A stretch of 64,000 nt of DNA from Tubulanus polymorphus. Lineage: Eukaryota; Animalia; Nemertea. The stretch is taken from positions 7,091,950 through 7,155,949 of the forward strand of contig NC_134026.1 in NCBI RefSeq assembly GCF_964204645.1, written 5' to 3'. How positions within the stretch are numbered: position 1 is the stretch's first letter; every line of letters begins with the position of its first letter. The position numbers and the translations under genes were made by a program. The notes below the pieces were generated by a model, which saw only the letters and a program-made list of their open reading frames with translations, was not told the origin of the DNA and did not search any database. Below are positions 1 through 64,000 of this stretch, one piece after another.

Positions 1-186
1 ACTGTATCTCACATGCATGTATTTCATATTTTCGTGCCTTGAAATTATTTAATCCTGGCTACGCCCTTGGTATCAGATGTATAATGTCTTGATTGCGATT
101 ATTTCGATACGCGATGATTATCTTGCGATTATTTCGATACGCGATGATTATCTTTGACATCTTCATTTATATTCCATATTCCGCAG

Positions 187-3100
187 GCGCCAGCGGTCGT
201 GTTATAATGAACGATAATGCGGATAGAGAACCGGATTATTGGATTTGGGATTATCGCGAGATTAATGGAGTCAGAAAGAGAGTCGTGTCGATTTCGATCG
301 ATATGTCTAATGAGGTAAACTATCAGACATATTGAGATCAAGCTTTTCGACTGGTTATCGGCTGCGATTCTAGAGTAGAATCTCTGCACACTAGAATATA
401 GGGTTCGAAATGTTTCCTAGAGTTCATATCTATTCGACGTTTAACTATCCTAATAGTCATCTTCGGGAATGCTGATGTTTTGACATAATTATGAGATGTC
501 TGTATTCTGGACTATCTCATAATTTTGTGATAGCACTGATATTCCTGAAGATGACTATCAGTAGCCGAAACGCCTAATAGATTATCAGCTCGAGACAATA
601 TTTCGGAACTTTTTTGTACTATTGGAGTCATCCTTAACTGAAAACTTGTAATTACAGAAAATGAATGTTGTTAGTGAACCGCAGTGGAACACTCCGAACA
701 ACCAACCTCCTAAAGACACTCCGGATTGTGGCTTCGTGAATGAATTCTGCCCGCCTGATTCTAAGGGTAAATCCCTCACCACACGCCTCCTTACTGATTG
801 TATCCACGGTTCCACGGTTCTGATCTAGAATTTGACTCGGAGATAGCTCACTGAAAATGAATTAACTGTTTCTTATAGCTTACTGTTCAAAACTGCGGAC
901 ACGTTTCTGATTGACTATAAGTGAAAATGATATGATTTTATTCTAATTTAACTCTAACTCATAACTGTGGAAGCGGGTCCTATAATCATAACTACAGAGT
1001 CAAACTTAACCAGAGAACTTAAAAACTGAATCCGGTACCCAAGGCCATAGTTCTACATCCTTTGCTAGTTGACACGATGATTCGAATGTCGGTCTTTTAG
1101 AACCGTTTTTTTCATTCGTCAAACAGGTAGAAATGACATGATAATTGGGTTAATGGTTGGATTTGTTTTACTGTTGATCCTGGTAGGCGCTGTTCTATAC
1201 TATATCAGGTAAAATATTCCAGTGAATGAAAGAATTTCATTTTTCGATACAAGCAACGTATGAATCTCAATATGATATGACACAAGATTACAAAACATTC
1301 CGAAGTCTAAGGCTGTAGCAAGATATTGAAGATGCTCTATGTTCTTAATGTTAAAAAACGTTCTTCGCTTCTTATTCGTAGGAGACGAAAGTCGGAAGAA
1401 GAACTGTTACGGATGTTGTGGAAAGTTGATTTCAACGAGATCAAATTATCGAAACAGAAGCGTGGATTAGGAAGCCAGGTTAATGTACACGGGCTCACTA
1501 GCCATGGTTTAGTTATAAGAGCAGTCTAAGATCATCCGATCTAGTCAATTTAACAACTCATGACCAGTCTAAGCTCATTTTAGTTCTATAATCAATCGAA
1601 CAACTTTTTTAAGACCAGTCTCAGCTCATTTCAGTTCTATAACCAATCAAACAACTCTTAAGACCACTTCGTCTGGGCCCTATAGTCACAACTATTTTAT
1701 TTCTATTTTATAATGCTATTTTGAAATACAAAATAAATTCATTCATTCATTGAACTGTGCAACTGGCCCAGGTTTATAGGCAAGTTTTTCCCTTTTAACC
1801 TCAAAGGGAGTGGTTTTATAGACCAGATCTAGTTCCACAGTTGTTAGACATTTCAAATGTGCTGAGTCAAATCTTTCCCGGAAACTGTGAAAATGGGTCT
1901 AGTTTTACCTTAACGCAGTCGGGGGTTTAACAAATCGCCAATTGGGTGTATAAGTCAATACCAGTCTGTAAAGACGACCTCTCGTAATTAGATACTGATC
2001 GCTTTTCTGAGCGACTTGGCTCACGCAGATATACCGAGGTTCAGTGGTGATGTTGATGATGTCGATGTTGATGACAAGATGTTCATGAAGAATGTGACTT
2101 CAATGAAAGGCCGGAAATTAAACCAACTAGCTCTCTCGCCAACCACTGAAAGAAACCACGTCTGATTAATTTAATTCATTTTCATCATTCGCGCAGAAAC
2201 ATTCAAAAATATCATTAGTAGATTCGGGAACTTTTTGATTAATTTCTTCCTTTAAGTCACACATGAACTGATTGAGCTTCATTGATTTACTCTTTTTTTT
2301 CTTTCTCGTCCCAGATCTATAAAAACGTATAATTAACATTTTGTAGTTTTATCGCTTTTGGTGACTTCATGTTTTCAATGAGGGAAACAATTCAAAATTT
2401 AACCGTTTCAAGCTAAAGCAATTTCTTAATGAAAACAATACACGGAGTGTGGGATTTTTTCCCGACACGGAATCAAGTGTGTTTCATCGATGGTTATTGA
2501 TAAAGTATTAAGTCCAGTTTTGAACATTGTTTTCTGTATCTATTTTCAGATTCTGCCCAGCGCGGCTACGATTAGAAGCAGATCCAAGTCTTCGCTTGAC
2601 GAAAAATCGGACGGTTTTCAAAATCAGTTGTTCACTCTGATTGGTCAATATCGTGGCCACCTGGTGGCTATTAGTAAAATTAGGAAAGCGTCAGTGGTCA
2701 CTGGCAGACGCGAGCTAATCGAGCTGAAAGCCGTAAGATCAGATTGCATCAGACTATATCGAAATCCAAAAAATGAATCTACATTCTTTGATGGCCGTAA
2801 AAATATATTTTGAATACATTCTGAAATCATTTATAACAAATTCAGGTGCCTTTGACTCAGTATTTCTAAATTTCTCAATAATTTCGTTTGATGTAATTTT
2901 TACAGATTTCGATAGATGGAAGATTTTTTTCTCAGTTTCACATATAAGATGCGTATGTCTTTTTTATACACATAATTTATGTAATTTCTAGATGAGGGAT
3001 ATGAACCATGAAAATCTGAATGCATTTATCGGCGCATGTGTAGATGCGCCTAACATTTGTTTGTTGTTTAATTACTGTCAAAAAGGCAGCATTGTGGTAA

Positions 3101-6100
3101 GCGACTCGATACTAGGATAAAGATACTTAAATTTATTCATGAAATTCAGAATCAAAATGCGAAAGTGATTTTGAGAAATAAATTTAGAGTTAGATTTAGC
3201 AGGATACGTTTCATCTACATTTTTTGCAATTTTCTCAGATTTTGTTTTCGATTTTCAGGACATACTCGAAAACGATGACATTAATCTTGACGCCATGTTT
3301 AAAAGTTCGATGATACAAGATTTAACTAATGTAAGGAGTTCAAATGATTATGACATGAAAATATATTCATTTATGTATACGTATATGTACACGATTTTAT
3401 GAATGTTGCTTTGTTATCCACAGTTCCTACATAATTGAAAGGACATCCCCAGCCTAAAGGCTGTACCAAAAAGGGGAATGCCCTGAAATAAGACAAGTCC
3501 CAAGAATAAAATAGAATCCCTGTACACTTCCGATATGTTTCCCTGAGCAAATACTTTGTCGACGTTTCGACTTTCTTAATAGTCATCTTCAAAAACACTG
3601 AAAAATAATTTTCCCATTCCAACCAGCGTATCAATCAATCGGGCATAGAACCTTCTTGTACCCCACCCCAGTACTCAGGAATACGTTACCTAAAGCCCGG
3701 CGCACACGGGCGGCAGTTTCGAGCAATTCTCGAGTAAGATCAGATTGCATCAAGACTATATCCAAATCCAAAAAAATGAATCTATATTCTTTGATGGCCG
3801 TAAAAATACATTTTGAAAACATTGTGAAATCACTTATAACAAAATTCAGGTGCTTTTGACTCCTTATTTCTAAATTTCAACTAGCCAATGAGAGAGCGAA
3901 TAATTATCATGTGATTTAACCAAATACGGCACCAGTCGAGGCTGTAGCGTGGCCATCTTGACAAGTCACATGATACAGATGTTTGCCGGGAAAGATAATC
4001 GCTTGTCCGTCTCCAGTGGTAGCACACGGGCGACACCAAGCGATCGACATCCTCCCCCGGCAGGGATTCGAACCTGATGGCATCGAGATTGCCACGGCAC
4101 GAAACCCTGCCACAATCGACCGTGTGCGCAGATACATGCGCAGATCAGATGATGTGATTTTTAGCCAATCAGAAATCCCGTTTTATTTTAGCCCGGGTTT
4201 TCCCATTTATAGTTCCTCCTTGAAATTTCCCTCAACGATTATACAACGAGCAATCTGATTGGTGCCGCCAGTTTTCGTTCGGATAGTGCGCATGTAACTG
4301 CGCACATGGTCGTCTATGGCAGGGGTTCGTGCCGTGGCTGAGTGTAGCGATGCCATCAGGTTCGAGTCCCTGCAGAGGGAGGATGAGCGATCGATTGCTC
4401 AACGGTTGCTTGTAAATCGGTCGCAGCAACAGGCGACTAAAAATTGCTTCGAATCGCTTCGAATCCAATCAAAAACAGCCAATCAGCGCCAAAATGGCGG
4501 ACTACACAAGTGGCGCCACTTCACGGTCTGCGATTCGGTGATAAAAATCGTCTAATGTGCGGTCGCTGACGACGGACGGCGATTTTCATAAAAATCGCCG
4601 ACGATTTAAATCTTTCTACTGGCGACTAAAAATCGCCTAGTGTGCGCCCGGCTTAAGCGAATCAAATCTAGTCTATAGATCGATGTTTTAGAATCATATC
4701 TCAAAACCAACTTTTTCATAAAAGTTATTAATCAAGCTAGCATTATTTTTTTGCTTGTGTCATTCAAAGCCATCAACATGTTTAGGTATTATATATTATT
4801 TATATATTGACGCTCAACGAATTAATTTTATCATGACTACGTAACTCATTGCAGGGTCTATCGTATCTACACAGTACATGTCTACGGTATCACGGCTCCC
4901 TGAAAAGTTCTAAATGCGTAGTCGACAACAGATGGGTTTTGAAAATAACTGGATACGGCATGGCCAACATGAAATATGGTCAAACGCCGGTCGAAGAGTT
5001 GGGAAATTATGAGAGATATAGAAGTACGTTTGGTAATCATCCGGTAAAACCACAAAACCACGAACCACAAACCACAGCTGTAGCCTAATTCCACAGTTTT
5101 GTAACCGCATTCAATTCCCGTACCTATTTTCACTGTTCTTGGTGGAATCGTCTCAGGGGCTGCAGTTTCTTTGAAATTAGTTTAAATTTCCGATGATTGG
5201 GAACGCGATTTCAGATCAGAAACTGGGTTCCCTCGGACATAAGTGTTGAAACGTTGTAAGTGATCTGATTCTAGCTCTACAGTCAAATTTGAATTTCAAT
5301 TTTCAATTCAAATTCTTTTCAATAGAAAGCTTGATATATTTTAGATAAGCAAGTCGAAGAAAATATACGAAGGTATTTCTCAATCTCTCTAAGTTATTTG
5401 ACACTCAACATTATGAAATATGAGGATAATCCCTAGAATGTTTTTGTTTCTTATCTATCCGACCGCTAACGTTTCGTCTCCTTCAACAACTCCGTTTCTT
5501 CTTTACCTTTCTCTAACGTCGGCGTCCCCCAGGGCTCAACACTCGTACCTCTCCTATTTATAATCTAAGGCCTACATCTGATATTCACTAATACACTGAA
5601 CACTTAAATTATATACTGTTTGCAGTTGGTTCAAATTGTTTATTATCTCATACAAACTTACATACCAATCATCTTCAATAGCTACGAAATAACAGAGATG
5701 GAACTGGATCCTGAACTGTGGAACTTGGCCCAGAACTGGTGAACTGATTACATGATAATTCTGTATTTCTATAAATTTCTCTAGAACTTTGGTGGACAGC
5801 TCCGGAGGTATTGCGATCACCCTTACCGCCAGGGGCCATCAATCAAAAAGCGGATATCTATAGCCTCGGTATCATCATTTATGAGATAATAACCAGGTCA
5901 TCCCCTTACTGTACTGATGACGTCATCACGCCGAAAGGTAAATCGACAAAACCTTTATATCGAAATAGCCATTTCATATTCTAGTTATTTTCAAACTTCA
6001 CAAATTGTCCAAGACCCGCTTCCACTGTTGTGAGTTAGAGTTAACTCTGCTCTAGAATCAATGTTTGAACACAAAACTCACAACTGAGGAACTGGATCTT

Positions 6101-9100
6101 CAGTTTTATTTTCATGATATGTATTGTAGTTCTTGCTTCTTGTTCCTGTTGTAAATTAACTCGTAAATGATACTGAATGAAAATAAATTCTTAAAATTAA
6201 AATCTTCGAAATAGAAATTGTGGATAAAATTCGCAATGGACCAATGGGAGATGCTCCGGCATATCGGCCGGATATATCAGCTATCTATAGTAACGTATGG
6301 ACTAGTTTGATGGTGAACTGTTGGCACGAACATCCTGAATCCAGATATGACATGTCGGCAATAAAACGCACCGTCAAAGAAAATACAAAAGGACAGTAAG
6401 TTAAGAAGAAATCATTAACCGATTTTGAACCTAATAAATCAATCACATCGATCATGTATTCTCCTAATTTCTTGATATTATTGTAAATTGAATTATTGTG
6501 TAGAGGATTGAATATCATGGATCACATGTTAGCGATGATGGAAAAATACGCGAATAATTTAGAAGACATCGTCGAACAGAGAACGAGCGAGTTGATCGTA
6601 GAAAAGAAGAAAACGGACACGTTACTGTATAGAATGTTGCCAGAGTAAGTGAATGTTAGGTAGAACAGCAGGGAGGTGGGAGTGCTGGGTAGAGAGATAT
6701 CAGGCAATCAAAAATCCATAAGAACGATAACAATATAAATCGCCATTTTCTAATGAGTAACTGTTTGATAATACATACGTTTTCGGGATGATATTCCCTC
6801 ATCAGTTGAGGTCATTTCTTCTCATCAGGTGAGGTGATATCCTCTCATCAGGCGAGGTGATATCCCCTCATCAGGCGAGGTGATATCCCCTCATCCGGTG
6901 AGATGATACCCCCTCATCAGGCGAGGTGATATTCCCTCACCAGGCGATGTAATATACCCGACAAGTTAGGTGTTATGCCCTCATCTGGTGAGGTGTTATC
7001 CCCTCATCAGGTGAGGTGATATCCGCTCATCAGGTGGGGTGATATCCTCTCATCAGGTGAGGTGATATTCCTTCATCAGGTGAAGATCTAATTTGATCTA
7101 TATGTATTTTACCTGATAAGGTGGATATCATCCCCAAAACGTTCGTGTCAGTAAACTGTTTTTCACTATTTTTCAACTAGTTTTCCCAGGCTTGTCGGAG
7201 TGATAGCTTGTTATCGTATATTTTCTTATCATTTTCAGAGTTGTTGCGGAGAAATTGAAACAAGGCGAAGAAATTCTACCCGAAATGTTTGAAATGGTGA
7301 CGATCTATTTCTCCGATATTGTCGGTTTCACGACGATATCGGCGAAAAGTTCTCCAGTTCAAGTCGTTAATTTACTCAATGATTTGTACACATTATTCGA
7401 TTCTATCATACAACAGTACGATGTCTATAAGGTAGGCCGCCAGACGGAAGATTGTTTACAAAAGCCGGAATCGAAATTTCTAATCATGCATTTCGATTTA
7501 TACAAATAGTTCTGTATATGCGACCGAAAATCCGACTATACCTGTCGATTTCCGATTTCAAAATCAAACCCCTATTTCGTTCCTATTAGGTGGCGTGGGT
7601 TTGTAAGGTATACGCGCAAAATGAATAAGGGGGCTATCTTTTCTAAGTTCAGAACCGCACCCAAAATCCCTTCAACCTAACAAACCTGTGGGCTTATTGA
7701 ATTCGGTGTGATAAGCGGGTGATTATCATTAGAAACTAATCATCGTTTTGCCCGATAAAACTGAACTATTATCCGCAATCTTGGAAACGTATAAAATGAG
7801 CTCTCTTAACGGGTGTTCCCTTCCATTTCATTATAAGAGGTTTATAGTTCGGTATTGTGGAGCTTTAGAGAGCTCTCTTGGTTGTAATGGGATACAGTGT
7901 TTATAGTGACAGAGAGGTATTTGGAGAGGTCGCACAGAATTACGTAGTAGAGTTTAAGAAGCCCCTCAATATGAGAGATCGTGTTCCCAGTTTGACAGTT
8001 CTCATTAGGTTTGACTTGAAGGTTCATTCCAGACTTGGTTTTTATCTAGAAATAGGCCCTAATTACAATAATGGCAAGGGTTCATCTAGTACAAGTTTGA
8101 TACCCCCTCCGCCCTTCATCTAATTCAAACCTAGTGAACTCGACAGATTCAGTTGAACTGTGGAAGTGGATCCAGCTAAACTGCGGAAATCTAGTTGAAC
8201 TGTGGAGAAGTGGATCCAGTTAAACTGTGGAAATGTAGTTGAACTGTGGAAGTGGATCCAGTGAAACTTTGGAAGTGGATAAAGTTGATTAAATGATTTT
8301 CTCCCATCGCTCGCAAACCCACCAGTCACACATCAAAGGGGGTTTGATTTTGAAATGGGAAATGTATATAAAGATGGATGTTCGGCCGAGAAATAGTGCA
8401 ATTCACTCCAAAAACCAGCTTCATGAAAACGTTATAACATCTCTTGTTAAATTGTTATATCGGTTACTTCATGTTTGAGAGCAAAAATTCTTAACCTTTA
8501 GTCTTAAACTTCTCCATTAAACAGGGGAAATTTTGAATGACGTGTTCACGTAATGAATTTGTGTACTCCATAGGTAGAGACTATAGGCGACGCGTATATG
8601 GTGGTTAGTGGTTTACCGAAACGAAATGGTAACAGACACGCCGGTCAGATCGCCGATATGGCTCTAAGTTTACTGTCATCCGTATTAACATTTACAATAC
8701 GACACATGCCAAAAGTACAGTTACAAGTCCGCATTGGTCTCCACACTGGATCGTGTTGCGCTGGTACGTAATGGAATTAACTGATGAGAAATGCGTTGAA
8801 TTCGATGAGAGACCAGGCGGGGCCAGTTGCACAGTCGTTGATCAAATTTCACACCGATCTAAAGACCGTCTTAGTTCTATTACCTGTTCTTACCAAACAA
8901 ATTGTACGTTAAATTTGACTGAAGTCTCGAGTTGTTGGCGAGGCCCTCAAAGACCGCAAAAATCTAAGGCAAATTTAGTTCTATAACCAATCAAACAATC
9001 TAAGACTAGTCTAAGCCCATTTTGGTTCTATAGTCAATGTAACAACTTATGATCAATATAAGCTTATTTCGGTTCTAAAAACAGTCTAATAACTTAAGAT

Positions 9101-10287
9101 CAGTCAAACATGATTTTGGCTCTACGTCCAATCCAGCAACTAAGGAAGGACCAGTAAGCTCATTTCGATTTTACAACCAATCTAACTTAAGTTATACGTA
9201 AGACTGTGACACCAGAACAAACTATCGACAATATGCCATCTATTGTAATGCAAAGTTAGTAGTAACATTCTTGTATGCAGAGTGGTCGTATATTATTTCA
9301 AATGAATTGTAAGTCCCCAAACATTAAGAACAACTTCGAATTTACGTTACGTTGCAATGAAGATTCGAATTGTCTATTGTCTGAATGTATATTTTTATGG
9401 TCTGTAGGATCTAAAGAGCATAGTTCTGTGTACGTATTTCAGGTGTAGTCGGGTTAGCAATGCCTCGTTATTGTCTATTCGGAGATACAGTAAATACAGC
9501 ATCCAGAATGGAATCCACCGGAGAAGGTAAGAACATTTTCATTTCATTAGAAATTCATTAGAAATCAGGATGCAGTTCTTCAGTACTCATCTAAAATTGA
9601 TATCATCCGAATACAATCATCCGAATCTATTTGATCATCGTCTGACTGTTTCACCGTCCCAAAATCCATTCTCGTTTGAAATTTTCTTGATACGCCTTTG
9701 CCCAGTTGTGCTTCAAAAGTTGTCTCAAATCTTAAAACTTGGTCTTATGTGGTTAGATTGTCTATATAACTAAGATGGTCTTAGATATACTGGTTTTAAG
9801 TCTAAGCCATGAAGGTTCCACAATTTCTCGTTTGAATTTTGAATGAAAAGATTTTCAATGTTTAAAGACTGAATGAACGGTCGATTTTTTAAATAATTTC
9901 GAATGTTTCTTTCAGCGTTGAAAATTCATTTGAGTCAGAGTTGTTCGGAGGTGTTACAAGAACTCGGTGGGTATCAACTTATATGTCGAGGAGATATAGA
10001 AGTCAAGGTAAAAATAGATATGGGCATTAGGACACTGTTCTAGGGGTCGTTACATCAGCTGGTATTCACACAGTTCTGGGGGTTAACCGTAAGATCAGCT
10101 GGTATTCACACTGTATCCACTGTTTTTCATTTCCTTTAGGGGTTTTAGGCTAGGGGTAATGTATAATGTATGCAAGATGAAAACAAATTATTTTGTCTGT
10201 TTAAAGGGTAAAGGTACGCAGACAACTTATTGGTTGGAAGGAAAGCGGGGTTGGAATGGAAAACTACCGAATGAATTTGATTTGTAA
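187..10287 (+). CDS. Receptor (membrane) guanylyl cyclase, natriuretic-peptide-receptor type; 5' part lies upstream of the window. Exons: 187-314, 658-766, 1127-1208, 1382-1478, 2550-2732, 2992-3096, 3259-3330, 4855-5023, 5785-5937, 6215-6395, 6504-6644, 7239-7431, 8574-8763, 9443-9526, 9916-10007, 10207-10287
   Basis: GT-AG exons splice in frame. Motifs: NADREPDY and [10 protein letters not shown] (end of extracellular domain), [25 protein letters not shown], kinase-homology domain ([28 protein letters not shown]), hinge MEKYANNLE...LLYRMLP, cyclase core [53 protein letters not shown]; stop TAA 10285-10287. Confidence 0.95.
3694..4653. mobile_element. Non-autonomous PIF/Harbinger-like MITE in a cyclase intron
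   Basis: 14-bp TIRs AGCCCGGCGCACAC / GTGTGCGCCCGGCT (13/14 match), flanked by TAA on both sides (3691-3693, 4654-4656); no transposase ORF. Confidence 0.75.
5443..5568 (+). mobile_element. Decayed LINE (CR1/L2-clade) reverse-transcriptase fragment
   Basis: Translates as [40 protein letters not shown], the SYL..R..V...GVPQGS..PLLF motif of non-LTR RTs, with stops. Confidence 0.75.
6755..7165. repeat. Inverted pair of hammerhead-like repeat ends enclosing about 13 tandem 23-bp units (GATATCCCCTCATCAGGTGAGGT)
   Basis: Tandem units visible at about 6790-7084; 6755-6805 is an imperfect reverse complement of 7112-7165. Confidence 0.75.
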
Positions 10288-10608
10288 GTAAAAGACACGA
10301 CATATGAAATAGAACGTGACGATATTATGAATATCTAATATTTCGATGTATTTCTTGAATCGTTTCAGTAAACCAGAAATGTTTGGAGGTTTCCCATTGC
10401 GTCGACTATCAAAAACTCCAGACCTCCCAAACGGTTTCGTTACCATTCACACATGAAAAAAAATTTATAGTGATTTCGTTGTAAAAACTATTATCTATTC
10501 ACCTTGATAAATTAAATTTCCGAGAAAGTTAATTGTATTAAGTGAGTTTATTCGAATTTATTTGTTGTTGATTCTAAACTGAATGTTTAGTCAATATGCA
10601 TCAAGTAT

Positions 10609-10839
10609 TTAGAAATCGAATAAATCGGCAAATGCTGAGAATCCTTTCGACACAGCATCTAAGACGTCACCGCCGGCATCGTCCAAAGCGCTGATAATAC
10701 TGCAAAGCGTTACCTGTCGCTTCAGCCTGATCTCGCGAATTTCTTCGAGATCTCGTTTGGAGAGTACTGATTTCGCTGTTACTGCAGTCACCAGCAGTGT
10801 CGCCACCAGAAGCAGTAGGGTTTGCGCTTTACGGACCAT
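10609..10839 (-). CDS. Secreted prepropeptide A (76 aa): signal peptide, pro-region, RLKR site, 35-aa anionic amphipathic peptide with one Cys
   Basis: ATG-to-stop ORF with a hydrophobic signal (TLLLLVATLLVTAVTA); KR and RLKR sites; splice acceptor just upstream of the ATG (10878-10880); AATAAA downstream on the minus strand near 10550. Confidence 0.75.
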   Translation of the reverse strand: MVRKAQTLLLLVATLLVTAVTAKSVLSKRDLEEIREIRLKRQVTLCSIISALDDAGGDVLDAVSKGFSAFADLFDF

Positions 10840-11790
10840 TATAGATTCTTTACCATCAGATTACGTTTGTCTTCTTTCTGGAAAGAAGAGAGAAACTATT
10901 GAAAACCGGGGAGCGAACTGTTGCAGAGTCGTCTTTAATTGAAGACCAATCTACAGGACTGAATTTTGATGGGGGAGGTGGCTAATTGATAAATTTGGTG
11001 ACAAAATTGAACAATGCGAGCACCAAAGCAAACGATGCTTTTAAAGAATCATACGAATTATAGGGATCCACCACAGGTATAATTTTGGTTCTATGACTAA
11101 TCGAAAATCATAAGACCGATATAAAGTAGTGGTCTTGAATCGTAAGATTTTTGTTGTCGGCTATAGAAACTAGAATGGTCTTAGGATGGTCTTGAATCGA
11201 GGCGCGTTGGAAGCAATTTTTGATTGCCGTGGCCAATTGCGGATTTTTGACAGGTTCCACGGCGAATTTACTTCAAATTTCTTCAAAAAATGGTATTCAA
11301 AGAAAAAGTGTCATTCAGTAAATTATTTCTTTCACCGTGGCAGTCGCTGTACCTCGGCTCCAACGCCACTGAAAACTGGCCCCTCAAAAAGTTATATCAA
11401 GACAGGAGCAATGTAAACAGATAGACCTACCTCGCTCACATATGACGCATGTAAAATACTTCAAATCCATTATAATTTCACACTCTATAGAAATCTATGT
11501 AGAAAATATGCAGTTTGAATTTTTTACTTGCAAAAAACCCACTAATTCCCCTCAGAACAGATTATAGCCGTAGCCGTTTATCTTTTTATGCGCATAATTT
11601 CAAAATGTTCAAAACAGCACCAACATTTTACACATGTATGTATTACATCAGATTCGTTGCCTGGATGATTTCATTCGAATTGATAAAACAATGGCAGATA
11701 ATAGATAAATGGTATGCCAGACATAGATAAATGGTATTCGAAGTGGCCCATCCATAAGAAATACGTAGAAAACAGTAAGAATAACGATAA

Positions 11791-13162
11791 GAGTAGTACT
11801 ATTCGTTATTTATTCTAAATCGAGTTAACACGGCTACTCTAAGAATATTCTCATCACGTCCAGTAAAACATTGTAAAACTTCCCGAAACGGGAATCGAAT
11901 TGGAGTAATAAAGACGCAAGGACGTAGGCCTTAACGTACTATCGACGTGTCCGCGTCGGGTCAGTTAGCCTGTCAACCGTGGATCATTGAAAGACGACCA
12001 TTAAATCATCATGTTGATAAACTGTTAACATGGACAAAATGAGTGAACAGCTATTTTTCATTAAGGATGGGCCTCGGTGTTGTCGTCGTGATCCACTTAT
12101 CAAACCACTGCAGTCATAACCCGATTATACGTGTTCAGCAAAAAAATAAAATCTGTCGCTTCAAAATATTCACATTCTAAATAGTCTCCCATCGTGTACA
12201 AATTTATTCAAATCGAATACTAAATCATTCACATAAATTATCATGCTAGGGAATTATTTTTGAATTTGTGAATTGTGTCTATGGATCTGATGTGACTGTG
12301 ATTGGAATAAGCTGAAGTATTGTATGTGTCTACAGCAGCCTTTTGTTCAAAATCGTAGAACATTCGCATTTAGAAAGTAAGTTCTTCTATTTTTTTCGGT
12401 GAGTAGGGAAGACACATAGAGTTTAATAGAGTCTTTCTTAACGCCGCCCCGGACAATCGCAGAGTGCTATTTTGGTTAGTTCTTCATTGTGGGTTTTTTC
12501 ATCAACTCATCGATATTCTTGGTGGAACACTCTAGAGTCCGCTTGTGACGATGATTTACAATAAAATACCACCATATACAAGGAAAATGAGACCGAAAAT
12601 GTTTCCTTGGGCTGTGTCGTAGTTTATTGCAACCTTTCGACTCAAATACAAGGAATACAATATTCCTAAAGATGAACATTAGAATCAAGTACAAACGTTG
12701 AAGATAAACTACTAACTCATGGAATACAACATTCCTAAAGATAACTATTAGGTTTAAGTCGAAACATTGAAAAGAAACTACTAGCTCAAGGAAACATTCG
12801 GGACCCATTTTTCTTTTATACTACTGAATGGTATCATATATTAAAACAATAGTTTGTTTTGTATAGTCTTCGATGCTTCGTGGATTTTCATCAAAACCAT
12901 TTGATTACTTGCTTACTTTATCTTGCTTACTATCTTCCCACTTCCAGCGATCAGTAAATCAAAAATTGGTTACGATTTTTTATTAGTTATGGTTATTATT
13001 AGTTTTTGATGGTTTTTATGGATGAATGCCATGGTGACATTACATTGTGACCATCGTATTTTTCTACTGATGTTTTCTCTGTCAAATTGTTAATTGCAAT
13101 TGCAGTCTCTGAATAGCCGTGTTAACCGGGTTTAGAATAAAAAGTACTATATAGTACTACTC
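11791..13162. mobile_element. Putative non-autonomous DNA transposon between peptide genes A and B
   Basis: Imperfect terminal inverted repeats of about 50 bp, GAGTAGTACTAT...TTATTCTAAA.C.(A/G)GTTAACACGGCTA (11791-11838 vs 13112-13162); no clear TSD. Confidence 0.45.
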
Positions 13163-13380
13163 GTCTCACTATTAAGCCTCTGAATTGAAACTGAGGAATT
13201 GATTCTGAATTGAAACTGAGGAATTGATCCACCGGTCGATCAACTAAACAATCTTTGAGCAACTGGTCTCAGTATTCTGTGCTTATTATTGCTCTAGGAA
13301 CTGTTTATACATGACACGAACAGAATACTTTAACTAACAATCATCTTAAAATCTAATTTTCCTTTCAGGACAAATCTAAC

Positions 13381-13614
13381 ATGTTACGGTTGACCTTTAT
13401 CATGTGCCTGACTTTCATGGTCGCCTCGGCAAATAAGCATGACTCGTACGTTGATGAGAACGAGAGTTTGGAAGAAATTGAAGTTGTAGGACTTCAGCGA
13501 CAGAGCAGGTCCTGCTTCTCGCTCGAGGTCGAATCTACGATGGAAATTCTGAAGAAAATCATCGGTATTCTCGAAGAGATCGTTGACGTGGCAGATCCTC
13601 TGAAAACCGCTTAG
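13381..13614 (+). CDS. Secreted prepropeptide B (77 aa): signal peptide, acidic pro-region, RQSR site, 34-aa amphipathic peptide with one Cys
   Basis: Signal MLRLTFIMCLTFMVASA; acceptor TTTCCTTTCAG ends at 13368, 12 nt before the ATG; AATAAA near 13695; shares motifs with A and C. Confidence 0.75.
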   Translation: MLRLTFIMCLTFMVASANKHDSYVDENESLEEIEVVGLQRQSRSCFSLEVESTMEILKKIIGILEEIVDVADPLKTA

Positions 13615-14171
13615 CAAAATGTTTTATTCCTACTCACACTGATTTTATCATCTATCGTTAGTTTTATTGTTTTTATTTCATTTGAATCGGGAAAAATAAA
13701 TAGATTGCGGACTATGTTATATTTATCTAAATACGTTTCTTATCTTTATTCATTTGGCGCTCAGGATTTCGCTCCACGTTTAAGTCGGTCGAATTTGAAT
13801 CTAGAGTAAAAATCAGTTCATATTTCCAATATCTTTGAATCAAATTGTTATTTGCATCCAGGATCCGCTTTCACAGTTATAAGTTAGAGTCGACTATGAA
13901 TCGATAATTTCAATTTCAATGTGTCATTAATGAACTGTGGAACTGGACAAATTTTGAGTTAAAGGAACCGATTTATGGGTTAGATTGACTCGGAATTAGA
14001 AAATTTCATTTTCAATAAGTCTAGGTAACTAAGAACTGTTGAGCTGTGTACAGAATTTGATCTTGTTCCACGGGATCTCGATTACGTTTGACTTGATTTT
14101 TTTCATTTCAAATTAAACTCATAAGTCAAATCTTTATTCGCTACTTTGGAATTGGAACAGCATTGCCAAAC

Positions 14172-14464
14172 ATCTTTCGAATAATAAGATAAAATCCCAC
14201 TATTTACAGATTAAAAGAATTTAAAAACCAGAATTTATTTATTCAATCAAAAATATATAAAAGACACGACGTTTCGATCTCACCCTAGAGATCATCGTCA
14301 GGTGTGCTGACGATGGTTGAGATCGAAACGTCGTGTCTTTTATATATTTTTGATTGAATGAATAAATTCTGGTTTTTGAATTCTTTTAATCTGTAAATAG
14401 TGGGATTTTATCTTATTATCCGTTCACCACGTTTGAGTGTGGTTATCGTTCTATCTTTCGAATA
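14172..14464. mobile_element. Penelope-like inverted-end insertion (long palindrome) with a 12-bp target duplication
   Basis: Near-perfect inverted arms of about 100-110 bp around CTGACGATG...GATCGAAACGTCG, a one-sided extension, and ATCTTTCGAATA at both 14172-14183 and 14453-14464. Confidence 0.7.
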
Positions 14465-15073
14465 GTTCATCACAGTTGACAACGTTTATTAACATTTATG
14501 GGTTCGAACCCCACTGTTGGATGATATTTTCTTGATTCATTTCTCCGGTTGTCATAATCTTAAAGAATATGTTCTTTTTAATCACTGCGGATCATTACAT
14601 TTCAATCATTACGGATATTTTGTTGCTCTCCTACAGCTGGTTCTATAGACCGGTATTAACTCCAACCTGTTGTACGAACTGGTCTAATGGGAAACATGAT
14701 TTTACAAAATTTACCAGGTGGTCGTCGAGTAAGAGTACGAAAATGATATATAAGTTATACGAAATAGGTTCATTTTCTGATAGTTAAATGCATAGACTAG
14801 TCGAATTATTTTTGTAGCCATTTGAAATTCAGCGAAAGAAACATTTCCAATCAGAAATGAGAAGAAAATAACTAATGATGATAATTTCTATCGAAAATAA
14901 CCTTCTTTTATGTCAATAAACGTTTGAAAAATATCTATTTCAATCTTTTCTAAGTTATATTTCGCGGTTGAACGCTTACATTGTACTCCCACTAGATCTT
15001 TCAGAGGGAATCGGTCTCATCGATAGAACAGCGCCAGCTATAAATACTGTAAAATGGTGGTGTAATACTCAGT

Positions 15074-15165
15074 GCTGGCGTGGCAAAGGGGTTACTTCGT
15101 TCACTATGAAAACTCTGACTGTCACTTAGATTGTTTCTAGCGGGTTCGAGTCCTGTTCGCGGGCC
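15074..15165 (+). mobile_element. tRNA-derived SINE head or degenerate tRNA-like sequence
   Basis: A-box-like TGGCAAAGGGGT (15081-15092) and B-box GGTTCGAGTCC (15143-15153); no proper cloverleaf. Confidence 0.4.
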
Positions 15166-16305
15166 TCGGATCTTCTGTACCCCTTGCGCAATCCAGCATT
15201 TTTGTTCCATTTTGCTCGCACTCATATACGTCTAATATATACACAGAGCATGCGCCAGTTGTTTTTTTAGATTTTATTTTTTATTTTTCATTTCTAAACA
15301 TTATTCGAAGATTATTCAAATAAGTCTCTACTTAAAACGCGTTGCTCGGGTTAAGCATTATCCATGCAAAACCCTTAATGCAGCAAAATAGTAATAACAT
15401 GCGTGTTTTATGTAAATCTATAACTAGAATACCAACCGCCTTATTCCTACAGTCGCATGGGCTCCAATAAGTTGGTTATGTTTCGTCTCTGGTGACAGTT
15501 AAAAATATGTAAGTTTCAGATCGATAATGATATTCGTATACCGGTGACCGTATACCGTCATTTGTTTTCGTATACATCGCAACATCTGCATCTGTTATCT
15601 TTCATGAAATGACACTTGGTTTGAAACAAAAATGCAATTTACTCCTCGTGTTCGACATAAGTATGTTTTAAGTAGCAGTTAATAGCCACGGAGTTGGTCA
15701 AACAAGAGTAATGAACTGGCCTGATTTGGCTAGTCAATGATAAATAAATCGGATCGTATTTGTATATTCAATCTATCTCTTTGCGATGTTTTGGAAATAA
15801 CGGAAATCAATTTTTTAAGTTTAACACTCGTTAGAATATTAGATGTAAAGTTATCATATCTTTGAAATATCTTTGAATAATAAGACAATTACGTAGATAT
15901 GAAATAGAACATAGAGATATCGGGTAACAATGAGCAGTCATAAACTGTTTTAACTCATTAGAAAATTACGATTGATATTGTTTTCGACAAAAAGTTCGTT
16001 TAAATGGATGAGTTTTTTAGATTTGATTTGAAAGATTCAACCTGTAAGATTTTCAGATTTTTATGATTCTCCAATTTTCAGGCTTCAAAGTTCTAAGTTC
16101 TGTCGTATTGTATCTGTAAAAAAAAATCTACCTTAAATGATTATAGAATCTTCATCTATATATATTTTCTTTAATGTAGATTACTTTTGCGTCAGAACTA
16201 AGATTTGATATATTGCAACAAAAAATGAAACTTTAAAAAGCAATCACAGAGGTTTTAAAAGTTTCAGTGAAATAAATACATTTTGTAATTTCTTTCAGAA
16301 GCAAG

Positions 16306-17079
16306 ATGCGTTTGGTGATATTTCTATCAATCGCAACAATCGCGGTCGCCTCGGCGACGACGGAAAAGCACGGCGTCGTCAAGAATCGACGAGATCTCGC
16401 GGTAATCGACGAGAAGTTGCAAAACGAAAATCCGTTGAAAAGATCGAAACGTTCTCTTTGTTCGATCGAGGAGAATTTGACATCGGCTCTTCACCGATTG
16501 CGCGGTATTACTAAAATCATCAGGCTCAGAGAAAAACAGGTCTCCATATTCGGAACGACTGAATTAGCGGATGACCTGATCGATTTTGCGTTGGGAAAAT
16601 CCGGAACCGAATTAGCAATCAAGGATGTTATCGGACCGTTGTACGTGACCTATAAGATTGTGACCGGAGTTGAAAGTGAACCGTTGAAAGTGTTCGCAGT
16701 TCTTGATTTGATCAGAAGAGGTGGGCAAGTCGATTTGAAGGGAATTCTAGAAGATTTGGTCGCATTTGCTCTGAAAATCAAGCACATATCTTTTAACCCG
16801 CACAAAATCGAAGAGATGTTCAAAAAAGCTTTCAATGGACTCCGTGGCCATCCCCACCGAGCCCACCATAGACTCCGCGGCCACCGACACCGACACCGAC
16901 AGCGTCACCATCCCCATAGGCCCCATAGGCCCCACAGACCACATAGACCCCACAAACCGCACATGCCCCGTAAACCACATAAACCACATAAACCCCACAA
17001 ATTCCACCGATCACAAAGACAACGACATGGACATAAAGACAAGAAGACTAATAATATTCCAGGGAATGTGATGCCATAG
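16306..17079 (+). CDS. Secreted preproprotein C (257 aa): signal peptide, pro-region, RSKR site, lone Cys, helical core, His/Pro/Arg/Lys-rich tail
   Basis: 774-nt ORF; signal MRLVIFLSIATIAVASA; acceptor TTTCTTTCAG 7 nt before the ATG; AATAAA near 17106; PH(R/K) repeats. Confidence 0.88.
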   Translation: MRLVIFLSIATIAVASATTEKHGVVKNRRDLAVIDEKLQNENPLKRSKRSLCSIEENLTSALHRLRGITKIIRLREKQVSIFGTTELADDLIDFALGKSGTELAIKDVIGPLYVTYKIVTGVESEPLKVFAVLDLIRRGGQVDLKGILEDLVAFALKIKHISFNPHKIEEMFKKAFNGLRGHPHRAHHRLRGHRHRHRQRHHPHRPHRPHRPHRPHKPHMPRKPHKPHKPHKFHRSQRQRHGHKDKKTNNIPGNVMP

Positions 17080-17432
17080 TTAAATTGTCTGTGGGGTTAT
17101 TGATTAATAAACGACTGCACTTGGGAAATACATGAATATCAGGTTACTACACCTAGCGATAGATGATAAAACTAATGTATAATGAGCACTATTTCTCCTT
17201 GTTTTAAACTATTCATGTTAAATTATTATTATTCATTGTTAACGGTTTCAAATTTCAATTCTCTGATGGGATAAAATGTAGAAAAAACAGAAAAATAAAC
17301 GTTAGATGTTGAACAAAAATATTTTCGTTCGGTTTTGTGTAAGGTGTTTCTGTCCTTCCTCTTGTAACAATAATAACCGCTGGTTTTGATGGCGATAATT
17401 TGAATAAGGATTTCGAAAGAATCAGATGTATG

Positions 17433-17519
17433 TTCTCGCAGCGGGAATCGAACCCGGGCCGCCGGGATGAAAGAAACCCAGAAATCCTAATGAGAAATCC
17501 CCTAGTAGACCATAATGAA
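17433..17519 (-). pseudogene. Degenerate tRNA-Glu(TTC)-like pseudogene
   Basis: Minus strand reads ...TATGGTCTA [insert] TTAGGATTTCTGG..TTTCATCCCGGCGGCCCGGGTTCGATTCCCG..., resembling metazoan tRNA-Glu but with insertions in the D and anticodon arms. Confidence 0.6.
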
Positions 17520-18214
17520 GTCTCAATGAACCGCTGTATAATTTTGGACTGATGATAAGTCACAGTCAAATTACCACCAAATTGACTATCATCGCATTCA
17601 ACCATTACTTAAGATATGACCACCCATAGTTTAGACTGGTATTATTTCTAACCCGGAGACTAATATTGGATACGAACTAAGTTAGCCCCCGGGTTAAAGA
17701 TAATACATGTGGTTCACGATATCGATACCTTTACTCTATTTATCCGCTTGCACTTGACGGTCAATATGACGCGTTGTGACTGCCGCTTTCGGTGATTAAT
17801 GTTTCCAGCAATAGCGAAACCGATAGACTGGTTACCGGTCCCTTCAGGCAAGTCATGTTCATCGCGGGCACAGAGGATAAGATATGATGGAGAAACAATG
17901 AACCCATGTCCAACTTTTGTAGAGAAAATGTTACTAACTACCGATTGAAATCGATTACAGACAAACGAACAACACCTCCTTATTAGTATTAACGACCATT
18001 TTATTGATTTATTTCGCAGCCTATGGTAACATTCTTCTTTACGTTATCGTTCAACAAGAAAGACAATGAATGAGAGGCGCAGTTCCGAATCTCTGCGAAT
18101 TGACTGCTGCACAACAAATTATACACAACACATTATTTAATGACGTCTAATCTAATCATGACATTCACATCGAAACTAGCATCAAGCATCCTTACAATAG
18201 TTATTTTAGATGAT

Positions 18215-20942
18215 TTAATTATTCAAAAGTTCAACCGGTGGGCAGGTGCCCATTACCGATTCTGTTTCGAGTTTTAGCGCGAATACTGGCCAGGCGCCGG
18301 CGTTGTCGTGGAAACACTGCTCGCTACGGTCGGACGATAGATACATACGATATCCGGGAACTGTAAATCTGATATCGGCAAAACGATTGTCTCTTAGCGA
18401 GGCGTTCATTTGACTGACGGTGATTCGACGTAGCCTCATCAGCATCTTAATGACAGGGCGAGATCGGCTGCCAGTCGTGTACAGAGCAGCCGAACGAATC
18501 TCATGGTGTATTTTACTGTCCAGTTTAAAATGAAAATCCAAACCGTCAAAGTCACACGCTGAAAGAGTATTCGGAACAATATCTTTACAATGGAACCGCG
18601 TTACAACGAACTCACGGAACCAGAAAATCGGTTCGGTATGACCGACGGTTCGTTTTTATGCAGTATGAAATTAATCAAATTCATCTAAGTCCAGGTCATT
18701 AGTTATTTTGTAACTTGAATATTTCTAGTTTAAATGCTGCTTACCTTCAACCCAAACTGTACACATCTTTTCGTTACGTCCTGGAAATACATACGTACAT
18801 ATCATATGTTATTTGTTGTATTTGGACATTGAATACATTAATCATTTTGTTCCGTCTATGCCACCAAACAGTCCGCCATCCGAACTTAAGTGTCAGTAAT
18901 CCTCCGGGGACCGGTCGCAGAGTCAAGGCTCAGACGTAAGACCAGTCTAAGACCAACTTTGTTCTATAGGTAATCTAACAACTTAAGATTGGTCTTAAGA
19001 TTTAAGACCACTTTTGGACTTAAGTCACGACTGTGCAACTGGCCCCTGACGAAGGCATACTCTGGTCCGAGATTTAGTCTATATGTAATCGTTCCAGCGA
19101 CCGCATTAAGTAAAAACGTATGCACGGATTTACTAGCGGTTTCTTTAGTACAAATAAATGTCATTAAACAAAGTCTATAGGATATACAAAATAAATACAT
19201 GCTAAGGTCCAAAGAACATCATTATAAGCAATTACAAATATTATAGAAATAACAGTGACATTTGACGGTGATAAAAAAAATATATCTATGCATATAAACT
19301 GATAATTTCAATAAAGGATGATAATGGTAATGATGATAACAATGATAAATAATAACATAAAATAATAACATAAAATAATAATAAATGATAATGAATTATT
19401 ATACATTATCATTTATTATCATTCTATGTAAGATATGTTGATAATGATGATTATGATGATGATAATATTAATTAACAGATTGGGATTCTTTGGTTTCTAG
19501 AAATGAATCTAACAACAAGACAGATTACTGTCGAGTTTAAATCAAAGTTATAAAGAGGATTTCCAAAAAATAAGAATTCGCATTTGTTCGACATATTCAA
19601 TCTATTGAAATATACGGAAGTCGTTGTAGGGAATCTAGTGGCGAGAGAAAAGATTCATGTTGGAGGGAAGGTTCTCGACACTGAAAATTTTACTAGTAGC
19701 ATAATATTGCGACAGCGATTAGTGAATGATCCTACAATGGATAATATTTCAAAGTTTATTTATCTGACAGACTCGAGATGCATCTAAACCCTATCTAGAC
19801 CCGGCCCATTAAAAGACAACATAATACCGAATAACTATTAACTGTATTTCATGGTTATTGAAAATAGAAAGAAAATTATATTAATACTAGTTAGTTTTGT
19901 TACTTCGATTGATGAGGCATCCTACAATGGATAAGATTTCAAAGTTTATATATCTCTGACAGTTTCGAGATACATCTAAACCCTATCTAAACGCGGCCCG
20001 ATTAAAGACAACATGGATACTGCATACGAAGCTTACTGTAATTCATGGTAATTGAAAAAAATAGAAAAGAAAATCATATTACTACCCATATAAGGGGCAG
20101 TACAAGGGAAGGGTGGGGGGGGGGGGGGTAATATAGTATTTTCACAACCTAGCTTTAGAAAGTTTCACATTCTAGGGGGAGGTGCCTCAAACCCCCTTAA
20201 AGACTTCGCGTCTACGGCATTCTAGTTCATGTAGCAATTGCCCATGTGTAGGCCCAGGCAGACCTCCGGTCTTTTAGGCCCCCTATTCATAATTCCTGGA
20301 TCCGCCACTGCAATATCCCCGCACCTTAACTGCATTTCGTGTGATAAGTGTATTACTAAGTGCGGTCAGTACACAAGATGACTCAAAAGCAAAAACTATT
20401 TCAGGAGCTTGAAAGCATCCAATTAGGCTACTGAAATCGTCTTTAGTCTTGATTTATATTCGCAATTCATTTCACTCATCGCCGCCACATTATTGAAGTC
20501 ATCTCTATTTTGTGAAGACTCATCCAAATGACAGTATAAGCGAGTTCGACTCTAAGTGAAAGATTGAATAGTAAAATTACTACTGACCTGATAAAGCCTG
20601 ATTCCACAGTGGGGTGCTGGCATTCAGAGACCTGACTCCCACTAAGTGCAGAGCGACAAGTCCTGATAATAAACTCAATGCTGAAACTGGTTTCATGCTG
20701 ACTGATGGTGGTCTCTGAGTTCCGGTCACAAACTGAAACAATCCTCCCGAGTTTGATCATATATACTTTTCTTACCAAAATCGTGTAGGCGAGTGGAGAA
20801 GACAACATTGGGAGAATTGATAATTTCATTTTAAAGTTCTAAGATCCATACGTATCCTTAACAAGATTAAACACGGGATACTCGCGCAGGCAGGAAGCCA
20901 TATCAGCGTGAATATTGAAAAGACAATCGTCTGAAAACGCCT
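18215..20942 (-). pseudogene. Possible secreted protein gene or pseudogene with a divergent CUB-like start; candidate exons 20776-20942 (needs a 1-nt frameshift), 18745-18780, 18215-18558
   Basis: Phase-compatible GT-AG joins give ...NEIINSPNVVFSTRLHDFG-RNEKMCTVWVEA-CDFDGLDFHFKL...*; the first exon has a hydrophobic signal-like stretch in a different frame; no start exon found. Confidence 0.35.
19728..20080. repeat. Diverged tandem duplication of about 155-160 bp
   Basis: ATCCTACAATGGATAA.ATTTCAAAG...CATCTAAACCCTATCTA...AAAAT.ATATT occurs at 19728-19882 and at 19919-20080. Confidence 0.8.
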
Positions 20943-21905
20943 CTGCAAAATGATAAAATTATATATTTCTATTAACGGCGAGACTTATTCGTTTTAACCA
21001 GTTAAACGTTTGTGTTTGAAATGAATCAAAATCCACGTGGAAATGAGTAAATATCAAACGTTTTTTCCCGAATATGTTTCGCCTACGTGCAATGAATAAA
21101 AGTTAAAATCTCCAGTTTTCGGTGTACATTTTCACTGTCATAGTTTACTTTACCTAACTGCGCAATTCCGCACGCGGACAAAAGCGAGATCTTTTACTGT
21201 AATTTTTCTAAACTCGGACGATACCGATTCCAGTTAAGTGAGTTTTACTGTTAGTATGTGTTTGGTCAGGGAAAAACCATCGACAAATTGAAGCTCTGAA
21301 ACCACCGGGATTCGAACCATCTCATCGATGCTACGTCGTCTCCGTGTCATTTCTCAAAGACAAGGAATGGATTAGAATCGACTTATGAAAAATCAGTCTA
21401 AATTTATTGAAACACCAAGAAAACAATCGAAGTACTAGAACATATCAGGACCAACTTTCATCAGTTGTGAGTTAAATTCGTCTTCTGAATGTCTTGAGTG
21501 ATAGTTAATTAACTTATTTCAACTATGTACAAATCTCGATGCATCAAGTGGCCAACAAACCACAATCAGTTGCTTGTTGAGTCAGGCTGGATGAAATATT
21601 GTTTTATGAACTGGAACCAAAAATACCAATTATGTACTTCAAGTTGAACAAAAAATCAGTAAATTCGACCAATCAACCAACTGTATCTGTACATGTACTT
21701 TGTTTTCCCGACTTCTAAATCAAGTCCTCTGCTTCTCTCCCGGCAGGTGTGGCTGGTGGGTTTGTAAGGGCCCCACGTCAAGTAAACATGACAAATCATC
21801 CCTATTAAGATCGAAACTATAACTGTCACAAATGTGGAAGGCGGTTCCAGAGATTGCAGATTTAGATTGAATAGATTCGGTTTGTGACGCGGTTGTAGTT
21901 GATTA

Positions 21906-24900
21906 TTATGATAAATCGATCGATAGTTGGGCTGATTGGCTGCGAGCTCTGTCGTGAACTTCAGACGTTCTCAAGGTCACGCCGAATATATCTTCATGAA
22001 AACGTCCATTATCCTGCGTAAAAACAAGAGAATTTACATTTTCAAAGTTACCCGGTATCCATGCTGAGAATACTTCAGGGTCCGTATTACGAAAAAGCTA
22101 AACTGTTTAATTTCCTGTTGGCTTAATTGCTTTGGTTTCTTAAAATTGTCAATGAGGACAATGATAAAAACTTTCAGACCGATTTCAGTATTATTAGTCC
22201 CATTAGAACATGCAGTTGATATCGTTTACACTTTTATCAAAAATGCATAAAGAAATTTAGGTATTTTTGCTTTTATGGATTTTCAGATAGAGTTGTACAA
22301 GAGCCTGTGTAAACCTGGTGTCGATTCAGTAAAATGAGACGGATTGTTCTTTGAAGGTAAGACGTATTCAGAGTACGAGAGCCTATGGGTAAATGAAGGG
22401 GTAATTTAGCGGATGAAGCTAATACGTATGTTGGACGAGTAGCAAAGGCTTATACTCTAAATTAATCTAGTTAACCTTCAAAGTACTATTTTTCTTACTA
22501 TTTACGTTTTATACATTTCCAGTTAAATTCTAATGGTATCAAAAATATAGTTATCAGAAGGAGTGGACACTGAAACATGAATGGACTATCCAGGGTGAAT
22601 TTAGTACTATCTGCTTACTCGCATATTCAATACGTAAGCCTTGGCCGCTTCGTTTGTCATATTGCCTTCTGATTGGATGATAAGTTCCAAGGTCGTTGTG
22701 ACGTCGGCCGCCATGGATACGTCACCGCAGACGTAAAAATGCCCGCCATTTTTGTGAATTGTTTTATAGATATTGGGTGCATTTCTCTTCAGGAGATGTT
22801 GTACATAGGTCTGAAATAAAAGAAAATAGGTCCGAGTTGAAAATATAGGTCAAAATACAAAAATTGTTATAGAAAATGGAAACACGACCTATCCCGACAG
22901 ATGGTTCGACTAAAATCGGCGTTACATAAGTCAAGGTTTTCATTGAACGTCCCTCATATCTAATATAAACAAAATGCTTGCAATTTTTTCATAGTGTTCA
23001 CTTTTCATAAGGGTAGACATGAATATGAGTATATGACACGACGACTTTGAAACTTAATTCACCTAAAATCTACAATCAAGTAAACAAATAACTGGACGAT
23101 GAAGAATGTTCTAAATGAGTAATCGAACGAACCTTTGGGATTCCGACCTCTCTGGATAGAGCGATGTGAACTGCATGAAGACTCTCTGTAGTAAGCGCAT
23201 TATCCGTTTCATCTTTAAACAATAAATCTACCGTTGATTGTCGACATCCGAAATATAACTCATAGTTCCCCCAACTCGAAGAATCTGCAACAATATAGTC
23301 AGATGTAATCATGAGAATTGAGAGTCCGATATGTTGAACAATGAAAGCATAGGCTTATAGAGGTGAAACGGGTAAGATGGGGATATGGGGGATGGGGAAG
23401 AGGGCTAGGGGTAGATTTGAGAGTAGGTGGAGGGATGGAGAGACAATAAGCAAAGACGAGGGTTGGTAATAGGAAAGATGGAGAGGGAAAGTGGGAAAGG
23501 GAGAGTGAAAAGAGGAGACGAGTGGGGGGAGAAAGAGATGGGGAGGAAAGTGAAAGGGAAAAGTAGGAGAGAGGAGGTTGTGAAGTAATACCTTCAATAT
23601 TGTTTCTATCGAATTCTCGTTGTTGCCAAAAACTTCTGAAAGGAGCGATACCGGTCCCCGGGCCGACCATTATTACCGGTCGACTGTGATCGTCTGGTAA
23701 ATGGAACGACGGAGCCCTGAAATAATACAACGAGTCAGACTGTAAAATGGTAAGACAATCTAAAAGAGAGTTAACTATTTTTTGATTGAAAGTCCTTTCA
23801 AGCCTTGGTTTTTGTGAAATTGATCCTGAAATGAAGAATTGTTTCTAAGCGTGTGGCGCCCTTGAAGGAAATCAGTTTTGAAAATGGCTAACAGAATTGA
23901 ATCTAAACGTCACTACTCTCTTAGTTCTAGAAATGGCTCATAGAATTGAGTCTCAACATCGGTACTCTCTTAGTTTTAAAAATGGTTCATAAAACTGAGT
24001 CTCAACACCACTACTATCGAATTGAGTCTAAACAATTGAGTCTAAACGTCACTGCTCTCTTAGTTCATAGTTGTTTTTTTTGATAATGATGATAATTTAT
24101 TTTCATTTAATTACGTTACACGATGAGGTTATTTTCACAGTTCGGAATAACTAGATGATCAAATTTTCCGAAGGTTTTTCTATTTGAAATAGAGACAGTC
24201 ACATGCCTATGGAAACTTTAACAACACTAAATGTCACTGATAATTGTTATACATATTTCATCTATATTTCGTATTTCTTTATTGTTTCATGTCTCCATCT
24301 TATTACTCATTGTCCTCTGAGACTGTTTGTCTGTGTCAGAATGTGTTAATTGTTGTTTGTCTCACTGTCATGTCACTACTCGTCACCTTTGTTTTTGTAT
24401 CATTTTCCATGTCTCAACCTGTCTGAATCTGTGTTATATAAATAGCTATGTGTAAAAATAAAGTCAGTTCCAGTTTTGGTATTCCAAACTGATAGTTCGC
24501 TCGTTACTCTTTCGCTCTGTTCCGGATTTCCGACGTCGACCATTCTTCGAGAATAGGACAGAAAATAGCGTTGCTAAATTGGTGTTAGAACCGGCGGGCA
24601 AGTTTTATATTCAACTGCCCGTATAAGATCCTGGTACCGCGCTCTCAACAGCTAGTTTTCCCCATCACGATGAATATTCTACCACCGGCAGTCGTAGTAA
24701 CCCTTCAAGAGGCTGGATACCACCAGGCACCTCAGAATTGGACTATTAATGCCGAGGAAGGATGTATCAAAGTTTCACTGACATGGACAGTCCAGTCATC
24801 GAAGCCATCGAAAGCGGTGAAATCGAAGTCTACTCTGAATCGGGACCGTAGACGTATGCAGGAATTCCTGAACCGAAGGATGCTGAAAACAGAAGTTCCG

Positions 24901-27900
24901 AAGTCAACGAAATCAGATAACGCTACCATGGACACAGCGGTCATGACTGTCAACGCGACTCATGATATAAGATCTCAGACAGTTGAGGACGTCATAACTA
25001 CCGCTGAAATAAAGAAATTGGAAGAAACTTCGCAGAAACTTTCAGGTGAACTTGTCGATTTGAAGGTCAATTTAGAATCAAAAGAAAGAACTATTATTGG
25101 ACAACAAAAAGAAATCTTTGGACTACAATCAAAATTGGATAAATTAAAAATGCGAAATTATCCTTGTCATTGCGCTAAAGATCCGAAAAACTCTCAAGCA
25201 TGCGAAGATACATTAACTGATATCGGTGATCTTTACGAAGCAGACCAACCGAAAATCATGGCTGCAAAACGATCAGGAATATTATATGAGGTCCGGGTGC
25301 AAGATCCAATCTCGAGAAAATACGCTGATTTCTTTGTGCACTGGGGACAATCATTATCATCAGTTTTCTATGACATTTTGAACAGATACGATTTGAATAT
25401 AAAATCATTCACCTATCGCGAACCAGATTCCAAAAATAAATGCTTGGACATTGATCGAAATACTTCATTGTGCTCGTTACATGAATCAGGAATCATCAAA
25501 CACTTATGGGATAAAAAGGGTAGAAATATAGTTTGGTTAGGAATGAGATTTTGATTAGCTTGTGAATGATCAATACTTTTAATTTGTATAAAAATAGTGT
25601 TCTCAAATTGATAATTCTTCATTAAATTCATTTCATCTAATTTTCGGGGACGAAAACTTTCAGAACGTAGTGGGGGAGGATTTAACAACACTAAATGTCA
25701 CTGATAATTGTTATACATATTTCATCTATATTTCGTATTTCTTTATTGTTTATGTCTCCATCTTATTACTCATTGTCCTCTGAGACTGTTTGTCTGTGTC
25801 AGAATGTGTTAATTGTTGTTTGTCTCACTGTCATGTCACTACTCGTCACCTTTGTTTTTGTATCATTTTCCATGTCTCAACCTGTCTGAATCTGTGTTAT
25901 ATAAATAGCTATGTGTAAAAATAAAGTCAGTTCCAGTTTTGGTATTCCAAACCGATAGTTCGCTCGTTACTCTTTCGCTCAATTCCGGATTTCCGACGTC
26001 GACCATTCTTCGAGAATAGGACAGAAAATAGCGTTGCTAAAAAACCACCTCGGATACCCGCGGTTCCCCGCTTTGCAGATCTCCAGTTGAGGAAACAGGG
26101 CGCAAGTTAAAGAGCAGCATCCTTGAACGATTCTGAAAGACGCTTGACATGCGCCCAGGAAGAACTGTGATTACTAGAATCTACTAAGGGCGATTCCGAA
26201 ACGAATGATGCAGCATTACAAGTTCCTTACCTCGGAATCAATTATGGCTAAATAGTTGAAAGGTTAACACACTGAATTGGCATGATAGAAGTTTTGGCTT
26301 TTTACTACGTTGCTGGTTGCTCTTCGGTTAAGGCTTCATTTAAACTGATGCTATTTTGACCTGTGCTTTCCCTGTATTGAACTGATTGATATTTTCCAAC
26401 CTTTTTTCAGATATTTTACCATAGAATATTTCACCATTTACTATGAATTCTTGTCCAACGTTTATTAATAGTTACGTTCATATTTTACACAATGATAAAC
26501 TTTCACAAAATCTGAGTAAATTGTGTTCAGATCATTACTTAATAAGATATTTCACCATTTACAATGAAATCTTGTACAACGAATATTCATGTCTGATTTA
26601 GTTACATTTGTATTTTGTATTTTATTATCATAAACTTTCAAAAATCTTATTGCATCAAATTTCTGAGAATTAATTTATCACTTGATGCAAAATATATATC
26701 TTACAAATGAATTGTAGCTGTAATAAAGACACAACTACGTTGAATTGATTTTCGAATACGCTACATGGTCAGTTCCAGAACATTCTCAGACAGCCAGCAC
26801 ACTCTCAGACAGTCAGCACACTCTCAGACAGAAGTGCATTCTCAGACAGTCAGTACACTCTCAGACAGACAGTACACGGTTAATCATCGTGAATCATGAA
26901 TTCAACTCAGATGCAAATTGGTCGAACTTATAACAGTTATATCATTTTGATGGGAATACCAAACAAGTCTGGAATCTACCGTACTGTGTCACTGGTCATT
27001 CTACCTGTCGTGTTCCTGTTTGGATCCTTTGGAAATGCAGCTACTTTCTGGATAATGATAAGTCGCAGATTTCGCAGTTTATCTTACGCTAACTATCTTA
27101 TTGCCTTGTCAGTCTGTGATTTCACGGTCTGTATCAATTATACATTGATGCCAGTTTTACAGTTTGTTCTCTTCCACGTCAATGGCGGTCCTATATTTAT
27201 CATGAATTCACTGGTCAGTTGTCAAATCTATGAATTTGTTATGATACTTGCATGCAGCAGCAGTTCGTGGTTTATAGTAGCAATATCTCTAGAACGTGCG
27301 GCAGTTGTGCTCTTCCCGTTTACATCTCGTTTGATATGTACACCGAAATTCGCTAGATTTGTTATATTGATAATTACTGCAGTGAATGCACTGGTTCTAT
27401 ATCTAAGCCCTGCTTTGTCACTACATTTTACTAATCGGCTTTTCGGTTGTTGCTATGAATTATTTGACCAAATAACATTTTTCTCCATATTTGTCACCCA
27501 AGTCTATATTATACCTTTAACCTTGATAATTACATCAAATACTCTAATAATAATTCAGTTATTCAGAGGTTCAAAAATAGTTTCGTCTGATCAGAAAAAT
27601 ACAAAATCAAAACGCACAACAATAATGCTTGTAACAGTTTCACTCGCATTTGCAATATTCACAATTCCAACCACTATTACTGTATTTCTAGCAATGGCTG
27701 AAGAAATAAAAAATTTTCTATATGACATATTTGTTCAGTTTCAAATGTGTAACTACGTGGTGAATTTTTACATATATCTTTTACTGGGACGAGAAATTCG
27801 CGAATATTTCTGTATGAAAGTCCGCTGTAGAAATTCTGTAAAGTAACCAGTGATTTCAATTCGACCACACCTAAATGGCAGACTAACTTACAAACTAGTA

Positions 27901-30900
27901 GTTAGCACACTGGACTAGCGATCCGCATTCCCCTCGTTCTTACTTAGTCTTTTTGATAGAAAATGGACAGAATATGTCTACTTGGAAAAAAGGAACTGTC
28001 CTTGTGAACTCCTGGCTACTGGACTGTGTATTTATGTGGTTGAATGATGAACTGATGTTATATTCACCTGTGTTTTTTCCCTATCTAGGACTGATAGATA
28101 TTTTCCAAACTGTTCAGATGTTTTACTATAACGTATTACACCATTTACAATGAATTCTTGTACAACGAATATTGACATTTAATTTAGTTACATCTTTATT
28201 TCACACAATAATTGACTTTCACAAAAATTGTGTTAGTTTTCTGAGAAGTTCAGTTCCAGTATATTCTCATACAGTCAGCACACTCTCCGACAGTCAGCTC
28301 ATTCTCAGACAGTCAGTACATTCTCAGACAGTCAGCGCACTCTCAGACAGTAAACAAACTGTGAGACAGTCAGAGTCTGAATGAGATGTCGAAGTGATTG
28401 CTCGTAGCTCAGACAGTCGGTACACACTTTCAGACAGTCGGTACCCTCTCCGACAGCCAGCACACTCTCAGACAGCCAGTACACTCTCAGACAGGCAGTG
28501 TACTCTCCGACAGATAGTTTCATTCGTTTTAGAGTCAATGCCTTTATTCACGTGCCACAGTTGCAGGATTCTGCAAGTTACAGGAAAATTGAATTTTAAT
28601 TTGTTAACTTACGTTCGTATGTGGCAATAAATATTTTCACCAATTTCTGCATCATTCAGCCAATTAGAACAGATTCCCCTGTGTATCGGACCAGTGCCAC
28701 CTATAGGATACAAAGTAACACTATAGAGAACATTTATGATATAAAATCTTAAAATTTCGACTACATCCGATGGTAGGATAGTGTTGTCTTTAGTGTTGAT
28801 ATATTTAAAACATTGTATGAACTATTAGCTCAAGGAAACATTTCGGACTTTTTTAATAGTTTCATAGTTTGCGTGTATTTTACATTATCTTTGACTCGGA
28901 ATGTTTCATCAATGGTCTTAAAAGTTGTATTCCTGAAGACGATTACAAGGATATAGTCGAAACGTCGGATAAGCACGGACTCAGATTGTTTTATACAATG
29001 GTAAACAAGAATATCTTATCTGATGAAATTAGTCCGGCAGTTTGGTGTATATTTTGAATAGAATGTGTCATCTCGACGAAAAGTACGAAATCTTCAGGAA
29101 TAGTAGAGAATGAAACAAGATAAGGGGCCAATTGAAGAATATACCATGTTACCTTGTGTCCTATATTCGACAACGGCTACAGTCATGTGAACCTCGGATG
29201 GATGAAGTTTAGGCGATGAACTGATGCTGTAAAATCGTTGCTGCAACAACGGAAGCTGAGACAATAATAAGGTAGCCGGCACCCGAATCGATGAGAACTC
29301 CTCCAGCAGTTCGAGAATATTCGGCGATTTCGTGTATTTCCAATCTTCGTATAATTTCGATTCCTATTTAGAAAAAAGAGTGATTTTTTAGTAGAACTTT
29401 GCTGGCTTTCTCTTAAATTTTATCGGCATTTTCAATTTATAAAGATTGGCCACTAGCAATGAAATTATCTGAAATAGTTTCATATTTCAACGCCCCCTGG
29501 TGAACATTACAGAAAGCAGTGACCTTGAAACCGGCGGCAACCAAAAAGGGTCATAAGCAACAATTCTGCAATTGATTGTGATTACGAAGAATCCATAGTT
29601 ACCAATATGGAAATTGTAACGTGTTTCAATATCCAATTTCAACCTTTTAGTGGCTACAATTGGCCATCTTGATTCCGACTGAACGAATTTTTGGGCCGCA
29701 GATGCGTTTATATTATGATACGATATATACATGCATTTGTATCAAGACAATATGCGTCAAAGCGTATCGAAAACTTCCCAAGAAAACTCAATTCTGTCTT
29801 CAGACGGACAGACCCTTTTCGGTGCATGTTTATCAACTGTATGTAGAGGCTAACGTAACTTCCTAAAAAGTTATCTTTGCTTCGTTAGAGTTTTCGAATC
29901 AAGATTCTTAAGAAGAAATTCTTGAAGAAATTGTTACCTTGACCAATCTTTCGATGACGTATTTCTCTTTATCGTCCGCAGCCAGTGGTAACAATTGTTG
30001 TAGGAACATAGGAGTTGGCGGAGAAGTGATGTCTATATAGTTAGTGAACGCTTTTCGCAGTGAACACACCGGAATTCGCTCATGTACTTTCCATGTCTTA
30101 GAAACACCTTTAAGATGACAAGTTTCATGAATGTATGGATTAATAAGATCATGGGGCTAGTTGCAAAGTCGAGGTTCAGATTTAAGACCAGTCTCAGCTT
30201 ATCGTGGTTCTATTCGCAACGTTGTGCTGACTTTGACTTGTCTAAGCCCCGTTACTGATCAAAACACGAATAGTCATAAGATATAAGGCGTTTCTTTTCA
30301 AATCTAGGTCCAGTTTCACCAAAACGGATTCAAACTCTCAAATCGATTTGATTGACAGGAATTGATAAAGCAATTAAGTCCGATTTCAGAGTTAAACCTT
30401 TTTATCAAATTTGAGCGGCCTGGGCCCAGTTTCATGAAATGTTGAGTTCGAATTGTTGTCCTCATTGAAAACACAAAGTAACCAAATCAGCAATTACACC
30501 AAAAATTTTAGTTAAACCTTTTTCGTGAAACTGGACCCTGGGTTTAGAGTTTTAGACTTTCCAAAAATTGACAATTTTGATGCAGGAAAGTTTAATGCTT
30601 CACGTACCAAACGGCGTCTGTATCTCTTCTAGAAATTCTAGTTTAACTGTCTGATCGACAGGCGGCGCGTTATGAAGTCTTTCGAGAATTGGTTGAACTA
30701 GATCACGTGGGTTGGAAGGGAATATACCGATATGATCTCCTGGTTTAAACGATAGTTCACCGCATTCAGACGTATCCAATTTAACTAGAATTGTTTGCCG
30801 ACTGAAAATAACAGAACAGAAAATAATATCGATCATCGATTGACACAACCACCATTTTGTTTACATTAAAACCATTTCATTTTGCTCTTAAGCATTGACT

Positions 30901-33900
30901 AGAGTTTTAATAAAAGCGAAGCAATCAGTGTTAAAGGATCCCTCCCAGATCCATATTTACAGAAAACTGCATATAATGAGGATTCTATGAAACTTTTAGG
31001 GTTTGATAAACTGCCCCAATCTCAGAAGGGTTACCCACTCATAGGGCCCATTTTAAAAAATGGTGGCCATTTCAAAGGAGGGGATCGGATGAGTATGTGA
31101 AAGAAACCAAAGATTCCTATTTTCAGAACCATCTCTTGATAGACTGATCATCCACGATATATTTTGTCGTATAGTTGATTAAATGTATACTGCTAGATAA
31201 TTGAAACCGTGATGAGAGTGGAATTGAGGACATATTCTTTCATGAGTAACCAACCTGGAGTCTGGCGCCTGCAAATTTGTCCTCGATTTCAATTTGCATG
31301 AAAACACTTGTTTATTGTGCACTCTTGACAAATCTAAAATATCAAAAACTTTTAGATAAAAAATCCAACTGCAAATGAAAATCGCACAAATGTTTACTGA
31401 TAGATTACCTATAGTGTCATCAGTTTGAGGAGTGTTGGCATCAATAGTCAGTCTGTATTTAGCTGCAGACCATGAGTTATCAGCGTTTGCGAAAGTACCT
31501 TCAACATCTCCCATATTTACATCGTCTCCTACACAGAATGTATCACAAGCCGCCTAAAACACACAATTTACTGTTCAATGATATTCCACTGAACAAAAAA
31601 AAAACCAAAATCAACTACAAAATGTTTCCATGAGCTAATATTCACATGACGTTTCGACTATATCTCGATAGTCATCTTCGGCAAAGATGACTGGAGATGA
31701 CTATTAGGATATAGTCGAAACGTCGAATGAATTGTAAGCTCTACGAAATATTTCGAACTTTTATTCTTATCGTGTAGGATTTTTATTTTCCTACACGGGA
31801 GTCTTTCATCAATGGTTAAAATGAGGCAACAATAGATTGCGTGTGTGTGCTGGTTTGAGCGCTGAAGTGCTGCTCCTTCGCTCCTGCAAAAACCTGATTC
31901 TACAGCCTCCCCAGGGCTTTCCCAACTACAGTTGTGTGGACTGTTTCATATATGTCAGGATAGTGTTTTTCGATTGGATTTATTGTTGGAATCTATCTTT
32001 GAAGTTTGGTTCATCAAATCTAGACAGCTTCGCAGCATTTAAAACTGGACTTAAAACATTTCTTTTTACCCGTCGATTCTGTACCGCTGGGGAGCGCCTT
32101 TGAACATTGATTACAGTGAAATCGGCGCTATACAAATATGAACATTCATTCATTCATTCATTCATTCATTCCTGAAGATGGATTTAAGGATAAAGTCGAA
32201 TCGTTGAATGAATCATCAGCTCAAGGAAACTGTTCAGATTCTTTATGATATTCCTATAGTGTGCACGGATTGTATATCATTTTCACAACACGGACCTTTT
32301 CACAACGCTCGAGCCAAATTTGGCCCGTGCCTAATTAGAGAGCGCTAACGATAAGTGCTTCATTTTCTATCATTCTTAGTCAAAGTAATATCTCACTTCC
32401 CTTGCACAGAAAACAATGCACTCACCCGGAAAACATTTTGAGCCCAGTTTCGGAACGACTCTTCCTGTCCGCACAGGTCATCACCTTCAGCTATCGGGTA
32501 TATTCTTTCAGCTCCTAGCTCCATCATTAGGCGATCCACGAAATGGCCGAACGAACAGAAATTAGGATACGCTCGTGACCCTAGAGCGAATACCCCGTAC
32601 CTTCAAAACATACGACATCACTATATTATATGACCGATTTAGACTGATATATATTCTCAGTTTTTCAAAGTTGATCCTGTTCCCGCCACTTCGTTGTGGT
32701 AGCATCTATATTTTAGAAAATACCGTCATTCCATTTTCGCTTTATTCTTTCGTTTAGTTAAAACCACTCGAAACGTAAAATCATAATCAATGTTTAGCTT
32801 ATCATCTTTATTATGGCCAACATATCATGGACACAGTTCCTTGGTACTTGGTTTGCAATTTGAAGGTTAAACATTAAAAAATAGAACTAAATCAAGAGAG
32901 ACAGTCTGGATTCGGTTGCACAGTGTGTCAGATGAATTCTGAAGTCAGTTCCACGGTTGTTTTGTTTCCGCCTATGAGTTTGCTTTTTATTCGACAGGGC
33001 TCTAAGTTATTTAGGCCAACATGCTTATCTCACGATTGGTAGAACACTATATCCGTGTTGACGCGATGAGGAGAGAATCCCACAATGATAATAAAAAGTC
33101 CGAAAAAGAAACTTCGAGATAGTAGTTTATTTCAACGTTTCGACTATATCCTAATAGTCATCTCCAGGAATATTCCTGGAGATGACTATTAGGATATAGT
33201 CGAAACGTTGAAATAAACTACTATCTCGAAGTTTCTTTTTCGGACTTTTTATTATCATTGTGGGATTCTCTCCTCATGCTTATCTCCCCAGGCGATTGTT
33301 GATGACTACGTATCTTGCCCATCAGATCTTCACTACTCCACGTTAATTGATTAATCGCACTAACTTTTTTTCATATACTTACACACAATTCCATCAGTAA
33401 AAAATCGATGCAAACGTGACCGAAATCAAAATATAGTCACCAGAAGAAAAACTTATTCATCTCATTTCTTTCTCATTGAATGTTAAATATAACTTAGATA
33501 TCTGTTTTTTTAAATGTTGTCTTACCGTACATTCGATAGTGGCGAATCTCCTAAATGAAGGATGTTGTGAGAAGCTGTTTTTTTGGGTGAACCTTGTTCA
33601 GAATCCGACAAATCTAAACTACTCATTCTTAAATACGACGATTGATTCATTTCCGTAGAACTGAAATGAATATATGAAAATTTCTTTATGAAATTCATCA
33701 TCAAGTCCCATTCCATGTAACAATAAAGAAAATCCTGAGGCCCGAAAAGGTGACTATTCAAAAAGAAAATTAAAAAGATTTCAAATATTTCAAAAAATCC
33801 CGTCATCTGTCGGTGTTTGGGCATTTCAACGACTGTATGACAGCTCTAAAGCATGCCCAGCGCGGAGAAGCCACCTTCGACTAGTTCGCCATCTAGCGGA

Positions 33901-36900
33901 CAATTAGGTCAGTAGGCCAGTCACCTATGAGGTAACCTTGCCCATACCTCAAGGTTTTCATTGTCACTCCGCACATGACATTGCCATGGAGTGGGTTTTT
34001 TTTAAAGAATTAAAACCCGTTTCGTACCTTTTACCATCTTGTGGTCTCAGCGCGTAGAGCGCTTTACCAAACGACTGAAACGTATAATCAGAGCGGATAT
34101 GAATAGAATATTCCCAAAACAATACAAACTTAAGAAATACATTCAAAGTTTACAAAAAAGCACGGTTGACACTTTGGCCATGTGCAACTCTATATGATAA
34201 TCGAGAGTATGGGTGCTTATCATTAATATGACTGCGGCAGATATGAGTCGACTTGGAATTAATTGATGACACAGGGATAGATGTTACAAACATATCCTAA
34301 TTGATAGCTTCAACATCTTTTTAAAATCTGACGACGAAATAGTAAGAATTAATAGAAAGAGTTCAAAGTTTCATCCAATTTATCATTATTCAAGAATGAA
34401 ACTCACGTATCCGTTTTCAGGAGGGTCACCATTACCGAATGTAGAAGTAACGACTAGAACTAAAGCTTCATGTTCTAGATCTATGATATCATAGTTTTCC
34501 ATACACATCACCTACAAAACAATTACTCAGTGCATCACGTAACATTTACATAGGATCAGAATATTTCAAGTGTAAATGAGATATCAGTCACTCTCATATA
34601 TTAATCTATCGGTCATCCGAACTATAGAAGGTTACCATTGCCGCTTTTGAGGGGTAAAACCACTAAACTACGCTTTTACTGACCGCTGCCCAGTCATGGA
34701 TCATGTATAAGGTCCGGTAGGCTACATTCCCCCGATTGTTTCTGTGGGTGACTTAAGTGAGAAAAGTGATACCTGGGGGCATTGAGGACCCAGGCTGAGG
34801 AAGGCAACGCAATATCATGTATATCACTCCCCGCAATTTGGCAATTTGCAGGAGCCAGTTCCACATTTAGGGTTGACTCCGAATTGAAATTAGATCATTT
34901 TCAGTGCGTCAATCAAATCGAAACTCGCAAATGTGGAACTGGACCCTGGGGCGAATTGATCAAAAGCTGTTTAGAGTTAACCAGCGGATAGTTGAGAATT
35001 ACCATTGTTACTATGGTGCTGACCATCCACCAGTAGTTACCTTCAACCAATTTTTAAGTTCAAGGATATTGCTCCACAGTCATGAGTTGAAGTTAACTCT
35101 GAGTCAAACTCACAACTGTGGAAATGGGTCTTGGGTCCAGTTCCACAGTTCCGAGTTAAGATTTAACTCTGAGTTAAATCATTGAAAGTGAACTAACATT
35201 AACTCAGAGTTAACTTTAACCCACAACTGTGGAACTGGGTCCTGAGTTGTGAGTAGAATTAACTCTGAATTAAAATCAGTATATTTTCAATGTTTCAACT
35301 CTAAAGTCAAATCTTAACTCAGGACCCAGTTCCACAGTTGTGAGTAAAGATTTGTCTCAGAGTTAACTCATTGAAAATTAACTTATCTTAACTCAGCGTT
35401 ATCTCTAACTCACTACTGTGGAACTGGATCCTGAAGTGTAGGTGTAGCTGGATCTTGATGATTATCAATCCATTCCTGAAATTTTTTTATTCATTTATTA
35501 TACCTGAGCGTCGAATCCGTGACGAAATATATCGCAGAGTATTCGAGCGAAACGCTCCGATTTTCCGGTTTCAGTCGCGAAGAGTATCGTACATTTCACA
35601 CGTCTCGCTAAAGCTTTACTCATCAATTTAGCTGAGAATTTCACAGCCCTGGAATTAAACGGTTGCTCGCGTGAGTGAACAGTAGTCTCTCATCCTGAAC
35701 TGATTAACAGTTTAGTTTTTAGAAAATCGAGTCTAAAGAATCTATTAAAAAAAAAAACTTGAAGCAACTGAACTCAAAAACGATCGAGCGTAATTCGATA
35801 TTTGAAAAAAAACTAGATCCAGTCAAGGCTTATGTTCAAGGCGAATCTGAGTCCTTCTTAGTTCTATTGTTAATCTGCCTACTCAAAGCCAGTGTTAAGA
35901 CTTAAGACCACATTTGAACTGTGAAACTGTGTCCCCAGGGGCCGGTTCCATTGTCAAGACTTAAGACCAAAGGTCGTTTTAAATCTTAAGACTGGTTTTA
36001 AGTTGGTAGATTGGCTATAGAACTAAGTTGCTCTTAGAACGGTCTCAAGTCTAAGCCCTCACTATGGAACCGGCCCCTGATGTGAAAATAGGAAGCTCAT
36101 GTTTGATGTCGACTTTCTGTTGTCCATTTGTCCAGTTCTCAGCGAGTCTTCAAACACATCTCTTATAATCTTGCGTCTGATATATAACGGTTGATGATCT
36201 GCTCCATGTCTGATTACATATACATTAGATAATTGCACACAAGATCCTGGTCAGATGATATTCTTAAAGGACCCATACATGGCTATATCTCAGAATAAGT
36301 CTTTTCACAGTTTCCATTTATTTTTGGGTACCCACCGATCCGCATTATCTTAATCTTATTTAATATCTAATGTTTTACCACGAATGAACTATAAGAGGTT
36401 GCGGTATAATTACTTTACCTGGCTATATCTCTAAAACTGAACTGTCTACGTGGTCTGTTATCCGTTTGATCCTTACCGCCGCGCCCGGCCACCCCGCGGT
36501 GGTTTCTCTTCCAAACATGCGTCTTCCACGCCGGCTCCTGAAAAATCCAGCCCAGTTACAGGACAAGTCGTTCAACAAACCCCATCGAATCGAAAAAAAA
36601 AATGATTAAGAATGGCTCTAGACGTGAATAAGGGCCTTGACACAACCCCCAATTCACTGTAGAATGTTCATTGACTTTGATCCAAAATGACCGGGTCTTC
36701 TTTCGCGTACGGATTTGTAAGAAAGAAAGCAACCAAATTGGAAATGAAACCATGAAAGAATGGACTGAGATTTAACTCTATATATCATTTTGACTCCTGG
36801 TTAAACCCCACAGAGCGCTGATGCAGTTTCGTGAAAAATCGAAAGCTTTAAACGGTGAAGAGTTTGAATTTTTTCCTCATTGAAAAACATGAAGTTACCG

Positions 36901-39900
36901 ATAGCAATAAACCAACAATTTTGATTTGGACTGGAACTGGACTCTCGGGCCCAGTCTCTACCTACCATATACTCGTACGATGGTTTCAGCTGATAGTTCA
37001 ACATTTCCTGGTGAAATATCGACGTCACACTTCCGCTAATAGGTGGCACTAACCAGACCCAATCACCCGGGCAACCACCTCGTAACCTTTGTTCATTACG
37101 GATGTGCTTCATGAACGAATCTGATAATTGGTGATGATCTACGATTGTAACGTTGTGTTTCTGAAAAAAAAGAAAGGTCCAACAAAGTATTTTTTGAACT
37201 CTAGATTTGGAACTAGCTAGTAGGACACCGCTTGACATTTTTATTGTTTACCTGAAAACTATACAGAACAGCGACGTTTATTTCAACTAATGCTTTATCC
37301 TTCCATAATGTAACACTTGTATTAGTATCAATTCCCATCCGTTTGGCTACCGGCTAAAATATCAAACGGCATAATATAACCTCATTATTTGATACAAAAC
37401 TATCATGACAAATTTATTCATCTCCTCAGAGTTCCGTGGCCAGTTGCTTCAAAAGATGGTTCGAGTTTAGCGGATATTGAAATAGTGGCAATTGAATGTC
37501 ATCGTTACCATCGCAATCGATAGTTTACAGTAATCATTTTCGAGTAACTGACCTCTAAAACTACAAAATAATAATTGAGAAGTCCCCGAGGTTGGAAAAT
37601 AAAATACTGTAAGAATGAGGAGTTAAGAATAAGGAACTTCATCGATTGAATTAAAGCTGAAAATTCATTGTTCCCGTTGATTTTCAAGGATCTAAAAGTC
37701 AGTTCAAAACCGTTTTAGAGAGACTTTTACAATTTGTTCTCTGTAGACTGTTGACATACCTCGAGCATGTTGTATCTATAAACATCTGATAGATTTCTGC
37801 AGGCTATTTCGGTGCCCATGTACCAACCGTTAAACGGGCAGGCTGTGAATTCTAACCCTCCGATATCCAGTAACATTCCTGATACAGCCGGTACTGCGAA
37901 CCATTGTAAACCCAACTCACCAAACCATTCATACCTACACAAATAAAGAATACAATTCCAGATTTTTTTATGATATGAATTTCACAAACTAATAACAAGA
38001 TGATCATAAAATGTCAGGACATGGTTCTACAGTACTAGAATTTGACTCCAGTGTCAAATATTTTCATTTGGATATGAACCCCATTTTAAAACACATTGGA
38101 TGAGTCGCACTCGATTCAGATATATTGAACTGGGGCCAGTTGCACAGTCATCGCTAAGACTCAATACGAGTCCTAGTTCTAACCAATCTTACAACTTAAA
38201 ACCGATCTCAGACCATTTTAGTCCAATAGCCAAGATTTAACACTGCTTTCGTACTTTGGTCCCACTGTGAAACTTGGCCCCTGGGTTTTTATAATTTCAT
38301 AGATTCGATTTGAGACGCTGTCATCCACAGGTGACGGACAATGAATGCTTACTGTGGATGTGTAAGTTGAACTTGTAAGACGAGATCAGCCGGAAGTTCG
38401 TGCATATCCGGATCCTGTCCATTAGCGGATAACAATAACGGCAAAACATCAAACATTCCACCTTTAGGTTTCCATCCTTGTTTCACACAAACCTAGAAAA
38501 TATTCTCTTCACAATAAACACACCCGAAACAAGGCTTCAATAAAGGATTGATATTCACAGAATTTAACGTTTTATTGAGTACTCTACTGCCCTCTAGTGG
38601 TGGCACCTGACCAAGGTCCCCTATACATCCCCCTAGTGGTGATTTATGTCAGTGAATACAAAAACCTGACCAGGGACCTTATACTGCCCTCTATTATTTA
38701 CCTTAGTAAACTCAACCTGACATCAGCCCCCTAAATACTGTCCCCTAGTGGTGGCTTACCTCAGTAAACTCGACCTGACCTCGGTCCCCTAAATACTGCC
38801 CCCTGGTGGTGGCTTACCTCAGTAAACTCGATCTGACCTGGGTCCCCTATGATGCTTCCATCAGATTGTTTATATCCAGCGTATTGTATTAATTGTGGAT
38901 TCCAGATTCTGTAATCGTGTTCACCGTCGGTTCGTGGTGGGAATATCGTTATAGCCGACCTGTTTACCAGAAAAACGACGCTAACATAGGATTCATCTCT
39001 AAATGAATCAGCGCGATTCACTTAAATGTATCAAGGGTAGACACTACTCGTTTTAAGAAGAAAATAAGGCTGAAAATTTCAGCTTTGTAGCTGAAATTGT
39101 GTATTTTGTTCAGAGTCTAATTGCACAGTCGTGACTTTAGTAAAGAAGTGGGCTTGAATTCTAGAACTGAGATCTTTAACAGACTGGTCTTAAATCTAAG
39201 CTTTGTTACCAACGTCTTCTGTATTAGGTACAGTTACCAGTACTATACTTACATACACCGTTTGAACTAAGATGGGCTTAGACTGGTCTTAAATCTAAGC
39301 CAAGACTGTGCATCTGACAATCCGTATTGACATACACCTTCAAAGTTTGATTTTAAGACAATTCTCTGTGATTATCTTACGTAAACTTAAGTGTATTTTC
39401 TTAACGGGAAATTCTATTTACCTAATATTTCCTTTATTTGTGCTGTATTTTATGTGATTACAAATCGCTTCAAACATTCCACGAGTAGTATTTATGTGCC
39501 TCGCATCAAATACCTGTGAAATGTACAAACATCGAAACGAACAAATATATTTCCAATTTACAGAAACTGCCGCCATCATCGGATAGTGTATTTGCGTGAT
39601 TCAGTCCACAGTTATTGGTGACGTTTGACTCAAAAGTTGAGAATTAGCTCATTTTGTATAGAACAGCAGGACCAAATTCCACAATGTGCGTCAAATCTGA
39701 ACTCAGAACTGTAGAACTGGATCCAGAAGGTTTTTCGGCGCTTACCTGTAACTTGGACCATTGAATTCTGCCTAAGCACCTTGGAGCATTCCTCCATGCG
39801 AGTTTAGCGCCGAATGTCAACTCACTGAATGTTAACTCGTACGTTCCCGTTTTTTCAATCGATCTTAAAACATCCGTCCATCTTTTAGTGTAAGCCGGGG

Positions 39901-42900
39901 TATCCAACCTGAATACATCAAATCGATTTCGTGTTATGCGGATACAGCAGTAAGATTCTCCGGACTTCAATTTTTGCGACTTCTCAGAGTGAGGATACGG
40001 ATGGACTATTATGAGTTAGGATGGACTATGGAACATCGGGTATCATAGCATAAATAACATAATCACACCCATCGTAGAATAAACGCACTCAAACGTGGAG
40101 AACCGATGATACGATGAAAATCCCACTATATATACAGATTTAAAAGGTGCCACCTGACGATGATCTCTAAAGTGTGAGTTCGAAATGTCGTGTCTTTTTA
40201 ATCAATTTTGATTGAATATATTCTCGATTTCTAAACTTTTTGATCTGTGTTTAGTGGGTTTTTATCTCATGATTACCCCGATTAAATTGGACGAAGGGGC
40301 CCCCGGTTTCAAGAAAATGTTTATTGCGAATTTTTGATTACATGTACTTCATCTATAAGTCTGAAACTGTTAATCGACCTAACACGTAGCGAAGATCCTT
40401 CTGCTGCTTGTTGTTACCTTGTGATAAATCAGAGAGAATGCTTTCTATGAAACCACTGGTCTGGTGATATCTATATTTAATCATCACCTTCCCTCTCTCT
40501 CTATATATCTCTTCTCTCTCTTCCTTCTCTCGCATCCTTCATCCTCCTCAGTCTCTTCTCTCTTCCTCCTATCCCTCTCTCTCTCTCTTCATCCTCTCTC
40601 CTCCCCTCTCTCTCTGTCTCCCGCAGTTATTGTTACTCACCGTTTCGTCGAGGTATAATATTGATCTAGAAAGTCTTTAGCTTGATGAATAATTTCATCT
40701 TTTGTTCGTGGTAGAGTATTTGAACGTCCTGGGCTGATGAACGACCCCATACATTTCTCAGCTGTACAACCAACAGACTGAAAAAACCAGATATCAGTTA
40801 CAAACCATTTGATATGAAATGGCTGTTCATCCTCAGACCAAAGTTGGTATTGAACGAGAAAAACACAAGCGAGTGCTGCTCTTGCATATCAACTCAGTTT
40901 TGAAAATGGCTCAGTTGAGTTCAAATTTCATTCAAAAGCCGTTAAGCATTGGTGGAGAAATTAATATTTTATTGATTCTTGGTATGGACGAATAGGAATA
41001 AACGTGGGAATAACAAAATTCATAAACACTCAAGTTTTAAGAATTTTTTGACACAGTATCATTGCATTACTTGTATCAAGGATTCGCCATTCACCGTGAA
41101 TCATATTTTCTCGTATTCATATCTACATATACGTATGATGTAAATCCATCACTTCATAAATTAAGGTATTGAATATTTCATATCAAAATCCCGTAATCAA
41201 ATCGGATTGCTGCAGTAGCATTTAATTCAGTTTCGAATCGACGACTCGGCGAGTTCAACTTAGTGCCTCTACAAACACAATGAATCTCATTGATAATCTA
41301 ATATACACTGATCATCGTGAACTATTACTGGATTCAAACCCGGTCGATTGCTTCATATACTCGTGCAAACAAACAATTTTACTTTATTTGCATATCTCAT
41401 CCTTATACCTATACATCATAAATAGTCGTAGAGGAGCCATGTGAACTTGGTATATGATTAAAAGTAAATATCGTTATTTTAACTTAGAATAGGGATTGAC
41501 CCTGTAAACTATTTGATTGCTAGATTTCGTTTAATTGATGTGGAGTCCCTTACAAACCCACCACACCTGTCGGGGGGAGGGGGAACATTGCATTTTGAAG
41601 TCGGAAATCGAAGTACAGAATCCATTTTTTTGAAACGATATTTTTAGAAAATGACTATTTCTAAGCTTTTAAAAAGCGTGAATTTTCATATAATCAAGCT
41701 CCACGGTACTAACTCCTTAAACCCCCAATCTGAATGAATACTTCAATTTTTTTTTCAAATGCTATTTCTAAACTTTCAACAGCGTGAATTTCACTTTAGA
41801 CGTCACTTACCGAGTTTGCTTTAAGATGTAACGTATCCAAACTGGAATTGTTTTTATCTTGATAGTTTTTCACTCTGACGTATCGTTTCGGTGCCGAGCT
41901 CTGCTGCTGGCCGCAATCGCTTCCTTTTTTGGCTACTTTTTTAGGACTAGTAGCCGCGGCAGTAACCCGTGCATTACTAACTTCATCGTGGTTCTTCATA
42001 TCGCGCGTTCCTTCGATCTCATTCGAACCCTCAAAACCGTCACCCTCTGAATGTCGTTTAAGTTCTAATCCTTCTTGATCGTAGTTTCGACGAACTTTTT
42101 CATCGTCGTCGCAAATTCTACCGTTCGATTCTTCCGTCACGACGATGAACGGCGCATTCGTCACGGAATCAGCGGCCGCCGATTTCTGATTCGAATCGTC
42201 TGAATTTATAACCGTCAGATTTTTCACTAAATGTCGACCGATATCGCGAGAAGTTTCTCGAATTTTGCTGCCGATGTTGCCCATGATATTTTCACCCCAG
42301 GCGAATTTACGCTTGTTTCGCGACTGATCGGTCAGTAGGATGCCGCTGTCGGAACTGCGTCTTCCCGCGCCGGAGCGTCCGTCGCCGCAGCCGACACTGC
42401 TCGGCGAGAAAACCCTCCGAATCGAGTTCGGATCTATATCCGAGTTACGCCTGGTGGATCGAACCTGACTCGATTCGACCCCGAAAACACCGATCGGGCT
42501 TAAACTTCTGACCCGATTGATAGTTCGTTCTAGTATATGTTTAGTTCCTGGTTGACTGATTCGCGCGGCACGCGGTGCCGTTCCATCTTTACTGATTGCA
42601 GAACGCGTGAATGTGACATTACTTTCCCCGGATCTCACGGATAGAGAGACGTGTGAACCGACGTTGACAGCTTTTAGAATCTGCGACGCCCGCGAATAGG
42701 TTAATTCCGTAATATCGATACCATTCACTCTGAGAATGATATCGCCAATGTTTACCGCAGAACTCAGTTCGGCAACTCCGCCCGCGGTTACATCGGAAAT
42801 CACGAGAAATGGCTCCTCGTTTCGTTCTGTCACTTCCAATCCCAAACCGTCGTCGTTTCTAACCTGCAGTTTTACCTCGATTGTATTCTGCGCATTCGAC

Positions 42901-42905
42901 TCCAT
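21906..42905 (-). CDS. NOS: Nitric oxide synthase, nNOS-like with PDZ domain, 1476 aa. Exons 5'->3': 41811-42905, 40641-40777, 39746-39908, 39422-39513, 38818-38959, 38353-38492, 37760-37934, 37252-37353, 36966-37160, 36419-36537, 35504-35648, 34407-34511, 34028-34074, 33526-33660, 32426-32600, 31409-31553, 31255-31333, 30608-30801, 29938-30107, 29153-29363, 28613-28700, 23592-23716, 23133-23284, 22619-22810, 21906-22013
   Basis: 25 GT-AG exons total 4431 nt in one open frame. Motifs: PDZ (GLGL...GDIILRVNG), Zn site CTAEKC, heme Cys [29 protein letters not shown], CaM helix [25 protein letters not shown] and [10 protein letters not shown], autoinhibitory insert, [30 protein letters not shown] and FYVCGD, C-terminal [12 protein letters not shown]. 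Confidence 0.97.
23880..24064. repeat. Tandem repeat, unit about 52 bp (AAATGGCTCATAGAATTGAGTCT.AAC..CACTACTCTCTTAGTT...)
   Basis: Three to four degenerate copies visible. Confidence 0.65.
24217..24578 (+). repeat. 5' LTR
   Basis: Begins TTTAACAACACT and ends AGCGTTGCTAAA (10/12 inverted match); TATATAAA 24435-24442, AATAAA 24457-24462, Inr-like TCAGTT 24464-24469. Confidence 0.9.
24580..24590 (+). promoter_or_regulatory. Primer-binding site, tRNA-Leu-like
   Basis: TGGTGTTAGAA one nt after the 5' LTR; 10/11 match to TGGTGTCAGAA, the complement of the tRNA-Leu(CAA) 3' end used by many gypsy elements. Confidence 0.7.
24670..25554 (+). CDS. Orphan 294-aa ORF of the LTR element: small N-terminal domain, basic helix, coiled coil, possible C-terminal ubiquitin-like fold
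   Basis: Uninterrupted ORF filling 885 of the 1102 internal bp; no recognisable CCHC knuckle, protease, RT, RNase H or integrase motif. Confidence 0.8.
   Translation: MNILPPAVVVTLQEAGYHQAPQNWTINAEEGCIKVSLTWTVQSSKPSKAVKSKSTLNRDRRRMQEFLNRRMLKTEVPKSTKSDNATMDTAVMTVNATHDIRSQTVEDVITTAEIKKLEETSQKLSGELVDLKVNLESKERTIIGQQKEIFGLQSKLDKLKMRNYPCHCAKDPKNSQACEDTLTDIGDLYEADQPKIMAAKRSGILYEVRVQDPISRKYADFFVHWGQSLSSVFYDILNRYDLNIKSFTYREPDSKNKCLDIDRNTSLCSLHESGIIKHLWDKKGRNIVWLGMRF
25669..25680 (+). promoter_or_regulatory. Polypurine tract
   Basis: AGTGGGGGAGGA immediately before the 3' LTR. Confidence 0.8.
25681..26041 (+). repeat. 3' LTR
   Basis: Copy of 24217-24578 with one 1-bp deletion and 3 substitutions; same TTTA...TAAA ends. 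Confidence 0.9.
26345..28513. repeat. Diverged direct repeats flanking the nested GPCR (26345-26880 and 28052-28513), each ending in 20-bp CAGTCAGCACACTCTCAGAC units
   Basis: CTGATG...GATATTTTCC...CACCATTTAC.ATGAA.TCTTGT.CAACG...ACTTTCACAAAA and TCAGTTCCAG plus the 20-mer array occur on both sides. Confidence 0.75.
26896..27846 (+). CDS. Intronless class A (rhodopsin-like) GPCR of the FMRFamide-receptor-like/putative chemoreceptor group, nested antisense in NOS intron 21
   Basis: Seven hydrophobic segments; GSFGN (TM1), YLIALSVCD (TM2), [13 protein letters not shown] (TM3), FP...ICT, IIP (TM5), [15 protein letters not shown] (TM6), [14 protein letters not shown] (TM7/H8); start Met uncertain. 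Confidence 0.9.
   Translation: MNSTQMQIGRTYNSYIILMGIPNKSGIYRTVSLVILPVVFLFGSFGNAATFWIMISRRFRSLSYANYLIALSVCDFTVCINYTLMPVLQFVLFHVNGGPIFIMNSLVSCQIYEFVMILACSSSSWFIVAISLERAAVVLFPFTSRLICTPKFARFVILIITAVNALVLYLSPALSLHFTNRLFGCCYELFDQITFFSIFVTQVYIIPLTLIITSNTLIIIQLFRGSKIVSSDQKNTKSKRTTIMLVTVSLAFAIFTIPTTITVFLAMAEEIKNFLYDIFVQFQMCNYVVNFYIYLLLGREIREYFCMKVRCRNSVK
31837..32170 (+). mobile_element. 3' end of an L2-clade LINE
   Basis: ORF2 C-terminal signature LRS....L..P...WN.....[11 protein letters not shown], followed by GGCGCTATA and a (CATT)n tail. Confidence 0.7.
33020..33286. mobile_element. Penelope-like inverted-end insertion containing a perfect 212-bp palindrome (33066-33277), with a 12-bp target duplication
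   Basis: Palindrome centred on GGAAT|ATTCC; CATGCTTATCTC at 33020-33031 and 33275-33286. Confidence 0.75.
34850..35432. repeat. Cluster of short palindromic MITE-like units (GG.CCAGTTCCACAGTT...GAGTTAACTC...AACTGTGGAACTGG)
   Basis: The family recurs at about 810-985, 5690-5725, 6010-6100, 8155-8280, 13860-13950 and 59250-59345. Confidence 0.65.
38585..38855 (-). repeat. 58-bp tandem repeat made from the 3' end and splice donor of NOS coding exon 5
   Basis: GGCTTACCTCAGTAAACTCGA.CTGACCT.GGTCCCCTA starts at 38811 and 38753, with more degenerate copies near 38697 and below. Confidence 0.85.
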
Positions 42906-43837
42906 ATTCTCGCCCTTTCTTCTACGCAGACCTGAGACGCAACAGCTTTCCTATGGCTGAAAAGATTTTCGTTGATAAAACGAAAATAAAGATAACGATA
43001 GAATTATTGATAGATATCATTTTTAAACGGCACTAATTTCTAGAATATAAAGACACACTGCACTTTTTGATATAGAATATAAAATAAAATATAAAGATAT
43101 AAAATACTTCTGAATATAATCTCCACCATGAACTGTGTTTCGTTCGAAAATAAAGACACGTCAAATATGTTTATTTTCCTTCTGAATCGATGTCGTATCT
43201 AAATCGCTTACAAAATCTTATCTAAGAAATATTGAATTCGTCTATTTAGCCTAGACGAAAACGCTTTCAATTACCCGATCACTACTCACTCGACGTTGTC
43301 CGAGTCAACTCTGTAACATTTTCTTGAAGATGCTGCGCTGATGCTTTCGTGGTGTGAGAACAAGTTGATAGACTGATCAGACCGATGGCTGTATCTAGTG
43401 ATTGTGACGCCGCAGGTAATTGATGTTAATTGATGAGGTATTGTTCGACGAATCAAATCAATCAGTTCATTATTATCAACATCGTCCCTTCATATTGATT
43501 CATATCATAACTTACCGCCGCAAACCATCATCTAACAATCCCATCCCACCCCCACACCGACTTCTACCACCATCCTACACCCCCTCCACTGGGCGTTAAT
43601 TCTGAGTAACGTTGGGAATAATGGTTTTTAAATAAATTTCTATAATATGAAAAATATCAACCAGTTTTCGATAGGCCTAACATGAATAGATTATTTTCTC
43701 TGCGCCTAACGGAAAAGCCAGCGATTTGAACAGAATATCCGACCTAGTCTGGGTTGACATTAATTTTTTCTCCGATCAATGGGTTAGGGTTAGCTATATA
43801 TCAGCTGGGGTTAGAAAAAAAAATGCGAACAATTGAA

Positions 43838-43909
43838 GGTTCTATGGTGTAGTGGTTAGCACATTGGACTTTGAATCCAGTAGCCCGAGTTCGAATCTCG
43901 GTAGAACCT
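43838..43909 (+). tRNA. trnQ-UUG: tRNA-Gln (anticodon TTG)
   Basis: 72-nt cloverleaf: acceptor GGTTCTA/TAGAACC, D arm, anticodon stem TTGGA/TCCAG around loop CTTTGAA, T arm CCGAG-TTCGAAT-CTCGG; TTTT terminator at 43917-43920. Confidence 0.95.
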
Positions 43910-44644
43910 CGACTGCTTTTATGCTTTTGACAGTTTTCGCAATAATTCTCTCGAGTCCAAATATTTTTCTAATGTCGTCATTTATTTCACTTATTTTCAC
44001 TACGTTTCAGATTTTCGGGTTGTGAATGAATTAATAATGATGTATGTAGTAGTATATAGTAGAATACGTGAGACAAACGGTTTTACAATAAGTACCATCT
44101 CATATTGACATCGGGAGAGATTGTGTTGAGTAATTGAAGTTGTCTTGTTTCAATTGTAACGATTAGAAGTAAGTCTAATCTCGTGATACATTATGTATGA
44201 GTATTGTATCAGAAGACAGAGAGAAGAAGAGGGAGCGAGAGAGAGGGGAAGGGATGAGGAGAGAGCGAAGAGGCTTCTTGGTTATCATCAATAAATGATA
44301 ATGTTTCATTCTCAGTTATCGGGGAGTGATGTTGTTATGATATAAAGCGAGGAGAGGTGTCATCATCAGCTCTGATACTAATCGATATCTAGTGATACCG
44401 TTAATGATTATAACGCGTTCTATGGTTAATGATGCACTCGTGACGAGTTATAACTGCAACATCGCCCCGTCTTATTATATGAACTGTACGGTGTCTAGAC
44501 CAACCCGCCTGACCCTCACTATACTTACTAATAATCTTGCTTGCGACTGCTTCCTAATTGAATATGAGCGGGTAAATAGAAATATCATAAACCTTGAACC
44601 CAATTCAAGACGCGAATGCTTATATCAGGGATGTTGTACAAAGG

Positions 44645-45018
44645 CTAGACCAGTCTAAGCTTATTTTGGTTTTATGGCCAATCTATACTTAAGATCAGTC
44701 TGAGCTAATTTTGGCTCTATAACTAATCTAACAACTTAAAAGAAAGTCTACGTATATTTTGGTTCTAACAACTTAAGACCTGTGTAAGCTCATTTTGGTT
44801 TCATAGCCAATCTAACAACTAAAGACCAGTCCAAGCGCATTTTGGTTCTGCAATGTAAAAACTTAAGACCGGTCTAAGCTCTGTTTTATACCCAATCTAA
44901 CCCAATCTAACAACTTATGACCAGTCTAAGTTTATTTTGGTTCTGCAATCTAACAGCTTAAGACTCTGTTGTGTTTTATCTCTTTTAGACCTAACACACG
45001 ACTGTGCAACTGGTCCCT
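44645..45018. repeat. MITE-associated satellite, unit about 47 bp (GACCAGTCTAAGCTCATTTTGGTTCTATAGCCAATCTAACAACTTAA), ending GACTGTGCAACTGG
   Basis: The family also occurs at about 1520-1770, 8820-9210, 18935-19046, 35937-36078, 38132-38282 and 47168-47552, often with GGCCAGTTGCACAGTC-type inverted ends. Confidence 0.75.
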
Positions 45019-47723
45019 GGGAATTCTGATAACGAGGGCTGATGACTGATGACCGAAGACTAAAGACTAACGACTTATGAATAAGTAAAACAAACGAATA
45101 AAAGAGAACAATTGTATGTTTTAATTTTGATACAAAATGTACAATGATCCAACAATAATATTTTTGTTTTATTTCTACCGATCATACCGAAAAGCAGACC
45201 CACCTAGCGTCAGAAGACAATACCAATATCAGCTAGATGACGCTTGCATCTTTTCAGAGTTCATATGAAATTTTGACTGAAATGAATAAGATTAAAACAT
45301 ATCATATGATATGTGATGACTGCTAGAAACTATACGGAGTCCCTGAGGGGCGCGTAAAATCATTTAGAAATCACGGAAGCGCACGGAAGACATTTCAGAA
45401 TAAATCAGCATCGGGAGAATTTTGATCTCATCTGTAAACAGCCGACAACTGAATGCCCGCATGAACAACTACAGAAAACAATGATCACAATTTGCAATGA
45501 GAGGAAAATATTTTTTGTGCCTAAATGTGGTCTATTGGATATTTCACATAATTTCAAAACGGACTCCGTGAAACTATCGTACAGTACTTGAGATATTCAA
45601 TGAGTTGTAAGCAATATTTACAGATATAATATGGCTATCCGATAAATAAGTAGTTATGACGTTACAACGAAGTAACAAATTGTTTGAAAATAATTTATGA
45701 TATTTTAAAATCCCAGTACACTGGATATAAAGTAGTACTCCGAAATGTTTCATTGAGCTTAAAGTTGATTAGACGGTTCGACTTTCTCCGGGAATATTAG
45801 CGTTATTACGAATTCATGAGAATCCAGAAAACCTTGAGAAAGTAATAGGATATGAATTTCTTTTCACTACACAAAATATAGTAATAATTTTACTTCCGAA
45901 TTTTTAGCTCAAGGAACTTTTCGATCTCTTTCTATATTCTTTGTGCAGGGATTGTATGACATCTTTACAACACGGACTCATTAGAGTGTCCCATCAATTA
46001 CAGTGAAATATTTAGAAACTTTCCAGTAGAAATACTAATGCAAATTTCACATAATAAACTATGGACCGAAAAGACTGGGCGTGTGTGGATAAATTCAACA
46101 TCGAACCACCGACAATTAAAACATAGTTGCCAAATGAAGGGCGATCTATTTTCCAAGCGCCACAGATTTCAAAAAGGGAACTTGCTAATTAATTAAGGTC
46201 GAATTGAGGTCATAGGTTGCGAATGCATCGAAATCTTTATCATAATTCAAAATTGAATTCCTTTATATCATTTACCGGTATTTTCAACTGTTTATTTGAA
46301 TTTGTATAAGAACATACACTGTACATGAGAATCGTATTTTGCTAATTTTTTTCTCATCTTATGAACGATTACCCAATATTCCCATTTATTGGGCCTAAGC
46401 GGGTGTGCCAGGGTATGTCGAGCTTGTGCCCGAGGTGTGCCCGGGTGTGCTAGGGCTGTGCCCGGGTGACATTATCTTCTTATACTCTCAGGAGCTTCTA
46501 TTCACTTGTCCGGTGTGCCAAACCGAATTAACATTAGTTCCCAAAAATTCGGTATATGATGTACATGGGGGCAGCACTTGACGGTTGAGATCTGACAAGA
46601 CTTAAGTTTCTACTGTGGCATGCGAGTTATAGAGTTTTTTCCCGAGTCGAGTTCAATGCTCCATTCACCTGTTCTTTTTTAAACTCATAATTCAATCAAC
46701 GCTACAACTTTCTTTGAGTTTGATAAAGCAATCAAAAATAAGTCTCTAAGCCACTTTTAGTAGAATTTTTTCATCGATCGTATCGGTAAAGCGTCAGCGT
46801 GATGACCACTCGCATGCCAAAGGTTGCAATAATCATAAAATGATTTTATCAGCGAAATATCTAAGGTACGCAATTTGATACTCAATTTCAAATGTTGAAT
46901 GCTTTACGGCTAGTTCTCTTCCATATTCAAACCTTACACAATGATATATCATATAAACATCGTGGTTAAAATGAATATAACGTTTATTGTACATAAAACA
47001 TCGAGTTTGGTAAAAGTCCTCATTATTGAAAACATGAATATCCAACAACACAGAATATAAACAGCTAAATGTCTCTACGATGATCAATGACCGTCATTTC
47101 TGTGCGTCCAGTTTATTTGTGTGATGGTTTATATAATATGGACCGTATCACTTGCTTGCTTGTCCCAGGGGCTACTCTTGCACAGTCATGTCCAAAAGAA
47201 GTTTTAAATCATAAGAGGTCTGTTAAATCATATTTGTTATAAAACCAAAATAACTTAAGACTTTTCTTAAGTTAAGAGTTGTGTAAGATTGGCGTTAGAA
47301 CGAACCAAAAATGAGCTTAGACTGGTGTTAAGTTGTTAGATTTGCTATAGAACCAAATTGAGCCTAGACTGGTCTTAAGTTGGTACGTAGATTGGTAATA
47401 GGACCAAAATGAGCTCAGACCAATCTACTTAGGTTGTACGAATAGTTACAGAACTAAAATGAGATTAGACTGGTCTTAAGTTGTTGCCCATAGAACTAGG
47501 TTGGTGTCTTGGACTGCTCTTAAGTCTTAAGCCATGACTGTGCAACTGGCCCATATGGACGTACTAATAGGCACTATCGCATACACGGTAACACTGTATA
47601 GTCAAAGGCTCTAATTCACTCGAGCTATTTAGTGTTTCCTCGACTCGCGTTAAAACAGAAAGTTTGGACCGATTACTCGTAAAAGGGTCGATCACACTGA
47701 TCGCTGATCGCTGATATCATCAG

Positions 47724-50700
47724 TTATAATTCAGTGTCTATATCCGCGCACGTTGTTTCCACGGATTGCGCTTTTTCAGCCAAAAACGGTATGTACTCTT
47801 TTTGAATAGCGTGTTGTCTGGAAAGCGGCCGAGTTGCCACCGCCGGATTCTTCCTGCTGTTCGCCGTCGACTTTTCTTCGCTCAAAAGCGCGTCTTCCGC
47901 GTACCCGCCGTGATCGTGATGCAGAGTTGACCCGTTTCTTTCGCAGCGAGTTGTCTCCGTAACACTGATGCTACGACCGGGAGTTTTACCGGAGATTCCG
48001 CCGACTGTTTTACCTTTAGGGGTCGGCTTCACGCACGGTAACCAGCGGAACACGAATTTGAAACCTTCGCGAAATCTGTAAAAAATACTATCATACCAAT
48101 GACTGATAAACACTGTTGTAGGTAGTAGGGGAGACCGGGACACATTGGGCCACCATAAATCCTCCACCACAGCTGCAACAACGTCCCCGCTCCACCACCT
48201 TGCTATACTACCGTTGTATCAGCACTAGCCGAGATCACACAGAGACGTTTTGGTCTGGGCCAAATTGGCACGGATCAGGCTCGAGCCAAATTTGGCCCGT
48301 GCCTAATTAGAGAGCGTTAACGCGTACGACACTCGATAGTAAACAAGGCTCAAACATAGCGAAGTGGGTCATTTACGGAACAAGGTGCAATTCAAACGCA
48401 ATCATTTTGTCCTCTGCTAAGATTTGGCTCGGGCCTGGTACGCCATTTTTGGTTGGGCCAGACAGGCACGGGCCCCATGGCACCCGTGTGCACAGCTGTT
48501 CCGGGCCAAATTTGGCCCGGGCCAAAACGCTCGTAGGATCGCGACTTATATATCCTAATAGACATAGACATTTTCGGTAATACGGACGAACACATTTTTC
48601 TATTTCACATGTATAGTGTGGTATTGTCAGTCGAAAATGTTTTCTTTTTATTCAACGATTCGGCTATGTCGTTATATCATCCCTTAATTAAGACGACTAT
48701 TATAGGATAAAGTTGAAACGTTGAATAAACTGCTAACATTTTTCATTCTCGTATAGGTATAGGTTGGATTTAATACCATCTTTTACGACACATACTCCGA
48801 GCGTTTCATCAATGATTTAATGTAGTAGTGCAGAATGTTACGAGTAATTGTCGCGATGAAAAATTCATAGACTTTAGACTATTTTCCACCTACCTGGAGT
48901 TCATCCAGCAATAAATGAACGGGTTGTACATGGAATTACTCATAGCGATCCAGTAAATGACCAGATAGATGTACTGCGAATGTTGCTGTACTGTGATCGA
49001 CGGTTTGACAGTCGTTATAACGAAATATAAGTGTTGAGGCAACCAACAAATGGCGAATAGAAACACAACGACTATCAACATTTTAACAACCTGGAAAATT
49101 GAGAGAAAGAGAGAGAGTGGTTGAATATTAGAAATCGTCGGATTTCTAGATGTCACGAGACACAACAGAAATTGTGAAATATATAAACTACGATGCAGAA
49201 CAATTTACAATTTCACAATTTTCCGTTGTATCTCAGCAATCCTGAAGATGACTATCAGTTTATAGTCGAAAGTTGAATAAAACTACCAGCTCAAGGAAAC
49301 ATATTCGGTTATTTGTTTCTTATGGTGGCTGATAAGGGCCATAGCGTAAAATTCCTGGTATGTAAATGAGGGCGCCAGAACGCCAGAACGCCAAAACGAA
49401 AAAAAACGTCCAAATTTCTCTAAAAGTATATATAACAGTAGTTTATAGTTTCTATAACAGTATTTACTAGATCTTAACTCATGTAGGGCCGAGGATCCAA
49501 ATCTCAGGGTTAAATTTCAGTTGAAATTAGAGCATTTTCAATGCTTTTGTTCTAGAGCCGAATATTATTATTAATTATGGTGGCCGTTTTTCGTTGTTTT
49601 GGCGGGGGCGCCAAAACGAAAGTTCGTTTTGGCGGGGGCGCCAAAATGAAAGTTCGTTTTGGCGGGGGCGCCAAAATGGAATTTTCTCCATTTTGGCGCG
49701 CAAAAACGAACTTTCAGAGAAAATTGGACGTTTTTCGTTGTTTTGGCGGGCGCGCCAAAATGAAAGTTCGTTTTGGCGGGCGCGCCAAAACGAACTTTCA
49801 GAGAAAATTGGACGTTTTTAGTTGTTTTGGCGGGGGCGCCAAAACGAAAGTTCGTTTTGGCGGGGGCGCCAAAATGGAATTTTCTCCATTTTGGCGCGCA
49901 AAAACGAACTTTCAGAGAAAATTGGACGTTTTTCGTTGTTTTGGCGGGCGTGCCAAAATGAAAGTTCGTTTTGGCGGGCGCGCCAAAACGAACTTTCAGA
50001 GAAAATTGGACGTTTTTAGTTGTTTTGGCGGGGGCGCCAAAACGAAAGTTCGTTTTGGCGGGCGCACCAAAACGGAATTTTCTTTGTTTTGGCGCGCCAA
50101 AACGAACTTTTAGAGAAAATTGGACGTTTTTTTCTCTTTGGCGTTCTGGCGTTCTGTCGCCCTCATTTACATACCAGGAATTTTACGCTATGGCCCATAT
50201 CAGCCACCATAGTTAATAATATTCGGCTCTAGAACAAAAGCATTGAAAATGCTCTAATTTCAACTGAAATTTAACCCTGAGATTTGGATCCTCGGCCCTA
50301 CATGAGTTAAGATCTAGTAAATACTGTTATACATTGGACCTGCTTTGATAGACCTCTGGACCTAGTTCTTTTTGGTCCCGGGTCCACAGTTCTCCACAGT
50401 CCACAATCGACCAATCAGAATTTGACTGTGGAGTAAAAAACATAAAAACAAAATGTGCGTATCTCGTATTTTTTGATAAAGTCAGATTCTACAAATATCT
50501 TTGAGATTCGCTCGAGAACCGCGGTTCAATAGGAACCACTATTCCACGTCGGTTAAGTCTGACTGAGTAAAACTTAAGTTAAACTACTAAGTTCAGTGAA
50601 ACTCTACCGTCATCCAAATCATGGCTTACACTTTAAGTAAATCGAAATGGAAATAAACGAATCGGGACTAAAAAAATCGAGACGATTTCAATAATGTGAC

Positions 50701-53700
50701 GACTTCACCGAGTTCGACTAATGAGTATTTTCTAGGAAGAATTTATCCAAAGTAGTCGACGGTTTTTTGTTGCGTCGGTGACGTCTGTTGAAGACGCTGT
50801 CTGTCCTTGGAAGAGCTCAATTTGTGGCAGCGACAAGCGATATGTATTTTTCTTCGACTCGGCGAATCCCCCCCGAATGATGGATTGCTCGAAAGGTCTT
50901 TCTGCGTCTAAAGAGTTCAAATGTAGAATGACACTAGCGTAGATGGATGCCTTACCCGCGTGACGTCACGGTCGGAGACTTGCCCGTAATCAAGAACGAA
51001 AAATAATCAGAGGATTTAGACATTTCAAGGGTCTGCTGGTAAATCAACTATTGCCATACAATTGGTGCACACGACGTAACATTTTGTTTACCAACCTGTA
51101 CTGAAGACTTGCGGTAAAAGATAAGCAGGGGATTTACAATCTTCAAGGGTCTGTCGTGTAAATCACCTAGTATTGTATTTGGCCAGCGATATGGCGTAGT
51201 CAACTCAAAACAGCGCATGAATTAAGCATTTCATTTTAAATCTAAACCTGGATACTATATTCATTCGGCCTTCGTTGATCCTAACAAACCAATTATCTTT
51301 AATATCGTGATATTTTTCGGACTTGTAAATATCACGTAAAGATTAATGTATGTTATGGTGGCTGATAAGGGCCAGATGCAATACATTTTTACATGACCTC
51401 GATTAGGGAAATATGCAAAACTAAACGAATTTTTCGTTTTTGCTGCCGCGCAAAAACGACATACTATAGAGCGACAACGGAAAAATTCGTTTTTGCTCCA
51501 TGATTTTTCGTTTTTGCGCCATGAAATTCGTTTTTACGCCCTAGCAAAACGAAATATTGTAGAGCAAAAACGAAATATTCGTTTTTTGCACCACGATATT
51601 TCGTTATCATCATTACCATTAGCATTATCATTACTATTACCATTATAAGACAGCCATTTGTCTATGGAAACCAGTACTGACCTTTTTCTTCGAGCGGACA
51701 CTCTCGCCCTGTCTGTAGGTGTTCTCGCCGATAGCTTTGCTGCCCCACAGCTCGACCCCTATACGCGTATAAGTAACTCCAATTACAATCAAAGGCAACA
51801 GATAATTCACAAACATCGCCATCAGCGTGTACCTGAAATGCGGACAAAAATAAATCGGTCAAAAAACGACCAAGCACATGACGTATAAATAACCGCGAGG
51901 TGGGTTTTATTTTTTTTTAAACGACGGAAACCTGATACGTTAAATGCTTTCTATTTCGATAAGACTGGAAAATGTCATCTAGAATTTGGATTTCAGTCGT
52001 CATCCGGCCCCGGAGCACGTCACGTTTCACCGGCGCAATAGTTTGACGAGGTCGGTTGTTTATTTTTCTTTTCACGGAAGTTCAGCTCTCGTTTGACGCG
52101 TCAGTTCGTATAAAGGGGAACACGCACACCGTGGTGTGTAGTTCCCGAGGGATGTGGCGCGCGTTATCTTTGACCCTCGCATACGTTATAAGTAAATGCG
52201 TCTCGTGTGTGTGCAGCCTGACAGCCCCGTAATGAACGTATCAAAAAACCTACACGGTAGATTTGCCATCAGTATTCACTATCGATGAAAATCCCACGGC
52301 GATATTTTTTAAAGATACGGATGAAATGAGAGACTCGTTCGAGTGGCGAGGACCGTAGCATTTTATACAACGTATAGAATTAAACATAAATTAGGTTTTG
52401 ACGTAAAACATTCCCTAAATTTCTATCACTTTTGATTATTCGATTATTCTCTTTGTTCTGGATTCGTGTTTTCTGTTTTAGCGAAACAAATATTATGCCG
52501 TGCGCGGCGGGCTACTCGGTATTCCAGAAGATGGCTATTATAGAATAATAGTGGAAACGTCGAAAAAAGTACGAGCTCTGGGAAACATTTTCGGACTTTG
52601 TTTTTCGCCATCATTGTAGGATTCTCTCAATTTAAATGAGGTGCGCAATACACAATTTGGCATCAGTTCCACGGAATATGAACTGCAGATACGGCTTTAT
52701 ATTAGTTAACATCAGCTTTCGTTTCCAATGTTTTAGATATATCAAACAGCTTGAGAAGAAACAGATTGAGAAGAATAGCCCGTACACTAAATAGATCATA
52801 AGTTTGAAACACGCTTTATATACAAAATTTGAAAGATTGAAAAGATTCGATTTATCAAAAATTTCAATCAAAAGACACGACGTTTCGGACTCTCGCTCTC
52901 TCCCTCTAGAGACCAACGTCAGGTGGGTTTTAAACTAACTATACGTAGCTTACTGATTTACTGTGGAGCTGAGTCCAGAATCAGACGAGACTAGCTTAAT
53001 TCTAAAAGTTAAAATTGTCAGTTCATTTTGATATTAGATTTTCGACCGAGAACTGTAGGAACTATTCAACTGGGGCCAGCCAGACTGTGATGGTAAACAA
53101 ATCTGTTAAGACGTTGAATAATAGCACTTTATTTCTAGATACAAATTCCAGTTTCACAGTTCTTGGTTCATATGGTATACTTTGATACTAAGAGGGTTAG
53201 AAACATTTGAAATACGGCACTGATTCCGTAGCTAGATTTCGTGTTTTCTGGAATTCGTGCATTTGCAACGTTTCAAATACCCTCGGTGACTCCTACGTTG
53301 ACCGTGAAATGAGCTTCTAATTCTAGAATCCGTCTAGAGGGCTGATCGCGAACATGTATTCACGCTAAAACTACAACTCAATCTTATACAGATTACCTAT
53401 TAACCGCTCTAATTACCGCACCCTTGCTAATTCATAATTAATCACTGACGCTCAATTTGATCAAATGAGATTTAAATTAGTTGAATTAAACGCGGATTTC
53501 TGTGCGGAAAGCCGCCTGTGGCGCATCAAATTTACATTCGAAATTCCCTCCCTAAATCGCGAATCATTACGATGAAATTAGAAACAGAAGAAAACTCGAT
53601 CACTCGATAGAACGACTGGAACTATTTTCTCTCCGAGAACTTTTCGGCCTCTGCCTCTGCCTGTCACCCAGTCCTAGAAGTGGTCGTTTCCACTGTGAAC

Positions 53701-56700
53701 TCCGTCGCTCTATGACCCCGGTGTACATCAGAGACACTAAGGTACTTGGTGAACCTCTACCTCTGCCCCTGCACCTACCCCCTGCCCCTACTCGCCCCCT
53801 GCGCCCGTGCCTGTTCCTCTGCCTGTCCATGATCCTACCCCTGTCCCTGTGCCTTTGCCCCTGACCCCGCGACTGCGTCCGTCTTTGTCTCTGCAACATA
53901 TTGCGATAACTCTGCGAATATAGATTCAACCACCAAGGGATTTATGCGACGTAATTTGTCACGAACTGCAGTTTTAATTCCCTTCGCCGGTAAAAGCATT
54001 TTCTTTCCATCCAGTAAATGATTGTAGGTCTTATCATCGAAAAAACCGTAGTATGAGTGATTTCAGAGTGTCGCGAACTCTATTGTGAGAATCACTGAAT
54101 CAACAAACAAGACCTGAAGGAAAATATAATTTGTCACCGATTCCCGCCAGGAATGTTTGACATCCGTCGCGGAACAAAAAGAAAACAGTAAGTTAAATAC
54201 CGATAAACAGCTGGGAGAGCAAGGCATGTTAAACCGTAATTTAGTCGGATCAAGAATGACAGATGCCCGAGGTTTGTCAAACGTTTATCTAGTCTAGACA
54301 TACGATAAGGGATTGTCCTCTCATGGCCGCCTCGAGAATTTTCTCCATTCTAATCATATACATTGTACATATTCCTGCGGCAAATGATTAACAGACCTAT
54401 GATTCTTATCATGACTTTACGGCCTTCAGACCATAAAATTTATCACACTAATTTGTCCGGACAGTATTAAGCAGTCAGTTCGTTATTTACTGATTACTTC
54501 TTGTCCTGGCACGTGAGGTCACGGTGATGCCTGTCACTTTGCGGTACTTTCATAATACGAAAGGCCATTAATAGCAGGGACAAGTCTGAACCAATCGAAT
54601 TATCACGACCTCACTGACAATAAATTAGTTTATCTAGAATCTGACAAACCCCCGTGCAACATGACTGACGCATTAAACCTTCTGGTGGCGCTAACTATTA
54701 AAAAAACCCCACTATCGGCTATTAGACATGCACAGAACGACTTCGAGTAGAGTAATTGGTTCTAGGCGCCGTCCTTGGCGCTCTATAGTCGAACACCTGC
54801 AGACATACAGACCTCTATATACCCAAACACTTGCAGTCATACAGGCCCCTATATTCCCAAACACCTGCTGCAATACATACCTCTATATACCCTAACACCT
54901 GCAGTCATACAGGCCCCTATATACTCAAACATCTGCAGTCATACAGGCCCCTATATACCCAAACACCTGCTGCAATACATACCTCTATATACCCTAACAC
55001 CTTCAGTCATGCCCCTATATAACCAAACACCTGCAGTAATACAGGCTCCTATATACCCTAACACCTGCAGTCATGCCCCTATATAACCAAACACCTGCAG
55101 TAATACAGGCTCCTATATACCTTAACACCTGCAGTCATGCCCCTATATAACCAAACACCTGCAGTAATACAGGCTCCTATATACCCAAACACCTACATTC
55201 ACACAGACCCTACCAAAAACACCAACAGTCCCTCCAAATACCAGCAGTTATAGAAACATCTATATACCGAAACACCTGCACTTATACAGGTCTTCTACCT
55301 GCAGTCACATTGAAACATAAACTCCAGAAAAAAAAGCGAAGGCCGTGTCGAAACTTTCAACGGAGAAAGTGGGTCTAAAACCATCGGCAAGAAAATAATC
55401 ACAGCAACTCTGATTACTGTCAGTAAGTAAAATTATCCGCGATTTCCCGAGGAGCTGCATCGAAGTTGTTACCAACTTTTAAAAAAATGGAACGCTGGAA
55501 CCTGAAATGAACATTTCGTTTTATCGGAGCTCGACAGATTCTGCAACCTGGATGAAAGTGATTTCAAACCGTTTTAGCGCCTGCGACGATGCGACGATTT
55601 GACTAAATGATCAAATCATTCTTTAAATCGGAGAAGAAATGAGGAAATTTGATAACTGACACCGAAATGTAGCTCGTCGCATTCATTCTATATTAAATCA
55701 AGTTTGATCAATTCACTGCAGCGAGTTACAATTCAATCTCGAGTTCACATTTCTGAAACATCGGCGACATTTGGGAATCGTAATCTCCGTAAATGGGATC
55801 GCGAGGGAGGGAAGTAGGGAGGTAGGGGAGATGGAGGTAGGGAGGTATGGAGAGAGGGAGGACGGGAGAGATTCAAGACAGAGAGAGGAAAGTATGGAGG
55901 TATGGAGGTAGGGAGGTAGGGGTGAGGGAGGAATGGTAGAGAAAGATAGACAAGGGGAAATAAGGAGGTAGGGGAGATGGAGAGAGGGAGGTAGGGAGAG
56001 GGAGATATGGAGAGAGAGAGAGGCAGAGGGAGGTAGGGAGCGGTAGGGTTAGGGAGGTAGGGAGAGGGATCTCCTGAACTGTGTTCTCACATGTGTTAAG
56101 TTAATTTGTCACGAATGAATTCTATTCCCCGGAACTGAGTCAGAGACTGAGCGAACAATGAAACCATAGTGAAATAGCGCCGACTTTCGAAGAGAGATTA
56201 GTTTCAATTATACACAAACCAAGACAACACGTGAAGTATCAATTAAATAAATCCTAGACGCGTCACGCATTACCGGAGTTGATATCAACAGTTTACTGTC
56301 GATTAAGTCGCGTCTTACTTCCTTTACCAGCATTAACTTAAAAACAACTTTATGTTTAAAACACGCGAAATCATTTATATTTCACGACTGATCAGAAATC
56401 GGAAGAATTGCATCATAAAATCGCGGAGAATTATTAGATTTAATGGTAGGATTTCGTGTCACGGTAAGCCGCTTGGCTGGACCTATTCGGGTTTTATGGC
56501 TCCGTTGAATTTAGTTAGTGGAAGTAACCGAGTGATTGATACTAAAATGAGTCCGCCATAAACTGAACAGAAATAGAAGAAAAATTCAGTCACTGGAAAC
56601 AATACATTCATTATCGAACATAACAAACAAAAATCAATGATTTATTTCGTGAAAAGTACTGAACTAGAAATAAAGAAATCCTCATTTTTCACGGACCATC

Positions 56701-57497
56701 GTGTCTTTCAAAATCAATCGATTTCTCATATTGAGTAATTTTTACACGAAGTAGATTTTTCAAGCCCCCAGAAACGAAACGATGTTGGATACGTGATAAT
56801 TATCACTACTCAGGCTTATAAAGTAACACGTTTTTGATTTTAATGGAGAAGATCATGTTTGAATAAAGATATTTCTTCGTTTTTTATACTTTCTTTTTCG
56901 ATTTGATTTTTCTATCCCAAATGGAATACCGGCATTAAAATACTGGGTTATCCGTATTGAAAATCAATTCATTTTTCGATGAAAGTTGCGCTCGATTTTA
57001 GGCTTCCGAAAATTACCAAACAAGTCATCGAATAGATATAAGATTGACTTTTTCACTCGGTGTATGGTATAGATTTTATCGAAAATTGATTCTGTAATGA
57101 GAAAAGTTGATTCGAATTTAATTGAACTGTTGAAGAAATTGAAGCGCGGTAACCCAGTGCCACTAGCGATCCTGGCGGATTATCGTCGAATTCTCGCTTG
57201 CCACTGTAGCGTTGCCGGTCTCCTTATTTGAGTTATATATTACGCACGGATACATATCGAGTAATAGCTTCAAATATGAATACTTACACCATATGCCATC
57301 TATTGAAAGGTCCATCTGGCCAAAAAACGAAACATATAGTTCTCGAACTGCCGTCGCAGTAAACGTGCTTGATCGTCTTGGCATAAATCATTCTTGGTAA
57401 AGCGACGGCGATAGCGAACACCCAGATACCAACAATCACCGACCAGGCCGTGATTCCTCTCATTCGCGGCTTCAATACGTGAACTATCGCTACATAT
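47724..57497 (-). CDS. Tachykinin-receptor-like neuropeptide GPCR, last four exons: 57288-57497, 51682-51832, 48894-49090, 47724-48075; the TM1-TM3 exon(s) were not found and probably lie beyond the window end
   Basis: Spliced in frame: [98 protein letters not shown]..FRWLP; intron positions match tachykinin receptor genes. Confidence 0.9.
49323..50209. mobile_element. MITE with about 105-bp TIRs (TGGTGGCTGATAAGGGCCATAGCG...) and an internal array of palindromic TTTTGGCGGG.GCGCCAAAA units
   Basis: 49323-49427 is the reverse complement of about 50105-50209; TA flanks both ends; a related terminus occurs at about 51356. Confidence 0.75.
54790..55300. repeat. Minisatellite, unit about 30-34 bp (AAACACCTGCAGTCATACAGGCCCCTATATACCC)
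   Basis: More than 12 tandem copies. Confidence 0.9.
55800..56070. repeat. Purine-rich low-complexity tract (GGGAGGTA-type units)
   Basis: Direct inspection; similar GA/CT tracts at 23370-23580 and 40490-40620. Confidence 0.8.
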
Positions 57498-59038
57498 CTG
57501 TAAATACAATTATAACGAAATTGTGTTTTATTCTGATATTTCTCTCTGTCAAACCGGATTGCCGGACGTTCACTTCATCCCGAGATCTTGAAAAATGAAT
57601 TTGGTCAGTTTACGCCGCGCATGTCGTTTCAAAAGAGCGGCCGATATCTGTTCGAGATTCCAAAAGCTTCAATTTAAGGGGTCTGGAGCGATCGGGAACG
57701 CGTCCACCGACTAAATGAGGCTCAGTATCTTTATTTAGACATTATTGGCCTATAGGTCTAATCATAATTGACGTCCAATGTCGCTTGTACAATGTACGAA
57801 GTTATAAAACCCCATCGCGGAACCGGGCCCAGTAGATCATAGGAATACGGTCCCGGATTAAGGACCGGAATACGGTCCCGGATTAGGGACTTATCCTCAA
57901 GGGATATCCTAAGCCTGTACAATCAGGTGTAGAGAATAGAAGATGAGATTAAAACCCACTTGATAAAAATCTAGAAGATCGAAAACGAAATTTCGACATC
58001 AAGAATTCTAAACCAAAAATCAAAAGACAGCGTTTTGGATTCACACCTTACGACGGTCTCCAGAGAAAGTTTGAAACGTCGAGTCTTCTTATGCTTTTTT
58101 GTTTTAATTTCAATTTTAGATGTCAAATTAACTACGATTCTAATTTTCATAAAGTAGGTTTCGATTAATAATTCCCTAAGTCCGAGTCAGTACGTGCGAG
58201 GAAATATTCTATACTAAGATGGTTCATCGTTTTCGTTTTACGTAATCCGACCTGAAAAAAATGATGAATGCGTTTTTCATGTGACACAAGTCGTGATATA
58301 AATATTACAATTGCTGCCGCGTATGACTGATCTAGCGGTTCCGATGTAAACAAATATACCGGATATTAAAATTTTACCATCGATCAGGCAAGCTCACTTT
58401 GAGCTAAAAAAAACTGTATAATATACTTATGACAAGTGAATGATTTTAGTTGGCGTAAACGTTGATGAAACAGTGGGGAAATATTGTATCGAGTTTCGTC
58501 TACCCATCGAGGGTTTTACTATTGTGTGAGAACTTGGAGTAATCATTTGACTCCAAGGTGTGAAGCTTGTAGCTTGGAGTTTGTATAGTTTGTCCCGGCT
58601 GACCACGGGATCGGAAGTTCTAGAAGCTTTACAATTCAATTCAATAACATCTTTAATATGCCATAGCGTTATACATTTCATTATTGGACATATACAATCA
58701 AGATGAAACAACATTAAAATAGAACTTAAAAAAAACAGTTAATATCATATCCATTGTAAGGTTTTATTTATAATCAAGTGCTTCTATTAATAAACTTTCC
58801 TGGAATCTGAGCCGTTTTACTGAGGTCATAATGAACTTGATGAATTTCATTTCGTCACATGGAGACGCTGTGTACAGGGTCAAGATGCATAAGGTCTGCA
58901 GTATGAAAAGAACAGCTCGGGTCTACTGGTCAACTCTAGAATAGACATTCTTTTATGGCCAATTACACTGCAAATTACGAGAAGATTCGTATAGGAGCCG
59001 GGTTAAACTGGTGTAGATAGTACAACGAGACGAATCTG

Positions 59039-59163
59039 GTACTTTATAGGTTAACTAGTTTAATGGACACACGAGCTTACGCTACTATCCACAAGATGGA
59101 GCTACTATATACACTAGTAGCGTAAACTCGTGCGTCAAATAAACTAGTTAACCTATAAAGTAC
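59039..59163. repeat. Short palindromic MITE-like hairpin
   Basis: GTACTTTATAGGTTAACTAGTTTA...TAAACTAGTTAACCTATAAAGTAC, arms of about 48 bp. Confidence 0.7.
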
Positions 59164-60359
59164 TATTCATCCCGTTGCACGAGTTAGAATGTTCGGTTAA
59201 CTCGTTGAAATGAACTGATTTTACTCAGAATTAGTTTATAATCAGAACACCGTGGAACTGACCCCAGGACCCAGATCCACAATGCGAGTGAAAATAAGTT
59301 CATATTTTCAATGAGTCAAATCTGAACTCACACACTGTGGAACTGAGAGTCTATGATATTACAGATTCTGGCCAGTCAGTTCAGATCGGTTAGGAATTTA
59401 CCTCCGCAGTAGAGCGCACTTCGAGGAACTTGATTCACTGTAATATTTCCTTTCATTCGTAAAGTACAAATTCATCATATTCTGACAGTTAACATTTAAA
59501 TTGAGAAAAAAATACGGGGACTGTTGTGGTAGATTTTCTCTTTCATGGTTTTAAAATTCAACACGCACATCGGCAAACTGCCAATTACAGTCGGTAAAAA
59601 GATTGATACTGAAACGATTTGCAAGTCAAAATGAATTGCGTGTTGAAGCAAAAACAGTCAGAGAGAAGGAGAGAGAGAGGGGGAGTCGTTTAAACAGTCA
59701 GACCGATTATGGTCTGTTCATCTACGTTTCAAAAAGATGTGTTTGTCGTGTAATTCAATAAGATTAAAACCCACTGTGTATGAAAGATAAAAAAGATTTG
59801 AAAAGTTTAATCATCAGGAAATAAGAATTTAAAGACACTCTGCCTCTGGTTCTGCCTCTGGTTCTGCCTCTGGTTCTGCCTCTGCTTCTGCCTCTGCCTC
59901 TCTCGCCACTTTCTCGATGAGTGAACTTTTAAATGATTTAAATTTTAGTCATTTTTAATCTTATCATCTATTCTGCACATCGGTGTGTATACGGGGATTC
60001 TATTCTTCTATCTAATTGGATAATTCAAACTTATGGCGCAAACTCCTCTTTGAAAGTGATAGATTGTTTAAACAGGTTAGAATCGTGTATGAAATGCGAA
60101 CGGCTTTTATCATGATTTCAATCAGTAATTCCGCTCACTGTTGCACGTGTCTAATCTTCCCTATCAATGTCGTTAAGTGAAGTTTCTTATAAACAACGAG
60201 GTGAATATCTGCTTGTCTAGCTTTTTTTCTATTTATGCTAAAAAAGAAACTGTCTATTTCCCTGAACTCTCATCATCATAACGCGTCGAATTGAATTAGA
60301 TTTATATCTGCACGCGTCACCGATGAGGCGCCATAAACTATAAATCAAAGTTAAACTGT

Positions 60360-60545
60360 ATACGGTTTTTTTCATCAAGTCAGAGCACTTCCAAAAAGAG
60401 CAACAGTTTTTATCATCAAGTCAGAGGACTTCTAAAAACCAACGGTTTTTTTCATCAAGTCAGTGAACTTCCAAAAAAGCAACGGTTTTTTATGAAGTCA
60501 GTGAATTTTCAAAAAGGGCGACGGTTTTTTTTAAGTCAATTCCTT
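60360..60545. repeat. Tandem repeat, unit about 40 bp (AACGGTTTTTTTCATCAAGTCAG.G.ACTTCCAAAAA)
   Basis: About 5 copies. Confidence 0.8.
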
Positions 60546-62799
60546 AAAAACAGCCTGGAACGCAAATATCCGAATCCCGACGGTCACCGGGGGCCAGGTT
60601 TCCGATTGCGGGGTATTGGTATTCGAAAAGCAATTAGACTTTTCACTCGGCGTCAATTTGTGACCATTTACACCGATATGAATATGCGGTTCAATATATA
60701 ACGCTTCCGCCATAGTTCTCGTGGGTAGACGCTCATTAGACGGGTATAGAGCGGAAATCCGACGTGTGGATATCTTCCTTTCCAACCCGAACAAATGGCT
60801 TTTCAATCATATGTTCATTTACTGAAGATCGTATGAATAATAATGATATGGTTCTAGACGGTCTAGTATTAGTTGAGTAACACGATATAGATTGATCAAT
60901 GAATCTCTGCGCGGCCACAGAGGGATCCATCCGTCAAAGTTAACCTACATTTACAAGTTTCGTCTTCAGGGACCAAGGTGTCGCGCAGTCCTGACTATAA
61001 GTCCTTTAATGGCCTTAAATCTTAAGAATTTCTGAAGTTAGTTAAAGCATAGACGTATAAACTAGATTATACGTCCATTGCCATAGCGACAAAACATATT
61101 GTAAATCGTATCATCATGGTATTCACTGAATAATTTTGAATTTAATTCAATTACTATATTCAACGGTGACGAGGACATGTTTGCCACGCTATTCCTCTTT
61201 AAGCCACGGTACCCATACAGTCTGGGAGTAATCATTATAATATGGCTTATACATGACTGTTGCGCGTAGAATGTCCTTAGGGGTTAACATTGTCCGATGC
61301 TAAATGAAAACCCCAAGCAATAGCATTCTATACCTCAGTGACGTTACTCATTTCAGTGATTTCAGATTTCTGAATGTTTATTGAGACAAGTTCTGAAAAA
61401 TTCACATCAGCAGAACACTGTGACATCGAACAGTACAGTGTATATGCCGTGTGTCTAGATCCGAGATATAACTGAAGATAATGTTATTGAGAGCTTTGGG
61501 AACCATGTGGATAGATTTGAACTGAATTCCTTCACAAATTGGAAACCTGCAGTGCAATTCAGTCAGAATGAGGGAAATGTAATTAGATTTACGGATTTCG
61601 TCCTGTTCGGGGAGTTTCGGAACGAAATGTAAAATTCCTGTAAAAGAACAATTTACAAAGGGTAGGCTTGCCTCCGATTATCAAGCGCACCACCTTGTGA
61701 CAAAATGTTTTGAGTTTTCGAAAAAGATATCATCAAGAACGCGTCAATTAAAATCTTCATTTTACGATTGATTTTAATTGTACATAAGCCACGATCATAC
61801 TAGCGTTTTTGGTTTTTGGTCAACTGTTCACACACCAGGTGCCAAACGGGCGAAATTTGGTCCGACCAAAAAACATCAGATAAGGCATGAGCCAAATTTC
61901 AGCGCGGTACAAATGATTTAATTTGAATTGCAACTGGTTCTGGAAGTGACTGACCCAAATCTGACTCGGGTCTGATCCGCGGCAATTTGGCCCGGGCCAA
62001 ATCGTCTCCGTGTGATTTTCATTCCAATTGATGAAATCCTTTCAACCTATTTTTGCACTGTATCATATCTAACAATCTAGATGAATTGTGAGGATCAACT
62101 GAAAGCGTTTAAAAACCGCAGAGAAAAACGTCAAGCGCTAAGAGACATTGACTTGCATAGGGGATTAACTCTTAACAGAACTCCTGGTAGACTCAGAATA
62201 CACTGAGATAGAGAAGGGCACAGTTACCGCAAATCAAACACAGATTTCAACTAAATTACACAGCCATCAATCAAAGACACTTAAATTGTCACTTCTTTTC
62301 TACAAGTTACGAGAATGTTCTTAAATAAGACCCAATTCTAACCCACGGTCTTACACTTTAGTTTCCTCACCGGAGTATTTCATCATGTCAAAATTTATTC
62401 GAAGATATTTCGCGTAGTTCGTTCAGAAGTACTTTGATATTTTTTTTCTAGCCCAATGTCGAAATCCATGGACACACATTCATGTCTCTGTCGCCCGATT
62501 GATCTTTGAGATCGGATTATAAACACGCGTATTACTGCTGCACATCGGTACAGAAACCACACATCACTGGAAACGTCGGAGTCTCTGAAAAAAGTTTCCA
62601 TCGTTAAAGCAGAAAACCATAATTAAAGAAGAAAGGTCTGCGCAGTTGCTTTGTTTAACCAGTCTACTTGTCGATTGAACAAATGTCATCAGATTTTAGA
62701 ATTTGAATAGAGATCTTTAATGTGCTCGACTTGTGTTGACTCAATCAGAGGAACTACTTCTCCGTTCGGTTCTAATAATGAGATTGAACCGATTCAGAG

Positions 62800-62985
62800 A
62801 CCAATGAATCTACCATCAGACCACTGCTATTATCAGATCACTGAATTTATCTCCAGACCACCGCAATGAATCTACCATCAGACCACTGAATCTACCATCA
62901 GATCACTGAATCTACCATCAGACCAATGAATCTACCATCAGATCACTGAATCTACCATCAGACCAATGAATCTACCATCAGACGA
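62800..62985. repeat. 19-20-bp tandem repeat (TGAATCTACCATCAGACCA)
   Basis: About 9 copies. Confidence 0.85.
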
Positions 62986-64000
62986 TGCTGAGACATAATG
63001 AAGAACCTTTAAAGGTTCTTCATTAGAACTTCTTGCTTTGAGAGTGTAAAGCAGGTTCTGATTGGTCTCCACCGATTCCGGATTCTATTCTCTTCTGGCG
63101 CGCTGTTTTGGCCGAATACGCCTTATACCTATTCCGCAATAGCATAATCATGTAAACCTGATAGAAGCGACCGGTAGAGAGAATTGCAGGGTCCTGGGAA
63201 TATTTCAAAATGCATCGCTTGCCATTTCTACGGATTCTTGTCGTTTACATTCTAAGGTTGCGCAAACAGGTTGTCCATTAATTCCACGCCCAGACCCCTC
63301 GCTCTAAAAAATGTCAGTTAAATCTGACGTTGGAGAAACGAAACCAATTCATTTCGGTGAATGAAATTACGTATCTGTAATAATCATAAAACTAAAAGGT
63401 TGATTCTCCGAGGATGCACTGAGACAATAAGGCGAACGAAACTCCCGATGATGATTCGGCGATACAGCAGTAAAATCAGCAAAATTGTGAATCTGAACAG
63501 AAACGCGCTGATTGACAATAAGACAATCAGTTTTACACGCGACGCGCTACAGTGTGACGACACCTCGAAGTATAATTGATACAATTAGGCAATTGACACA
63601 AGGGACTCTTAATATAAAAGCATAAACGGCACATATGTCGATATGAAACCAGCGGGTAAAACGTGATATTCATATATTCCAGATGAAAGGCAATATGTAT
63701 GTGTATAATAACACGTGAGAGTCAGTCGGAGGTGCGGATCTATCAGGGGATTTGAGATAACGAGGGCCTCAGAAACTGAACAGGGAGAATTAGTTCCCCT
63801 ACCTACTGATGATGACGGTAGCAGGTGAAAGACGGCCGGCCGGCCGGTCGGCGATCGAAGATGAATTCCCAACTTCTAACGCCAATAATTAACAGAGTAA
63901 TTGCGCAACACTTCGGGTCAATTTTCATGAAAAATGACTCCGCGAAAAAAAAGTATAACAAATCGACGAAGTCTGATACCACGCAATTTACAGAGAATAT

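Follow-up and report, generated by a model that had tools for sequence, protein, structure and literature searches.

How can an LTR retroelement that ends in 5'-TT...AA-3' and encodes no integrase enter a genome? The question is raised by a locus in a 64,000-nucleotide stretch of the Tubulanus polymorphus genome (the window; NC_134026.1, positions 7,091,950 to 7,155,949, forward strand). For integrases of the retroviral type, the terminal CA counts as invariant. The reason for its conservation in retrotransposons has been described as poorly understood (10.1101/137141).

Structure and copies of the element

The element occupies positions 24217-26041 (1825 bp) in an intron of a nitric oxide synthase gene and comprises the following features:

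24213..24216, no strand: left target-site duplication AAAC; the 4-bp length is the rule in the family
24217..24578, + strand: 5' LTR, TTTAAC...GCTAAA, 362 bp, with a TATA-like box (TATATAAAT) at 24435, AATAAA at 24457 and read clipping at both ends
24580..24600, + strand: primer-binding site that matches tRNA-Ala(AGC) at its 3' end with a bulge, separated from the LTR by a single T (24579)
24670..25554, + strand: 294-aa ORF shaped by purifying selection between subfamilies, with no sequence homologue found
25000..25155, + strand: predicted long helix or coiled coil, residues ~111-162 (single-sequence model; weak coiled-coil Pfam matches)
25282..25548, + strand: predicted ubiquitin-like beta-grasp domain without terminal Gly-Gly (structure model and comparison)
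25667..25680, + strand: polypurine tract, last bases GGGGGAGGA, adjoining the 3' LTR
25681..26041, + strand: 3' LTR, TTTAAC...GCTAAA, 361 bp, with read clipping at 26041
26042..26045, no strand: right target-site duplication AAAC

Both LTRs open with TTTAACAAC and close with GTTGCTAAA, and they differ by three substitutions and one indel, in line with the roughly four differences given in the first-pass annotation. The AAAC duplication, TATA box, polyadenylation signal and purine tract that it had described are likewise all present. X5 reads, from another sample, are clipped at 24217 (n=121), 24578 (n=112) and 26041 (n=225) with mixed flanks, which fixes the boundaries independently. Evidence for an empty allele comes from read depth, and no joined read representing it was seen. 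With two direct LTRs, fixed boundaries, a short target duplication, a primer-binding site and a purine tract, with dispersed copies and with no reverse transcriptase or integrase gene of its own, the element belongs among the non-autonomous LTR retrotransposons.

Scoring of 40 out of 130 first-look LTR candidates returned a match in every case (40/40), spread over 11 contigs, which argues against both chance and local duplication. All 30 loci subsequently fetched start with TTTAAC and end with GCTAAA; not one has the canonical 5'-TG and CA-3' ends. The TT...AA termini are invariant in these copies and, as had been supposed, predate insertion. Exact 4-bp duplications flank 17 of the 19 solo LTRs, and the other two represent one duplicated locus whose duplication carries one mismatch; duplications of 3, 5 or 6 bp occur in 0/19. 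The 4-bp duplications, varied across 21 sites and with no fixed target seen, bear the signature of a staggered cut. The single-copy local duplication that the annotation had weighed is excluded by these observations: the element is real, young and multi-copy, and it has spread recently.

The primer-binding site, originally assigned to tRNA-Leu, is of the tRNA-Ala(AGC) type; tRNA-Leu was set aside in its favour on a fetched tRNA set that contained no Leu gene. The end of tRNA-Ala(AGC) has 25 exact genomic matches, and the reversed control gave 0. In a sister copy (L005/L032) the site matches this tRNA exactly over 18/18 nt, a trace expected from reverse transcription. The window copy differs from L005 at four positions inside the primer site and at three across the other ~1080 internal bases. 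RNA structure around the site did not exceed that of shuffled sequences (z -0.30).

Candidate helpers and their integrases

Mobilization in trans by an autonomous partner had been proposed from the window copy, together with a search for pol-coding copies bearing the same ends. We found six such Ty3/gypsy copies with TT...AA ends, five of them with a perfect 4-bp duplication. They fall into three families, two of which carry an F-type env. As determined by Pfam analysis of the ORFs of one copy (L149), gag is followed by pol in the order PR-RT-RH-IN with an rve integrase, and then by an env matching Baculo_F (E 7e-10), the composition of env-carrying Ty3/gypsy elements. Matches similar to this env are present in four of the six copies and absent from the C10/C3 family.

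The pol-coding elements have a purine tract similar to that of the mini element and the same tRNA-Ala primer site. The last 8 bases of the tract are identical before the 3' LTR of a pol/env element at C9:9202960; the pattern search that pointed to it stayed at background (18 matches versus 29 in the control) and served only as a lead. In subfamily B of the mini element, the 54 nt after the LTR are shared with this C9 element at 88.9%. The LTR tips are also similar: 13/14 first bases match the C8 family, and at the other end 10 terminal bases match the C10 family. Beyond the tips, no LTR similarity to the helper families was found, and no scored candidate combined pol with the mini-element LTR. 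In a composite at C4:16522690-16530092, a microhomology marks the junction of helper reverse transcriptase sequence with the mini-element purine tract, and TGAT, a 4-bp match that can arise by chance, flanks the composite on both sides. Such a composite could alternatively stem from a DNA-level rearrangement. Taken together, the element was likely moved in trans by a retrovirus-like Ty3/gypsy group of the same genome. The proposed partnership holds as far as six pol-coding copies with the same ends, the same primer type and a similar purine tract are concerned; on the shared ends and primer, three families are candidate helpers.

The integrase tree draws on 40 elements chosen for their resemblance to a single integrase (30 near and 10 distant), with ends resolved in 28 of them. 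A single branch (90/88, not starred) holds the six TT..AA copies; it nests in a clade of 28 rows (100/100) that shows five end types: TT..AA, TG..CA, TA..CA, TA..TA and TA..AA. One member, C7:11429873, was scored TA..TA from a family relative with TA..TA ends and a GCAG duplication. The asymmetric TA..CA and TA..AA elements have near-identical LTRs and perfect duplications, and each end has changed at least 4 times among 28 elements. Ends can thus change one at a time. The first-pass annotation had stressed a matching change at both ends; this is correct for both LTRs of the mini element, but the system does not demand such reciprocity. As judged from these end types, end recognition in the clade appears relaxed at the second base with the terminal A kept, and the integrase itself may tolerate AA-3' ends.

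A candidate determinant is the integrase residue E-3. All 27 scorable clade integrases carry Ser or Ala at a position where all 12 outgroup integrases have Gly. This position aligns to Gly218 of the foamy-virus (PFV) integrase, which we take to contact the pairing partner of the invariant C. The PFV stretch Pro214-Gly218 is described as wedging into the viral DNA end (PMC6784120). Replacement of Gly by Ser/Ala at this position may make the integrase less dependent on the C of CA, with the terminal A preserved. On the tree the replacement is a single event (1 independent pair, p = 1). TG..CA persists in four Ser-type copies, all from a single family, and TA..CA occurs in one Gly-type element; the residue is therefore neither sufficient nor strictly needed.

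The Ser-type TG..CA elements would also fit a helper integrase that switched to a new, strict AA-3' preference and co-evolved with its own ends, Gly to Ser/Ala being irrelevant. The invariant end hexamers of the mini family (30/30) and the grouping of the six TT..AA helpers in one branch agree with such a switch. Against it, the asymmetric TA..CA and TA..AA elements require one integrase that accepts two different ends, and the repeated changes at each end speak for relaxation; both points concern the whole clade, not the TT..AA branch itself. We regard a strict switch as rather unlikely.

The encoded protein and the origin of the short form

The first-pass annotation had overlooked the 294-aa ORF (24670-25554). 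In five divergent copies, pS is 0.67-0.79 and pN 0.23-0.41; by this measure, the ORF is kept by purifying selection, so the element is not empty cargo. Neither a single-protein search nor a search with a 7-row alignment, both limited to similar lengths, found a homologue. One match among 1.84 billion representatives, a bacterial repeat protein, was dismissed as chance, and the best Atlas score (0.82) is a lead only. The single-sequence fold of the whole ORF is poor (pLDDT 45), a long helix or coiled coil with weak coiled-coil Pfam matches being its sole confident part.

The C terminus is predicted, with moderate confidence and no Pfam match, to adopt a ubiquitin-like fold. Its model (mean pLDDT 67.9; of five models, one exceeded pLDDT 60) has the topology beta-beta-alpha-beta-beta-alpha-beta, and nearly all of the top-50 structure rows fit ubiquitin or SUMO. 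Comparison with 7mrj_B gave Z 8.2 and an rmsd of 1.7 A over 70 residues, a Z of ~8 being near the tool's 'common' level, and Foldseek returned no match at E <= 0.001. The protein ends in LGMRF and lacks the C-terminal Gly-Gly of conjugated modifiers. It may have been kept because it aids spread of the element itself; a role as adaptor to the helper particle seems most likely.

The genome harbours a second TT...AA mini family that looks similarly built. No homologue or Pfam domain was found for its protein, and profile comparison of the two C-termini (probability 1.1%) does not support common ancestry. Two mini families with a kept gene that is neither gag nor pol suggest that non-autonomous LTR elements can carry an accessory protein of their own.

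The ORF might instead be a former accessory gene: the mini element would then have arisen by internal deletion from an autonomous one with this LTR, either absent from the assembly or outside the scored candidates; scoring covered 40/130 LTR and 150/1416 integrase candidates, and the first 54 internal bases of subfamily B are common to the C9 pol/env element. A normal gag-pol interior behind this LTR was found in 0 of 30 LTR loci, 24 ORF, 18 purine-tract and 30 fetched primer-site matches, however, and the ORF was unmatched in ~90 stretches around pol elements, mini copies excepted. Furthermore, synonymous sites are saturated between subfamilies with the frame kept, which implies a long life in the short form. 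Such a derivation is improbable. DIRS-type elements do have T-rich ends, yet in DIRS/Ngaro elements a tyrosine recombinase replaces the DDE integrase and leaves no varied staggered-cut duplication, whereas here varied 4-bp duplications at 21 sites, a primer site, a purine tract and rve integrases in same-ended elements are found; with the 10 terminal bases at both ends free of CA on the joined strand, where shifted cleavage would need a hidden CA, and with copies on 11 contigs, these routes and local duplication are scarcely credible.

Our reading, which we hold with good confidence, is that the locus is a young, multi-copy TT...AA LTR element without pol, likely primed by tRNA-Ala, and that the integrase which likely inserted it in trans belongs to a Ty3/gypsy clade, some members of which carry env, with the second base apparently relaxed. 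Helper Gag would package the element RNA and helper reverse transcriptase would copy it, likely from the tRNA-Ala primer; the helper integrase would then remove the single base that separates LTR from primer site and join the AA-3' ends at a cut staggered by 4 bp. A bolder reading, which we put forward tentatively, is that of an undescribed class of satellite retroelements parasitizing a clade of invertebrate endogenous retroviruses. These would possess only cis signals and one selected coiled-coil/ubiquitin-fold protein that docks them onto the helper particle or shields them from host control, and would have escaped the CA-3' rule via one change in the integrase active-site loop, leaving the series TG..CA, TA..CA, TA..TA, TA..AA and TT..AA in one genome. 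Since this genome offers a graded natural series of ends, the integrases and a candidate residue, the CA question becomes testable in vitro.

Relation to known elements

Non-TG..CA ends are already known from plants and fly errantiviruses; TT..AA was not found in the literature searched, where Repbase entries and subscription papers lay outside the search and variant spellings may escape it. Nor did the searched literature, again exclusive of Repbase entries and subscription papers, describe any non-autonomous LTR element whose ORF has a ubiquitin fold. The LTR_retriever motif library, as quoted in PMC8220671, does not include TT..AA, and annotations of invertebrate genomes may therefore overlook families of this kind. 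In the same source, automated calls in the annelid Lamellibrachia give TACA, TATA, TGAA and TTAT, likewise non-TGCA motifs in an invertebrate genome; TTAA is not listed and, unlike here, no family-level check or integrase link is given.

TRIMs and other non-autonomous LTR elements similarly have two LTRs, a primer site and a purine tract and are moved in trans, and the 4-bp duplication recurs in animal Helenus (PMC10886601). TRIMs are described there as <1000 bp and coding no mobilizing proteins; at 1825 bp and with a selected 294-aa ORF, our element falls outside that definition. The plant non-TGCA elements Tos17, AtRE1, TARE1, lotus Copia and Rosaceae TGTT/AACA (10.1101/137141, PMC9804982, PMC5659011) share with the present system non-canonical ends that are stable and mobile, a mixture of end types on one integrase branch and the existence of non-autonomous members. 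They are mostly Copia, whereas here a Gypsy system of an animal ends in TT..AA. The lotus elements invariably have a purine as second base, and their table does not list AA-3'; 'TTAA' does not occur in the texts of these three sources (for 10.1101/137141, supplement excluded).

The helper families are most like the 'ancient errantiviruses', env-carrying Ty3/gypsy elements of invertebrates (PMC13524379), which likewise have gag, a PR-RT-RH-IN pol, an F-type env, LTRs and a tRNA primer site, a likeness in gene content; the mini element differs in having no gag, pol or env. The main text of that study contains neither 'target site' nor 'dinucleotide', and four primer motifs searched in its supplements gave no match. 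The Drosophila errantiviruses gypsy, ZAM and Idefix, with AGT...AnT ends (PMC5408687, PMC3601003), are, like the helper families with env, env-carrying gypsy elements that break the TG..CA rule. They change the outermost base (A...T) and have been described as specific for their target, whereas here the 21 duplications follow no fixed target, the outer T...A is kept and only the second base varies.

The TT...AA element and its genomic copies

The mini element, a non-autonomous LTR element lacking pol (24217-26041), is directly bordered on both sides by AAAC, and its LTRs of 362 and 361 bp, identical apart from one indel and three substitutions, both have the ends TTTAAC...GCTAAA. It is housed in antisense orientation in an intron of the nitric oxide synthase (NOS) gene on the minus strand, with NO_synthase and NAD-binding exons flanking it on both sides; a PDZ exon was found as well. 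The same intron region carries a single-exon rhodopsin-type GPCR gene on the opposite strand (26893-27846, +), and by eye the exons at 47724-49204 (-) and 7207-7509 (+) resemble a tachykinin-type receptor and guanylate cyclase, respectively.

The genome (268 Mb, 77 contigs) has gene content that points to an invertebrate animal. When it was searched with the LTR, 40 of 130 candidates were scored; all 40 matched and were spread over 11 contigs. Each of the best 30 scored loci, fetched for end inspection, starts with TTTAAC and ends with GCTAAA. Nineteen are solo LTRs, of which 17 have an exact 4-bp duplication; the remaining two represent one duplicated locus with a mismatch in its 4-bp duplication, and target duplications of 3, 5 or 6 bp are absent from the 19. 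Together with four two-LTR copies they yield 21 duplications comprising 19 different 4-mers. The LTR pair, the AAAC duplication and these family-wide ends confirm that the TT...AA element described in the first-pass annotation is real.

Clipping of raw reads from another sample (X5) falls precisely on 24217, 24578 and 26041, the flanks being mixed, and in such other-sample reads the LTR depth is ~25-50x that of the unique flank. In the contigs from run X1, depth is 19 on the junction piece versus 38 on the flank, and the piece covering the left flank ends at 24216. Indirectly, this suggests that the insertion is heterozygous and that an empty allele exists; X1 is possibly the source sample. 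Because the LTR pairs of the C1 and C3 copies (named by contig) differ at one position and those of older copies at many, the family has been mobile over a long period and recently.

The primer site of the window copy reads TGGTGTTAGAACCGGCGGGCA. It had been assigned to the tRNA-Leu type, which was not borne out: in the C3 copy the site is complementary to tRNA-Ala(AGC) plus CCA at all 18 nt, the tRNA end having 25 exact genome matches versus none in a reversed control, and ARAGORN called tRNA-Ala at 7 of 10 fetched loci. The C3 and window copies differ at four positions within the primer site and at only three elsewhere in the interior. As the retroviral mechanism copies the primer into new DNA, this concentration is the trace expected of tRNA-Ala-primed reverse transcription. 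A pol-coding element (L241, C3:18840766) has a bulged tRNA-Ala primer site resembling that of the window copy; 5'-truncated tRNA-Ala copies with a CCA end (L218, L220, L221) are likely reverse-transcribed mature tRNA; and members of the C10 family (L271-L276, L269, L184) contain short tandem repeats of LTR end and primer site.

Candidate pol-coding partners and their integrase

With a purine-tract pattern as lead we reached an element on C9 that has gag, PR-RT-RH-IN and env pieces, TTTAAC...GTTAAA ends and an ATAT duplication; stops and a nested insertion disrupt it. A search with this element's integrase gave 129 scored matches, and 40 of them (30 of the nearest type, 10 distant) were examined. 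Ends were resolved in 28 of these 40, including one read from the 3' LTR alone and one placed by where its primer site and purine tract lie and by comparison with a relative. Six pol-coding elements in three families (C9; C8/C12/C18; C10/C3) have TT..AA ends, five with a perfect 4-bp duplication; the others are TG..CA (12), TA..CA (5), TA..TA (4) and TA..AA (1), the outer T...A being constant. In some copies the frames are open throughout and the LTRs are >99% identical, and the env of a helper-type element matches Baculo_F. Tip sequences of the mini element recur in all three TT..AA families, and it shares 54 internal bases with the C9 element. At the sequence level, this search for pol-coding copies supports mobilisation in trans by a TT..AA partner, the main proposal of the first-pass annotation; any specific helper is a candidate only.

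In six of six clade members checked (L149, L147, L152, L156, L160, L184), gag and pol share a frame split by a single TAG, suggestive of stop-codon readthrough. The insertion within the C9 element (L113:5084-9915, L114) is a Gypsy element with a SCAN-like gag domain whose integrase precedes RT, an order we take to be Gmr1-type. A helper-family TT...AA copy lies within a 118-bp satellite array (L147/L148, C18:79500-98499), and an ORF cluster with integrase and a packaging-ATPase-like frame (L056:961-6004, C9:4606000) resembles, by eye, a Polinton-like element.

On the integrase tree the six TT..AA elements form one unstarred branch (90/88), nested in a starred clade of 28 rows. Of the resolved elements, 15 of 19 within this clade have non-canonical ends, versus 1 of 9 outside it. 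Each LTR end requires a minimum of four changes. Grouping TA..AA with TT..AA, a group named only after the tree was seen, is rejected (p-AU 8.8e-12); therefore AA either has two origins or was acquired through an exchange of LTRs.

At the integrase position three residues ahead of the catalytic Glu, Gly is found in 12 of 12 outgroup integrases, and Ser or Ala in all 27 scorable clade members. The position aligns with the Ty3 Gly and with PFV Gly218, which presumably contacts the pairing partner of the invariant C. According to the available text of PMC6784120, the PFV Pro214-Gly218 stretch pushes in between the two strands where the viral DNA ends. Gly to Ser/Ala is a candidate cause of the apparently relaxed end recognition, as a lead rather than a result; against it, the exchange is a single event on the tree (p = 1), four Ser-type copies still have TG..CA ends and one Gly-type element has TA..CA.

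The 294-aa frame, a second mini family and a composite

24670-25554: 294-aa ORF of the mini element, intact in three young copies
L297 (C9:4704000-4712500), L298, L299, L300, L301: second TT...AA mini family, 2.6 kb, 401-bp LTRs

The 294-aa ORF is recognisable in several subfamilies (33-66% identity). Between these, pN (0.23-0.41) is below pS (0.67-0.79) and most change falls on third positions, and therefore the ORF has been kept by selection; near-identical copies give little such signal. Searches with the single protein and with a 7-row alignment, both restricted to similar lengths, found no homologue; the one hit among 1.84 billion representatives, a bacterial repeat protein, was put down to chance, and ~90 stretches around pol elements held no match, mini copies aside. 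The middle is predicted to be a long helix. For the last 90 residues a beta-grasp is modelled (the best of five models reaching pLDDT 67.9), and almost all of its structural matches are ubiquitin/SUMO-like (highest Z 8.3; best Foldseek E 1.3e-3); the C-terminus is without a Gly-Gly tail. Most likely the protein would act as an adaptor or in counter-defence, aiding the satellite.

The second family has TTTAGC...GTTAAA ends, a tRNA-Ala site, identical LTRs in one copy and a 4-bp duplication in two of four two-LTR copies. It codes for a zinc-knuckle-like, coiled-coil protein whose C-terminus is possibly ubiquitin-like, with ubiquitin-clan neighbours at lead level only (0.80-0.87); profile comparison of both families' C-termini gave no homology signal.

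Three TT...AA families are joined at C4:16522690-16530092 (L280, L116, L060): an inverted end of the second mini family; C8-family U5, primer site, gag and an RT piece; and the purine tract-LTR-interior-LTR of the mini element. Each outer end carries TGAT, and the RT junction shows a microhomology. This arrangement is compatible with co-packaging and template switching, and also with DNA-level rearrangement. An insertion of 2.4 kb, with inverted ends and apparently a 9-bp duplication, lies at this locus too.

Comparison with known elements

Non-TG..CA ends as such are already known, and the mini element is a variant among them: as far as the sources were available, they are documented in plants (10.1101/137141, PMC9804982, PMC5659011) and fly errantiviruses (PMC5408687, PMC3601003), and in an annelid as automated calls (PMC8220671). 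No description of TT..AA ends was found in the openly accessible papers that the literature searches covered. The graded series of ends, together with the integrase lead and an orphan gene kept by selection, lifts the finding above an annotation curiosity. The Baculo_F-type env likens the helpers to the env-carrying Ty3/gypsy elements in the accessible part of PMC13524379. The mini element itself works like TRIM-type non-autonomous LTR elements but, by the definition in the available text of PMC10886601, differs from them in size and in being coding.

Follow-up and report, generated by a model that had tools for sequence, protein, structure and literature searches.

The nemertean Tubulanus polymorphus harbors, within a 64,000-nucleotide stretch of contig NC_134026.1 (hereafter the window, with positions counted from its first nucleotide), a 1,825-bp non-autonomous LTR retrotransposon that keeps a single gene under purifying selection. 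The explanation that we favor overall, with about even confidence, is that this element is a young satellite mobilized by helper elements and that its gene likely encodes an RNA adaptor.

Anatomy, genomic setting, and spread of the element

The element is flanked by a 4-bp target site duplication (TSD), AAAC, at 24213..24216 and 26042..26045 (+), and 4-bp TSDs are found at 21 of the 30 LTR-bearing loci examined. The 362-bp 5' LTR (24217..24578, +) has the noncanonical ends TTTAAC...GCTAAA and contains a TATA box at 24435, an AATAAA at 24457, and an initiator-like TCAGT at 24464 (24435..24468, +), to which we assign putative roles; a Pol II start is predicted near 24466. A primer-binding site (PBS) for host tRNA-Ala (24580..24600, +), imperfect in the window copy, is followed by the 294-residue ORF (24670..25554, +), which begins at the first ATG past the predicted start site and occupies 885 of the 1,102 nt separating the two LTRs. 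Downstream lie a hairpin, TTTTCG-GGGA-CGAAAA, with a covarying stem and an NGGA loop (25641..25656, +), a polypurine tract (PPT) recognized from sequence (25667..25680, +), and the 3' LTR (25681..26041, +), which carries an AATAAA at 25920. The LTR pair, TSD, PBS, and PPT thus identify a non-autonomous LTR retrotransposon; the 1,825 bp encode neither RT nor integrase, and several independent insertions are present in the genome. Folding of the leader RNA is no better than that of shuffled sequences (z 0.04). Classical TRIM elements are miniature and non-coding, a size criterion also discussed in a paper on TRIM/LARD elements; at 1.8 kb and with a selected 294-residue ORF, the element is larger than these, and the "TRIM-sized" label originally given to it must be dropped. 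It lies antisense within an intron of the nitric oxide synthase (NOS) gene, between a reductase exon with the approximate bounds 23587..23759 (−) and an exon near 29150–29300. Three read sets show even coverage of introns and resemble DNA, and a run taken to be RNA has almost no coverage.

The element has spread recently. Its two LTRs in the window differ by three substitutions and one deletion, and the genome holds three intact copies (∼99% identical, on different contigs, each with its own TSDs, and separated by just two to three non-synonymous changes), many solo LTRs (19 of the 30 loci examined), and three diverged subfamilies; older copies bear stops and frameshifts. Priming is by tRNA-Ala: the 3' ends of host tRNA-Ala genes are complementary to the PBS, and a sister copy (L003), elsewhere ∼99% identical to the window copy, matches the tRNA-Ala complement exactly at 18 of 18 positions. 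Four of the 14 differences between L003 and the window copy fall in the PBS, a clustering expected if the primer acts as template for a fresh copy of the PBS.

The encoded protein and selection on its gene

The intact ORF and the motifs quoted for it in the original prediction were confirmed. Its stop-free frame runs to 321 codons, against a median of 79 and a maximum of 164 in shuffles of the internal region (n = 500). The reported absence of gag/pol motifs also holds, in that Pfam returns no gag/pol domain and only weak coiled-coil matches (E 0.03 and 0.27), and the protein shows no match to helper Gags. An alpha-beta-beta module (residues 1–41; 24670..24792, +), conserved in subfamilies A, B, and D, leads into a basic helix, "T.xRD..R" (residues 42–75; 24793..24894, +; 11 K/R versus 3 D/E), with a weak likeness to a helix of sister mini-elements discussed below. 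The coiled coil (residues 111–163; 25000..25158, +) has the heptads that had been noted, with a register from I114 and hydrophobic residues at 11 of 15 a/d positions, and the C-terminal region harbors a predicted beta-grasp (ubiquitin-like) domain (residues ∼204–290; 25279..25539, +), the part best conserved between subfamilies. The small Cys cluster (CHC...C) that had been noted is missing from the translated subfamilies B, C, and D, so that a role for it is unsupported, and the window protein contains no zinc knuckle. A full-length single-sequence model (pLDDT 45) in which residues 1–100 resemble alpha/beta sandwiches (Z 6.3–7.2) was not trusted; the sandwiches resembled in this low-confidence model are phage tail terminators and permuted S6.

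Modeling makes a beta-grasp fold of residues ∼204–290 probable. The model of the C-terminal domain, built from an alignment of eight sequences (pLDDT 57, pTM 0.50), has the topology beta-beta-alpha-beta-beta-alpha-beta, and 43 of the best 50 rows in the VIA structure comparison are beta-grasp domains (ubiquitin/SUMO-type) by title, the best match having a Z of 6.0, and thus below 8, with an rmsd of 2.2 Å across 64 residues. Foldseek hits to this model were not significant (E 0.097 or worse), sequence searches of Pfam and PDB sequences gave no ubiquitin match, and a viral fold library gave no significant match, though its best probabilities belong to ubiquitins. Atlas leads for the protein are weak (0.76–0.79), that for residues 193–294 being Rad60-SLD (0.76), a domain whose sequence profile in Pfam finds no match. 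The ubiquitin/SUMO-like fold originally proposed is retained as a beta-grasp of moderate confidence, but its SUMO-specific reading is not, as SUMO, ubiquitin, Hub1, FERM-F0, and others lie within ∼1 Z unit of one another. The lack of a terminal di-Gly was correctly read (the protein ends ...WLGMRF and its relatives GMRLD or GMRLGIK), and the domain thus differs from a conjugatable ubiquitin/SUMO modifier. In this respect it resembles the integral SUMO-like domains of Rad60/NIP45 (VIA Z of 5.6 to NFATC2IP Ubl and 5.2 to Rad60 SLD2), but it has no sequence match to them and is tied with many beta-grasp families. Subfamily D is without the domain, which is thus not universal in the element.

Between subfamilies dN/dS is 0.10–0.26, ratios that are approximate given near-saturated dS and tblastn-derived alignments. 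Comparison of the window copy with subfamily B gives 0.20 (bootstrap 0.10–0.33; 0.10–0.15 in the beta-grasp part), where rows for the tandem locus L050, which reflect its subfamily A unit, were excluded from subfamily B; comparison with subfamily D gives 0.15, and with subfamily C dS is saturated and dN is 0.28. Many dead copies, on the other hand, drift at dN/dS ∼0.8–1 (several comparisons, 0.80–1.05), and certain within-family comparisons are low too (0.27–0.57). Low ratios between subfamilies together with near-neutral dead copies place selection on the element lineage and not on host loci, and values well below 1 across saturated dS exclude mere youth as the reason for the open frame. Purifying selection between subfamilies fits the claim that the protein helps the element, whereas the near-neutral decay of many inserted copies, with only three intact, speaks against the suggestion that it helps the host. 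The passenger swaps LTRs between subfamilies having saturated synonymous sites.

Candidate helpers and sister mini-elements

The helpers are very probably env-carrying Gypsy elements, a judgment that applies to the clade and not to one family. Elements of this type encode RT, RNase H, integrase, and an F-type env (Pfam Baculo_F, E 1e-13); all five that were checked have 4-bp TSDs, with the ends TTTAGCAAC..ATTAAA, TTTAACAAT..GTTAAA, TTTAGCAAG..TTGCTAAA, and TATAAC..GTTACA, and their PBSs are mostly for tRNA-Ala. Subfamily B matches one helper over 58 nt at 90%, spanning the LTR end, PBS, and leader (E 2e-13). Helpers and sister mini-elements also carry the NGGA-loop hairpin, with a 6- to 8-bp stem showing compensatory changes, 18–24 nt upstream of the 3' LTR; first noticed by eye and shuffle-tested afterwards, it is present at five of five mini-element ends and eight of 11 helper ends (absent from 3/11). 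Termini, TSD length, primer, and 3' cis hairpin are thus common to the element and the env-carrying Gypsy clade, as befits a satellite. At one locus (L080), helper gag-RT is fused to the mini-element PPT at a microhomology, a junction that bears only indirectly on mobilization in trans and that a genomic deletion could also have produced. The proposal that the ORF might occur as an extra ORF of autonomous Gypsy elements found no support, since none of 20 helper regions carries it; family profiles searched against 761 ORF pieces of these regions gave a best E of 0.23.

Sister mini-elements with the same primer encode Gag-type zinc knuckles that have a basic RD helix and a coil after them, and these knuckles match those of helper-clade Gags (E 1.6e-6 and 3.7e-6). 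The window protein scores above 999 of 1000 shuffles against a profile of the sister basic helix, but by hhalign the relationship is weak (probability 0.5, E 0.12), and the shuffle counts for subfamilies B (21/1000) and D (593/1000) were counted against it. The C-terminal domain of one sister, L238, which appeared beta-grasp-like by eye, was set aside after hhalign (probability 0.4) and a PDB search both returned nothing. Several unrelated coding mini-elements have one helper clade and primer in common. It is conceivable, if rather doubtful, that they form a guild of protein-coding satellites on env-carrying Gypsy elements, like retrovirus satellite viruses, in which the helper primer and cis-signals recur in at least four unrelated mini-element families, each with a modular basic-helix and coiled-coil protein, and in which the ubiquitin/SUMO-like domain acquired by the window family hijacks helper particles or host SUMO-dependent silencing.

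Searches for homologues

A full-length word-indexed search gave no outside homologue among 432 candidates, the one phmmer match among 1.84 billion representatives, to residues 84–129, was repetitive and of low identity and was disregarded, domain alignments to longer proteins gave 0/7,992 and 0/700, metagenome contigs 0/181 stretches, and PDB sequences nothing below E 0.27; these absences are weak evidence, since invertebrate TE proteins are sparsely represented in the collections searched. Likewise, the searches yielded no retroelement protein with a ubiquitin fold, and in the literature covered, which represents subscription journals and Repbase poorly, such elements are undescribed and no ubiquitin-like domain is reported from a non-autonomous LTR element.

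Proposed mechanism and alternatives

In the satellite explanation, the element likely depends for copying and integration on env-carrying Gypsy elements that share its genome, and the protein would act in cis on the element's own RNA. The basic helix would bind this RNA, the coiled coil would oligomerize the protein, and the predicted ubiquitin-like domain would dock, helping the RNA to reach helper particles. The step helped is perhaps packaging or export, an assignment we make tentatively. With the same element and helpers, an anti-silencing role is unlikely: here the beta-grasp would mimic SUMO or a SUMO-like domain so as to interfere with the silencing of the element, with the basic helix acting as a nuclear or DNA-binding signal. 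TE-encoded anti-silencers exist, the precedent being VANC as presented in PMC13547354. Many of the top structural rows are SUMO and SUMO-like chains, and both the Rad60-SLD lead and the missing di-Gly fit this role, but rows for ubiquitin, Hub1, FERM-F0, and MCU-NTD score level with those for SUMO, and identities are 9–15%. By eye, moreover, the beta2-alpha1 stretch is without the basic residues that we take to be a feature of the SUMO SIM groove, and a trans-acting blocker of silencing would aid free-riders too, and would be a poorer fit to selection acting on a small satellite. The sharing of one helper clade and primer by unrelated coding mini-elements implies competition for particles, and would suit a protein that interferes with the helpers, in the manner of satellite viruses, by binding their Gag or the export machinery and biasing it against helper RNA, or by curbing their activity. 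A coiled coil with a docking domain would be apt for such a dominant partner; similarity to helper Gag is nevertheless absent and the mechanism overlaps with that of the RNA adaptor, and we regard this role as improbable.

The protein is non-Gag in sequence, and that it is a Gag diverged beyond recognition, the element being an animal TR-GAG, is very improbable, even though the ORF occupies the gag position directly after the PBS, Gag-type knuckles persist in sister mini-elements, and plants have single-gag elements of <4 kb (PMC4350172). The helper-region profile search and the missing knuckle argue against it, as do models that are beta-rich at both ends with one long helix instead of an all-helical capsid (full-length pLDDT 45), and beta-grasp-like already for residues 195–294. 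Where a TR-GAG has a single Gag-homologous ORF, this one has no Pfam gag match, no helper-Gag match, and a predicted beta-grasp C terminus. Only a slight chance is left for a domesticated or protective gene carried to the benefit of the host: the ORF is conserved and one of its intact copies lies inside a conserved gene, in an intron, but every intact copy is a young insertion with TSDs, older ones are broken, and no fixed single-copy version of the ORF was found in the genome. The chance is just as slight for a piece of host sequence picked up by the element, or a 3' accessory gene left over from BEL/Pao, open only through youth, which is largely refuted. A degenerate BEL gag-protease adjoins a subfamily C ORF at L086, but in the nearest BEL relative the LTRs are of the TG..CA type, the TSD is 5 bp long, and the ORF is missing, and L086 is thus a nested or deleted chimera. 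A BEL/Pao origin was rejected, as TG..CA LTRs and a 5-bp TSD are lacking in the element and the ORF was not found in an autonomous BEL; youth is excluded by dN/dS, and examination of all 24 of 24 genome matches to the protein revealed no host gene.

Relation to known systems and significance

Plant TR-GAGs are described as non-autonomous LTR elements of <4 kb with one ORF, a recognizable Gag (Chaparro et al. 2015, PMC4350172). The window element likewise is non-autonomous, is <4 kb, has one ORF, and bears signs of recent activity, but it differs in an ORF without Gag similarity, a predicted beta-grasp end, an animal host, and non-TG/CA termini. In the TRIM/LARD continuum as set out in PMC13570524, in which the 1.5–4 kb size class is nameless, LTRs, PBS, PPT, and TSD are retained and enzymes borrowed, as here; those elements, however, are non-coding or hold gag/pol remnants, whereas the window element keeps a selected gene of another kind. 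The likely helpers resemble metazoan Ty3/gypsy "ancient errantiviruses" (PMC13524379) by gag, pol, F-type env, and tRNA PBS; that paper describes helper-type elements, "non-autonomous" occurs zero times in its main text, and the finding here is the satellite rather than the helper. A functional model for the proposed role is provided by CERV of Caenorhabditis elegans Cer1, a lineage-specific Gypsy protein that carries a leucine zipper and a host-like globular fold, is predicted to multimerize, and is required for the element RNA to be exported (PMC10309623). CERV differs in that it arises by splicing from an autonomous element and has a G-protein-like domain (PMC10309623). The likeness is functional, and homology is not expected.

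Non-autonomous LTR elements are usually regarded as non-coding passengers or gag-only remnants. Here, the passenger retains a non-gag gene under long-term selection, and the helper clade is endogenous-retrovirus-like and common to several coding passengers. The covarying pre-PPT hairpin is a compact, testable cis-signal of this clade. If the protein works as proposed, a hyperparasite would here encode a factor of its own with which to win packaging or evade silencing.

LTR structure and genomic setting of the mini-element

The 294-aa ORF originally predicted at 24670–25554 is present with the motifs quoted for it, and its frame stays open for 321 codons; the longest among 500 shuffles reached 164, so the length is far beyond chance expectation. 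It lies between two LTRs (24217–24578 and 25681–26041) that differ at four positions, with a 4-bp TSD around the element. The window is animal DNA with a nitric oxide synthase (NOS) gene on its minus strand, and the element sits antisense within a NOS intron. Its LTR termini are TTTAAC...GCTAAA instead of TG...CA; non-TG/CA ends are already known in Troyka, according to PMC12440569. Of 30 loci inspected, 21 have 4-bp TSDs, which fix the element boundaries; the other nine are truncated, tandem or mutated copies. The LTR contains a TATA box, an initiator-like TCAGT and AATAAA at fitting spacing, the ORF ATG is the first downstream of this predicted TCAGT start site, and transcription is predicted to proceed from the LTR.

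The same NOS intron harbors, also in antisense, an intronless rhodopsin-family GPCR ORF (26896–27846, plus strand; 7tm_1, E 8e-19). Elsewhere in the window are a 257-aa plus-strand ORF (16306–17079) with a signal-peptide-like start, dibasic sites, a His/Pro/Arg-rich tail and no Pfam match; a perfect palindrome with 106-bp arms inside a highly repeated segment (33066–33277); a plus-strand tRNA-Gln(TTG) called by ARAGORN (43838–43910); and an array of repeats bearing long inverted arms (49321–50331).

Spread, primer use and selection

The family has spread through the genome (268 Mb, 77 contigs), in which a DNA search returned at least 42 matches, coming from 40 of the 131 candidates that were scored, and a protein search 24, distributed over about 17 loci. 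Three copies, ≈99% identical to one another, are intact; others carry stops or frameshifts. Relative to the window copy (subfamily A), subfamilies B, C and D share 44 to 65%, 57% and 39% amino acid identity, respectively, and D is without the C-terminal domain. Their LTRs remain 78 to 90% like those of the window copy despite near-saturated synonymous sites, which points to LTR exchange between subfamilies; at one locus, units of subfamilies A and B flank a single LTR in tandem.

The complement of the primer-binding site (PBS) matches the end of host tRNA-Ala genes, a pattern with 26 genome matches and tRNA-Ala calls at four of eight loci scanned. The PBS of the window copy is imperfect, whereas that of its sister copy L003 is an exact 18-nt tRNA-Ala complement, and four of only 14 positions that distinguish the two copies fall within it. 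Such a pattern is what reverse transcription primed by a tRNA, an established mechanism, should leave behind. In another copy (L058/L049; G000:C1:23144011), the PBS matches tRNA-Ala over ≈21 nt before the sequence switches to the ORF where 4 nt match, as if synthesis had read through into the primer and strand transfer had then gone astray, and at L063/L064 (G000:C6:12642491) two LTR ends meet head-to-head via PBS sequences, forming an inverted repeat.

Nei–Gojobori dN/dS values, approximate owing to dS saturation and tblastn-derived alignments, reveal purifying selection between subfamilies: 0.20 (0.10–0.33) against B over the whole ORF, 0.10 to 0.15 within its C-terminal domain, and 0.15 against D; against C, dN is 0.28 and dS saturated. 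For dead copies compared within a subfamily, most values lie at 0.80 to 1.05, although four A comparisons fall to 0.27 to 0.57. The protein was thus conserved during lineage replication, and individual insertions decay.

The encoded protein

Sequence searches found no homologues outside the T. polymorphus genome, Pfam returned no family, and Atlas leads were weak. The predicted heptad coiled coil is clear and the absence of a C-terminal di-Gly was borne out, so the protein is not a conjugated modifier; conservation does not extend to the small Cys cluster. Subfamilies A, B and D share a conserved stretch of 100 N-terminal residues, modelled at low confidence. An AlphaFold2 model of residues 194 to 294, built from eight natural sequences (pLDDT 57), has the order β-β-α-β-β-α-β, and beta-grasp domains, judged by titles, make up 43 of the best 50 matches among 48,161 chains (best Z 6.0, to TINCR Ubl and SUMO; rmsd 2.2–2.4 Å across 64–66 residues). 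Foldseek gave the same kind of matches below significance. The C-terminal domain is therefore probably a beta-grasp, as the ubiquitin-like part of the original prediction had it.

Probable helpers and sister mini-elements

Locus L086 had hinted at a BEL/Pao link, which did not hold when examined. A 3′ motif search (16 matches) pointed to a Gypsy element encoding RT, RNase H, integrase and a Baculo_F envelope, and the candidate helper set comprises 20 regions, taken from the highest-ranking of 104 integrase matches. Cis-signals are shared: all five helpers inspected closely show 4-bp TSDs and the mini-element's unusual type of termini, tRNA-Ala PBSs are common among the regions, and one helper matches subfamily B over 58 nt at 90% identity spanning LTR end, PBS and leader. 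A hairpin 18 to 24 nt upstream of the 3′ LTR, with compensatory changes in its 6- to 8-bp stem and an NGGA loop, occurs at 5/5 mini-element and 8/11 helper ends. In another helper family, the gag, pol and env frames are all open and the LTRs are 99.7% alike. The helper is well supported as an env-carrying Gypsy clade, rather than one family, resembling env-carrying errantiviruses as described in PMC13524379. Homologues of the ORF, sought as extra ORFs in autonomous Gypsy elements, are encoded in none of the 20 regions (761 pieces, best E 0.23).

At L080:3058-8290, the gag-to-RT part of an env-Gypsy family is fused directly to the PPT and LTR of a mini-element where the two share a short sequence; the cause may be template switching between co-packaged RNAs, or else a deletion in the genome. 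Some helper LTRs (L206–L207, L195–L196, L201–L203) have internal duplications around GT..AG-bounded segments, by one of which the 5′ and 3′ LTRs of a single element can differ, as if an LTR intron were sometimes lost during copying. One env-Gypsy family forms a head-to-tail tandem with three LTRs and two internal units (L201–L203, G000:C8:7.29-7.32 Mb; L199–L200), one copy lying within a 118-bp satellite array.

At least three further single-ORF families have a tRNA-Ala-type PBS (L084; L236–L238; L246/L253), the first two of which also show paired LTRs with ends like those of the window element. Their proteins carry zinc knuckles that match those of helper-clade Gag (E 1.6e-6); a basic RD helix and a coil follow. 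This helix scores against residues 50 to 70 of the window protein at a level reached by 1 of 1000 shuffles, but the hhalign comparison falls short of significance and subfamily D gives no score; kinship of the two segments is suggestive only. Knuckle, RD helix and coiled coil recur in the short elements at L084:2115-4902, L236–L238, L246/L253, L269/L270 and L277, each with a tRNA-Ala PBS and one non-enzymatic ORF; the L238 protein (467 aa) has an additional C-terminal domain, beta-grasp-like by eye only.

Proposed role and alternatives

Selection on a helper-dependent element is best explained by benefit in cis. We propose that the LTR yields a ≈1.5-kb RNA serving as both message and genome, which the basic N-terminal part of the protein would bind; the coil would multimerize the protein and the beta-grasp may dock it onto helper Gag or host transport factors, raising the element's share of helper particles. 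CERV of Cer1, described in PMC10309623, is a functional precedent as an RNA-handling accessory protein.

Of the alternatives, anti-silencing by SUMO mimicry deserves some weight, SUMO being among the best structural matches, but there is no ground for preferring SUMO over other ubiquitin-like domains. Interference with the helper, with which the element shares its signals, is rather unlikely. That the protein is a diverged Gag is more doubtful still: the Gag-type knuckles of sister proteins speak for it, the lack of any Pfam family against it. The original prediction allowed for help to element or host; low ratios between subfamilies together with decaying insertions argue that selection favors the element and not its host, and benefit to the host is very improbable. 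Captured junk or a BEL relic is equally remote, given the selection on the ORF.

Our literature search found no report of such an element. The closest class is plant TR-GAG (PMC4350172), part of the non-autonomous LTR continuum outlined in PMC13570524; its defining gag is not recognizable in the mini-element. The mini-element is an undescribed coding satellite, solid as an element, with a plausible predicted ubiquitin fold and a proposed expression and function.
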